A stretch of DNA of 64,000 bases from the NCBI GenBank assembly GCA_030390025.1, contig CM059432.1, forward strand, positions 17,982,001 through 18,046,000. The letters are read 5' to 3'. The notes under the pieces are model-generated. The model saw only the letters and a program-made list of their open reading frames with translations, was not told the DNA's origin and made no database searches. Positions 1 to 64,000 of the stretch are shown in pieces; positions within the stretch are counted from its first letter, which is position 1; every line of letters starts with the position of its first letter. A program made the position numbers and the translations under genes. The DNA is from Squalus acanthias (taxonomy: Eukaryota).

Positions 1-220
1 CCTCAACTACTCCCTGTGGTAAAGGCTTCCACGTTTTTTCTGCAGAAAAAATTCTCATCTCCCACCTCACTGAGAATTTTAAATTGATGACCCCTCACAA
101 TTGACTCTCCAACCAGAAGGAATAGTCTTTCGCTACTCATCTTGTCAAAACTCTCCATAATTTTAAAAAGCTCCATTAAATCTCCATTGAGCCTTGCTTG
201 CTCCAGTGGAAACAGCCCCG

Positions 221-544
221 GGATGTTTCCCCTGGCTGGGGAGTCTAGAACTAGGGGTCACAGTCTCAGAATAAGGGGTCAGCCATTTAGGACTGAGATG
301 AGGGGAAATTTTCTCACTCAAAGGGTTGTGTATCTTTGGAATTCTCTACCCGAGGGGGCGGTGGATGATCAGTTGCGGAGTATATTCAAGACAGATAGAT
401 AGATTTTTGGATACTAAGGGAATCAAGGGCTATGGAGATAAGACGGGCAAGTGGAATTGAGGTAGATGATCAGCCATGATCTTATTGAATGGCGGAGCAG
501 GCTCGAAGGGCCAAATTGGCCTATTCCATTTCTTATGTCCTTAT
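221..544 (+). mobile_element. CR1 LINE 3' fragment nested in an older minus-strand CR1 remnant (~1-220 and ~545-730)
   Basis: MFPLAGESRTRGHSLRIRG...FLTQRVVYLWNSLP ORF2 C-terminus and ttcttatg tail. Confidence 0.85.
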
Positions 545-2545
545 CTCAAGTCATTCCTCATAATTATAGCTTCCTATCGCAGACATCATCTGCGTGACAC
601 CTGACTGTGGCCTAAGCATTGCTTTGTACAATTTATGATTCTGTTCATCCACATTCTTCAGGTTCATTTCAAAATGCAATACTTTTCAGTTCTCTGCATT
701 AAATTGCATCTGCCATTTGTTTGCCCATTCTCCAAACATAGGTCCCCCTGAAGTTATTGGCAATCCATGTTGCTATTTACCAACCCCTCCTAAAATTTAC
801 GGCAGATTACATATCTCTTCTTGCACCTTTGGTCCAATGACCCAGCCTTTTGTGCACCTTCTGCTTCATCCAACCATTGGTGGTACAGCCTTCAGCCCTA
901 TGCTCTGGAACTCCCAGACTAAATTCTTTACCTCTCCACTTCACCTTTAAAAATGTGTTCTATACCTATCATACAGCCAAGCTTTCAGTCACCTCTTAAC
1001 TTTTGCACCATGGCTTGCTATCTGGTCTTCTCCTCAACCCCACTCTGTAAAGTGCCGTAGAACATTTTCTGCTTTAAAAGGTGGTGGCGATTTGGAAAGG
1101 AAGGGGTTGGGGGGGGGGGGTGGAGGGGAAGAGGAGGACAACAGATACTTGGGTTGCTTTCCTACTACTGCTGGGTAATTGTAACTAATTAAAGGATTGA
1201 TCTGTTCTTGTAATATTGCCTAAGTGCACATTGCAGAAGTTCTGTTTTATCTCAGTTTGTAACTGGCTCCAGACGTATGGCGTGGCAATATTAAAATTGA
1301 AAATTCCAGGTGCAAGAAGTGGATACTCAAAAGATCCTAGTTGCTTAATCTTTGCTAACAACTGGGAGTTGAATCTCGATCTTGGAGCAATAAATAACGG
1401 CATTGACATTTTTTAAGTCAAAATGGCATGAAAACTGGCTTAAATGCAGAAAAAATGTGATTGCCATTGATGTTAATGAGGGTGGAGCTACGCTAATTAG
1501 CTTCTAACTGTTTTCAGTGAGCGCAAAGCCAGAGCTATACATAGAATATGGAGTGGCATAAATCACCAGGAAAGCCTGGGCCAATATCTTCTAGAACTCT
1601 ACCAACGTGCCTCTAGAGCAGGTTGTTCTGGTGCAGTAAGAGTGACCCCAGGCAACTAATCCTCTCTGTAGGAGTACCTGGCAGCACAGTTGAGATTGAA
1701 GTGACAACCTTTTGTAAACCTAGCAGTTATCAAAAGTTCCCATGTTGCTTTTGCTTTTTGAAGTTGAACACTTTGTCATATGCTGTATCTGAAAAAAGGT
1801 TGCTCAATGTGTGTGTGTGTTAAAAGTGTTCAGTGATTCAGACAATATCTGTGGTAACAGTTAAACATGCACGATGCATGCTTTACAACTTACCAATTCT
1901 TCTGAAGAAACCAAAGTGTCTGATGATAGGAAGTTACATTCATAAATGAGAGAAAAAACACATACAGGAAGACATCTGAGGTGGGGAATGGGGGGGGAAA
2001 GGAGTGTGTTTGGGTGGGGTGAGGGGACGCGATGGCACCAAAGAAAATGGTTCTTGGGAGATTTTTGAATGGAGATGGCAAGAGTACAGTTGACTGCCAA
2101 TTACACTAATGGATCCCAATGTACCTTTATAGGATTCCAAAAAAGGAAGCAAGTTTGGTCATGCTTCAACGGTTTATATTAATTGAGCGAATATTAGAGG
2201 GTATTAGAGCTGCATAAATCCAACATGTTTCCTGCGTGGCTACTTTTAAAAAGGACCATGGTGTGATAAGAGGCACTCATTTATGAAGTTTGGCTTAATT
2301 CTAGTAAGTGTGAGGTGATTCAGTGCCTCAGCATGTTGATTACAACGTGCTAAACCATAGAACATTGGGTTACGACTAGTTCCCAAGACAGTAAGTTTCC
2401 AATGGAGCAAAAAATGCTTATTTATTCACAAATCATTAACAACACCAAGTTTTCATTGTTTTTGTTCGGTTCAGATTTTTTCCATTGTTTACCTGCAAAC
2501 GTTCATATGATTGCTTGGAAGTTTAAAGTGAAGCCTCGTACTTAC

Positions 2546-2638
2546 CATTACTGCAATACCTTCATTCTCCAGTGGAGTCTTGTCATACGTGGAGTCACAT
2601 ACTCTCACAACAGTGGTTACACCATACTTTTGCAGCTC
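2546..2638 (-). CDS. PTP4A3: PTP4A3-like second coding exon, aa 36-66 (not in the ORF track)
   Basis: Acceptor ctttcctcccctttAG|, 93 nt encoding [31 protein letters not shown], donor |GTAAGT. Joins exon 1 in phase 0 and places Cys at 49, the redox partner cysteine of PRLs. DKTPLE is PTP4A3-like. Confidence 0.93.
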
Positions 2639-3134
2639 CTAAAGGGGAGGAAAGCACATGGAAACTTACTATTTAAAGAACTAGTACTGGAAAAGACATC
2701 CTGGGAGATGACGGAAGGAGCCAGAGACACTCGGGCTTTTATTCTCCTTGTGACACGGATGATTTTTTAAATATAGTTTTAGCCTGCATCAAACTTAATT
2801 CAAATTCAGATCATTGCTTCTTTGGATTCTCAGTTTTTTAGAAGGAAGAAAAAAATAGAACTTTGCAAGGGTGCAGATGGAGTGGATTCTCATCTGGCAA
2901 ACAAGAGTCAGGAAAATCTGACTGAAGGTTCTTCATTTTGGCCATATTCAAAATGCCCTGGCTGGTGGGGTGATAGAAGTTGAAAACCAAAAATCTTTTA
3001 AAAAAAAAAAAAATTGAAAAAGCATGATTATTTCATTTGCAGTATTAGCTGTTTACCACTACTGCCAATTAGGCAGACCGATCAGCTAGCACATGATTTG
3101 CAATGAACTTGAAACTACTGAAAGAACTATTTGA

Positions 3135-3828
3135 CCCTGAGCTGAGCTTCTGACCCCATACCCTCACCATCACCAAGACCACCTACTTCCACCTCAGTCA
3201 TATCGCCCCTACTTCAGCCCACTGGCTGCTGAAATCCTTCGCCAAGCTTTTGTTATCTCCAGACTCAACTATTCCAATGCTCTCCTGGACCCCCTCCCAT
3301 CTTCCACCCTCCATAAACTTAAACTCATCCAAAACGCTACTGCTCGTAGCCTAACGCGCACCAAGTCCCATTTACCCATCACCCTCTGCTCTCAGACCTA
3401 CATTGGCTCTTAGTCCCCAAACACCTTGATTTTAAAATTCTCATCCTCGTGTTCAAAGCTCTCAATGGTTCACCCATCCCTATCTCTGTAACCTCCAACC
3501 ATGCCCTAACAATCTTCCGGGAACCCTGCCTTTCTCCAATGTTGTCCTCTTGTACATCTACAACTTCCTTCACCCCACCATTGGTGCTCGTGCCTTCATC
3601 TGTCTAGGCCCTAAGCTCTGGAATTCCCTTCCTAAACCTCCCCGCCTCTCTCTCTTCCTTTAAGACATTCCTTAAAACCTACCACTTTGATCAAGCTTTG
3701 TCACCTGTCCTAATGTCTCCTCCTTTGGCTCAGTATCAATTATTTTTGCCTGATTATGCTCCTGTGAAGCGCCTTGGGATGTTTTACTACATTAAAGGCG
3801 CTGTATAAATACCAGTAGTTGCTGTTGA
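3135..3828 (+). mobile_element. L2 LINE 3' fragment
   Basis: SRLNYSNALL / LIQNATAR / LHWL motifs, tail ggcgctgtataaataccagtagttgctgttg. Confidence 0.8.
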
Positions 3829-3946
3829 GATGCAACCGTAACAAAAATTATGAACTCGGCTCAAAGTATCAGTAATTGTAAGACTTCTGTTTTCCATACT
3901 TTCAATCCTGGGATGTTAATAGTCAACACTGCCAAATTTTAACATT

Positions 3947-4560
3947 AGAATCATAGAATAATATAGCACAGAAGGAGGCCATTCGACCCATCGTGCCTAT
4001 GTCAGCTCTTTGAAAGAGCTATCCAATTAATCACACTCCCCTGCTTCCATAGCCCTGCAAATTTTTCCTTTTCAAGTATATATTCAATTTCTTTTTGAAA
4101 GTTACTTTAGAATCTGTTTCCATAGGCAGTGCATCCCAGATCAACAAAACTCGCTGCATGGAAAAAAAAAAATCTCATCTCTCCTCTGGTGCTTTTGCCA
4201 ATTTTTAAAAAATCTGTGTCCTCCGATTAACGACCCACTCGTCAGTGAAATCAGTTTCTCCTTATTTACTCTATCAAAACCCCATATAATTTTGAATGCC
4301 TCTATTGAATCTCCCCTTAACCTTATCTGCGCGAAGGAGAACAACCCCAGCTTCTCTCGTCTTTTTACACAAGTCCTTCATCGCTGGTATCATTCTGGTA
4401 AATTTCCTCTGCATGCTCTCCAAGGCCTTGACATCCTTCCTAAAGTGTAGTGCCCAGATTTGGACACAATAGTCCAGCTGAGGCCTAACCAGTGGTTTAT
4501 AAAGGTTTAGCATAACATCCTTGCTTTTGTACTTGTGCCTCTATTTATAAAGCCAAGAAT
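3947..4560 (-). mobile_element. CR1 LINE 3' fragment
   Basis: LYKPLVRPQLDYCVQIW...RLRGD motifs, frameshifted; tail (attctatg)n. Confidence 0.88.
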
Positions 4561-5064
4561 AGGAAACTGTTTCATGCTACAAATACGTGCACTCAGATCC
4601 TTCCCTGAAATGGTCTCTAAGCATACTAAGCTAAAATTAGTTAAGTTCGCAATCTGGTCACTCTCACTGCGAAGGGAGGGATGATTAGTTAAGAGGCTGT
4701 GTAGTTGTGATACACATGACCAGCAGGCATTGTTCTAAGGTTTCTTCATTACTGCAAAAGACACACTATTGAGCTTCTATTGAGCACTGAAGGATTCAAA
4801 AACTAGGAGACATCATTTAAAAAAAAACACTAGGAAATTGTTGGTAAATTCAGTCAGTGTTGTTTCATAAAAGATAAGTAGATATTTCACATGCAGAGTT
4901 ACAGAAGTACAGAATAAATGACCAAGGAAGCATTATTATAAAAGGGTTCAGCAGACACACAAATGGGAAACATGCAAAAATATTTTTTAAAAAAAGAAGA
5001 GGGGTGGAGAATGAGAAAGATAGAGAATAAAAGAGAAGACCGTAAAAATTCTGAAAGTTCAGAT

Positions 5065-5199
5065 TCTGACACCTTTGGCAGTGCAGCACTCTACTGAAGT
5101 GCCAGCCTGGATTACACGTTCAAGTCTTTGGAGTGGGGCTTGAACCCACGACCACCTGACTCAGAGGTGAGAGTGCTACCACTGAGCGAAGGCCGACAC
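5065..5199 (-). mobile_element. tRNA-derived Deu-domain SINE, 5' part
   Basis: Minus strand gives gctcagtggtagcactctcacctctgagtcag...gggttcaagcccc (A/B boxes), homologous to the 51456 copy. Confidence 0.75.
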
Positions 5200-5830
5200 A
5201 TTTTAGCAATTTATGTAACTGTATTCCCAGATCTCTCTGCTCCCCTACATCATTTAGTTTCTTACCTTCCAAGGAATAAGTGGCCTCCTTACTCTTGCCA
5301 AAATGAACCAATTCTCACTTTGCTATATTGAATTTAATTTGCCATTTATCTACCCACACGGTTTATGTTGTCCTCCACATTGTTAGCTATACCCCAAATT
5401 TGGTGTCATCTGCAAATTCCAACACCATACCTCCAATTCCAGAGTCCAAATGATTTATGTATATGGTTAACCAGGGGTCCCAGCACAGATCCCTGCGACT
5501 TCTCACTTTCTGCCACTCTGAGAAACTTCCCTCACCTCTTACCAGCTTTCAACCCATTCTGCAACCTGGTCCCCAACTCCATATGCCTTGCCCTTTGTTA
5601 CGAGTGTCTTATGTGGCACCTTATCGAAGGCCTTCTGAAAGTCCATGTATACTACATCCACTGCATTGCCCATGTTTACTCTGTCTGTTATTTCTTCAAA
5701 GAATTCAATAAGGTTGGTTCAACATGACCTTCCTTTTAGAAATCCAAACCTCTAGATGTTTTGCTATCTCATCCTTCAGCAAAGATTCTAATATTTTTCT
5801 AGTAAATGACATTAAACTAACTGGTCTCTT
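5200..5830 (-). mobile_element. CR1 LINE RT fragment, decayed
   Basis: Minus strand encodes YMDFQKAFDKVPH, GSVLGP and FADDTK-like motifs with indels. Confidence 0.8.
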
Positions 5831-5996
5831 GTTTTATGTAGAATTTATTGTTTTCCTTTATATTTTTCCCTCTGTAAAACCCCTTGGGATATTTTGCGAT
5901 GTTAAATGTTAATATTCCAACTATATTTGTAATTAATATTTAGGGAATTGTACAACTTTTCACATCTGAAATTCTGGTGAGAATTAAACCATTGCT

Positions 5997-6040
5997 TTCT
6001 TCAGCTAATACCCATTTTTCTTCAGCTAATACCCATTTTT
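5997..6040. repeat. 21-bp tandem duplication (ttcttcagctaatacccattt x2)
   Basis: Two adjacent exact copies. Confidence 0.9.
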
Positions 6041-6859
6041 ATCAGTCCTTTAATTTTCACGCCATTCCACGATTGCTTACTCCAAGGTCAAGAATGACAG
6101 AAACACCAGCCCACCAACTACCTGTCCAAACAGCACAAAATTCCAAACTTCTCATTATTCCTCAAGCTAAATTGTACCATTTAGCTTGACCGACATAAGT
6201 TTAGTTGAAAACACTCATCAGCATGCTTAGTAACTGCACCAAGACTGGTGCTAACCAAGCACTGAAACGTTGGCTGTCCAAGAGAGAACGCTGCAAATGT
6301 GAAAATTAAATGTTCCCACTGTTTACAGTTCAGTTTGCAGCATTCATAGCAGTTTTACATCCGATTTGACATTGCACTGTTGTGTGTATCTAGTGACAAA
6401 CTGAAAAAAAGACTTGCATTTATATAGCGCCTTTCATGACTACCGGACGTCCCAAAGCGCTTTACAACCAATGAAGTACTTTTGAAGTGTAGTCACTGTT
6501 GTAATGTAGGAAATTGTTTTCTTATCTATGAAGCAGGGCAAGACTTGCCCCTCCGAGGAGTCTCACTCTGGACAGTGTTTGGGCCTCGACTCGGGACAAA
6601 GAATTTGTAATGTAAACATGCTACCAAATGGTATACATCTATACATTGAGTGGGTCATGTGACCTCACTGTTTTCTTAGCTATGTAAAATGTCCACCCAG
6701 AATTCTAAAGAGAAACAAATAAGATATTTCTGCCTGGACATAGATTTGAACCACTAAACAGTAGGCCAAATTCAGTCATAGCACAGGACTGGATGCAAGC
6801 TACCACCCCTTCCAGAGAGATAGGGAGGTCCCTGAAGGTAGCAGGACAGATAGATAAGG

Positions 6860-7474
6860 TGGATACTTGCCTTTATTAGTCGAGGCATAGAATATAAGAG
6901 CAGGGAGGTTATGCTTGAACTGTATAAAATAATTGTTAGGCCGTAGCTAGAATACTGCATGCAGTTCTGGTCATCACATTACAGGAAGGATGTGATTCCA
7001 CTAGAGGGGGTGCAGAGGAGATTTACGAGGGTGTTGCCTGGGCTGGGGAATTTTAGCTATGAGGAGAGATCGGATAGGCTGGGGTTGTTTTCTTTGGAAC
7101 AGAGGAGGCTGAGGGGCGACCTAATTGTGGTGTATAAAATTATGAGGAGCCTAGATAGAGTGGATAGGAAGGACCCATTTCACTTAGCAGAAGGGTCAAT
7201 AACCAGGGGGCATAGATTTAAAGTAATGGTTGGAAGTTTAGAGGGGATTTGAGGAGAGGGTGATGGGGGTCTGAAACTCACTGCCTGAAAAGGTGGAAGA
7301 GGCAGAGACCCTCATCACATTTAAAAAGTACTTAGATATGCACTTGTAGTGCCATAACCTACAATGCTACAGACCAAGTGCTGGAAAGTGGGATTAGGGT
7401 GGATAGCTCTTTGGCGGCTGGCACGGACAAGATGGGCCAAATAGCCTCCTTCTGTGCTGTAAATTTCTATGATT
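6860..7474 (+). mobile_element. CR1 LINE 3' fragment
   Basis: QFWSSHYRKDVIPLEGVQRRFTR...EQRRLRGDLI; tail ttctatgattc. Confidence 0.9.
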
Positions 7475-7477
7475 CGA

Positions 7478-8277
7478 AGACCTGGACGATGTTCAGGCTT
7501 AGGCTGATAAGTGGCAGGTAACATTCGCGCCACACAAGTGCCAAGCAATGACTATCTCCAACAAGCGAGAGTCTAACCACCACCCCTTAACATTCAATGG
7601 CATTACCATCGCCGAATCCCCCACCATCAACATCCTGGGGGGTCACCATTGACCAGAAACATAACTGGACCAGCCACATAAATACTGACAACAAGAGCAG
7701 GTCAGAGGCTAGGTATTCTGCGGCGAGTGTCTCACTTCCTGACTCCCCAAAGCCTTTCCACCATCTACAAGGCACAAGTAAGGAGCGTGATGGAATACTC
7801 TCCACTTGCCTGGATGAGTGCAGCTCCAACAACACTCAAGAAGCTCGACACCATCCAGGACAAAGCAGCCCGCTTGATTGGCACCCCATCCACCACCTTA
7901 AACATTCACTCCCTCCACCACCGGCGTACCGTGGCTGCAGTGTGTACCATCTACAAGATGCGCTGCAGCAACTCGCCAAGGTTTCTTCGGCCACACCACC
8001 AAACTCGCAACCTCTTCCACCGAGAAGGACAAGGGCAACAGGCGCATGGGAACACCACCACCTCCAAGTTCCCCTCCAAGTCACACACCATCCTGACTTG
8101 GAAGTATATCGCCGTTCTTTTATCGTCGCTGGGTCAAAATCCTGGAACTCCCTCCCTAACAGCACTGTGGGAGTACCTCCACCACATGGACTGCAGCGGT
8201 TCAAGAAGGCGGCTCACCACCACCTTCTCAAGGGCAATTAGGGATGGGCAATAAATGCTCCCATGAACGAATAAAAA
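7478..8277 (+). mobile_element. Second LINE family (CR1/L2-group), ORF2 C-terminus plus tail
   Basis: ADKWQVTFAPHKCQAM...IYKAQVRSVMEYSPLAW...DTIQDKAARLI; tail gggcaataaatgct...aataaaaa; near-identical copy at 15643-16361. Confidence 0.85.
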
Positions 8278-8728
8278 GCACGCACCGCCGGGGCCCTGCT
8301 GGGCCACCAGGGAGCGGGGTGCCAGCAAGAGTCCGGCACTCAAGAGGAGTGCCAGGCTGACAGATCGCAGCCGGCATCATGCAGCAGGAGGCCAGAGGGG
8401 GCAGGTGCTAGCAGGCGGCCCAAAAAAAAAGTGACCTGCCCCTTAATATCGCCGCCCGGGCCACAAGAACGTCCCCCCCCGACTCTGTTGGACATAGCGT
8501 CTGGTGGTAGGTCAGGCAGCGCGAGCCAAGTTTGCGGCCGGGGCGCTGCGCATGGCGATGATGTAATCGCCGGAGGCGCAGTACCACGGGGCACCACCAG
8601 CTACCACTGCCGCTAAATTTTGCAGGAGGAGTTAGCGGCGTCGCGCCCAGGCGCTAGTTGCTTTGCGCCCAGTTAGTGCCCTCTTGGGGCGCTACCGGGA
8701 GCCACAAAAGCAACCAAATTTTTCCCCC
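8278..8728. mobile_element. GC/CpG-rich non-autonomous element (possibly PIF/Harbinger-type MITE fragment)
   Basis: Abrupt GC-rich island ending aaatttttcccc, similar to the ggggtggaaatt end at 21818; only one terminus visible. Confidence 0.45.
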
Positions 8729-9614
8729 TCAGAAACCATTCTTAATCGCAAAATGGCTCCAGAATTGTATCTTGCCTCAGTTCTCCACCTTTTTCTTTTA
8801 AAAAAAAACAAACTTTTTTTCCCCCCAAACTAGAGAAATAAGTGTCTTGCCCTTAACCACACATTTTCTCTGTTCAGTCTGTAGAAGAAGTGTGCACCGG
8901 GCTATTTTGCCGGCACCCCGCTCCCTGGTGGCCCAGCAGGGCCCTGGTGCGTGTTTTTTTTTTATTTGTTCATGGGAATCACTGGCAAAGCCAGCATTTA
9001 TTGCCCACCCCTGATTTCCCTTGAGAAAGTACTGGAGATTCTGAAGACCAAAAAATGAGATTCTCTCATTACCTGTGATAACACTATAAATCCTGCCCTC
9101 CCCAGAGAAACAACTCCAGGTTCTCCCACATTATTTTAGTGGCAGACATTCTCAAAATACTGGCGTCATCCAATGTAGTTTAAACTGGCGATGCTTCCAA
9201 GTTAAAATTAATTAGTGAGCTCTGTGCAGTACAAAGTTCCAGCTGAGGGGCTATATACACATTCTGGTCCAATGAAATGGGATTGCAATACTAGTTAAAC
9301 AATGCTAAGGAACAGAATCCTTCTTCTCTTTATGCTCTTATAACGTACACTGCCGACCCACTCCTTCAACCTCTTCCTCCTGCTCCTCAAATGCAAGTTG
9401 TTAACTCTGTCATTCTGGGAAGAAATCACTTGGAAACATGCAACCAGCAATGCTGACGCTGTACTGGAGAATGGTACAGTGGTATCAGGACGGTTACACT
9501 GGAAAGCCACTTTCTTTGTGTGTTTAATATACGGGCATTCTCTATTTAAATTAGCACAAAGCTATGTTTGTACTCTAGGTAAATTAGTTTCAAATCAGAG
9601 CAATAAAACTGTCA

Positions 9615-10168
9615 ATAGGTTATGCTTGAACTGTATAAAACACTAGTTAGGCCGCAGCTAGAATACTGCGTTCAGTTCTGGTCACATTACAGGAAGGATG
9701 TGGTTGCACTAGAGGGGGTGCAGAGGAGATTTACGAGGATGTTGCCTGGGCTGGGGAATTTTAGCTATGAGGAAAGATTCAATAGGCTGGGGTTGTTTTC
9801 TTTGGAACAGAGGAGGCTGAGGGGAGACCCAATTGAGTTGTATAAAATTATGAGGGGCCTAGATAGAGTGGATAGGAAGGACCCATTTCCCTTAGCAGAA
9901 GGGTCAATAACCAGGGGGCATAGATTTAAAGTAATTGGTCGGAGGTGGAGAAGAAATTTTTACACCCTGAGGGTGGTGGGGGGTCTGTAACTCGCTGCCT
10001 GAAAGGGTGGTAGAGACAGAAACCCTTATCACATTTAAAAAGTACTTGGATATGCACTTGAAGTGCAGTAACCTACAGGGCTACGGACCAAGAGCTGGAA
10101 AGTGGGATTAGGGTGGATAGCTCTTTAGTCGGAGAATGGCCTCCTTCTGCGCTGTAAATTTCTATGAT
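9615..10168 (+). mobile_element. CR1 LINE 3' fragment
   Basis: LYKTLVRPQLEYCVQFWS...; near-identical to the 6860 copy. Confidence 0.9.
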
Positions 10169-11705
10169 ATGGATAGCAACAAGTCTGCACACTGGCGCCA
10201 TGGTATCAGGTTGTGCGTTTTTTTGTATTTTAGGCTCACTTCTTTCGATTTATTTTTGAAAGCAAATGTATGTATTTTTAAATAAATATATTCTAAAGGA
10301 AATTTCAGCTGGTATCAAATAGTTCGACTGCACTGGTACATCCAGACTGGGAATTATGCCAATTTTATTGCAGTAGACACAGCTGGCTGAATACTGACCC
10401 TTTGAATATGTCCCCTGATCAGGGCAGACCAGGCATCTTACTCGTGAACTTTCAGTGGGCCATTCATGAAGAAAGCATCTGGCACCGAATGTGCTCCATT
10501 TTCTTTTTTCAAAAAAAGGTCCAATTCTACTTCAGTGTAGTGGACTACAAAAATATTATTTTATTCCTCAAAGTACACTCTTTCCCACTTCAGAACTAGG
10601 GTGCTTTTATATTTGATGCAGTTAGACATATCACTCCACTTTGAATCAGAGGAAAAGTCACACCCAAAACATTAAGCTATTTCTCCTTCAAATGCTGACA
10701 GACCGGACCTATTGTACATTCACAGTGGGACTTATTTTCCCCTTGCACTTTATATTTCTATTTAAGAGATTTTGCATTTCTTAAATTTGTGGAGGGGGAG
10801 CAAGGAAAGTGAAAGAATGTTTCAATTCAGATTATGGCAATGCAAATACCTCTAGGAACTTTACTATTGGGTAGCTTATGAGTTTCATATTAAATATTAG
10901 TTTAATTTTATTATTGTTACAAAAGTCTGAAGCAGTAACATTTCGTTACTGCAGGGCCTGGACATTATTGAGATTAGGATCGGCCTCTTCAAGCTGAATG
11001 CAATTTAGTTGTTACAAGCTATTCACCCCAATCAAGCAGAGTAAAAAAAGTCAGTAAATATCCACAGAAACACTTGCACATCTCCTGCCCCCTGGAAAAA
11101 CAGCAAAAAGGAAACTAGATCAGACATTCAACAGCACTGTAATCTGAAATGTGCCACGGTTCCATTTCTGATCCTTTTAGGTTGAAAGCTTTCAGTTTAT
11201 ACATCTAAAATGCAATTTAAGAGGTATTCTTTGTTCAAGTCTTCAATGCTGTGGAATGCACTACCAGAGTTAGTGACTGAAGCAGAAACTAAGTCAACAT
11301 TTAAGAAGAGGTTAGATAAATTGTTGAAGGCAAAGAGAATTGGACGAGTGTCTGTGTGAAAGATAAACACCAACATGGACTGGTTGGGCCAAACAGTCTG
11401 CTCCCGTGTAGTAATTTCTATGTAATTCTAGATGTTGACCAACTTGCTGTGCACCTTAAATCACTGTTTTTATTCCAAGGATACCATTAATAACCAGGAC
11501 CCAAACACAAAATCACTAAAAAGCTAATTTTGGAATCACCAACAAGCACTATTCTCTGAAGTATGAATTAATGGGAACCACAAACTATCCCAACACATGG
11601 CGGTTCTTCAGCTAGTCATATTTAGAGTTTCAGTTTGAACATCTATTAGATTACTTCTCGAATACTGTAAACTATAAACGTTCTGTTTCGCACTTCAAGA
11701 CTCAC

Positions 11706-11810
11706 CTCTATAAATGCACTCAGTGTGGCATTTGTAGGATTGTGGGTAATGAGAAACCTCATGTGTTTGTAAGAAACTTCCACGGGTGCAGGGCGATTCA
11801 TACGGGCCAT
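11706..11810 (-). CDS. PTP4A3: PRL phosphatase (protein tyrosine phosphatase 4A, PTP4A3-like), first coding exon, aa 1-35
   Basis: ATG at 11810 reads [35 protein letters not shown], followed by donor GAG|GTGAGT (plus-strand actcac 11700-11705); 105 nt. VSYKH and TLS match PTP4A3 rather than PTP4A1 (VTYKN, TLN) as recalled. Confidence 0.93.
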
Positions 11811-12273
11811 GGGGTTGGAACCAGTGGCACAGAAGTATATCAGTACGAAGTCTGCAAATGATCCCAATCTCTCCAAGTTAGTACATGTGCACTATCTTCA
11901 TAGGATTTTGGACTTCTTATTGCAGCAAGGGAATGAAATATTCTTCTTTGAACCTTTTTGTCAGTCTCCTCTTTTCGCTTCTCGTTATTCACTCTCCTTC
12001 AAACCATGAACGATTCTACATTCAACAGTCCAGTCACCCCATTTGGAGATGCATTGCAAGGCAGTAAGAATATAACTGGAGATGCTCAACAGGCCAAGTC
12101 TGTTATCTCTCCTATTCTTATCAAAAAAACTTTTGATGGTTAATCCAAAGTGGTCTTCTTCAGGTTCTTGCTCAGATTTACTTGTCTGCAAAGATGCTAT
12201 GTTGTGCTGGGCAATAGCCACTGCTGTTTCTCACAAACTCCATAAAAGTGTGCTGAAAGGAGCTGTTGAACCA
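11811..12273 (-). other. 5'-UTR part of the first coding exon of PTP4A3-like
   Basis: Strong acceptor tatttctttctctttctAG|tggttc (AG at 12274-12275). Repeat-free stretch contiguous with the ATG; PRL genes have long leaders in this exon. Confidence 0.75.
12178..12243 (-). promoter_or_regulatory. Conserved-peptide upstream ORF, 21 aa MEFVRNSSGYCPAQHSIFADK*
   Basis: ATG 12243 to TAA 12178, 30 nt inside the predicted exon start. Same length and C-terminus (C-x-AQHSIFADK*) as the human PTP4A2 uORF peptide as I recall it (MAILSVRADFCQAQHSIFADK). Confidence 0.85.
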
Positions 12274-13321
12274 CTAGAAAGAGAAAGAAATAATAGTTTT
12301 AAAGCTGCACAGCTGGAAACTTACACATCTGAAGTAACTGCCAGTACCAGGATGATATTATGGTAGAAGAGCAAAATGGATGACTTGTCTCATTTTCTTG
12401 TTGGATTACTGACTAGTGAATGCATCTAATACAAAGAGTTTGCATCATACCTCACCTAAAATGTCAATCTTCAAACGATTTTGTAAAAGCCATATGACAA
12501 GTGTTTCTTGCTTTCAAAAGAAAATGCCAACACTGTACTGTATTTAGTACAAACAAACTAGGCACAGTGGGATATGCAAAAACAACTTATAAGACAAGAC
12601 TCACCCTTCAAGTATGTTCCCAACATCCCTGAGCAATGTTTTGCATTTTCTATTGTTCTCGAGTTATTCTACTCATCATACCAGCTATCCAACCATCTAG
12701 CACTTCTTACACCTTTTCCTTGGCAATGTGGATGCAATTAAGTGTTTTGGCAGTACCTGCCTTAACCTGTCTTGTGGGTTTGCTAGTTGGACTGCACAAG
12801 GTGGTTAAAATACAAATATGCTTTAAAATTAAAAACTCGTTAGGCTTGTATTACGATTCGGACTCAGAAGACTGGTAATTATGGGATAAAACAGGAGAAT
12901 ACAAAACTTCTTTAGATGCAGATCATAAACTGGAATTAAAATCTTGACTGCTGCCAACTGAACATATCAAAATAATAATTTATTACAGTAATTACTATTC
13001 ATTAATGGGAGACCATACCAATGCTTTGACTTTTAGATAAGTATTTACATGTGTACTTTTCATACATTACACATTCAGCATGAATTAAAACAGATTAACA
13101 GCTCATGTACATACAGAGACACATATACAGTAAATACTGCCATCCGTCCTGCGTTTAGCTGTACAAAAATGAGTGAGAAAGTGGTCAAAAAGATCATTGT
13201 CTGATTCAGTACGAAGGAGGTGATCAACTGGGATGGCCATAAAGAACTTGGGGTGCTTAAGCAGCAACAGTTTTCATTCAGCTTCCTTACAACAATTGGT
13301 TTTAAATACTCTATCGTCAAA

Positions 13322-13950
13322 ATAGAACCATAGAATAGCACAGCACAGAAGGAGGCCATTCGGCCATCAAGCTTGCACCGGCTCTTGCGAAGAGCAATCT
13401 AGTTAGTACCACACCGCCACTCTTGCCCCATATCCCTGCAAATTTTTCTCCAAGTATCAACTGCACTGCCCTCATCCACCCTCTCTGTTACCTCATCAAA
13501 AAACTCAATCAAGTTAGTCAAACACGATTTGCCCTTAATAAATCTGTGCTGGCTCTCCTTTATTAGTCCTGCTTGTCAAGTGGCTGTTAATTTTCTCCTG
13601 GATTATTGTTTCTAAAACCTTCCCCACCACCGACATTAAACTGACTGGCCTGTAATTGCCAGGTTTATCCCTCTCCCCTTTTTTGAACAAGGGTGTAACA
13701 TTTGCAATCCTCCAGTCCTTTGGCACCACCCCTGTATCTAAGGAGGATTTGAAGATTGAGGCCAGCACCTTTGCCATTTCTTCCCTTACTTCCCTCAGCA
13801 ACCTAGATGCATCCCATTCAGGCCGGGTGACTTATCCACTTTAAGTACTGCCAGCCTTTCTCTATTTTTATCTCATCCAGTATCCCAGCAACCTTCTCGT
13901 TTACCGTAGCCTTGGTAAAGTCCTCTTCCTTGGTAAACACCAATGCAAAG
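13322..13950 (-). mobile_element. CR1 LINE, internally deleted (RT N-terminal part joined to the 3' UTR)
   Basis: VPKDWRIANVTPLFKKGERDKPGNYRPVSL in ORF 13535-13801; CR1 tail at 13322-13455. Confidence 0.85.
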
Positions 13951-14996
13951 TACATGGTTACTCAGTATTTAAATCAAAAATATTAGTCAATTCCACCCAA
14001 AATTACTCACAGCTATCCTCTGCCGAAAGGAAGCAAGGATGTTGGCATCAGTGATCCGGATGTTTAGCAATCATTGATACCTGATCCATAAAGAGAGAGC
14101 GGATTGGAGCCTCAATGTGCTGCACCACAGATTGGGATAGCACAAGAGCTGGCAATTGCCCATGCCCTCCCACGTAGCAAGTGCTAATATCATGTGGGTA
14201 CCAGGACTTTTCCCCACAGGGAGGAGACACTGGAGGGAGAGTCATCCATAACCATTCTCTCATACGCCTCCTTCGAACTAGTTTCAGAACAATGGAGGCT
14301 AGAAAATGGATATGTGCACTCCTATCAGGAATAGTATTTGGTCATCAAATGTTTAGGAAAACAAGTCTGCAACTGGTAGCAATTACAGTAACAATGATGA
14401 CAGAAAACAAAGAGACAAGGGGGGGGGGGGGGGGAGAAAAACTTCCAAATGTTTGATTCGAATTTACTCCTGAGGAACACATTACTAGATTATCTGAAAA
14501 AAAATGTGGGGTTGAGCTGTACAATAAAACAATGAATTAACATACAAAATTAAGCAGCTACAATGCTATCAAGAAAAGACAGTATATTTCTCTCTTTCTG
14601 GAAATATAAAGAGAGAACACCACTTTGGGACTTATTGTATACTTGGGGAGTGATAAACAAAATGCGTCTATGTCAAGGTTTAGAACTGTTTGACGGGACG
14701 TTAAGTCACTGCTCTGTTCATTCTACGTCATTTGACCCCCACTCATTTACAATACAACAATTTTGGATAGCCAAAGCAATCTTCCCTTCTTGCCAGGTAC
14801 TTGCTGTAAAGCAATCATAACTACTTTTTAAAATGAACAAGCTGGCTGATATATATTTTACCAACTTCCTATCATATTAATGCTCAAAGGAAATTGCCGC
14901 ACGGACTATTTAGAAACATTGATGCACAAAGACAGAACCCACAAACCATAAAATCCTTTTAAGTGTCATTAGAACTGGGTTTTCACAAGCCTTTTA

Positions 14997-15092
14997 AAGA
15001 TGAAAGGTCATCGATCTAAAATGGTAACTGTTTCTCTCTCTCTCCACAGATGCTGCCTGACCTGCTGAGTATTTCCAGCATTTTCTGTTTGT
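14997..15092 (+). mobile_element. Single decayed arm of Penelope-like repeat family A
   Basis: gatgaaaggtcatcgatctaaaa...cacagatgctgcctgacctgctgagtatttccagcattttctg matches the arms at 24931/50543/52167. Confidence 0.75.
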
Positions 15093-15642
15093 GTTCTTTT
15101 TAAATCTGGGTGTACCTGGTTTCTTAAATTCAGGAGGTTTAACCAGGTTGCAGTCAGCTCTACAATGCACACGAGGAACTGGTGGTGCTAGCACAGGTGT
15201 GGCTGAATATAAAAGCAGCTTAATAAGAAGCGAGTTATCACAGGTGTAGGCCTTTTGTCAGCACTCATCTCCTTCGATGTAAGGGAAATGCATGCTGCAT
15301 TTTCTGCAAAAGTTGACATGCAGTATAGCATCAAGCCGCCATTTGAACTCTTTACAATGTTGGGTCACTAAGGTCTCGATAACACGCAATAGCATGGGAA
15401 ATTGTCACATAGCTGCACGCATTTTTAGTCAGTATTTCAGCAAGGCATAATGATGGACATATAAAGTTTTCATACTACGTACACAAAGTGAAAAATATTT
15501 TATCCTGCTAACTTGGGTTTGTCTGGAGAAATAATTTTCAGCTGTACAGCACTAGGGTGGAGTAATGGTGGTTATATTAGAACACCAAATGATCCCAGTA
15601 ACCACATTGTACTTGAATGAAAAGCAGTTAAATCCAGTACAG

Positions 15643-16361
15643 TTATCTAACCACCGCCACTTGACATTCAACTGCATTACCATCACCAAATCCCCCACCA
15701 TCAATATCCTGGGGTCACCATTGACCAGAAACTTAACTGGACCAGCCACATAAATACTGTGGCTGCAAGAGCAGGTCAGAGGCTGGGTATTCTGCGGCGA
15801 GTGTCTCACCGCCTGACTCCCCAAAGCCTTTCCACCATCTGCAAGGCACAAGCCAGGAGTGTGAGGGAATACTCTCCACTTACCTGGATGAGTGCAGCTC
15901 CAACACTACTCAAGAAGCTCGACACCATCCAGGACAAAGTAGCCCGCTTGATTGGCACCCCATCCACCACCTTAAACATTCACTCCAGTGGCTGCAGTGT
16001 GTACCATCTACAAGATGCATTGCAGCAACTCGCCAAGGCTTCTTCGACAGCACCTCCCAAACCAGTGACCTCTACCACCTAGAAGGACAAGAGCAGCAGG
16101 CACATGGGAACACCATCACCTGCAAGCTCCCCTCCAAGTTGCACACCATCCTGACTTGGAAATATATCGCCATTCCTTCATTGTCACTGGGTCAAAATCC
16201 TGGAACTCCCTCCCTAGCAGCACTGTGGGAGTACCTTCACCACAAGGACTGCAGCGGTTCATGGTGGCAGCTCACCAGCAGCTTCTCAATGGCAATTAGG
16301 GCTGGGCAATAAATGCTGGCCTTGCCAGCGATGCCCACATCCCAGGAACGAATAAAAAAAA
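15643..16361 (+). mobile_element. Second LINE family (CR1/L2-group), 3' fragment
   Basis: RAGQRLGILRRVSHRLTPQSLSTICKAQ...; tail gggcaataaatgctggccttgccagcgatgcccacatccc-poly(A). Confidence 0.85.
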
Positions 16362-17126
16362 GTTTATCTACTTTTTGCTAAAGTCTACTAAAATTAGGTG
16401 TAAAGCCCATAGGTCTCACTGGATGGGCTAATATGCTACTGTAATGGTTTACCTATTACAGCAAGTATTGTAAACCTTCTGCTTCAATTTATTTCTCACA
16501 TGAAAATGTCAGTATCCAAATCAATATGCTAATTCTTTGTGAAGTTGTGGTTTAACATTTGTGCCAGGTTTCTGTACAAAAAGGTGTACACATTACATGG
16601 CAATTTCCCACTGACAGAATAATCCATCTTTACTTAAACCCCCCAATAATCAAATAGTAATTTGATTCTGAGTATTTGTGAACATTGTTCTGTAGACAGA
16701 GGAAATACACCCGAACTTTAAAGATGCTATATAAAGATGCAGGTTGGTCATTTTCAAAGTAGAAAACCTCCTAAGGCGCCAAGAGATAAAAATAAACAGA
16801 CGTCAAACATTAGTGGCAAGAGAGTTAGGGAGGTCACTGAAAACATGGTTGAAGAGAGGGGGATTGAAGAGGCTTCTGAGGGAGGGGAAAGAGATAGCAG
16901 CAAGGTGGAGGGATTGGAGGAGACCATTCAAATGTAGGACCAAAATGGCTGAAAGCTGCCAATGAAGACAGAGCAGGGGTTGACAGAAGTGAGAGTGGAA
17001 GTCAGACACTGGGAAGTAGGGTTAAAAGGAGGTTGTAAAGGTTGCTTTGCAGAAATTTGTAACTATGGTGGAGGCAGACAATGTTGTTCAGGTAGAAGTA
17101 GGTGGTCTTGGTGATAAACTAGATAA

Positions 17127-17400
17127 GTGCCAGCTTAGCTCAGTGGCAGCACTCTTGTCTGAATCAGAAGATTGTGGGTTCAAGTCCCACTCCAGGAATT
17201 GAGCAAATAATCTAAATTGACACTTCAGTGCACTACTGAGGGAGTGCTGGATTGTAAGAGGTGCCAAATTCGGATGAGGTGTTACACCAAAGCTCTGTGG
17301 ATGTAAAAGGTTCCATGGCACTATTCAAAGAGGAGCAGGGGAGTTCTTCTCATGTCCTGTCCAACATTTATCCTTAAAGTGATCATTTATTTATTGCGGT
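17127..17400 (+). mobile_element. Deu-domain SINE, partial
   Basis: A box agctcagtgg, B box gggttcaagtcc, core cagtgcactactgagggagtgctg. Confidence 0.8.
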
Positions 17401-20400
17401 TAGTAAATCTCTCATATCCTGCGAGTCCACCCGATCTTCCCCGAGCTGCCTGACTCCGAAAGGAGAAAGAAAGAAGGAAAGAGAAAGAAAGAGAACTTGC
17501 ATTTAAATAGTACCTTTCACGATCTCAGGGCATCCCCAAACCGCTTTACAGCCAGCCAATGAAGTACTTTTGAAGTGTGGTCATTTGACTTTTGCTACCA
17601 CAGTTATCCACAACCTTCTTTTCTACTGATCTGTGATTTTGGCTGGGATGACTACTACTCCAGGGCTGAACTACATGCTTGCTTGGGTCTCAGTGGAGGC
17701 TGAGTTGCTGAATAAGTGTAACTGCTTATTGCTTGGATTTCTGAGCTCAGACTTGAAAGGATATGAACAGAAGTCCTGGGAGGGGAGGGGAGTGGAGTGT
17801 GGAGCTGGGTGGCAATGAGACATCTGAAGATTTGGGAGAGGAAGGCGAGCTTAGATGGAGATGGTTGTGAGGGTTCAGGCCAGGGTGGACTTTGAGGGGG
17901 GGGTGGGGGGGCACGTGCGGGGAGATGAAGTGCAGGCAAACAATATCAGAGGAAAGTACTCTGTTGACAATGTCAGCATCCATAGGGCTAAGGTAAAAGT
18001 AATTGTGATTTTAGAAGACTTAAAATTTCTTCATAGACATTTTCAGAATATCACTTACTGTCCATGTTACACTTGAGCGGTCAGTGTAATGGAGGCACAT
18101 TAAAATGCCAGCTACACTTGCAGCACCTAGTGTGCAGGCCTATTTCACTTATCTACACAAACATGTTAAATTTACAGAGTTGTAAGCAGATAGGGGAATT
18201 CTAACATAATAAAAATGGCTACCTGGGGTGTTGTGTTGGCTCCAGCTTTTATTCTGAAAGTGGCACAGCACCACTGTATTTGTGCTTGGGTCTCAGTGGA
18301 GGCTGAGTAGCTGAATCATTGTTCTATGCTAGGATTTCTGCTTTGAGCTTACACTGTTAAAAGTGTCAAGCTTGGAATTAAACTCCTAATATAAAATGAG
18401 CATACGGTGCCTTAAGTATCCAACTTATGTAACTATTAGAGCTATCGAGTTGTTAAATTAGAACATAGCATTGTTCCTGCAAAAACATTTTTTATTCTTT
18501 TATTACAAAGAATATGCTCTGAAGAGTGTCTTTTCATTTTAAAAAAAAAATAGCTAAAAAGCCCATCTGGCAGCAAACAGTTCACACACCAGCACAACCC
18601 AGCTACAAAGCTTCAACTGGAGCTTAGAGTAGGCTGTTCCCATTTTAACAAGAATATTTTGTACGGATTCTGACTAGATACTAGTTTTGAAAAAACACAC
18701 GTGAAGCAAGCCAAAGTCAGATTTTCCACATAGTACCATTGTTGCACAGAATCAATACAGCAACAAGCTAAAACAGCTTCTCTAGTCTCTGACCACCCCC
18801 TCCCCCCACCTATTTGAAATACAGTAGTAGCTGCTGAATTTAAGCAAAGCTATATTATTGTATTATGATAACCAATTCCGTCCTCCTGAGATTTGTGACA
18901 CTTCATTACACATCTTCCAGTTACAAACATGCCAGCTCCGGCTCTGAATCTCATTAGAAAGCAGAGGCAGCAGGTGCTGGTCAAACATTAGTGGCAAATC
19001 TCATTCATTTTCACCTGTGCAACCCGAACTAGTTTATTGTGTCGACACAAGTCTGAAAATATATGGCTGGAGAATTTCAGACTATTAAATAGTCAAATAT
19101 AAATATTTCCCTTCAGCTGAAAATCTCTTACCTTAGCACTGGAGCTCAGAATGAGATCTCTAGAGAATACTCTGTGTAAACTGCTTCTAATCCTGGCTTC
19201 TAATGACTATCTCTGCTCCAAACCAGTTGTGACTGCGTAAACCAGCCATATGACACTGACAGCAGTTATTGCTAATGTCAGAAACAAATGGCCCCTTAAT
19301 ACTATTAGGCCGGCCTGTTGAAAGCCAAGAACATTCTGGTCACACAACTTACAGTTCTCAAATGGGTGTTTTTATGTAAAATGATGAGAGGTTTATATTT
19401 GGAGCCGTGTCCACAATATTCACATGAACTTTGCAAGGAAATACGTTATTGTGGCTCCAAATTTAATTCCTATGTTCACTTTCAGTTGCCATTTTAAGTA
19501 GGTACTACATATATTGTACAGACCTTAGCTTACTTTGGAGTAGTTAAAAGGTAATCATAAAAGGACTTCAATAGGATTATACAATTTGGCCAATTCAACT
19601 TGAAAAACATTAGCTAATCATTAAATGGTAGTAATATAGTAACAGTACCAGTTCAGGCAGAAGACTCCATCCAGCCCACCTATCCACAGCATTCCTTTGG
19701 TGCATTTCTCATAACCTGGAATCCCATTTCTTGTCTAGTTCTTTCTTGAAACCCATTAAAGTTTCTTGTTCCACCACTCGTGCTAGTAATCTGTTCCACA
19801 TACTTACCACCCTTTGAAATAGAAAAAAGTTCCTCCTGCATTTCCTAGTTTCTTTTGTTGCATTTAATTTGTAAATATGACCCCTTGTGCTTAAATTTTG
19901 TACATAGCAGAAAAGTTTAATAAATTGTTAGATTATACATGAGGATACAGGGCTATTAGTCCCAGAACCACAGTAAAAAACTGGTGGGTGCTTTGAAAGG
20001 GCAAGCTAGATGGATCAAATATCTTTCCCTATCTAAAACATTACTGTTGCCATGCTTTTTAACCTGCATCAAACAAGTTCTGTCAAGAATAAGGCACAAT
20101 GCAAGTAGTCTCCACAAGACAGCAAACAGACTTCCATTTGAATTGATCCTCCCTGGTGAAGATGAAGTGCCAAGTCTCAGTTTCGCACCTCTCCAATAAG
20201 GGAGCAGACATTTGGGTCTGGAAGTTAGACCCGAAAATACACCCAATCCCGCGCCCATTCTGCCGATGTCAAGTTATGCCGAATCTCATTAGAATACGCC
20301 CAAACGCAAAATGGGCAGAAATCAACATAAGCAATACATTTCTTCCAAGTATGAAATTAAAAGTTTCAACTCATTTAATCATTATTCAGGTACAGCACAT

Positions 20401-21817
20401 TTAAAAACCTGGAATCAGGGAAGCTTTTCAATAGTTAGTGACTTATACTTATGCCATAAAAATGCATTGAAAAACAAAGTACTGTGCAGGTCTCACTGAC
20501 AATAAATTAGACAAAAACACAAAAGAATAAAAACACCAGAAAAATTACCGTTTCCTGCTGCAATTAAAAATCTGGTCACTATTTGAGGAGGGCCTGCGAA
20601 CCAGTGAAATTGCAGGATACTCGAATTGTATCCTGGGGCGGGGCCAGTTGTGTGAGTGGAGATATGTTCAGGCGAAGGGCTCTGTAGACGAACGTAAACG
20701 ATCGAGGACATTTGGCTGTACGCGAGTTAGGCGCATACCTCACTAATGCACAAAATTCTGTAATCTTTTAGGCCGTGTATTTCATTCATGCCCCAATTAC
20801 ACATGTTTCTGGGTGAAAATATGGAGGTGATTCACGCACCTGGAACTTGTCATGTTGGGACCAACAGAAATTGCACCGATCACTCAGACAGGGCACATTA
20901 GTGCACCAAGGTACATACACGTGCACAACAACTTTTGATTATAGCACAGTCCAAAATGAAACCACTTTGATACTGAACACAAAGTTTGGATTCTGTAAAT
21001 TCAGCAAGCCACAAAATAAATTCAGCTTGGGCCACTGGCTACAACTTTAGAGGACCAAACACCCACACTGTGGCCAAGGCAGTTTCTGTGACTGATATGA
21101 TTTCAATAACCATGGGTCTTCAAACTGTAGATTCACAAGGAAATAAAGAACTCTTTCTATGCTTCACTATATCTTCAATACCTTACGGGCACACAATCTG
21201 AGATTCAATGGGAATCAAATTGAACACAGGACTGGTTCAACAAGTAGCCATTACTGATTAGCGAAACTTAAAAAAAAGGTATTTGGGCTGCACCTTTCTT
21301 TGCAAAAGGGAGAATTACCAGACGCTCTGTGCCTCATTCTTACAATGCCCTTACATGCAGGCAATGTAACATTTCTATGACACAATAATGAACTTTGACT
21401 GGAATAGAGTCATCATGTGAAATACCAGATAACAAGAAAAAAAAGCCAAGAAGTTTTGAATAATTGTGATCAGTTAGTCTAAATATGAAAGCAGTCAGAA
21501 TTTAAGAAAACTTTAGCCCTTACTTTTTATTAAATATAAATTCAGCAGTAAACACATTTTTTCCCCTTATTCAACTGAAAAAAGTACCACTTAACTTAAC
21601 TGGTGACTTGAATAGCAGCTTTTTGAAATACTGTTCGCTCCCATTCCATTTCCCTTCGTCCACATTCATCCAAACAATTAAAAATATTGTAGATTCCAGT
21701 AATTCTTTTATATGAACTGATTAACAAGGCCCAAGCTGCATACTGTTCATGTGCTCAAACTACCATTACCTAGGGACAGAGAGGAAGCACTTTATTTATA
21801 ATGTGCAAACGAATAAA

Positions 21818-23246
21818 GGGGTGGAAATTCCTGAAATGGCATAACTGACAATTGGCACCAATATTTATGCCCGTTTTGACGCTGATCTTGCCAACGGGAA
21901 GTTACGTCAAAGTTTCCGGTGGACCTCATCTGACTGCCAGAACGCAATAGTCAGTGTAAAAACAATCAGCAGGATTCAGGTGTAACCAATGGGGGGCACC
22001 AAGGAACTCAGGCAGGGCCCTACAAACGGGGAAAACAGCTTTCTTCAGTCCGAAGCTTGGCAGTTCAAGGTAAGTGGCAGACAGCTCGCTCTCCTTTGTT
22101 TTTCTTTTAGAAATTCCTCTATCCAGAGATTTTAGTGTCTCAACAGCCTTTCCCTTCTCTCAGATGATCTCACAAATCGGGACTAAAGCTGGCAAATTTT
22201 GCTGAGGACTACCTGCTGGCCCTCCTAGTAGAAATAGAGGAAAGGAGGGACCGGTCCCATGGCTCTGAAAGTGAAAGCAGCATATACGGTTAGCAGACGG
22301 GCATGGAGAGAGGTTTTAGAGGCAATGAGTGCAACCTTCACCACCCCAGGTTCAGCGCAGCAGTGCTGCAAAAATTTCAACAGCCTTACCAAAGCTGGAA
22401 ATGCAAGACATTCACCATGCTCTCCCTTCCTTCCTCGCCCACCATGGGCACCACCACACTGCAGACTGTCAGAGCGAATGTTACTTCAGACCCAAGTTAT
22501 TTTAGGTAACTCCCATCTCCCACTACTATAAGATCTGAACCTACACAGCTCCCTGATAAGTAACCTACTAGCAGAACCCCTGAAATGCCACACAAGTCTG
22601 CTCCCTCGCACACAACCCCTGCAATGACTCTGTACACACTGTGATGGACTGCAGGTCTAATGTTTCTTCCCTTGTGTCTTTTCAAGGCAAAATGGCACAC
22701 AATGCCAGAGAGCAGTGGAGGACGGGCGGTGGGATCACAATGCTAAGAGCTCTCACCTCCCTCCCCAGTGAGCAGAAGGTAGTCCAGCTCTTGGGCTACC
22801 GCATCACTGTGGCCATGACAGAGGTGGAGGTGAGCAGTGACAGTTCACGAGGGGAGTACCCGAGTCAGTTATCGCTCCACGCTCCCCCCCCCCACATGGA
22901 GGCTACATCACTAGAAGGATATGCGCAACCATTCTAACCCTCTGCATTTTCCTCCCACAGGTCCAGTGGCGGCCCAGGAAAGCCACTGCGGTGAAGGAGG
23001 AGGTAGAAGAGGAGCAGGAAGTGGTGGAGCATCTTCCAGAAAAGCAGGAGGAAGTGGATCCAGGCCTCATCATCCACCTTGTCCCTACTGAGCTGGCAGA
23101 TGAAGAGCAAGTGGAAAGAAGCGCACTTTCCATACCATTTTCAGGTCCCTCTGAATCAACAGCAGAGTCACCCGGCTCACCTATATCAGGTACCAACAAG
23201 GAGACAGGCCCCCGGTGGTCAGTCAAAGTCAGGAGTCCAGGTAAGC
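21818..23246 (+). mobile_element. PIF/Harbinger transposon remnant with pseudogenised Myb/SANT-like gene
   Basis: Fragments KF(fs)AEDYLLALLVEIEERRD, RRAWREVLEAMSA...QQCCKNFNSL and KMAHNAREQWRTGGG, then an acidic stretch; splice signals retained; frameshifts present. Confidence 0.72.
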
Positions 23247-23299
23247 TCACCGTAGACAGGCACTGTATCTCCTCTTCTGTTTTTCAACGAGCTCGATTA

Positions 23300-24075
23300 A
23301 TATTTCCCTATCCAAAGGCTTATTGATGAGGGAATTTATGCAGTGCTTCTCCAATGATTTATTAGATTTAGAGGATTAAAGATTTAGAAATAATGAGTGT
23401 GCATGGAATTGGAGGTAACTTGTGACATGGGTAACTGGCCAGGAGGTAGGAGACAGATAGTAGAGATAAAGGGTTTGTTCTCGGATTGGTGGAATGGAGT
23501 TCCATGATAGGTGGTGTTCCCCAGGGATCTGTACTGGGACCTCAGCGTTTCACCATATATATTATGGACTTGGATGAAGGAAGAGAGTGTTATATAACTA
23601 AGTTTGCACAATTTCTCCCATACAAAAGCTGGCACGTTGCCTGCACGGGACCTCCAGGCCGCTGTGCAGCCACGCAGCTTAACGGGCACGTTGTTTGTAT
23701 TCCCTCGAGTTTAGACGGTTGAGGAGTGATCCAATCGAGGCATTTAAAATGATTAATGGATTTGATAGCGCAGATACAGAGAAACTATTTCCTCTAGTGG
23801 CATCTAGAGCAAAAGGGCATAATAAAATTAGAGCTAGGCCATTTAAGTGAGAAATCAGGAAGCAATTTTTCCACACAGAGGGTAATGAAAATCCGGAACT
23901 CATGCCCTCAAACGGCTGTGGCTGCTGGGTCAAATTGAATTTCAAGACTGAGACCAGTAAGATTTTGTGTTAGGCAAGGCTGTCAAGGGATATGGAACAA
24001 ATGCGGGTAAATGGAGTTGAAGTACAGATCAGCCATGATCAAATTGAATGGCGGGACAGGCTCGAGGGGCTGAAT
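23300..24075 (+). mobile_element. CR1 LINE fragments interrupted by an unrelated ~85-bp insert (23610-23693)
   Basis: GVPQGSVLGP...YITKFA, then insert, then ORF2 C-terminus and 3' UTR. Confidence 0.8.
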
Positions 24076-24930
24076 TCAGAAACTTATAATTCAGTTTCAG
24101 TTGAGTCTAATGTGATGGGTGGACTCCCTATAATGCGCAGGAATACTGCCTCACCCACATACAAGTAAAACGTTGGCAAGCCCATGAAATCATGATTATT
24201 GGAATGTGCAAAAAATTTATTTTGAAAAAGATATTTAAACTCATGGATGGGTTTAGAATTTAAGAGTTTTCTAAGTATTTATACTGCTAGTCGCTTTTTG
24301 TATTCTTTTGCTTCTGTATAATTATGAATTCTTGTAAATAAATTCAATATTCGTTTTAGCCTGAATAATATAGTCCAACAATGTGCCGCTTTCCACATTT
24401 TAGAGGGTACAGAGCAAACCATGCATTTTCCAGTGGGAAATAGAGGTAAAAGATCCTGGTTAACCCTGGAACACTTTATACCCATTCAGGTCATGCATAC
24501 TAGGGCATTTTCAATTCATACAAGATACAGGCCTGCTTCTGGATACTGCGTTTTGCTGTTGAGGCAGAGTTTAAAGTGCTTGCAGACAATCTGAATTATA
24601 ACAACCACCATCTGTGTCAATGGAGTGTGATAGTCAATTCTGAGACCCCAACCCCTTCTTCAACCTGTAATTTTTTAAATAAAGAGACTCCCAATTCAGA
24701 TATGACATTTTACCAAAAACATTTCTATTCTATTCTGGGGCTTTGTTGTACCCCCGATAATCTCTATAAAGTGCAACCTGCAAAGACCCAGATGCTCCAC
24801 TATAGCACAACCTCAAGCATTTGCTTTCCTTTTGCTGGGCTGAAAGTTAAGCTTTTAAAAAGCGTGTGCCAAGCCATGTCTTTTTTTATGCAGAAGTATT
24901 TCAGGTAGATGACTATATTCTGTAACTGTA

Positions 24931-25162
24931 ATACAAAAAGAAAATACTGCAGATGCTGGAAATCTGAAATAAAAACAAAAAATGCTGGAGATACTCAGCA
25001 GGTCAGGCAGCATCTGTGAAGAGAGAAACAGAGTTAACATTTCAGGTCGATGACCTTTCATCAGAACTTCTGACGAAAGGTCATCGACCTGAAACGTTAA
25101 CTCTGTTTCTCTCTTCACAGATGCTGCCTGACCTGCTGAGTATCTCCAGCATTTTCTGTTTT
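24931..25162. mobile_element. Palindromic Penelope-like insertion (family A) with hammerhead motifs
   Basis: Inverted arms of ~100 bp meeting at ~25067; direct repeat tatattctgtaactgta at 24914-24930 and 25163-25179. Confidence 0.8.
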
Positions 25163-25800
25163 TATATTCTGTAACTGTATTGTTTTCTCTGGATGCAAAT
25201 CATGAAAAGTTCACAAAATTGGATTTTGTAGCAAAAATTCACTTTTACATATATACCAGCATTACGGATGTTAATCATTTAAAAATTCACACATTGGATC
25301 AATATACACGTGTGTTTTTAAGACCGGAAAGAACAAGAATCTGAACTTTTTGTTGCCATGGATGAGTCTCTAAGGATTTTGGAAGCGAGGACTTAAAAAC
25401 AAAACACAGTACTAAGCCCCTGAAACAGATTAAACCCAAGCTCAAGGCCCGGTATTACAGCAGAAGAATTGCATCACTCACTAGTAAATCATTATCTTAG
25501 GAGTGAGCACTAGATCTCTGTAGGACTCTGAATGTCAACATATACTACGGTTTATTGCAAATTGTTACAGTAAGCTGACCTTACTCTTCTGGTGTTTTAT
25601 GATCACAAGACCTGAGGCACAGGGTAAAACCCTGGGAAGTGGTTTTATTATTCCAGCTGGGCTTTGTATTTTGCATTTCAGTTCATATTCATCACATTTA
25701 ATGAAGCACATGACTTGAGAAGCTCACAGTAAAGCCCTCGAGAAACTCATCAAGACCAGTAAAAAAACAAGTATGTCAAGTCCTCAGACAGAAGTACAGC

Positions 25801-26093
25801 ATGGTAGCCCAGTGGTTTTGGTACTGGACTAGCAATCTAGAATTCAAATTCTGCCATGGCAAGTTGTGAAATAAAACTTAACGCTGGTAATTTATGGTCT
25901 ACCACCAGAGAGTGACGATGAAAACAGACACTGAACTGTAAAAGCCTTAATGTCCTTCAGGAAAGGAAACAAATCAACTCCTACCCTACATGTGACTGCA
26001 GTCCCAGACTACATGGTTGACTCAACGCCCTTGGGGCAATCAGGGGTGGGCAATGAATACTGCCTTGCCAGTGTCGCCCACATTTCAAAAAAG
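25801..26093 (+). mobile_element. tRNA-derived SINE family B, sharing its tail with the 7478/15643 LINE
   Basis: Head tagcccagtggttttggtactggactag...; tail gggcaatgaatactgccttgccagtgtcgcccacat. Confidence 0.7.
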
Positions 26094-27819
26094 ACATAAA
26101 ACAAGTGGCAGTGAACATGACCAGATTCAACTGCTCCCGTTAAAATATCATTTTCCATCATAAATTAGGAGAATATGAGCTGATCTTGGGAGCAGGTGGA
26201 TCTATCTGTTAGCTGATTGGTTTTCGTTTTCAAGTAGTTTTCTTATTCTGCTAGATTTTCCCATGTCAGCGAACACAAATTCCAACAAAAATGAGCGGCT
26301 CAATGGTCAATTTGAATTCACTCGCTCCTCCTTAACTAAGCAGGGCTTTACATGGGTTTTGATATTGTTGTGTTCAATCCCAGCTACAAGGTTGCATTTA
26401 CAGCAGTTTTATCATCACATTATCAAGAATGATTATCACCTGCCTCAATTCTGCTGTAATTTAATGGGATTCTGATCTTTTAGGAAAACAGTACTCGAAC
26501 CTGTTGCAAGGAAATTAAATGGTAGCAAGAAGGGCGAGGAGAAGAACTTCCCAAAAATTATGCCTAGAAATTTTTAATAATGTTACTCAATTTATAAAGT
26601 AGGTCATGCGGTCTGGGAACTACTTACCGAAATGAAGGTAGCTTATTGAATTTTAAGCACTCCCCTCCTCCTATGCCAGTAACTAGAATGGTACCAGAGG
26701 AGTCAATGGTTCGGCAGTTCCCTTGTGATGCACCTCGACTGGCCTGGCGCCTTTCCTCCTCAAAGACTTCTCCGCAATCCACTTTTCAACAGGTTTAATT
26801 TTAAAATCACCTGGTCAGGCATCGGATAGCAAATACCCTAGCACTAGTTGAGTAATTATGATGCATTCACTCGAGTGACTATGCTAGTAATGTGTCTTTA
26901 TATTAGCCGACAATGTGCGCTGCAGAAAAATCATTCTAGCTTTGCACCCCAGAACGTTGTCTTAATCTTTCTATTTTGCTTAACTATTACAATTTTAGAT
27001 TAGGTCCTTCAGCTTGACCACCAACCCCCTGCCCTCACCCAAGCCTCCTAATATATATGGTATTGAAATTTCGGGCTGATCCCAACATGTCAATGGGACA
27101 TAAGGAAAGTTAATCGAGGAGCCTCTTTGGATTCTGTTTGAAAAAAAATCAAAGACTTTAATTTCAACAAATTTCAATGTAGCATTCATAATGGAATTCA
27201 GTTGAAAAGTACCATTAACGAGCAGTAAGTGGAACAGGAGCAATGGCCCAAATAGAAGTTATCTGTTTATTTGGATTTCAGAATGGAATGTTAAGTGATT
27301 GGCTTAGAATTTCAGACATGTGACGTTCCACTGTACTTCAAACATTTGATAGCAGAATGGTTTCTCAAAGTATTTGTTGTTTTATCTCTACTCTATATTC
27401 ACACTGGGTGGTAATGTCAGGTCGGTTCAGGTAGGGAGATGAGGAGAGTGGGTGAGCTGGAAAAATTCAACTGGACAAGACCTGTCTAAAAGGCACTTTT
27501 ATGTTGCCCAGTTGTTTGCCTCCTATCCAGGGAGAATGACTTCTGTGCTTTGCTCTTTTAAAATCAGGTGCCAGGCTTATGGGACTGCACTGTAGAATGT
27601 GATGACTCTGTGGATTTATCTGTGGAAATGTAGGGAAGTGTACTCCATTAGAGATTCACGCTCCCACATGTTTTTTGGGTCTATGGTGACCATGGCATCC
27701 CAAGCACAAGGTGGCCATTTATATTATGGTGTGCAGCTTCACACCTCTTACTGACTACACTCAATAGGAAGGCCCCTCAAGTCACCAGAGTATGTCTCTT
27801 CTCGCCAGGACACAATGAG

Positions 27820-28318
27820 TCATAGAGTTATACAGCACAGAAAGAGGCCCTTCGGCCATCGTGTCCGCGCCGGCCATCAAGCCCCATCTATTCTAATCCC
27901 ATTTTCCAGCACTTGGTCCGTAGCCTTGTATGCTATGGTGTTTCAAGTGCACATCTAAATATTTCTTGAATGTTGTGAGGGTTCCTGCCTCTGCCACCCT
28001 TTCAGGCAGTGAGTTCCAGATTTCAACCACCCTCTGGGTGAAAAAGTTTTTCCTCAAATCCCCTCTAAACCTCCTGCCCCTTACATTGAAACAATGCCCC
28101 CTGGTTATTGACCCCTCTACTAAGGGGAAAAGTTCCTTTCTATCTACCCTATCTATGCCCCTCATAATTTTGTACACCTCAATCAGGTCCCCCCTCAGCC
28201 TTCTCTGCTCTAAGGAAAACAACCCTAGCCTGTCCAGTCTCTCTTCATAGCTGAAGCGCTCCAGCCCAGGTAACATCCTGGTGAATCTCCTCTGCACCCT
28301 CTCCAATGCAATCACAAT
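27820..28318 (-). mobile_element. CR1 LINE 3' fragment
   Basis: Uninterrupted 140-aa ORF2 C-terminus ALERVQRRFTRMLPGL...GYGPSAGKWD. Confidence 0.92.
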
Positions 28319-29814
28319 ATGGTGACTTTACATTAATTCATCTCTCAAGGAAGAGGCAATCTTAGCCACTTTTTCTCTTTTTTGGAAGGGAGGGAAGAAA
28401 GGAATAGCAAAGTATTGATATCTTAATGATTGTGTCTTTCCCCAAACCAATGTTTGTTCAGTATTACGAATCATGCAACTTAAAATGTAATTACTTTAGC
28501 TCAATTTCTATTTCATCCTCCCTAACTTCCTCACATAGAAATATATAGATATATATTCTTTCATTCACAATCTGGACTCTTATTGATCTGTATTTGGCCT
28601 TCAGAGGGGGCAGGGCATACATTGAACAAAGCTCTCCCTCCAATTCCTGGACCATTTTGATGTGCAACTCCCAGATTGATGAATGAGGGAACGATAATTA
28701 CCATAGAGATGTTTCTGGAGTAGGATGGGCTGGGCTATCATATGCCAAAGTGTATAAGAGTAGATCAGTGCAAATTAGTTTTTAGGGAGGGGGTTGAGAA
28801 AAGGCGTATTTGGTGCTAGAAATAAATTGCCACAGGAAATTAAAATGCGTCGGATACCAGCTTTTAACAAAATGAATACAAGTTATGTTCCAAATCAACA
28901 TGGTCTTTGAAGTATATGATTTAACTAGCTTTGTCTCAAACTTAACTCAAACTTCATTCAAAACAGTTTATTTGTAGCTAGACAAGCTGGGAACAGGAAT
29001 AATGAAGTGAAGGTGGCAGTTACTGGATTAGGAAAATAGGCAAGACCAACACAGAAAAAGAGACCAATCCTGCATACAGTTTTCACAGTTTCAATTTGCT
29101 GACTCGGGTCTGAGGACAATATAGAATATGTCACAAGAACCTCCTTCAGTAAAAATAGCATACAGGATCCCCTGGTAGGATTCGAATACTGCTTTAAAAT
29201 AAATTTCTACCTATGTGCCAAGATTATCACACAGGAGACAAGACAGCGTGCATTATATTTGTTGTGATAGATATCAAGATTTGAAATCCAGGACACAAAC
29301 AGTACAGTAGCATGTGCAAAGACAAAGACAGAAACAATGCTGGGCTGAGTGGACACCTGCCAAACAAATTAAACCCACCACCATCTGTCAACTAATAAAT
29401 TCATACAACCTAATAAAGCAACTGTAGCTAAAGATAACGCAAAATAATCAGTACACAATACTCACGTTCTTTGTGTTTTCTAAAAAGCGTAGTCAGTTTG
29501 GACTAGTTGTCAAGAAAATGTTGGTAGAATCTCAGTGGACTACATTCAGATTTTACAAAACTGACTAGCAGAATATTAGTGTTTAACTCAGTAGTGATTT
29601 TCTTGTGATGTTATAACAAAGGCTTGGTGATGCAGCACAGTACTGTACTAATTAACATTAGCAGTGCGAGGAATTATAAGATACAAGTTCACATCCCTAA
29701 TTCCATACACACAAATTCCAGATCTTGGCTGTGGGGATGGGGGCGGAAAGCTGCACGTGAAGGCAGGGAAAATCAACAGGGACACTCAACCACTAAGGCT
29801 ACTTTTTAAACTAT

Positions 29815-30437
29815 CCTTCTTCTTGGGCAGTCCCTCGGAACCGAGGATGACTTGCTTCCACATTAAAAATGAGTTCTCAGGTGACTGATGAGTCCAATGC
29901 AGGACCTACAGTCTCTGTCACAGGTGGGGCAGACGGTGGTTGAAGGGGCGGGTGGGTGGGGTGCTTGGGTTGACGTGCGCTCCTTGCGCTGGGCTTCCGC
30001 TTGCTTCCGGCGAAGAGACTCAAGGTGTTTGGCGCCTTCCCGGATGCTTCTCCTCCACTTGTGCAGTCTTGGGCCAGGGATTCCCAGGTGTCGGTGGGGA
30101 TGTTGCCCTTTTTCAAGGAGGCTTTGAGGGTGTCCTTGAAGCGTTTCCTCTGCCCACCTGGGCTCTCTTGCCATGTCGGAGCTCCGAGTAGAGTGCTTGG
30201 TTTGGGAGTCTCGTATCGGGCATGCGGACGATGTGACCCGTCCATCGGAGCTGATCGAGCGTGGTCAAAGCTTCGATGCTGGGGATGTTGGCTTGAGTGA
30301 GAACACGGACGTTGGTGCGCCTATCCTGCAAATGGATTTGCAGGATCTTGCGGAGGCAGCGTTGGTGGTACCTCTCCAGCGCTTTGAGGTGCCTGCTGTA
30401 CATGGTCCATGTCTCTGAGGCATACAGCAATAGACTT
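29815..30437 (-). mobile_element. RTE-clade LINE 3' fragment
   Basis: LLYASETW...YHQRCLRKILQI...QLRWTGHIVRMPDTRLP, C-terminal CPTCDRDC...SHLRTH zinc finger, (aag)n tail. Confidence 0.9.
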
Positions 30438-30946
30438 GCCCACTCACGCGGGGAACAGCTGAGTTTTTTTTCCCGCAAGTGGGCAAGAGAAGAACTTTGA
30501 AAAATATAAGCTTTAAACCAGATACAATATTTTACAAAGCCTGTCATCAGCTCAAAAAAAACCCCCCCCAAAAAAATCAAAGGGATTATAAAATTTACAG
30601 TAGGGAGAAACTTCCAAATTTTAAATTTAAGAAGCCCAGATGAATAGTATTTGAATAGTATTGCAGCATCCTTGTAAAATCAAGGATAACTAAAATGAGC
30701 AAGAAAAGAATTGGATTCTCACCCCACTCTAGCTTTGTCATAGAGGCTCCAAGAGATTTACAGCTATCACACTGAAAACTTGTCAGGTTTGGAGAACAGA
30801 TGATGTTTCTTATTTGGCGAATTGGTAAGGTTTTTTCCTCGTCGACAAAACAGGCAGTTTAATTAGCTGTACATAACAAAAAGCTCCCCTTCCAGGATAC
30901 ACTCAAATTTAACAGACACAATATGCTCCTAGTTAACCCAGTACAG

Positions 30947-31338
30947 GTGTCAGCTGTGGCTCAGTGATCGAACTCTGGTCTGAATCAGAATGTTGAGAGT
31001 TCATGTTCCACAGTGAACTTCCACTCCAGAGACTTGAGCACAAAATCTAGGTTGACACTCCAGTGCAGCACCGTCGTAGGTGCCGTCTTTCGGAGAAGAT
31101 GTTAAACCAAGGCCCTGTCCGTAAAGGATTTCATGGCACTATTCGAAGAGCAGCAGTGGGGGAGTTCTCCCCAGTGTTCTGGCCAATATTTATCCCTCAA
31201 TCAGTAAAACAAATTACCATATCATTATCTCGTTGCTGTTTGTGGGACGTTGATGCGCAAATGGGCTGCTGCATTTCCGAAGTACTTCATTGGCTGTAAA
31301 GCGCTTTTGGCATCCTGAGGTTGTGGAAGGCGCTATAT
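30947..31338 (+). mobile_element. Deu-domain SINE, near full length
   Basis: gtgtcagctgtggctcagtg head, ggtgccgtctttcggagaagatgttaaacc core, L2-type tail ggcgctatat. Confidence 0.8.
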
Positions 31339-33604
31339 TGTCAGACTAATTTAAGGCACTTTTACAGTGGCGCTCATTTTGTTAAGGTTCACAGGAAAAG
31401 CACAATTAGTGCACCAGCTCCCTGTGTTGTTATGGGACTATAATTCTGAGATTAGGGAGCCAGTTTTAGTAGGGAGCTTGCATGTGTTGCACAAGCCTCA
31501 CTCTCCCGCGTTTCAAACTCAACAAGCACCAAAATTAAATAAAAGTTCTTACTGTAGTTGCTTCTTGCCATTCATTTGGCAAGATGTAGCTAAAGATAGA
31601 GAGCAACATAGCTTTTTTTGCTGGATGACAAAGAGAAGACGAGGAGTAGTTTATTAACAAAGAGCAAAAGGTTAGCAAATGTAGTGGCTCTATTCCTCAC
31701 ATAGCAGGACAGTTTAAAACCAAGCTTAAAAAAAAAGTAATGTAATGAGATAAATAGTAAGTTTAATAGCAATTACTGTGTGATAATAGAAGGAAACAAG
31801 TACTTATGACCTCACAGGCTTTTCCAGAATTTCAGCCATTAGGAGTATTTCTTTAAAACTAAACTAAATGACCTCCTGTGATTTTACACTCAGAAAAAAA
31901 CAACCACCTTGCCTTTTTAGTCCTACATCTCCTCTTCTCTCCCACTCTAGTGCATGGTTTCCCTCTCTACCTTCATCATCTACACTGCCTTACAAACTTT
32001 CTCTCATTGTTGTCTCTGCATCTTCAGTCTCTGAAACATTCACTTTTTCTCTTCTGCTTTCTACTAGTTTCTCCTTCACTCTGCCTCTCTCCTGTATATC
32101 TCACAATCTCGATGTGCCTGCCATGCATGCTCCTTTCTGGACTAACTCAATTTTTTACCTATTTAAAACATGAATTCAGAAGGCAGCCAACCATGCATCA
32201 GCCTGCAACAAGTTCATCTTTGTCAGCTTTCTCTGCCTTCAGCAGTCTCCTAAAAGCCCCTCACTGACCATGCCTCCGGTCTCCCCGCCCCTCTAAATAT
32301 CCTTGTTGTGAACTGCTTTTAAATGTTTTACTACATAAAGGCAAGTATTTGGTTAAGTGAATACGGAGGTCAGGCTGAGAGTAGAAAGTGACTGCATGTG
32401 CGTGTGTACGTGCATGTGTGCGAACGCAGTATGGTGTTTATTAGTAAACACAAGGAAAGCACACAGGCAGTTTGATGATCAGGCTGGAAGGCAGAATGCT
32501 GGGTAGAGGAGGAAGGCTAGGGTGAGATGCGCAGAGATTGAGCCAGTCAACTACACGATGGATAATTAATTAACTGTCATGTGGTTTCCACGGGCATGGA
32601 GGGCTCTCCAAACTGACGCACAGAAAATCTTATGAAGAGATGGATTTGCTGAGCCTCTTTACATGTGACATTTCCTGCGGTGTAACAGTATATAACATGA
32701 CCATATTTTTCTACCCATTCTTGCTACTTAATTCAAAATTCAATTTTTTTTTTAGGGCATTCAACAAAGGCAATAAATATCCTCACGCAAGCCCAACCCT
32801 TTCCACTGAGCTTGCAAATGATGGCCATGGCAAATCTACCAATAGACCAAGAGCTAAGTTTCAGTGCTATAAATTGTATGTATGTATGTAATATCAAAAT
32901 ATATTAACAGAAGTTGTGTTTTCAAAATATATGGTACATTGAGTAATTACTCACCAACAGTTCATCAATTTTAACGCAGGCATACTGCTCCTTTTCAGTA
33001 CTGAAGGCATGCCATCCCATTTATCCAATAATATTCATGTGATATTTATTAAACTTTACTAATCTGCAATTGCTACTTTGAGAGAATCAAGGTCTAGAAG
33101 CTCAAGCTGCCGTTAAACTGTAGACGGTACAAGTACTGCTCTGTATACTCTGATCAATCTCTCTCCTTATTGCAGGGTATTTCTTTCCATAGGTGCCAGG
33201 AGAGCAAGAGGAATTCCTGGGGAAAGATGTACTGTGCATGGACAACTTTCTCACACCAACCGGAAACCAGAGTCCATAATGCCAACCTTTTGCCAAGCCC
33301 AAAACCAGACGGGGGAGGAGATGAGATCACAGCTTTAGCTCTATTTTTTTTGATGCTGATGAAAAATCAATAACTAAGCATAAATACTACCAAAAAATGA
33401 GTAAACAAGAAAAAAGTCAACATAAAAAAAAACTTGGGCATTCATTTACATTTTAGAAATTTCCAGACAGCTCAGTCTCAAATTGGGGCAGTCTTCAAGT
33501 AGGCCAAAAGCAAAATTAGTATAAAGAATTTATTCTTCATGCTTATGAAATGGGCCATAACTTGGCACTGTAAATACTGGCTCTTTTGAAGTATTCAGAA
33601 AGGA

Positions 33605-34220
33605 ATTATTGCAAGGGGGATGGAGTATAAAAGTAGGGAAGTCTTGCTACAACTGTACAGGGCGCTGGTGAGACCACATCTGGAGTACTACGTGCAGTTT
33701 TGGCTTAAGGAGAGATATACTTGCATTGGAGGCAATTCAGAGAAGGTTCACGATGTTGATGGGGTTGTCTTATGAAGAAAGGTTGAGCAGGTTGGGCCTA
33801 TACGCATTGGAGTTTAGAAGAATGAGAGGTGATCTTATTGAAACATAAAAGATTCTGAGGGGGCTCGACAGGGTAGATGCAGGGAGGATGTTTCCCCTCG
33901 TGGGGGAATCTAGAACTAGGAGGCATAGTTTCAGAATAAGGGGTCGCCCATTTAAAGAGGAGGAGGAATTTCTTCTCTGAGGGTCGTGAATCTTTGGAAT
34001 TTTCTATCCCAGAGTGCTATGGAGGCGGAGTCATTGAATATATTCAAGGCAGAGATAGACAGATATTTGAGCTACAGGGGAGTCAAGTGTTATGGGGAGC
34101 GGGCGGGAAAGTGGAGTTGAGGCCAAGATCAGATCAGCCATGATCTTATTGAATGGCGGAGCAGGCTCGAGGGGCCAAATGGCCTACTCCTGCTCCTATT
34201 TCTTATCTTATGTTCTTATG
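33605..34220 (+). mobile_element. CR1 LINE 3' fragment
   Basis: LYRALVRPHLEY...RMRGDLIET; (ttcttatg)n tail. Confidence 0.88.
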
Positions 34221-37200
34221 AATTGAATCAATTCAGCAAAGGGGAATATGGGTCAGGTGTTAAATTGTCAGATCAGGTCCTCAAAAAAGGACCTTAGTAA
34301 CAAAGCAAGATAAACAAATTAATTACTTTTTCTTCTTTGTAACATTTTTTTGATGAATGCTCTTTCCAGATCAGGATGTCCTTACATTTTATTTCTTGGA
34401 TTAGTATAACTGATTCAAAATGACTGCAAAAAAACCTAATAAATCCTATGCTCTGAATACATGGTCTGTTTCCTGGAAAGCTGGATTATGTCTTCGTATA
34501 AAGCATGAATTAATTTCGATCATTTAGAAAATCATTCTTGTAACTTTACTTTCATCCCTTTCCAATCAGCTAGTTTTTTTTGGATCACCTCATGTTCATC
34601 TGAATCCATTTGCTTGGGAGATTTTGAGACAGATCCTTTGCTGAATTTGGTTGTATCCTTTCCCAAAAACACACAAAAAAAGACTAATCCACAGGAATTT
34701 AAAATAGGTTTCCTGCACTCAACAACAGGACCTTCACTGATTGTAGCTATGTTCATTAATAGAGTGAAAGTTGCTTACAACTGAAATTATTTTCAAAAGA
34801 GCAGTTTGCTCCTCCTTATAAGAAAACAGATGATGCCATTTTCTCTCCACATCAATTCCACTTGCGTGATCAGCTTGTGACCCAACCACAAACTTTGAAA
34901 TTTTCCTTGGGAGTGCACCTTAGGCATTCATGCAAATAGTTCCTCATACTGCTTCCTTCACCAAGCAATTACAGGTAATAGATGTTTCACACCTACAATA
35001 GTCACGGGGATAGGGGAAGAAAGCACCGCAAAGGGAAAGAAACAGAATGCGATGCTGCGAGATGACAACATTGCTGTATTCTATTGCAACATAATTCTAC
35101 ATCTGCAAACTTCTCTCACAAAAGCTTTTGATATTTCAGAGTGTTGTAGTAGGACTCTACAAATATTCTCCAATGAAAGTGAAGAATTTCTTGTAATAAG
35201 CATTTCAAATGTAATGAATGATGTCCTAAGCACATAAGGAGAAAACAATATTCTGTATGGGCTTTCTAGGTTGGAGAAATAATCTGTTAAATCTTTGGTT
35301 GCTCTGTTTTATGTCTGTAGCAACCTAAGCTGGCAGTAAAGCACCTAAATATTTGGACAATATGGAGTTTTTAAAGTTCAAATGTTTGATTATACAATGA
35401 GATAATTATTATTTACATACACCTGATTGGTTACCAGAACAAATGCAAATTTCTTCTTCCAGGCACAGGCTGTCCATTTGCGGAGTACTGGTACTTCACT
35501 GGCTGTAAAGCGCTTTGGGACGTCCGGTGGTTGTGAAAGGCGTTATATAAATCCAAGTCTTTCTTTTTATTATGTGCCTAAAAAAAAATGAAGAAATTGG
35601 AGTGGAGCTCAGACCTCTCAGCCTCTGAGATCAGGGCTGTTCCTGCTGATGGAGGTCGTCCTTGGAGGGTGGAAGTGGTGGGGGGCGTAAAATAATTTTT
35701 AAAAATCTCACCCGGACATCAAGTCTGCCCTGCAAACACCACAGTTCCTCTGGTCAGTGGAGGGTGACTATGGGACAGGCCACAGCTGAGACGTCCAACA
35801 GGCAGATTCACAACAAAATAAGAAAGGAGACCAGTAACACTATCTCCCACCTCAAAAATAGCTACGCTAGGCTTGCGCCTACTACAGGCACACAGGAGCA
35901 AGCCCAGTGTTTCCTGGTGGCAAAGCTCCAGGACACTCCGGGTCAATGCAATGGGGGCAAAGATCTGATGCAATAGATCCCTGGCCCTTTCATCTTTGTC
36001 CTGTGCTTGGTGAGCACCAATTCCTCAAGTGCATGAGAGAGGAAAATCTACCCTACTTTTTTTTAATTAAGAAATTCAGATGAAGCACAAAGGCCTATTG
36101 TTCTGAAAACTACCAAGGCTGAAAACATAATTAAGCAATAGTGTTAGCTTGGGTTTTCGAAAGGCTATGGATTTATAGGAGGTTTAGGAATTCCACAGTT
36201 TTGAGGTTCTAAAAAAGTGCGAGTTTGAATAAACAATGGATTTCAACACAATGTAGTGAAGAAAGGAGAGAAAGTGTAGGCCAGTTCATTTAGAGCAGAG
36301 GATGAATGAGAAAAAAGTTCACAGGTGCAATGGTTACAATAGGGAGTTTGACAAATAGCAAGAAGGAATGCAAAAGACTTCAGGAAGACACGAGTTAGTC
36401 GAATTGGCAGACAGATGGCGCATGCATTTTAACGTGGCGAACTGTGAGGCAATACCTTTTGAGAGGAAAAACAAAGAATGGGATTATAGACAATAACTGT
36501 GGCCTAACCAATGCTTTGTACAAATTTATTATTTTACTCTGTGCCAGATTTCTAAATCCCCAATTTTCTTTTATGGCTTTATCTATCTGCACTTGGAGAA
36601 TTATGTACTTGAATCCCCGATGTGTTTCTAGAAAAACGCTGAACAGAAAATAAGTGCTTGTACTTTCTTGAAAATTCAACAAACAAAACTGTTAAAAAAA
36701 AGTCTCCCTAAGAATTGAAGCAATTTTGAACACGATGAACATAAAAATAAAATTGGGTGTAATGGTTATGATACTGGACTACCAATCCAGTGTTTGAGTG
36801 TTACAATCCGGAAATTTAATTCAATAAATCTGGTACTATGTAGATGGTCATAAAAACCCAACTGGTTCATTAATCTCCTTCAGGGAAGCAAGCTTGCCAC
36901 CGCTACGTAGCCTGGCCTATATGCGACTCCAGTCCCACAGTACGGGGTTAACTTTTATTGCCCTCTGAAGTGAGCAAGCCACCCAAGTTGTAAATCGCTA
37001 CAAAGTTCAGTAATAAGAAATTCAGGCACACTTATTGGCAACGACCCACGCATTGCATCAGGATAAAACTAAAGCATTCCCATCCCAGTCGACCCTGCAA
37101 AATCCTCCTCACTATCTGGTGGGAGAGACAGAGTGAGGGGGAGAGATAGAAACGAGAGAGAAAAGAAAATAAGAAAAACAAACTTGCATCTATACAGGGT

Positions 37201-39439
37201 CTTTCACACACTCTGGACGTCCCAAATTCCTTCACAGCCAATGAGTACTTTTGAGGTGTAGTCACTGTTGTAATGTAGCAAAAGCAGCTAATTTGCATAC
37301 AGCAAGCTCCCAGGTAACTCAAAGAACAGGGATTAAACCTCGCACCTTTTGCCTCAGCTACTAAAAGAATAAATTCCACCATTGGGGTTCTGTTGAAACA
37401 TGCCTCTGAACTCCAACTATCCAATTTGAATATATAAATCCAATTGGTGTTCCTTGGTCAAAAGACCACCCCATGTAATAAGCTAATGGTGACTGAAGGA
37501 TGCCAAACACCTTTATGCAGGGTATACCAGAAGAGAATACTCCCTCGGTAACTGGATGCACAAATGAGTTGCCATGATGCAGGTCCTAGTACAATTGCAC
37601 TTGTTTTTGTTGTGCTGCTAAGCTCAATTTAAATACCATCGTCAATTAGGACACAACCCAACATCCAAAACCTCATGTTTAAATCTTAAATTAGGATTAT
37701 CTCAAAGAATACCAATAGTCTTAACATTCAAACCAAATTTTCTCCCCGTCTATTTTAGCATCATCTGGTCACGGGAAAGGAGTTTGATCCCCAACATACT
37801 GATCTCGGATTTTAGCCATTATCATGGGAAGTTAGCAAATGGAAGCCAAGAACTTGCCAAAGGAAAAGCAGCTAACAAGCTTCATGCTCCTCTAGTGGCT
37901 GGCTTGCAACAACACTGAAGAGGCCAGAGGGTGGATTGCTTACCCTCTTGTCCACAAGGGCCAGGGAGTGATCACCAAGAGAAAAAAATTAAATGAAAAC
38001 AGGATCAATAGTATGGTGTTTTTCTAGTATAGTCTGGGTGTTTAAACACTGCCATCGCAGAGAGAGAGAGAGAGAATGTTCAGCTCTAATAAGTCAGGCT
38101 GTAAGTGGTTCAGCAGTTCTTTTTTGTTAAGAACAATGTAGAAACTAAAGCGATCTTCCAGACTGTTTGAGCACACAACACATTTAAGAAAAGTAGAAAG
38201 CAAACTACTTGCGCCACCGTTGATTTCCTTGTGTAGCCTATTTGTGCTACATTTAAAAATTTCTGACTCATGACAGCTCTCAATACTCCATACGTACAAT
38301 TTGTGATCTTACCATGCAGCACTTGACGAGAGATCTATGGCCATCGGAGTTTAGATTTAAATCCTCAAAGTTGGAATTTTTCAGATAGGGCAAAACCAAC
38401 TTAATGTTTATTATTCTTCTACATCAACATGTAGATCTGAACAGGCCAAATCCAGATATAGCCTGGATCTGGTCTGGAACCGACTTGCAGTACAAGCATT
38501 CATGGTAGTTAACAAGCAAGGTTAAGTGTGGATTTTAGAACACCATTGTTCATTGTGACAAAGCAAAAGGGACAATAAATGTACACCACATATTAATTAT
38601 CTTCAGATGACTGGGTTTTCCTACATGCCTAGTCAGAAGAACTACAAATGCCCACAGAGATTTGTACTAAAGGATCGTCAGATATATAAAAATGTGTTGC
38701 TCCTCTAATGTATGTCATTTTTCAAAACTTTTTTTTTAAAAAGGAGTATTATTTTTATCTTCTATGTTTCTACATGATTCAAGATTTTCATCTCTGGTTC
38801 TAAGTAAGGGTACTCTAGTTAGAGGCAGGTTGGGGGAGGGGCAGAAAAAGGAGAAGCAGTTAGAAAGGACATGCAGTGACAGATGGAGCACGAGTCTTCA
38901 GATACATTACTAGTTTAAGACTAGAAGTCAACTTTTCTGTTATAACAAAATATACCAGAGGAAATGGTAAGTATTGACGCTTAGCCTATCAGCATGAATG
39001 AGTAATCTCAGTCAAGTGCAGTTCGGTTTTCTGGGGTGGGGTGGAATTAGACTTTGTTGTTTCTACTATCTGGTTATACCATGAAACTGCAGAAGCATCA
39101 GCAACTTGTCATTTATTAAGGTCTTTTCCCATAATCTCTCATTAAAATACAAGGACTTGCTTTCAGAGAGTGGTATCTGAACAGCCCAGGAAGATGAGTT
39201 GTAGCACAGTGCTGTTAGGACACGGACCATATGGGCCACTTTTATGTTAGAAGTTAAAATATGTTTCAGGCTTGTTTGAACAGGTTATGAGAGTGAGAGA
39301 AGAGAGCTCATTGTACTTTAGTCTATTAAATATAACATTTTAATTTCCACTTTAGTTGGGGAACTGTGCACACATCATGAACTTCAACAGTTGAATCAAG
39401 AATCTTCCTTTCCAACGACATAAGCGTAATGCAAGAAAG

Positions 39440-39832
39440 AGAATGTTTGCATTTATATAGCATGTTATCACATCAGTCAGAAATGTCCCCAAAGTACTTC
39501 AGAGCCAATGAATTACGGTGGACTGCAGTGACTGTTGTCAAGTAAGCAAACATGTCAGACATTTTGCACACAGCAAGATCCACAAACAGCAATGAAATGA
39601 ATCATCAGCTGATCAATTTTTGGTGGTGTAGGTTGAGGGAGGAATGCTGGTCAGAACACTAGGAGATATTCATTGCTTTTCTTCAAATGGTGCCATCGGA
39701 TCTTTAATGTCCACCAGAACAGGCAGAAACGCGCAAGCTTGGTTTAACATCTCATCTGAAGGATAGCACCTCCGAAAAAGCAGCACTTCCTCAGTACTGA
39801 GTAGATTATGCGCTCAAGTTTGGGAGTGGGGC
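39440..39832 (-). mobile_element. Deu-domain SINE, decayed, head cut by the adjacent CR1
   Basis: Reverse complement matches the core and tail of the 51456 copy. Confidence 0.7.
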
Positions 39833-40465
39833 TTTATTAAAAAGCAATAGGAATATAAGAGTAAAGAAGTCTTACTACAATTATATAGGGCCTTGGTGAG
39901 ACAACATCTGGAGTATTGTGTACAGTTTTGGTCTCCTTACCGAAGGAAGGATATACTTGCCTTAGAGAGACTGCAAGGAAGGTTCACTAGACTGATTCCT
40001 GGGATGAGGGGATTGTCCTATGAGGAGAGATTGAGTAGACTAGGCCTATATTCCCTAGAGTTGAGAAGAATGAGAGGTGATCTCATTGAAACAAATAATT
40101 CATACAGGGCTTGACAGGGTCGATGCAGGGAGGATGCTTCCCCTGGCTGGGGTGTCTAGAACTAGGGGTCACAGTCTCAGAATAAGAGGTCGGCTATTTA
40201 GGACTAAGATGTGGAGAAATTTCTTCACTCAAAGGGTTGTGAATCTTTGGTATTCTCTACTCTAGAGGACTATGGCTGCTCAGTCGTGAAGTATATTCAA
40301 GACCGAGATCGATACATTTTTGGATACTAAGGTATTCAAGGGACATGGCGATAGTGCAGGAAGGTGGAGTTGAGGTAGAAGATCAGCCATGATCTTTATT
40401 GAATGGCGGAGCAGGCTCAAAGGGACGAATGGCCTACTCCTGCTCCTATTTCTTATGTTCTTATG
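39833..40465 (+). mobile_element. CR1 LINE 3' fragment
   Basis: HLEYCVQFWSPYRRKDILALER...FFTQRVVNLW; ttcttatgttcttatg tail. Confidence 0.9.
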
Positions 40466-40529
40466 AAGCTACAACCTCCCGACTGAGAGGCTAAATATAA
40501 TTAACACAAAGGCAGGTCCCAGAGATCAT

Positions 40530-40742
40530 GATATGGAGATGCCGGTGTTGGACTGGGGTGGACAAATGTGAGAAGTCACACAACACCAGGTTATAGTCCA
40601 ACAGCTTTATTTGAAATCACAAGCTTTCGGAGCGCTGCTCCTTCGTCAGGTGACCTGACGAAGGAGCAGCGCTCCGAAAACTTGTGATTTCAAATAAAGC
40701 TGTTGGACTATAACCTGGTGTTGTGCGACTTCTCACATTTGT
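40530..40742. mobile_element. Palindromic Penelope-like insertion (family B) with hammerhead motifs
   Basis: Inverted arms of ~90 bp centred at 40652; direct repeat ccagagatcat at 40519-40529 and 40743-40753. Confidence 0.82.
40618..40652 (-). ncRNA. Putative minimal type I hammerhead ribozyme (family B, host-gene sense strand)
   Basis: CAC-CTGACGA-AGGAGC agc GCTCC-GAAA-GC-TT-GTG: both catalytic boxes, stem II GGAGC/GCTCC, stem I CAC/GTG, palindromic AAGCTT. Confidence 0.7.
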
Positions 40743-42664
40743 CCAGAGATCATTGCTTAACTGACATGAATGGTCAAGAATATTTGTGCAGAAATGGAGT
40801 ACACATACTTGTACTCAGAATAGCAGCTGGCATATTTTAGCTACAAAGCCATTAAAAAAAAAGGTTACAGTAGAATATGTTTTACGAAATAAACAAACTT
40901 GGCATGTAAGCCACCATTCTGAGCCTCTAAAGGACCATCTGTTCAGGAGTTCCGATTGCTGTCATGCTGTTTGTACTACTATTCGTGGTTGCCAAGTCTA
41001 CAGTCACACGCTACTTTTGCATTCTTCAAGTGATCACATCATTGATTCTGCCTGCACACAAAGCTGGTGGCAGAGCTGAACTAAACTTCACATCAGAACA
41101 TGCCAAAAGCTCTTAATCAAAAAGCTTGTTGTGTCACTTTAATTTTACTGGTTCCTTTTTTAAAAGCTCCGTACATTATGCGATACATTAACGTAGTGTG
41201 CAATTGAAGCCCTTGACAAGTTTTAAAATAAATTAACTTCTAAGATTTTCCTTTTAAACAGATCATAAAATACTGAAGAACTAAATGCTCGAAAGGTTCA
41301 TTCTGATTTAAACTGCAGAACAGAAATAATTTTACCACGTGTTAGGGCTCTCAGTGCAGTGGAACTGCCCCATTTAAATTGTGGGTCAATTCCAGGGCAC
41401 CAAAAATAGCACGTGCAGATCTTGAAATTATATAATAAACACTGATTTTCTAGCTGTGTACTTGTCCTGGTGTCAGGGAGGATCTGTGAATGGCAGTAAT
41501 GAGAAAAACAATATTGCTGGCCTGGATGAGAGGGCGGAACACTCGATTTTGTCCGCAACCGGAAAAGGGCCCAGAATTTCTTGCAACGGAGAGTAAATTT
41601 TGCTGTTTTGCATGCTGATCTAGTCGTTGTGAATTGACTCCAAAGTTTTGTAGGAAACCAATATGAATAGGCCGCTGCGAGGATAGTGGCAAATCAGAAA
41701 CAGCACAACTGTTCCGAAGTAGGCCAACAGGTCAGCTTCATTTGTACAGGCAGGCTTTCGAAGACCTGTGCCATATTATTTACAAGTTTTAAAATTAAAT
41801 TAAAAATACTGGAATTCGAAAATAGATACAGTTGCTTCATTTGCTAATTGGAAACAAAGCTTTTTTCCGAGCTGAATACAGGGTTGGCTTTAGGTTTCAT
41901 CGTCTTGGGCCTAAAGTGCCTACTCTAATCTATCCCACTGGCTCGAGAGAGTCGATTTATACATCATGACATCTTAATCATGGACACTGTTGGAGATCGG
42001 ATGTAATATTACTAAATACAGACTCTCGTTTCCATTTTCTTTGTAAAGACGTGATTCATGAATGCTTTGCAAGTGGATATGAGGTATATATGTTAATTGT
42101 ATACAGTGCATTAACATTGTACTCTGCTTGTGATTAACCAGAATAACCATTAATATGTCCAGAGTTAAGCAGCTATGTTTTTTTGTGGAACAACCCAAAA
42201 TATATATTTACAATTATTTGCTTTAATATGGACTCATGATGTTGTAACAGTGGAATGGTACCACGTCAGAGCAATAGAATCTAGGCGTTGGTGTAAATTA
42301 CAGCACACATTTCACTCCTAGTAATGCTTCGTGGCGAGAGCTAAATCCAATGTAAACCCAGCAGCAGCTCAGTCAGACACTTCAACTGCTCGTCAATTTG
42401 TTTATAGGCTCCATTCAGGAGACCCCTCAGGTTTTTCGTACAAGGGGGCAGGTAAATTTGTTTCAGTGCATAAAAGATCAGTTTTCCAATATATCACTCT
42501 CTCAAACAAAAGATTGCTAGATTGTCCTTCAAATATTAAGTATGGAGATATCTTTGGAAATACTTTTTTTAAATTGTAAAATTTTTTTTTAATGTAAAGC
42601 GTGACTTAAGTATCATCTCACTTTTGAGAAAGATCAGAGGGAAATGTCAGGCACAGCATCAGCA

Positions 42665-43413
42665 TAAGCAGTTAGGAAGGCAAATGGTATGTTGGCCTTC
42701 ATTGCAAGAGGTTTTGAGTACAGGAGCAAGGATGTCTTACTACAGTTATACAGGGCCTTGGTGAGATCACACCTGGAGTACTGTGTGCAGTTTTGGTCTC
42801 CTTACCTAAGAAAGGATATACTTGCCATAGAGGGAGTGCAGCGAAGGTTCACCAGACTGATTCCTGGGATGGCAGGACTGTCGTATGAGGAGAGATTGGG
42901 TCGACTAGGTCTGTATTCACTAGAGTTTAGAAGAATGAGAGGGGATTTCATTGAAATGTATAAAATTCTGACAGGGCTAGACAGACTGGATGCAGGGAGG
43001 ATGTTTCCCCTGGCTGGGGGTCTAGAACAAGGGGTCACAGTCTCAGGATACGGGGTAGGACATTTAGGACTGAGATGAGGAGAAATTTCTTCACTGAGGG
43101 TGGTTAACCTGTGGAATTCTCTACCACAGAAGGCTGTGGAGGCCAAGTCACTGAATATATTTAAGAAGGAGATAGATAGATTTCTAGACACAAAAGGCAT
43201 TAAGGGGTATGGGGAGAGTGCGGGAATATGGTAATGAGATAGAGGATCAGCCATGATCATATTGAATGGACTCATCAGTCACCTGCGAACTCATTTTTAA
43301 TGTGGAAGCAAGTCATCCTCGGTTCCGAGGGACTGCCTAAGAGAAGAAGAATGGCGGAGCAGGCTCGAAGGGCCGAATGGCCTACTCCTGCTCCTATTTT
43401 TCTATGTTTCTAT
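42665..43413 (+). mobile_element. CR1 LINE 3' fragment containing a nested RTE tail
   Basis: MLAFIARGFEYRSKDVLLQLYRALVRSHLEYCVQFWSP...; tail ttctatgtttctatg. Confidence 0.92.
43270..43348 (+). mobile_element. Very short RTE 3' end inserted in the CR1 3' UTR
   Basis: Matches the reverse complement of ~29815-29895; flanked by gaatgg at 43264-43269 and 43349-43354. Confidence 0.88.
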
Positions 43414-46400
43414 GGCATTTATCTTCTGAACACATTTAAAATTGTTTTCACTATTTTCTTCAGTAGTAAAGTCATTTCAGTTGGAGTGTTTTGGGAAAAA
43501 TAAACGGATTGCAACTTAACTTGGTGTGATAAATTGTTGGTCAGCTATTGAAAATACGATCATTTATTTAGCAATTAAATCTAGTTTTATTTCAGCAATG
43601 CAAACTTGGGTCACCTGGTGACCAAGGGACTTCCTGCGTGATCTTAATCAGCGACAAAACGAGTGCAGAACGAGGAAATCTGCTATTGCCACAGTCTTGA
43701 ATAGGGGAGGAGCCATAATAAACTTTGAATTGTTTTGCTCAGGGTTTAGGCAGAGAGGGGAAAATGGCTCAGGATATTTTGGTGTGGCGTAAAAACTAGA
43801 GTAACTGCCGTTTGCCATAGTTTCCTGAAAAGTCTGTGCTAGAATAATGGAGTGGGCTGTGAAATCGGCATTACTATAGCGCTAGTTTTCAGGAAATTCC
43901 AGGCCGTGGAGCCCTGTCGCTGCCATATACTTTCAGTAGTACAAAGGAAAAGATTACCATCTGCTTGGGGGCACCAATACCGTCTCATTTATATTACACC
44001 ACTGCCACTGAAGCCAGTGATAATACACACACAAAACAGCAAATTTATACCACATCCCCTCAAAAACCGTTTTTTAGGTCTTAAACCATAACATTTTATG
44101 GTTATTATTCAATTGAAATGCTTATAGTTGAAGTACATGATGGTGATTTCAATCGCAGAAGGGTCATAATAAAACAGGCACGTAAACTACTAATTTGAAA
44201 TTTCTATGTACACTCTCCCCCTCCCTTCAGTCTAGTGCTCCTGAAACTCAGACAATAATCTTGTAAACATTGGCATATATGGCTCAAGAAAAGAGATCCG
44301 AATAGCATCAAGCAGCACAAGAGCAAACCATGTTCTAAAGCCTTCCAATTTATTTCTCTACTCCTGCAAAATTAAGCTTGTACCCAATTGTGCATATTGC
44401 AGATGCTTTTCTGAATCAGATTAAGAACGTACAAGTATGGAAATAAAAGGCACCCCTCCAGTACAGACAGATCATGCACAGTTCACTTCCTTAATTGACC
44501 TTACCTAAATTAATTACCGAAATTCTGTCATCCTAGTTGCTCAAGAAGCAATATTTTGCAAACAACGTGGCCCATCTCCATCTATATACATCGTTAAAAT
44601 CCTATTCCTAATCAGATATTCAGCATTCTTTTAAGAAATCAGCATGGCGGAAATTGCTTTATCTGGGAGGTTATTTCACATATCAACAATTCTAGACTTC
44701 AAGCAGGTACACAATTTAGTTTGGACAGATGATTCTAGGGGCTGCTACAACCTTATCAATTAGCTGGAAAAGATTACCAGACTGTTAAATGAGATGCAGC
44801 AGTTGATAAAAGCATGGCAGAATTGCAGAGAAAATCATCACAACACTCCACTGAACAAAGAGCTGCTTAAGGAAAAGACCGAGGGCAACGAAAAGAAATT
44901 CTCACGTGAGGCTGTGCATACTTGCACTGGTTGAAAGTTCATCTCATTTTGCACGAAGTCCTCTGAACTGCATAAATGTTCCTTTATACCACGGGCTACA
45001 TTGTTCAGTCTGCGAGATAAACACCCATCAAATGATTTTTAACTGAATTATTTTAGTTTCCTTTGCAGGCATATCAGAACGCACTAAATGCTGAAAATCC
45101 AACAGCTGTTTCCCTTTCATTTGCACTATAGGAAACCACACACTAAAACAAGCGTTTCCTTAGCAACCACACCACCACCAATACGCAGGGGACTGAAGTC
45201 AACCAATTGAAGATGCTCCATTTTACCCTCGGTCATGACAACAGCACCAATGATTTTTTTTGCTGCCTTGATGGATCATATCTTCATTTTTCCCTACTTC
45301 AGCGCTTTACATTTTTCTCTATTAATACTATAAGCTTAAAGGCCTGAATTATTCAATTTGCAGCCACAGTAAACACATAAAAAGACCTACTGTACACCGT
45401 ATTTCTCTAACAGTTTAATCTGATACAACAGACTTGTAAGGAACAAGTTTCGCAAAACATTGCATTTGACACCTTCTGTTGAAACCAATAGATTAAGTAA
45501 TCTTTCCGAGAAGTTGAAGGCAAGTTCTTTTTTGTCTCTGGTTTCAGTTTTTAAAAACACACATAAGCGATCCGATTTAAACGTTTGAGCTGTCCATAGG
45601 ACTCAGTTAGACACCTGGTTTGAACATCTACGTAAAATATCTAATGCTGCAGCATGGGGATCGGGAGCAGGCTTTCTAAACTAAACTGTTCTTGCACCTC
45701 TCGGCAGCCTTGCCCTGAAGTTCAAGGTTTTTGAACAGATTCAAACATTCAATGATGCAGTCTAACCAGTCATTATCGAATGTAAAATTACTGACCCACG
45801 GCTAACTTTGTGAACGGACACTGAGCTTTTTGAACAAACTACAGAGTAAAATATTAGACTTTGATTTTCAAAATTATAGGCTAGGCAGACCCTCAAAAAA
45901 AATACCTGCAGTGCTCTTAGCCTTGAAGCTGTAAATACTGTGTTTTACATACTGTGTGCGCATTTTATACTTTTGTAAAATGGTCTACATTCTTTTCATG
46001 GTCGACACAGCAATGTTTTTAAAATAAGTTCTTAAAAAAAAAACCTGGTTATTTTCCAGTAATCTAATGTACAAGTGAATTCTACAATTTTTCAGCTGGG
46101 GGGGGGGGCGGGGGAAAGAGAGAAGAGTGTCATTTTATCTGCTGAATTGAGCATTCTGGCAAAAGAAAATCAAAATGCTTTCCACTGTCAGCAACTCATA
46201 AGAACAATGGGTCAGATACTGTTTATGGTTAAACTAACTTTGCTGTATACATTACAACAACTAATGGATACAGAGTGATTTCAATGTAACCACCCCAACC
46301 ACTTACTCACTGTATAAAACATGATTAAAAGCAGATTATACACAGGATGTTGGATGACTGTCAATAACTTTCACAAAGCAGTAATTCAATCAAGACGTTC

Positions 46401-46896
46401 TGACGGCATAACCTTGTGCATATAAACCAACCTAACTCACAGCGCATCAGGTAGATTAAATTACTACCTTAAATTTACTGCTAAGCATTTTGATTACGGT
46501 GTGTTTCTTTGGTGACCTGTTCCCAGGCTGTTCAATATGACTGCTAGTCTGACCTCTGGGATGTGCATGAGAATATCTATGCCGACTCCCTTCAATCTTC
46601 CCCCACTTACTTGTGGGAAGCATCTGGTCTTTGCTTGGCTCCTCCCCACAACAGTGCAACTTGCAACGTATATCGCTTGGGAATTATGCACAAGAATCCC
46701 ACATCCCTTCAGCACATTGCTGCACTGCTCCAAAAATCAGCTTGAAATTTAATATATAAAAAGGGTTAGCTAAAATATGAACATCTTTTCTCTTTACCAA
46801 TGGTAACTGATCAGTCTATTGCCAGCATTTTATGTTGTCGTTTCCAATCTTGCTGAGGTTGTTAAATGCTGAAACAACTACTTAGGGGGATCAAAT

Positions 46897-47465
46897 CATA
46901 GATATTTACAGCACAGAAGGAGGCCATTTGGCCCATCTTGTCCGTGCCGGCAGACAAAGAGCTAGCCACCCTAATCCCACTTTCCAGCACTTGGTCCGTA
47001 GCCTTGGATATGCACTTGAAGTGCCATAACCTGCAAGTACTTTTTAAATGTGATGAGGGTCTCTGCCTCTACCACCCTTTCAGGCAGTGAGTTCCAGACC
47101 CCCATCACCTTCTGGGAGTACAAATTTCTCCTCAAATTTCCTCTAAACCTGCAACCAATTACTTTAAATCTATGTCCCCTGGTTATTGACCCTTCTGTTA
47201 AGGGAAATAGGTCCTTCCTATCCACTCTATCTAGGCCCCTCATAATTTTAAATACCTCAATTAGGTCTCCCGTCAGCCTCCTCTGTTCCAAAGAAAACAA
47301 CCCCATCCTATCCAATCTTTCCTCATAGCTAAAATTCTCCAGTCCTGGCAACATCCTCGTAAATCTCCTCTGTACCCTCTCCAGTGCAATCACATCCTCC
47401 CTGTAATGTGGTGACCAGAACTGCACGCAGTATCCTAGCTGTGGCCTAACTAGTGTTTTATACAG
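46897..47465 (-). mobile_element. CR1 LINE 3' fragment
   Basis: 151-aa ORF QFWSPHYREDVIALERVQRRFTR... Confidence 0.92.
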
Positions 47466-48274
47466 TAACTAGCGTTTTATCACTTGTGTCAAATATTAAT
47501 TATGGAAGAGGCACATTTTCCTATTCAAATTTAGCACCAAGGTTTTAGATACTTCGGCTTTTGGCATAATTGCACATATTGTAATATTATTATCTGATGC
47601 AAATAATTAAGAGCTGGTGAATCTGTAGTGGTCATAACATTTTGTTTTACATCCTATAGGGTAGATACATAAATTGGAACACAAAAAAAAACACAGGTCC
47701 CATGTTTGATCAGTGACTCACTTACTGGCAAATTTACTGTTGCGGACCATTACTCAACCACAACATGCAAATTGTATGACACCAAACAAAAAGAGAACAC
47801 AAGTCAGTCCATAAATAGGAAACATTAAAATAAAAAATCTGCACTCACACATCCTGCTAAATGTGGTACAAGATAAAATCCTAGTTTAATAGTGTAAATC
47901 CAATTTTCATATATCCTACCTTTTTCAATAAATAACTGCTAAAAGAATGCATGTATACTCCACAAACTGATTGGGGACAAACTCTCCCCAAGTTCGCTGG
48001 TTCTTCGCTTCCTGATGAAATGTATTTTTTTTTTAAAACTGCTTATACATTCCGATATCTCTTGTAACTGTAATTGACTGAACTACAGTGAAACACATCC
48101 TTAAAAAAACCTGCTAATTTATTATTCAAAAATGTTAAATAGTTGCACTTAGTAAAAACTTCATACCATGTGTACAATGGCAAATGAAAAAACAGGTTAA
48201 AGGTTCAAATGGTTTCCACCAGAGATTATGACTTGTCTTCTCTTTTCAAATCGCAATAGATCTGCTATGTCTAT

Positions 48275-48652
48275 TTTTAAATTCATTGTCGGATGTGGTC
48301 GTTGCTGGCAAGGCGAGCATTTATTACCCATCCCTAGTTGCTCAGAGTAGGTGGTGGTGGGCTGCATTCTTTAACTGAGTGGCTTGTTAGGACACAGAGG
48401 GCCGTTAAGAGTCATGTTACTGTGCGAATGAAGTCACATATAGGTCAGACTGGGTAAGGTCAGCAGGCTTCCTTCCGTAAAGGACATTAGTGAACAAGTT
48501 TTTTTTTGGACAATCTGAATGTTTTATGGTCACTTATACTGATACCATTTTAAAAATAAACTGAATTCAAATTCTCAGGCTGCCAACGTGGGATTTAAAC
48601 TCACCTTCTCTGGATCACTAGTCCAGTAACATAACCACTACACTACTGTACC
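48275..48652 (-). mobile_element. SINE family B
   Basis: Minus-strand head gtagtggttatgttactggactagtgatccag; tail ctagggatgggtaataaatgct. Confidence 0.7.
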
Positions 48653-48679
48653 AGTATCTTTCTTTTGTTAATTTTGCGC

Positions 48680-49430
48680 TCAACAACAACTTGCATTTAT
48701 ATAGCGCCTTTAACGTAGTAAAACATCCCAAGGTGCTTCACAAGAAGGTTATAAAACAAAATTTGACAGTCACATAAGAATGGGCAGATGACCAAAAGCT
48801 TTGTCAAAGAGGTAGGTTTTAAGGAGCGTCTTAAAAGGAGGAGAGTTAGAGAGACGGAGAGGTTTAGGGAGGGAATTCTACGGCCTCAGCAGCTGAAGGC
48901 ACGGCTGAGTGATTAAAATCGGGGATGTGCAAGAGGCCAGGATTGAAGGAGCACAGATATCGGAGGGTTGTAGGACTGGAAGAGATTACAGAAATAGGGT
49001 GGGGCAAGACCATAGAGGGATTTGAAAACAAGTATGAGAATTTTAAAACTGAGGCATTGCTTAACCGGGAGCCAATGTAGGTCAGTGAGCATAGGGGTGA
49101 ATAGGACTTGGAGAGAGTTAGGATACAGGCAGCAGAGTTTTGGATGAGTTTAAGTTTATGGAGGGTGGAGGATGGGAGGCCGGCCAGGAGTGCGTTGGAA
49201 CAGTCAAGTCTAGAGGTAACAAAGGCATGGATGAGGGTTTCACCAGCAGATGAGCCGAGGCAGGGCAGAGTCGGGCGATATTACGGAGGTAGAAATAGGC
49301 GGTCTTAGTGATGGTGCAGATGTGTGGTCAGAAGCTCATCTTGGGGTCAAATACGACACCAAGGTTGTGAACAGTCTGGTTCAGCCTCAGACAGTTGCCA
49401 GGGAGAGGGATGGAGTCAGTGGCTAGAGAA
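48680..49430 (-). mobile_element. L2 LINE 3' fragment
   Basis: Minus strand encodes HAFVTSRLDCSNALLAG; tail ggcgctatataaatgcaagttgttgttg. Confidence 0.85.
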
Positions 49431-50633
49431 CCTCATCAAATGAGAGTAGAACACTTTCCATTTTAGTTATCCAGTGTTACTCCAAGTTCACATTTAGTAC
49501 AGCTAAAGAGTAAGCTTTATTCTGCACTCCCCAGTAACCAGCCTTAATCCCAACCTCACTGCACCATCCTCCATGCCAGCTAGGCTGAGAGTGTGTCAAT
49601 TAGAGGCAGGTTTGTGTTGTGGACTTTTACTAGGAACTGGACCAAAATTACCCAAACAGGTTTCACATTTGAACCTTACAGCCAGCGGACTTTCATCTCA
49701 AATCTTCAATACATTTGAACCCAGTTATCAAAGGTGTGAAGGCAATGTCTAAAGCACTGCACCAGCCATTCCATCCCTATACTGGGGATATAAATGCATG
49801 ACTTATACTTGATGGATTCATCTCCACATACAGAATTCTGCTTTTGTGGCGCATAAACTAGCAGATATTGTGGCTGCGTGCAGTATCATTTGTAAGGCAG
49901 TGAATGGGCCATACTGACATCAGTTCAAACCATTTTGGTACATTTGTATTTAGTTGGTGTTTATTGAAGTTGGTCTCAAAGTATATTTTAAGCGAATTGC
50001 AGTGTCTTACTTTTTTTCGCCCCTTTTTCTTAGAGATTAGGACTGCAACAAAAACACATGAATGAGAAGTAAACGATTCATTGGTTTAAAATGCTGCTGG
50101 AATAAGGGTTCTTGTTAAATAGAGTACTGAACTGTTGACTGTCAACTTGAACAAAATACTGCAGGCAGTAACCTAAATACGATTTCTCTTTCTTTGTTCT
50201 TGGCAGCAAGATCAACTGGTGGAGCAGCTGATTTCCTTCTGCACGTAGCTCAAAGTCGAATATTTTGTTTTTCTCAGAATTGCTTATCCTCTGAAATGAA
50301 ACAGAACTCCGTATCATTCAGACAACACACGCATGACTAATACTCTAAGGGTTAATTATTTTAAGCGCACACTCCACCTTTTTTTCTAGGTAATCCACTT
50401 CATCTCTAATCCCTCTCGCACAAACATGAAATTGCTTCCCCACCATACAGTTCCCTAGTAACTTGGCCACTAGCTAATGAAATTCATGCAATGAGAACAG
50501 CCTCATCTTCGTAATCACCTAATCTACATCGAGTAATTTACAATAGCAAAATGCTGCGGATGCTGGAAATCTGAAATAACAGAAAATGCTGGAAACACTC
50601 AGCAGGTCAGGCAGCATCTGTGGAGAGAAACAG

Positions 50634-50670
50634 AGTTAACGTTTCAGGTCTGTGACCCTTCGTCAGAACT
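50634..50670 (-). ncRNA. Putative minimal type I hammerhead ribozyme (host-gene sense strand)
   Basis: Exact reverse complement of the 50833-50869 motif. Confidence 0.7.
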
Positions 50671-50832
50671 GGAAAAAGTTAGAGATGTAACAGATTTTAA
50701 GCAGGGGCAGGGAAAGGGAAAGGGGAGGGGAGGGGAGGAAAGAAGAGAGACGGTCCCTTTTGTTCTTTCCTCCCCATCCCTCCCCCCTTTCCCTGCCCCT
50801 GTTTAAAATCGGTTACATCTCTAACATTTTCC

Positions 50833-50869
50833 AGTTCTGACGAAGGGTCACAGACCTGAAACGTTAACT
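50833..50869 (+). ncRNA. Putative minimal type I hammerhead ribozyme
   Basis: AGTT-CTGACGA-AGGGTC aca GACCT-GAAA-CG-TT-AACT: both catalytic boxes, stem II hairpin, stem I AGTT/AACT, palindromic AACGTT stem III. Confidence 0.7.
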
Positions 50870-51455
50870 CTGTTGCGCTCTCCATGGATGCTGCCTGACC
50901 TGCTGAGTGTTTCCAGCATTTTCTGTTGTTATTTGAGTGGTTTACATTCACTTTTAACTTGGCGCTCTGGCATAAAGTTGGTCACCTCCGAAGATCCGAT
51001 GACATTGGAGACTTGTCGTGGACCCCCATGTGCCATTAATCTCCACTTATTTTTAATGGTAAAGTTATTAGATGAGCAGCAGAACCTGAGGAGCAAGTGC
51101 TGCATGGAGGTTATAGATTTTATTTTCAGCAACACTCTCCTAGGATTGGATATAGATTAAAATTGCCTCAAGGTTTAACATTAACTAGAGAAGGGAATTT
51201 ACTGCATGCCACATGATTGGTACGGACAATAAAAACACCTGCCAAAAGGTATGAATAATAAAGAATAATTCCTAGAATTTTACAGCACATGAGGAAACCA
51301 TTCAGCCCATCACACTTGTGCCAGCTCTCTGAAAGAGCTGTTAATTTAATCCTATTCCCCTGCCATTTTCCCATATCCATTTTCTTTGGCAAATACAGTC
51401 CCCCACCATTTATAGTGAACACGTTGGTGTTAATGCAATTTTCCCACTATACGCC

Positions 51456-51900
51456 GGTCAGCCGTGGCTCAGTTAGTAACAATCTCGTCTGAGTTAGAAG
51501 GTTGTGGGTTCAAGTCCCAATCAAGAGACCTGAACACTGACACTCCAGTGCAGTACTGAGGGAGTGCTGCGCTGTCAGAGGTGCTGTCTTTCGGATGAGA
51601 CGTTAAACAGAGGCCACGTCTGCCCTCTCAGGTGGACGTAAAAGATTCCATGGCATTATTTCGAAGAGGAGCGGGGGCATTTTCCCTGCTGTTCTGGCCA
51701 ATATTTAACCCTCAACCTACGTCACCGAAACAGATTATCGAGCCATAATCACATTGCTGTTTGTGGGTCCTTGCTGTGCACAAATTGGCTGCTGCTTGTC
51801 CTACATTGTAACAGTTACACTTCAGAAGTACTTCATTGGTTGTAAAGCGCTTTGGAACGTCCTGTGGTTCATGAAAGGCGCGCTACAAATGCAAGCCTTT
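51456..51900 (+). mobile_element. Full-length tRNA-derived Deu-domain SINE (SacSINE1/AmnSINE1-related)
   Basis: A box tggctcagttag, B box ggttcaagtcc (51507-51517), core cagtactgagggagtgctgc...gtctttcggatgagacgttaaac, L2-like tail. Confidence 0.82.
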
Positions 51901-52166
51901 CTATACACGGTGGATGGTAAAAACAAAAATGGTATGTACCAAACATATTTTTTTTTAAAACAGGCACTCGCTATTTAGCAACTGCCTCTCCTACTTCTTA
52001 GCAGATGTATCCAAAATCTCATCACCAAGGGAAGTCGCATTTTAATGAGGTACGAACAGCTGATTGAAACTGCTTGAAGACCCAATTTTGGCTTAAATCA
52101 GCAGATCTTTTGAAAATCGGTCAGCACAGTAGAGGGGATTAACAGGAGTGAACAGCTGATTGAAAC

Positions 52167-52366
52167 TAAAGCAAAATACTGCAGATGCTGGAAATCTGAA
52201 ATAAAAACAGAAAATGCTGGAAAACACTCAGCAGGTCAGGCAGCATCTGTGGAGAGAGTTCAGTTCTGATGAAAGGTCAGCGAGCTGAAACGTTAACTTG
52301 GTTTCTCTCTCCACATATGCTGCTGTCTGACCTGCTGAGTGTTTCCCAGCATTTTCTGTTTTATTT
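52167..52366. mobile_element. Palindromic Penelope-like insertion (family A), left arm internally truncated
   Basis: Inverted arms; direct repeat agctgattgaaac at 52154-52166 and 52367-52379; plus-strand agttctgatgaaaggtcagcgagctgaaacgttaact. Confidence 0.8.
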
Positions 52367-53089
52367 AGCTGATTGAAACAAAAGTATTCAATACTGAGCA
52401 TACTTGGCCACACTGCAGCAGGGCAGAAATACAAGCTTCAAATTACAAAGAATCCAATAAAATCTTAAAAAGGGCATCACATAACAAATCTGTCTAGCAC
52501 ATCTACTTTGCACCTGGGCTGCAGGATGGGCACAAGTCACTGAGTGCACTCTAACTTGTGAAATCTCTAGACTACTTCTCTATTTTGTATTACGTTTTAC
52601 TACGTTAAGGACGGTATATAAATGCAAGTTGCTGTTGTCCGATGGCACGCAATAACAGGAACAGATCCAAACTGGAGAAAGGCCAAGAAATTAAATCCCT
52701 CGGTTTCCTTTGAAGAAGCCACATTGGATGTCATTAAGTAGATTACTTAGGCAGTTGGGGGAAAAATAAAGCTAGACGACTCCCATGTCTAACACCATCC
52801 TGTTCTTCAGTTCCCTAACTCAACCACAAAAATATCACACAAGCATATCTCAATACCACCACGGCAACACATGTCCCTCTTCTATTTTAGAAGGTCTGAA
52901 AGACAGCTTGCCAGTAGCACCTCAGTGCAGTTTTGTTATTCTCATCAATTGTCACAAGCACCAGCAAAACTAAACATCCTGGAAGATTTCGATGGTGAGC
53001 TTGGAGACTCATTGTTCAGTTACTTTTCAGCCAAGGTACCAGGGCATACATACAGGACATCACTGTCCAAAAAAGTTCATCTTTGGCCA

Positions 53090-54112
53090 CAGCACAAACT
53101 TTACCTTTTCCATCAACTCCATCCCCTGCCACTGTCTCAGGTTGAACGAGACTTTTCGCAACCTGGGCATCCCCATTAGACCCCAAACCCCTATCGTCTC
53201 CATTACAGAGCCCGCCTACTTCCAACTTCATAACATCGCCCGTCTCTGCCACTCAAACCCTCATCCATTTCAGTTACCTCCAGACTCGACCATTCCAATG
53301 CTCGCCTGGCTGGTCTTCCATCCTCTGTAAACTTAAACTCATCTAAAACCTGCTGCCCATATCTTATCCTGCACCAAGTCCCGTTCACCCACCACCCCAT
53401 TTTTGCTGGTCTATATTGACTCTGTACCCCAATTACAAATTAAAAATTCTTATCTCTCTTCATAATCTCACCCCTCCAGCTGTAACCTCAGTAGCCTAGT
53501 GGTTATGGTACTAGACTAGCTCTTTAGAGTTCAAATCTCACCATGGGAAGTTGTGAAATTGAATTCAATAAATCTGGTAGTTTGTGGCCAGATACCAGAA
53601 AATGACCATGAAATCTGCAGGACTCTTATAAAAATCCAACTGGTTCACTGTCTTTCAGGAAAGGGAACCTACCACCTCTACCTGGTCTGGCCTACATGCG
53701 GCTCCCATCCCATACAATGTGGTTGACTCTTAATGCCTTCAGGGCAACTAGGGATGAGCAATAAATACTGCCCTGCTAGCATTGCCCACATCCCAAGAAC
53801 AAAGATTAAAAACCCTCCCTGAAGTCTCTGTTCCTTTGACTCCAGTTTCATTCTGCATTCTCCCTCCCCCCACCCTCGTCTTCAGCCACCTAGGCACCAG
53901 GGAATTTCCTGCTAAACCCCTCTGCCTCTCCAACTCCGTCTTCCTTTAAGAGCCTCCTTACTGCCCACCAGTTTGGCCCAGCTTTTGACCACCCCCACCA
54001 AATATCTCCTCCCTTATTTCAATGTCCTCTTTTATTCCCCCTTTACATCTCGGTGAAGCACCTTGGGACATTTTTCTACATTAAAGGCACTATATAGAGG
54101 CAACTCATTATT
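53090..54112 (+). mobile_element. L2 LINE 3' fragment split by a family-B SINE
   Basis: AYFQLHNIARL motif and L2 tail aaggcactatata; L2 resumes after ~53812. Confidence 0.75.
53491..53812 (+). mobile_element. SINE family B, full length
   Basis: Head gtagcctagtggttatggtactagactag...gagttcaaatct; tail gggcaactagggatgagcaataaatactgccctgctagcattgcccacatccc. Confidence 0.75.
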
Positions 54113-55549
54113 GTCCAAAATATCCTGAAAGTAGTATTTCAGCATTTATATGTACATTTAATGTAGATTAAAAAACATCCCAAGGCACAAGGCAAAAAGA
54201 GAATGCTGAGCCAAAGGAGATGGAGGGGTGACCAAAGGAATGGTCAAAGTTGTGGGTTTCAAGGAGGGTCTTAAAGGAGGAGGGGGAAGTGGAGAGGTTT
54301 AGGAAGGATGTCTGTACTATTGGTAATGTAAAGTTTTGCACACTGATCAACAAACAAGCATCAAAAGTATACAATGAATGAGATTGCATTGGAGGAGGGA
54401 GTTTAAAATGAAAGAAGTCTGGGAGTGATTGTATAATCATCACTTTTAATGTCTAGACAATTGTGGCAAAGCAAAAATACTTAACAGAATGCTGGAACAT
54501 ATAACCAGAGTACAAGGAATTTTGAGATTATCCTGAGGCTTCACAATGTACTGGGCAGAGTTCACTTGGAGTAATGTGTTCAGTTTTGGTCACCACACAA
54601 CAAAAATACAAGTGCTGGAGAAGGTGCATAGACTATCAAGGCTGATTCCAAGTCTAAAAGGAGATAAGCTAAGAGAAAGAAGCTAAAGGGCTACAGTCTA
54701 GAAAGGAGATGACCTCAGAGATATATAAAAATGGTAAAGATACGGCAAACCCTGTCTGTTACTTCAAAGTAAACCAATTAAAGTAGTACTCGAGGACATG
54801 AATTCACATTAGGGCAAGGGTGCCCATGATACATCCTGTAGGTCCCATGGCTCAAACACTAGTATGGACCAGTTGGGCCGAATGACTGGTTTCTGTGCTG
54901 TAAAATCTATGTAACCCTTTGAGTCTAGCAATTTGGCCCTTGAAGCCAAGAAATGTCATCCTATTTGGGCTTATATATTTATTTGTTTGTGTGTATTGTA
55001 GATCTGGAGGTTTATCTGTTCTTAGCACTGATTATTTATGAATAATCCCCAATTCAGAAAACCAAAATTAATCATCAGCAACATAAAATATATACAAATT
55101 AAAGACCCCTAAGGCTACACCATATGTACTTAAGCATTCTTTGAAGGCAAAAATCTTGGACTTACCCTGCATTACTGGTAATTAATTTGAAAACCGGTAC
55201 AAGGAAGAACTTTCAAAAAATACCTAATGTTTGGAAAAAATCTACCATACAGGGTAGTAAAGGAAAAAAAGTTGGAACATTGAAAATGCACCTTACTTCC
55301 TGTGACGTTTTTGTCACACTTTTGGGTCGACCTTTCCATAATAAAAGTTTCTATGTACACATTTATAAATGGAAACAGATTATGTAACCTGCCACACTGC
55401 AATTACACTCTGTCCAGTGGCAGCACCTCAGTGTTGTTATCTTCCAACTCTTCAGCCAGTAGTACAAACACCTATGCTTCACCCAACTGATTCTCAAACT
55501 GCCTAATTTCTGATATTTAACTATAAATAATATAAAATCAAACATATTA

Positions 55550-55974
55550 CAGGAAACTTTTGTTTATCCGGCACCCAAATATCCGGAATTCTCGCTTAAC
55601 CGGCAAAAATCATCCTCCGAAAACTCCTCTCAAATAACCGACAATGTTGCCGAGTCGCAGTCGAGTCTCCGCGAACGCAGAGTACTCCGAAAACTCCTCT
55701 CAAATAACCGGCAATGTTGCCGATCCCGAGTCAGAGTCCGAGTCCGCGAACGCCGATTTAGTCAGTAGGGGTAGTTTTCAAAAGTGCCACTACTCGGCCT
55801 CCTGGCGCTGTCGGAAGTCCGAAACACTGCAGTAGCAGGAGTTGATTCTCCCGCGCTGCCTGGAGTCTCTTTGTTAAAAATAGCCTCGGTAGATATAACT
55901 CTCCGTTATCCGGTACTTTCGATAAACCGGCATCACGCCGGTCCCGTCGGTGCCGGTTAATAAAGAGTTTCCTG
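55550..55974. mobile_element. Tc1/mariner-superfamily (Tigger/pogo-like) MITE, 425 bp
   Basis: 26-bp TIRs CAGGAAACTTTTGTTTATCCGGCACC / CAGGAAACTCTTTATTAACCGGCACC (22/26); TA on both sides (55548-55549, 55975-55976). Confidence 0.85.
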
Positions 55975-58900
55975 TACATTAAAATAAGGACAGAATGGGG
56001 ACAGACTTCTATCTGCACACCCTGGACCAATTACTGCCTTCCCACTAATGCCACAGGGCCCAAGATCTACACTTAGTCTTGACACCCCACGTGTAATGTT
56101 ACGGGAGATTTAAGAGTATGTATAAAAATATACAGAGAGATGAGGAAACGTTGGGGACCAGAAATGTCCAAACTCAGTTCACAGTCTCTTACAGTCAGCA
56201 GAGAGAACAGATCTTTATACTAGATTTAAACCCAAGTTCCAGAGGCTTGAAGAACAGTGTGCTCATAGCGCAACCCAGCTGCTTCCCCCCAATGCCAGCT
56301 TTGCATTTTTAAATTTCCACTTTCAAGAAGTTTGCCATGTCAAAAAAAGAAAGTTGTACAGAATTAAGATTTTTGCGACTGAACTCTGAACTAAAGAAAT
56401 CACAATATGTTGAGATCATGTTGGCGTACCATTTTACTCAAATGGTTAAAGAAAGCATTCTTTCTAATCGATTTTGGAAAAAAAAGGTTGCAATGACTTC
56501 TGAAATGAGCGATTTAAAAATATTTTAATCGTGGGCCCACTACAAATCAGGGTCTTCAATGTCCATGGAAACAGTTATCATCATACACCAACTAAGAAAA
56601 GTTACAGGAAACGTATCATTTAAGGATTATTTTGGCAGCACACTCTCATATTCCATAATAAAATCAAAATAAAGTATGTATATATCTTCCAATGGCCTCC
56701 CTAAATTCACATTAAATGAGACCCTCAGAAGATGAATGTTACCTTTCAATGAGGTACTGCTGTTTTGGGTAGGGAAGAGGGGCGTGCACCATTTCTCACA
56801 TGCAAGCAACACATGTTTTTGCAGCAGTTAGATGGAGTTGTGATTTATATCAAAATACTTGTACGTTAAGTTTGAAATACTTTTCAATGGTAATATATAC
56901 ATGCGTGCACAGATATGCATGCACACATTTCCACAGTGAACTATCCCATCACTTATGTCCAATGTTGAAATGGAAAAGCACTACTTCATAGAAATTTAAT
57001 AAGTATGTACACCAATACTTAAGAACTACTTTTATGTTATATAGTTGTTACATTTGGCAAGTCTTTTAAAGTCAGCAGACAGGGAGGAGTGACGGCTCAG
57101 TATAGTATTACAAATAACAACCAGGAGACAGTTTAGCAACTGGCTGCAATATCAAGTGTTACTACATTAATAGATAGTTTACCCACACCAATTGTAATAC
57201 TTACCTACGTTCCCTTAAAAGTTTCATGTTTAAATCTCAATAGTTAACATCAACCCTTGAATTAGAATTCTGACAGATTCTCCCGCCCAACACACCGATC
57301 TCTAATAGAAAATGTACTTAACCAAGCCTTTTAAATGTGGAACAGAAATAAACTTACTGAGTGGCAAAATGTGGTGGTTACTTCCTGCTCAATAGCCGTA
57401 AAATCCTGTTGACATTTTCTTGGAGTATCCCCTGATCAGCAGAGAAGGATTCACATTCTTCCCAAAGCTTTTTGCTTTGACAGTCTGAACACAAACAATG
57501 TGGTTTTCAAAAACTTTTGATAAAATATACGCACACAATGAACGCACGAATACCTCATCTGGCAAGCCAGCGAAAACTGACAGAATCACACTGTGCAGCT
57601 GCAGCGAGATGTTCTTTCCCTGTCTCCGCTTATCCGAATGCTTCGGACCTTCCCCTTACTTCTCAGATAAACCCCAAACGATGTATTTCCTGCAAGTCAA
57701 TGTTTGCCTATGCAACGTCTGTGTCCAATTAGCAATCTCAAATGACAGCTTAGGGAGAGAGAAAAAAAGAGGCCGCCTCAGTGGGGAACTGAACAGCCAT
57801 TCAGTTGGCTGTAGCACAAATCTGTAAGGTCTAGTTGCTCTGGCCTAATGCCAGCACCTGCAGCAGTCCAACCCTTTTCTACAGAACAGTATGTTACTCA
57901 TTTTGGTATAAGTTCTGGAGTATGTCATTCAACAAAACCAGAAAAAGGAGTTTACACACCCATTTCTGATAATTACACAAATAGGGAAGACAATGACCGG
58001 AACTCTACATGGGTTGAGACTGCCCAAGTCATTCATAAAAAGGAAACCTGGGATTTAATTCACTCGTCTGCTAATCTAGTGGGGTGGGGGGGCGGGGAAG
58101 AGAGAAGGGGCAAGGGGGAAGAGAGTGCATTTTGAAGAAGCTTAAGATCTAGCATAATTTTTATTTTGAGCTTATCACAATTTCATTACACATTTCAGAA
58201 CATAGTTGAAAAGTTATAGCAATAGCAATAACTTTCTGATGGGCCTTTTTCAGGAGGGCCTGGAACCATTGACTGGAACAGATTTCAGTTACAGCATGTG
58301 GTGGATTCAACAGCACCAGTGGCAACAACCAATCATACAGGCTCAATCAGCAGAAGTTTGAAAGTTGTGCATCAAGATTTTCATTTCTGTTGCAGTGCTT
58401 CCCCAACGTCGGGAAGTAGTCTCTACAGGTCAATAAACAGAAAGCTGCAAGCAGGCCCGTTCATGGCTAGAAAAGATGGTGATTGCAAATAAATGCTAAA
58501 GTTGCCAGTGGCAATTGTCCTGGGAAGAGCATAAAAACTACATAGGGATGGTTCTCCAACTCAGAGGCATTTCATTCCAAGACAACAATGCTATTGTCAG
58601 CAGCCTGCACTGAATGTAAAGGGGCATCAATATTCCTTTTTACAACACATTTAAAAGTGCATTACCCTTTATTTGGATTCTGTAACACAAGTACAGAGAC
58701 TTTTTCACGGCTGCAATCCTCAGACTAGTTCACAGGTTATAAGCTTCTGAGGCACAAACCATCTTCAACAGTTTTTCTTGCACCCCATCTGGTGGCTCAG
58801 TTGAGAAATGTCAAAGCTTACCTAAAGACTACAAGAGCATCTTCTTGCCTACTTAAGAGTCAGTGCACTCAAGTAAAGTAATTCAGTGTTTCAAGATAGT

Positions 58901-59019
58901 TCAAAGAAATGTGATAAGGAATAAATGCAAGTCTTTTTCTTTGAGTTGGCATAACAGAGGCAAATGCAACACAAATGTGTTACATGAATTTTATCATGGT
59001 CATTGCAGAATCAATAAAA

Positions 59020-59302
59020 AAGTGACCATGAAGCTGTCAAATTGTTGTAAAAACCCAACTGATTCATTAATGTCCTTTAGGGAAGGAAACCTGTCGCCCT
59101 TACCCAGCCTGGCCTATATGTGATTGAGTCCCAAACTAACATGGTTGACTCTTAATTGCCCTCTGAAATGGCCTACGCAGTCGCTCAGCTGCATAAAACT
59201 GCTGCAAACAGACTGCAACACTTCAAGAAGACAGCAACTAGGGATGCGTAATAAACACCTTACCAGTAACGCCCATATCCCAAGAATGAATAATTTAAAA
59301 AA
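59020..59302 (+). mobile_element. SINE family B, 5'-truncated
   Basis: aaaacccaactgattcattaatgtcctttagggaaggaaacctg core and the shared tail. Confidence 0.7.
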
Positions 59303-59909
59303 ATGCAGTGGAGTACCAAGAAGCAAGTCACAGATTTCCATTGGCTCAAAATGTAATGGCTAATTCGGCATTTGAATTTTCTCCATGCAAGAGAAGAGTC
59401 CCTGGGTAATTACATGGTTAAAGAGCTTCACAGGCAGGAGAAGCAGTCTGTGAAGCTTGAACATGCTAACCAGTCAAGGTACAATTTTTGTACTGCTGAT
59501 AAAAGCATATATTTCCGCCTTAATTGCGAGCAAATCTTGTGGCATTAGTCCAGACATAATCCGTTACAGAATGGACAGCCTGGCCACATGGATGCTCTTA
59601 AGGGTGGGTTCTCATGTGCAATAGAGAAACCTCTAACGTGCCGTTTGAATAGCTTTGAACCATTTGAATAGATTTGAACTGTTCTATAGATAAACTTTCT
59701 CTACAGCCTGACAATTAGTATTCCCTCACAGTGTGGACATGAGCTTTGTCGAACAATGAAGTTGCACAAATGGCAAGTTGGGTCAAGCTTTAAGTGCCTT
59801 CCACTTACTTGCATTTTCTAGTTATCTTCACTTGTTCTCCTCAACATAGATCTAGTAGGAATGCTGAGTTTCAAACTCTCAACTCTTTGCACTCCAATGT
59901 TTTACTATA

Positions 59910-62515
59910 TCGGATTCATTCATGGGGCACTGGCACCAGTACTGGGGAAAGAGGGAGCTGTTCCGTTAGGACGGGCTCCACTTAAACCGGGCTGGGACCA
60001 GTGTCCTGGCGAACTGAATAACTAGGGCAGTGTAAAGGGCTTTAAACTAATGAACTAATGAAGGGGGGGGGGGGGTGGAGGATTCAGGAAAGAGTAAATT
60101 TAAAAGCAACGAGAGAAATGTCAAGGCTCTAGAGCAGAGTAGCATTTTGGGTAAAAATAAGCAGAGTGGGTCAGAGAGTGTAACAAAGGTAATAAGGCAT
60201 CAGTGGCAGGTGACATCAGGGAAAAAAAGAAATAAGTCAAAGCTAAAGGCACTATATTTGAATGTGCGAAGCATTCACAACAAAATAGATGAATTAATAG
60301 CGCAGATAGAAAATAGGTTTGATCTAATAGCCATTACGGAGATGTGGTTGCAATGTGGCCAAGGTTGGGAACTAAATATTCCAGGATACTTAACTTTTAC
60401 AAGAGATAGGCAAAATGGAAAAGGAGGCAGGGTAGATCTGATAATAAGGATGGGATAGAGACAGTAGAGAGAAAGGATCTTAGCTCTGAAAATCAAGAAG
60501 TAGAATCAGTTTGGATGGTACTAAGAAACAGCAAGGGGCAGAAAACATTGGTGGAAGTTGTTTTATAGATCCCCAAACAGTAGTTGTAATGTAGGGCAGA
60601 GTATAAATCAGAAAATTAGAGGCACATGTAACAAGGGTAATACAGTAATCATGGGGGACTTTAATCTACATATAGACTGCGCAAACCAAATTTACAGTAA
60701 TAGTGTGGAGGACGAATTCATGGAATGTATACAAGATAGTTTTCTAGATCAGTATCTTGAGGAACCAACTAGGGAACAGGCTATTTTAGATCTAGTATTG
60801 TGCAACAAAAAAGGGTTAATTAGTAACCTTGTAGTAAAGGGGCCTTTAGGGAAGAGTGACCATAATATGATTGAATTTTATATTGAGTTTGAAAGTGATA
60901 GTTAAATCAGAAACTAGGGTCTTAAATCTAAACAAAGCAAACTACGTAGGCATGAGGGGCAAGTTGGCTAAGGTAGACTGGGAAACTACATTAAAAGGTA
61001 TGATGGTAGAGAAGCCATGGCAAGCATTTAAAGAATTAATACATAATTTACAACAAATATACATTCCTTTAAGGCACAAAAACCCCACAGGTAAAGTGGC
61101 CCAATCGTGGCTAACAAGAGAAGTTAAAGATAGTATTAGATCAAAGGAAGAGGCTTATAATGTTGCCAAAAAGAGTAAGCCTGAGGATTGGGAGGATTTT
61201 AGAATTCAGCAAAGGAGGACCAAAAAATTGATAAAGGGAAAATAGAATACGAGAGTAAACTAGCGAGAGACATAAAAACAGACTTTAAAAGCTTCTATAG
61301 GTGTGTAAAAAGGAAAAGATTAGCGACAATAAATGGATTTTAAGAAGGCATTCAATAAGGTGCCACACAAGAGGTTATTAAACAAAATTAGGGTTCATAA
61401 GATTGGGGGTAATATACTAACATGCATTGAGGATTGGTTAACGGACAGAAACTAGAGAGTAGGAATAAACGGGTCATTTTCGGGTTGGCAGGGTGTAACT
61501 AGTGGGGTACCGCAAGGATCAGTGCTTGGGCCTCAGCTAGTCACAATCTATATCAATGATTTGGATGAGGGGACCAAATGTAATATATCCAAGTTTGCTG
61601 ATGATACAAAGCTGGGTGGGAATGTAAGTTGTGAGGAGGATGCAAGGAGGCTTCAAGGGTATATAGACAAGCTAAGTGAGTGGGCAAGAACATGGCAAAT
61701 GGAATATAATGTGGAGAAATGTGAAGTTATCCACTTTGGTTGGAAAAATAGAAAAGCAGAGTATTTTTTAAATGGAGAGAGACTGGGAAATGTTGGTGTT
61801 CAGAGGGACCTGGGTGTCCTTGTACACGAATCACAAAGTTAACATGCAGGTACAGCAAGCAATTAGGAAAGCAAATGGTATGTTGGACTTTATTACAAGA
61901 GGATTTGAGTACAAGAGTAAAGACGTCTTACTGCAATTATATAGGGCCCTGGCGAGACCACACCTGGAGTATTGTGTACAGTTTTGGTCTCCTTACTCAA
62001 GGAAGGATATACTTGCCATAAAGGGAGCGCACCAAAGGTTCATCAGACTGATTCCTGGGATGGGAGGATTGTCCTATGAGGAGAGATTGAGTAGACTAGG
62101 CCTATATTCTCGAGTTTAGAAGAATGAGAGGTGATCTCATTGAAACATACAAAATTCTTACAGGGCTTGACAGGGTAGATGCAGGGAGGATGTTTTCCCC
62201 TGGCTGGGGAGTCTAGAACCAGGGGTCACAGTCTCAGAATAAAGGCTTGGCCATTTAGGACTGAGTTGAGGATAAATTTCCTCTCAGTGAAGTGAATCTT
62301 TGGAATTCTTTACCCCAGAGGGCTGTAGAGGCTCAGTCATTGAATATGTTCAAGACAGAGATCGATAGATTTTTGAATATTAAGGGAATGAAGGGATATG
62401 GGGATAGTGCAGGAAAGTGAAGTTGAGGTAGAAGATCAGTCATGATCTTATTGAATGGCAGAGCAGGCTTGAGGGGTGGAATGGCCTACTCCTGCTCCTA
62501 TTTCTTATGTTCTTA
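59910..62515 (+). mobile_element. Longest CR1 LINE copy: end of ORF1 (esterase-like), endonuclease, internally deleted RT, 3' UTR; inactivated
   Basis: DGLHLNRAGT (SGNH block V-like) near 59970; LYLNVRSIHNK, AITEMWL, MGDFN, GKSDHN (APE endonuclease); jump at ~61332 to DFKKAFNKVPH; FADDTKL; multiple stops and frameshifts. Confidence 0.93.
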
Positions 62516-62730
62516 TCTGTTCTCTTAAAACAGTAAATGAGATTTTCAAAATGTGCTGTCTCCGGGTTAATATTTAGTAATGGGTACTTATATTTAACAC
62601 TGTGTGCTAGATGGAAATTGTACATGGTGAAAAAGCAGCTGCTCATTGCATACTGCAATTCAATATGCACACATATATACACAATTATATATACACCCAT
62701 ATATATGGGTTTAGTGAGGGTACCCCTCAT

Positions 62731-62732
<2 letters not shown>

Positions 62733-62771
<39 letters not shown>
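62733..62771. repeat. (CA)n microsatellite
   Basis: Direct reading. Confidence 0.95.
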
Positions 62772-62772
<1 letters not shown>

Positions 62773-64000
62773 GTGAGGACAGGATCAGTCTGCTGGTCCT
62801 TGTATTGAGGCTCACACAGGAATAATGGTTACTTGGGTAAATGGAGTGAGCTGCACTCTGCATCTGTACCTCAATAAGGGAATCAATGTTTTTGGGAAAG
62901 GAAGAGAATTCAAAGGCAAGAACAGTTATGTGAAAAAAGGTCAAGCTTATGAGAATCTACACGTATGGATCTCATGTATGTGCAATACCCCAATGTTGCC
63001 ATATCTGCTTCAATATAAAACAGGGCAGATTCAGCATAATTCCTCTTTCCTTTCAGTGCTCAATTACTTGACTATAAGAGGATTTTACAGTGTACAATAT
63101 AGTGCATGCATACAAATAAATGATATAAAGAGTATGTTACAAGACTCATCTATCTCTATGCCTCATCTGTGTACGTGTTCATCTATCTCGAAGTCTGTCT
63201 TTCATTTTTCCCTTGGCAGGCTTGCCTCTTGTCTTGTTACCACACCCGACTGATACGATGACTTAATTCTGCTGTGTGGTTTCCCATCACTTAACAGGGA
63301 GGGACAGTTTCACTCGAAATAAAAAGCAAGGGTAAGATGTTCTTGGTGCTGGCATTTGCACTTCTTGAGGAAACTTCCTGGGTTCACTGAAAAATTACAA
63401 ATGGAGTTCATAAATAGGCAATGACTGCATTTTACAGTTAGAAACTGAAAATAAAATTGAAAAGCAACACATAAAATACAAAACCACTATATTCGCCAGC
63501 TACACATGACCACACTCAACATACAAGAGCATTGAGAGTTGTGCATTATTCAGGAATGCATGACTTTTCTATATACACTCCAAAATTACACCAAGACCAT
63601 TCGCTTATTCATGTCCAAATAAGAAAGAAAAAAAGAACTTCCATTTATATGGTATTTTTCCTGTCCTCAGGATGTTCCAAAGCGCTGGACAGCCAATGAA
63701 TTACCTTTGAAATGTAGTCACTATTGTAATGTAGGCAAATGCAGCAGCTGACCACAAAGAACGTACTTATACCACAGAATGCTTCAAACTGCACGCTTGC
63801 TGTTGGAGGTAGACTTGTAGCATAAAAGTATTAGAGGTGTGGACATAAAACTATAGGATCCATGTAAGTTCCCATGTTTCACCTTTAAACTTTGCATTCT
63901 TTAGTACTTTTCAAAGACACTCCATCACCACATACATCATTGCAGAACTTCTTTGTCAGTAGTTTTCAAGCTATCCCGTCTGGGGACCACCTGCAAATAC

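Follow-up and report, generated by a model that had tools for sequence, protein, structure and literature searches.

A PRL-family upstream open reading frame with an altered core in the spliced PTP4A3 leader of Squalus acanthias

Upstream open reading frames of the PRL genes

The upstream open reading frames (uORFs) of PRL genes form a known family. The Mg2+-sensitive uORF of PTP4A2 (PRL-2) was reportedly described by Hardy et al. in 2019, and a reporter for the PTP4A1 uORF is said to be the work of Takahashi et al. in 2020. RefSeq annotates members from PTP4A1, PTP4A2 and lampreys. The human and mouse PTP4A1 peptide has 44 residues and starts ahead of ten linker codons that precede the part shared with the shorter forms (Crowe et al. 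2006, supplement). The PTP4A1 uORF represses in a sequence-dependent manner, a frameshift derepressing the reporter (PMC7530721); its peptide is conserved to fish (PMC3914846), and PTP4A1 resists stress-induced shut-down (PMC4383229, PMC11347596). The PRL-2 leader gives a Mg2+-specific translational response in a reporter (PMC10083557). Mg2+ sensitivity is lost or disturbed when the coding sequence of the uORF is rearranged, and the model presented is one of stalling, with AMPK and mTORC2 involved (reviewed in PMC11855589). Two other sources (PMC8728433 and the preprint 10.1101/672840), in the parts available, add nothing further on the PRL uORF, and the way in which it senses Mg2+ is not settled in this literature. 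For PRL-3, the cancer-linked paralogue, the reviewed translational control is that by PCBP1, and a GCCCAG motif is described for the binding of this protein to, and its control of translation of, human PRL-3 mRNA (PMC10967961). We found no report of a PTP4A3 uORF, of conservation of the peptide in invertebrates or of a circle-encoded peptide in a literature search that covered subscription journals thinly; a PTP4A3 copy, or conservation in invertebrates, may already be on record in Hardy et al. 2019 or in the supplement of PMC7530721.

The spliced PTP4A3 leader

The gene considered here lies partly in the window, the whole stretch of 64,000 nucleotides that was analysed. Its five coding exons encode a protein of 173 residues. 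In an unrooted tree of 22 rows, this protein groups with cartilaginous-fish ‘PTP4A3-like’ proteins and bony-vertebrate PTP4A3, and a 99/99 branch parts this group from PTP4A1 and PTP4A2. The closest named match among the proteins compared is a catshark protein (159/173 residues); primate PTP4A3 matches at 144 of the 173 residues, versus 138 for armadillo PTP4A1. Separate genes of PTP4A1 type (C9) and PTP4A2 type (C16) are present in the same genome. The FAK1-type FAT exon of PTK2 lies at C8:16.47 Mb, 1.5 Mb from the PTP4A3 gene at 17.99 Mb, and 2.7 Mb away on the other side, at 20.66 Mb, is the AGRB_N of an ADGRB gene, which of the ADGRB paralogues being uncertain. The human order at 8q24.3 is similar, with PTK2 and an ADGRB gene as neighbours of PTP4A3. 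By tree and neighbouring genes, then, the gene is PTP4A3, the identity that an earlier note on this DNA had proposed from sequence.

That note also described a 21-codon uORF 30 nt after a predicted splice acceptor and 367 nt upstream of the main ATG, without naming the strand. It is on the minus strand (Table 1) and reads MEFVRNSSGYCPAQHSIFADK, followed by a stop codon, the plus strand giving a different reading; both distances are borne out, the AG of the acceptor lying at 12275-12274 and the main ATG at 11810. The acceptor is real as well. Contigs from four public runs, each from a different study, cover the exon that carries the uORF, with their edge exactly at 12273 and no flanking intron. 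None of these runs is recorded as RNA; their RNA origin is shown by the spliced junctions they contain. The 568-nt exon is joined to the next coding exon (window 2638 onward) in all four, and in three to an exon 45 kb upstream, the GT donor of which adjoins 57358. The uORF is present in the spliced PTP4A3 mRNA leader, since the junctions on both sides of its exon are spliced in the run contigs.

Table 1. Features of the PTP4A3 leader and first coding exons (window coordinates)
Feature	Position	Strand	Remarks
Conserved-peptide uORF, 21 codons	12178..12243	-	U at -3 and G at +4 of the AUG; stop codon TAA
568-nt exon	11706..12273	-	463 nt of leader and first 35 codons of PTP4A3; back-spliced form in one run
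Ten stop-free codons in frame with uORF	12244..12273	-	Likely relic of a longer uORF
Overlapping 25-codon uORF, other frame	12197..12273	-	AUG made by splicing: A at 57358 and TG at 12273-12272
GCCCAG	12207..12212	-	Sole copy in exon-2 leader; overlaps Cys-Pro-Ala codons
Met-Gly-stop mini-uORF (ATG GGG TRA)	12034..12042	-	Also in both paralogues, L021, L023 and L024
Upstream non-coding exon, 3' end	57358..57387	-	30 nt as loose ends; followed by GT donor; lacks ATG in frame with conserved uORF
First PTP4A3 coding segment	11706..11810	-	34/35 residues identical to solved PRL-3
Second coding exon	2546..2638	-	Three further exons beyond window start (L004, L005)

Short open reading frames are common, positions 11000-14000 alone being overlapped by 29 that encode 20 aa or more, so the uORF might be a chance ORF or one confined to an intron. 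The splicing of its exon into mRNA in every run speaks against this, as do homologous uORFs in the same place in both paralogues. So does a shuffle test: against the PTP4A1-paralogue uORF it scores 12 matches in 21 residues, and no window of 20,000 Markov-shuffled leaders scores above 9. Splicing, paralogues and shuffles together rule out a chance or intronic ORF, to which we leave a negligible probability. The same score, with the homologues returned by protein searches, upholds the proposed homology to the PRL-1 and PRL-2 uORFs. A DNA search for a second copy of the region found none in the genome, by a method insensitive enough to miss the paralogues too.

The spliced leader holds other candidate regulatory elements. 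An AUG created by the 57358/12273 junction, which is identical in the three runs showing it, lies 31 nt upstream of the conserved AUG, and its reading frame stops within the conserved uORF. Further downstream is a Met-Gly-stop mini-uORF, found also at L002:1296, L021:146, L023:261, L024:1264 and in the C16 paralogue (L003), and thus in all three paralogues; here it falls within an 87-nt block (11986-12072) that has no listed substitutions in X9 and X13, runs from two related species. If exon 1 is 284 nt long, as one contig suggests, the leader contains 11 upstream AUGs, which would make the conserved uORF one brake among several. No RNA structure beyond that of shuffled sequences (z -0.12), and no stable fold, was found. 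Inverted repeats flanking the exon within 8 kb are short (41-99 nt, 76-83%). An intronic stretch at 12612-12791 has a match of about 84% in a low-depth X13 contig, and may be a conserved non-coding piece or a repeat.

One of the four runs, X5, contains a 60-nt contig that joins the end of the 568-nt exon to its start, at a depth of 24.7 versus 54-58 for the linear junction contigs. This fits a circular RNA, around which the frame of the first 35 PRL-3 codons would continue across the ten linker codons and on through the uORF, for a computed chimera of 66 residues. The frame of the uORF might then be kept because the circle is translated into this PRL-3/uORF peptide. The contig itself favours the idea, as does the in-frame fusion, which computes equally for C9, L023, L024 and L025, the C16 junction being in frame too. 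The same layout appears exactly, for PTP4A2 exons 2-3, in an unnamed 94-aa database protein (P0199), and circPTP4A2 is a described circle (PMC11017462). The linear 44-aa PTP4A1 uORF, whose start is in the upstream exon and which has its match in the PTP4A1 gene of this genome, nevertheless accounts for the phase in full, and a junction seen in one run of four could come from template switching or trans-splicing. We consider translation of the circle a very improbable reason for the frame.

Homologues, core and constraint

In the PTP4A1-type (C9) and PTP4A2-type (C16) genes alike, a homologue of 21 codons begins 30 nt past a predicted acceptor. Because all three paralogues of this genome have it, the uORF is older than the split of PTP4A1, PTP4A2 and PTP4A3, as had been supposed. 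The 30-nt spacing from acceptor to AUG, the ten stop-free codons and the length of 21 codons recur in all six full-length leaders compared. A metagenome scan gave 15 loci, of which six (L030-L035, 44-45% identity) looked bacterial and were dropped, and two (L022 and L027) had leaders that were too short. The uORF is present in all five of the remaining PTP4A1/2-type loci (L023, L024, L025, L028 and, in part, L029), and in neither of the two PTP4A3-type leaders from bony vertebrates (L021 and L026), with neither test complete: the leader of L026 may include another exon, and L021 is probably cut off, because it begins where the end of the uORF would lie, 145 nt before its own Met-Gly-stop (elsewhere the uORF stop sits 102-155 nt before this element).

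Two of these loci have peculiarities of their own. L021:1-23, in a mammal-type PTP4A3 leader, opens with a His codon and reaches a stop five codons on, 122 nt before the Met-Gly-stop; this is where the end of the uORF is expected, and is not significant alone. The likeness of these first codons to the end of P0212 is likewise not significant (E 0.34). The uORF at L028:490-558, in a PTP4A2 locus of teleost type, is 22 codons long through the insertion of one; it sits about 1 kb ahead of the main ATG and apparently occupies a separate exon.

Homologous peptides extend beyond vertebrates, a point absent from the earlier note. Protein searches gave 46, 97 and 86 overlapping matches, among them many ‘LOC128125822 homolog’ entries and peptides of lampreys (Petromyzon XP_075923389.1 and Lethenteron XP_061410167.1), three molluscs (Mizuhopecten OWF55764.1, Elysia KAK3782820.1 and Argonauta GAB1609138.1) and an ant (Camponotus EFN68935.1). 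The mollusc and ant homologues are filed as hypothetical proteins (P0164, P0194, P0198 and P0249; unnamed P0161-P0165, P0207, P0212 and P0234-P0246), and their sequences suggest a bilaterian origin of the uORF peptide. Six unnamed peptides of 52-72 residues (P0274, P0275 and P0278-P0281) have the same core, but one residue is inserted after M-E and the tail is rich in proline.

In PTP4A1 and lampreys the uORF starts in the upstream exon and encodes 36-44 aa, which the earlier note had missed. In the PTP4A1 gene of this genome, too, the end of an upstream exon matches, and an in-frame Met lies six codons ahead of its donor. This long form explains the fixed, phase-0 spacing of 30 nt. For PTP4A3, no in-frame AUG occurs in the upstream exon used in three runs, and no alternative donor fitting the long-form pattern was found at window positions 12274-64000 or in the 20 kb beyond; no upstream exon was found for the C16 paralogue. 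The PTP4A3 uORF is therefore a short form, like that of amniote PTP4A2. Judged by their sequence, the ten codons upstream of it are likely a relic of the longer uORF, and two of their conserved glycines have changed.

The deeply conserved core, G-D-Y-C-Q-A-Q-H, is altered at three sites in PTP4A3, to S8, G9 and P12. None of these residues occurs in the 152 aligned homologues (anchored from 161 stored, nine being dropped; the rows are not independent and are mostly PTP4A1 orthologues), which have G/A/R, D/E/N and mostly Q (148) at these positions. An intact core of the form G/A-D/E-Y/F-C-Q-A-Q-H is thus not found; Y10, C11, A13, Q14 and H15 are kept, and M1, C11, A13, Q14 and H15 are each shared by 147-150 of the 152. 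The string C-P-A-Q-H is in no stored protein, such collections being ones outside which unannotated 21-aa products would fall.

The human PTP4A2 peptide, as the earlier note gave it, is correct letter for letter (P0167 = NP_001401656.1, LOC128031832 in RefSeq). The match claimed to it holds in length, at Cys11 and over the nine C-terminal residues, which are identical; it is weakened by the three altered core sites, and by the fact that the nine include three variable positions. S, I and F of the shared SIFADK are found in 17, 7 and 15 of the 152 homologues, and the PTP4A2 of this genome has G-L-L; S-I-F thus occupies the columns that vary most, and the likeness may be partly convergent. The statement that third codon positions differ holds in codons 11-21 for an amniote-type PTP4A2 locus (L025) used in place of human DNA: pS is 0.95 and pN 0.07, a pN/pS of 0.08 (p 2.5e-5) for a region chosen after the match had been seen. 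Over the uORF, pN/pS is below 1 against all five homologues compared (0.41-0.64; Fisher p 0.02-0.29) and significantly so in two of the five pairs. In X9 and X13, the 66 nt of the uORF have no listed substitutions and the 367 nt that follow have 24 and 26, respectively (p 0.017 and 0.012); one difference per contig is unlisted and, were it inside the uORF, p would be 0.08 (X9) and 0.06 (X13). The ten upstream codons are as fully conserved (0 of 30 nt differ). With less than one synonymous change expected, these zero counts fit constraint on peptide or nucleotides alike, and the PTP4A1 uORF is also low in synonymous change (pS 0.08, C9 versus L024). The comparisons establish constraint on the uORF, of either the peptide or the RNA.

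Possible function and relation to known systems

We estimate at about 0.6 the probability that the uORF acts as a translated, peptide-dependent brake on PRL-3 synthesis. By analogy with PRL-1 and PRL-2, some scanning ribosomes would start at its AUG, the context of which is moderate, and the nascent peptide would slow or stall them near the stop, so that fewer would reach the main AUG and PRL-3 output would fall. In the model for human PRL-1 and PRL-2, low Mg2+ relieves the brake through AMPK/mTORC2, and PRL rises, binds CNNM and restores Mg2+. Granted a brake, we put at about even odds that this one, too, is relieved when Mg2+ falls. For the brake we count its place and length, the retention of M1, C11, A13, Q14 and H15, a pN/pS below 1, the absence of listed uORF substitutions in X9 and X13 and the published findings on the PTP4A1 and PRL-2 leaders cited above; against it, the uniqueness of S8, G9 and P12, the two bony-vertebrate PTP4A3-type leaders, neither of which showed the uORF in an incomplete test, and the 11 upstream AUGs. 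If there is a brake it is likely to have been re-tuned in PTP4A3, because it has no start in the upstream exon, has three core substitutions, and would lose some ribosomes to the splice-made AUG, those starting there being expected to pass the conserved uORF by.

The uORF might instead be a functionally reduced relic, its AUG and frame persisting as a generic repressor or through RNA-level constraint near the acceptor (splicing, back-splicing, or RNA-binding proteins such as PCBP1), without Mg2+ sensing. Several features would follow naturally: three core residues unique among 152, with the acidic residue 9 lost and Q12 changed to P; the missing exon-1 start and altered glycines; upstream codons conserved in X9 and X13 as fully as the uORF; the coincidence of the Q-to-P change with the sole GCCCAG of the exon-2 leader; and the want of a uORF in both L021 and L026, incomplete as those tests are. 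Yet the length, the stop position and the residues C-x-A-Q-H...A-D-K have been kept, with synonymous changes in those very codons, over a span of more than 400 million years, and the RNA structure is not beyond that of shuffles. We regard a relic as possible, if unlikely.

A bolder reading would make the peptide a pan-bilaterian nascent-chain sensor of Mg2+ or energy, from ants and molluscs to humans, with the cartilaginous-fish PTP4A3 copy re-tuned by core substitutions fixed under selection, and with a circle that may yield a chimera. We hold this to be speculative and doubtful. Were it true, the core changes and splice-made AUG would pinpoint the residues that set the Mg2+ response and show how PRL-3 was loosened from the feedback on PRL-1 and PRL-2. 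Active residues could be mapped with the natural variants available, namely a third paralogue whose core changes are defined and invertebrate homologues that end directly after A-Q-H. They also raise the question of whether an ancestral Mg2+ brake of PRL-3 was lost in bony vertebrates or is still there unannotated.

Among described elements, the circular RNA circPTP4A2 (hsa_circ_0007364) resembles this locus in that a PRL gene is back-spliced at the acceptor of its first coding exon, and differs in comprising exons 2-3 of PTP4A2 (PMC11017462), the candidate PTP4A3 circle being of a single exon and seen in one run. The peptides of lampreys, molluscs and the ant share the M-E-F start and the Y/F-C-x-A-Q-H core, and those of molluscs also V4 and N6-S7; unlike the PTP4A3 copy, all keep G/A-D/E and Q12, and the invertebrate ones are without the A-D-K end; for all of these peptides a position in a PRL leader is putative. 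The PTP4A1 uORF (44 aa; ‘LOC128125822 homolog’ in RefSeq) is alike in the 12 of 21 residues shared with the copy in this genome, in the acceptor-to-Met spacing, in H-T-F before the Met and in the Met-Gly-stop mini-uORF downstream; it starts in the upstream exon, whereas the PTP4A3 copy has no in-frame ATG there and the ten codons ahead of it have drifted. The human PTP4A2 uORF (LOC128031832 / NP_001401656.1) belongs to the same gene family and is alike in its 21 codons, in the 30 nt that separate the start of exon 2 from the AUG (a position checked on L025), and in Cys11 and the last nine residues. It differs in that the uORF described here is on PTP4A3, with an N-terminal half of the PTP4A1/invertebrate type, with P for Q12 and G for D9, and with a Mg2+ response that is putative. 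The PTP4A3 copy is a conserved member of the PRL uORF family with an altered core.

Follow-up and report, generated by a model that had tools for sequence, protein, structure and literature searches.

The head-to-head inverted repeat at positions 50543-50934 of the window, by which we mean the whole 64,000-nucleotide stretch of DNA analysed here, carries a minimal hammerhead motif on each strand, and it raises the question of what kind of insertion leaves such a structure behind and whether the two motifs do anything today. We think it very probable that this palindrome is a dead, non-coding stub from a single insertion event of a Penelope-like element (PLE), namely a truncated double pLTR with minimal hammerheads. 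Self-BLAST shows 89.3% self-complementarity over 50575-50930 (356 nt), which bears out the near-perfect inverted arms described in the original prediction, and the parts of the element lie along the window as follows.

50531..50542 (+): left target-site duplication, 12 bp, abutting the element end
50543..50752 (-): long arm, a 5'-truncated pLTR copy, sense on the minus strand
50543..50573 (-): 31-nt tail, on the long (left) arm only
50575-50627/50878-50930: inverted arm pair 2, 53 nt, 94%, set apart from pair 1 by a small indel
50623-50740/50763-50880: inverted arm pair 1, 118 nt, 88%
50634..50670 (-): hammerhead motif of the long arm (minimal type I), with cleavage predicted at GUU, between 50638 and 50637
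50741..50762: non-complementary centre of 22 nt, where the two 5'-truncated ends meet
50753..50934 (+): short arm, a tailless pLTR copy, likewise 5'-truncated, with its sense on the plus strand
50763..50834 (+): pyrimidine tract with CTAAC (50821-50825), followed by a CAG that ends where helix I begins; a candidate for the 3' end of a PLE intron
50833..50869 (+): hammerhead motif of the short arm (minimal type I), with cleavage predicted at GUU, between 50865 and 50866
50935..50946 (+): right target-site duplication, 12 bp

The degenerate 12-bp direct repeat that had been proposed to flank the palindrome was recovered exactly at the proposed ends; its copies at 50531-50542 and 50935-50946 are identical at 10 of 12 positions and abut both ends of the palindrome. 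Taken alone, this target-site duplication (TSD) is weak, since 3.2% of 20,000 random pairs of 30-mers from the window score equally well. The palindrome is real, but its arms are unequal, and the 31-nt tail, present on the left only, had been overlooked. Across 149 columns the arms differ by eight events, including one CpG that decayed separately in each arm, and this fits arms that would have been identical at insertion and then drifted neutrally. None of the eight differences falls inside the 37-nt hammerhead (P ~0.10 under uniform placement, not significant); the identity of the hammerheads between the arms therefore neither demonstrates nor excludes selection.

The 50543 element is one of several in the window that share its anatomy, and the sister insertions are listed below.

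14999..15095 (+): single decayed arm of the 50543 family, without tail
24914..25179: same family; palindrome 24932-25165, perfect 17-bp TSD, tail left, two hammerhead cores
40519..40753: insertion of a second family, built alike; an 11-bp TSD flanks palindrome 40559-40745, which has its tail on the left and two hammerhead cores
52154..52384: same family; palindrome 52170-52366, 18-bp TSD (17/18)

All four hammerhead-bearing palindromes, which belong to two unrelated families, follow one plan: a TSD, a tailed long arm, a head-to-head short arm and the second TSD copy. The duplication surrounds the whole unit in each case (12, 17, 18 and 11 bp), and, unlike that of the 50543 element, the sister TSDs are clear (P values of 0.0013, 0 and 0 against random 30-mer pairs). 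Tails of ~29-37 nt stand on one arm only in three sister insertions, compared with 31 nt in the 50543 element; the hammerhead of the 52170 element sits on the arm without a tail and is missing from the tailed one. Four of the five family insertions in the window are palindromic, and in all four copies of the 50543 family the end of the tailless arm falls at almost the same position. The tail lies on the left in all four palindromes (24932, 40530, 50543 and 52170), which puts the sense of the tailed arm on the minus strand, that of the PTP4A3-like exon discussed below (two-sided P = 0.125); the single arm at 14999 agrees with the short arms in having no tail and in lying on the plus strand. The centres of the palindromes all differ, falling in the pyrimidine tract (50543), in helix I (two insertions) or past the hammerhead on one arm (the fourth), as is expected from variable 5' truncation. 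In the two helix-I-centred insertions, one from each family (25060-25075 and 40645-40660), the centre falls on the 5' strand of helix I; the helix is complete on the tailed arm and lacks its first bases on the tailless arm, and this strand could be a preferred truncation point.

The abundance of the arms might suggest that the palindrome itself is what moves, as a non-autonomous element of MITE-like or retrozyme-like kind whose hammerheads on both strands serve an RNA cycle. Symmetric rolling-circle RNAs have one hammerhead per strand, as does this element, which also shares with mobile units its TSDs, long inverted arms and very high abundance. In DNA run X5, from the best-matching organism, summed contig depth reaches 1.25-3.56 million on the arms, 77,000 at the centre and 15-36 on the unique flanks; depth on the arms is thus ~10^4-10^5 times that on the flanks, a figure to be taken as an order of magnitude and not as a copy number, and the centre is ~20-45 times rarer than the arms. 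This rarity of the centre argues against a palindrome copied as a unit, as do the different centres of all four window copies and the variation of TSD length from 11 to 18 bp, and the ends are no inverted terminal repeats because the tail is one-sided. The full RNA is predicted to fold neither ribozyme, and animal retrozymes are defined, in the covered text of Li et al. (2026, bioRxiv 10.64898/2026.07.22.740005), as head-to-tail tandems. We therefore regard a mobile palindrome as very improbable. Two class assignments were rejected separately: a MITE or other DNA transposon, on the one-sided tail, the TSDs of 11-18 bp and the differing centres, and a non-LTR retrozyme, on the inverted arms and on finding no long direct repeat in 49500-52000. 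The depth profile shows that most copies stop near the hammerhead, and the 50543 palindrome is an ordinary leftover of a very abundant PLE, no special locus. Its arm depth is of the same order as that of the abundant repeat near 51.5 kb; this very high-copy repeat (51450-51870), whose depth equals that of the PLE arms, presumably resembles a tRNA-derived SINE.

As to the hammerheads themselves, the two motifs are identical over all 37 nt, and the core CUGANGA ... GAAA ... UH is intact in both arms, with the triplet GUU; the cut sites given above are deduced from the standard numbering of hammerheads. Five base pairs (GGGUC/GACCU) make up stem II, an unpaired A follows CUGACGA, and the unpaired A between positions 9 and 10.1 recurs in every one of the seven hammerhead copies found in the window. 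Stem III forms a palindrome without a loop (ACGU in the 50543 element, AGCU in the long arm of the second family), which single changes have broken in two of the seven copies. A strict descriptor of the minimal hammerhead matched four times in the 64-kb window; in 200 first-order Markov simulations the matches averaged 0.02 and never exceeded 1. The claim of two intact hammerheads, one per strand, accordingly holds for both strands if 'intact' is read in the sense of sequence; the motif as originally spelled dropped three letters, those of the 5-bp stem II and of the unpaired A after CUGACGA. Anatomy, sister copies and published work support both the minimal type I class with a palindromic stem III and the Penelope origin that had been proposed.

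Covariation had been suggested as a check on stems I and II, and it was found between families. Among the seven hammerhead copies (six distinct sequences, two sequence families), 94.4% of the 54 cells of stems I and II are paired and seven of nine pairs show two-sided changes, whereas slid controls gave at most 41.7% paired cells and one two-sided pair. Stems I, II and III covary between the two families, in what is essentially one independent comparison; within the 50543 family the sole paired change among the few copies compared is one-sided. The signal, being nearly all one between-family contrast, speaks for a fold kept between families and not for selection on the 50543 copy. The suggested check against hammerhead models was made with the curated ones of Rfam: at gathering score there were 0 matches for the palindrome, and by E-value no hammerhead family stood among the 84 matches, almost all of which were generic fits to miRNA hairpins. 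Identity as a miRNA precursor was rejected, these being generic long-hairpin fits below gathering score. According to the covered parts of Cervera and De la Pena (2014, PMC4209133), the minimal form of the hammerhead needed a descriptor of its own.

The arms may also bear further traces of the PLE from which they would derive. The arrangement of pyrimidine tract, CTAAC and CAG upstream of and into helix I is mirrored on the left arm, and the purine/pyrimidine centre pointed out in the original prediction is explained by this tract, which lies upstream of the hammerhead and is present twice. The adenine of CTAAC is only ~10 nt from the AG, which is short, as a branch adenine usually lies 18-40 nt away. 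The arms end 95 and 121 nt from a codon in the hammerhead core that reads ACG in both arms of the 50543 element; in the 24932 copy, an ATG in the core opens a 47-codon frame through arm and tail (24921-25061, minus strand). Translations of the PLE repeat occur inside predicted proteins, including a horn-shark gene model that absorbed the repeat. We infer a parent ORF with reverse transcriptase (RT) and GIY-YIG domains. Among the 150 longest of the 302 window ORFs of at least 60 aa, Pfam found no GIY-YIG or other PLE domain, and the same scan gave RVT_1 twice, Exo_endo_phos_2 once and two weak unrelated matches. A protein search with the arm frame returned 0 longer homologues among 15 candidates, and against representative proteins there were 17 matches, none with RT or GIY-YIG among the ten that were looked up; a match to a bacterial VWA protein was judged to be chance. 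Scans for copies with flanks gave 0 in metagenome contigs, where the hammerhead pattern was used, and 0 in viral contigs. Seven metagenome loci with a 21-mer were also judged to be chance (53-67% GC, at most 33 aligned letters), and 25 prokaryote-genome loci with a 17-mer were taken as chance by their titles.

How would such a stub be made? The simplest reading is that of one integration event, in which the GIY-YIG endonuclease of the PLE probably made a staggered cut, as the 12-bp TSD suggests, and in which, by analogy with the anole element PAc, reverse transcription probably started at two neighbouring sites near the pLTR end, 31 nt apart; two starts at this spacing would leave one arm tailed and the other without a tail. 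Both cDNAs would have run through the hammerhead and the pyrimidine tract and broken off shortly afterwards, at a length of ~180-210 nt, and the two truncated copies would have ended joined head-to-head between the TSDs, their sequences drifting apart neutrally after insertion. A palindrome joined in this way from two copies would be built at integration and would not itself be a mobile unit, and the hammerheads would travel with the pLTR as passengers; in the parent element, their activity is most likely that of dimers on tandem transcripts, assisted by protein.

The same PLE origin is also compatible with a different integration step, fold-back, which is the main rival for the second arm where we assume a second reverse-transcription event: a truncated cDNA would prime itself, be copied back and stop before the tail. 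Self-priming is inferred from palindromes at inverted junctions in the covered parts of Arkhipova et al. (2013, PMC3846280), and the junctions at ~25067 and ~40652 are near-perfect palindromes. Moreover, both arms of one insertion have letters in common that other copies lack, the 24932 arms differing from each other at 3 of 98 columns and by 8.5-13.9% from the arms of the 50543 and the long-matching 52259 copies; such common letters, however, also follow if one RNA templated both arms. The fixed end of the tailless arms, found in four of four family copies, fits a second RT start site, and the tailless arm of the 52170 element has ~45 nt, including the hammerhead, that are absent from the tailed arm, so that it is no copy of that arm unless a later deletion intervened. 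We keep fold-back as a tentative possibility for this one step and continue with the PLE stub made by two reverse-transcription events.

Whether the hammerheads of such a stub could act depends on the RNA that contains them. In a read-through transcript of either strand, the antisense arm would be made first and would pair with the ribozyme arm in a hairpin of ~170 bp, and no cleavage would be expected. The minus-strand RNA of the palindrome folds at -301.3 kcal/mol (z = -32; none of 100 shuffles folds as well), and either strand is predicted to give a hairpin of 166-176 pairs (-301 and -320 kcal/mol). Computed at six transcript lengths per strand, the probability of stem II is at most 1e-14 with the antisense arm present and 0.03-0.85 without it. 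As an equilibrium prediction, the hiding of the ribozyme in a hairpin by the antisense arm is sound for either strand. The sequestration that had been proposed thus stands in silico, but it is not special to the PTP4A3 strand: both strands behave alike because the head-to-head geometry puts the antisense arm first in every transcript.

The further claim, that such intronic insertions could be self-silencing, keeps the predicted masking but presupposes a ribozyme that would otherwise cut. This is doubtful, because a lone minimal hammerhead is inactive in vitro and that of the anole is protein-dependent (PMC11167929), and because the monomer is predicted to misfold; in the covered parts of PMC4209133, a single minimal hammerhead gave no in vitro cleavage and dimers gave low cleavage. 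The isolated monomer prefers a rod in which the core is paired with the stem III region (-9.1 vs -5.9 kcal/mol), the predicted probability of an active-type hammerhead fold being 0.002, and by nearest-neighbour energies a two-molecule hammerhead-type fold reaches -8.5 kcal/mol against a co-fold minimum of -22.9; these monomer and dimer energies ignore tertiary contacts and protein help. A motif masked by the hairpin is unlikely to cut alone, and, on these models, the palindrome now probably does nothing. Processing by ADAR or Dicer, also raised in the original prediction, is plausible for any such duplex, if transcribed. In run X19, taken to be RNA, where contigs are pooled over all family copies, substitutions comprised 11 A>G and 12 T>C, compared with 10 and 16 in DNA run X5, and with this pooling the counts carry no information on editing; cover of the unique flanks in X19 is near zero and uninformative on transcription.

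The palindrome had further been placed in the PTP4A3 pre-mRNA. The minus-strand first coding exon on which this placement depends is real: a PTP4A3-like exon near 11.7-11.8 kb matches PTP4A3 chains at 34 of 35 residues (E 2.5e-18), the region 11698-12280 (-) holding this first coding exon and a ~470-nt part of the 5' UTR after a splice acceptor. The exon is ~39 kb away from the palindrome, though, and a transcript spanning both is presumed. Short motifs for later PTP4A3 exons had no match in the window, and no CpG island marking a PTP4A3 promoter was found beyond 50.9 kb at the thresholds used. As for the wider setting, the DNA looks like that of a cartilaginous fish, to judge from the arm frame inside the horn-shark gene model and from LINE fragments in the window. 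Broken pieces of a LINE ORF2 with endonuclease and RT Pfam matches lie at 60054-62116 (+), and we take the LINE fragments of the window (RVT_1, Exo_endo_phos_2) to be of CR1 type. Around the CpG-rich stretch 8001-9000, an inverted similarity between 8214-8328 and 8907-9038 (76% over 132 columns) probably represents nested or paired mobile elements; a weak inverted similarity between 53925-53995 and 54225-54297 (73% over 73 columns) looks like opposed repeat fragments.

The splice acceptor before the PTP4A3-like first coding exon implies that an upstream intron exists, and one might ask whether the host has adopted the palindrome as a regulatory hairpin or ribozyme in this 5' intron and keeps it by selection. 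The insertion is indeed common to two other organisms, and neither hammerhead has mutated, the two being identical. The right junction is spanned by contigs from organisms B and C, which reach 44 letters into the element, with a flank divergence of ~3-4%, so that the insertion predates their split from organism A; by the 31-letter rule the left junction is bridged in no listed record, the right junction is not bridged in X5, and no empty site appears among the 15 joints shown of >2,100. The 52170 insertion, with its broken stem II, is likewise common to B and C, however, which means that sharing reflects age. The arm divergence of ~5% is of the size expected of neutral drift, given the ~3-4% flank divergence to B and C, and the hammerhead identity is, at P ~0.10, not significant. 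Adoption by the host is hardly probable at all, and the sharing is that of an old PLE stub.

A broader reading extends the PLE stub to its kind: head-to-head stubs would be a self-masking form tolerated in introns, and the main pool of endogenous long double-stranded RNA and ADAR substrates of sharks. The antisense arm would hide both the hammerhead and the splice acceptor of the pLTR, and stubs would persist in introns cleared of solo sense copies; with 10^4-10^5 loci, the stubs would resemble the inverted Alus of primates, and each would be made in one step by a dimeric PLE enzyme that primes both target strands. Hints in this direction are that four of five family insertions are palindromic, that four of four tailed arms lie in the PTP4A3 sense (P = 0.125) and that the second arm of 52170 is no fold-back copy; we consider this reading unlikely as a whole. 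The 50543 stub alone matters little, being one of very many of a known kind. The many short, TSD-bounded double insertions like it, however, preserve the two RT start sites together with the two points of truncation, and they could decide between fold-back and two-strand priming, an integration step of PLEs left open by Frangieh et al. (2024, PMC11167929). Transcription of many intronic copies would, if it occurs, also supply cartilaginous fishes with large amounts of long and almost perfectly paired double-stranded RNA.

A search of titles and abstract openings, largely outside subscription papers and Repbase/Dfam, returned nothing on this shark PLE family or on editing of PLE palindromes, and the covered text of PMC4209133 names no shark family. 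In its covered parts, that paper describes dual minimal hammerheads ~100-700 bp apart on opposite strands in Schistosoma. The 50543 hammerheads resemble those described there in being of type I, with a 4-bp helix I, an unpaired base 5' of stem II, G10.1 and a palindromic 15.2-16.2 without loop 3, and in that most copies are truncated; according to the same parts, the PLE intron of D. virilis ends where helix I begins on its 5' side, and the CAG at helix I of the 50543 element matches it. They differ in a stem II of 5 bp, compared with 7-8 bp in Schistosoma, and the predicted cleavage triplet GUU is counted as another difference.

The structure of the insertion has its own precedents. Rotifer PLE insertions with an inverted pLTR, a 31-bp tail and TSDs of 8-10 bp are reported in the covered parts of PMC3846280, and those of Craig et al. 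(2021, PMC8557442) give an inverted 5'-truncated copy and a 30-40-bp tail as general PLE features. The 50543 element agrees with the PLEs of these covered texts in its head-to-head inverted 5'-truncated copy, its tail at one end and the TSD around the whole unit; it differs from the rotifer PLEs in that TSDs are 11-18 bp and abundance is far higher in the shark window. Both 50543 copies are truncated inside the pLTR, so that no ORF is left, unlike in published PLE insertions.

PAc, the Poseidon-type PLE of Anolis carolinensis (Frangieh et al. 2024, PMC11167929), offers the closest view of the enzyme: its protein, a predicted dimer, cuts and extends both target strands, and the sequence that separates two RT start sites makes up its tail. 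In PAc the hammerhead contains the start of the ORF, and reverse transcription begins 111-118 nt further on within that ORF; correspondingly, the arms here end 95 and 121 nt from the core codon, which in the 24932 copy is an ATG followed by an open frame. Cleavage by the PAc hammerhead required protein, and insertion in vitro did not depend on the hammerhead. Unlike PAc, the 50543 copy has ACG as its core codon, and the element is known here from pLTR sequence alone. Non-LTR retrozymes, which according to the covered text of Li et al. (2026, bioRxiv 10.64898/2026.07.22.740005) are PLE-derived and are reported in one chondrichthyan genome, are likewise non-coding and carry type I hammerheads, but theirs are head-to-tail on the same strand, whereas those of the 50543 element are head-to-head on opposite strands. 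PLE stubs of this kind were described between 2013 and 2021 and paired minimal hammerheads on opposite strands were reported in 2014; what is new here is a further instance of this known kind of PLE stub.
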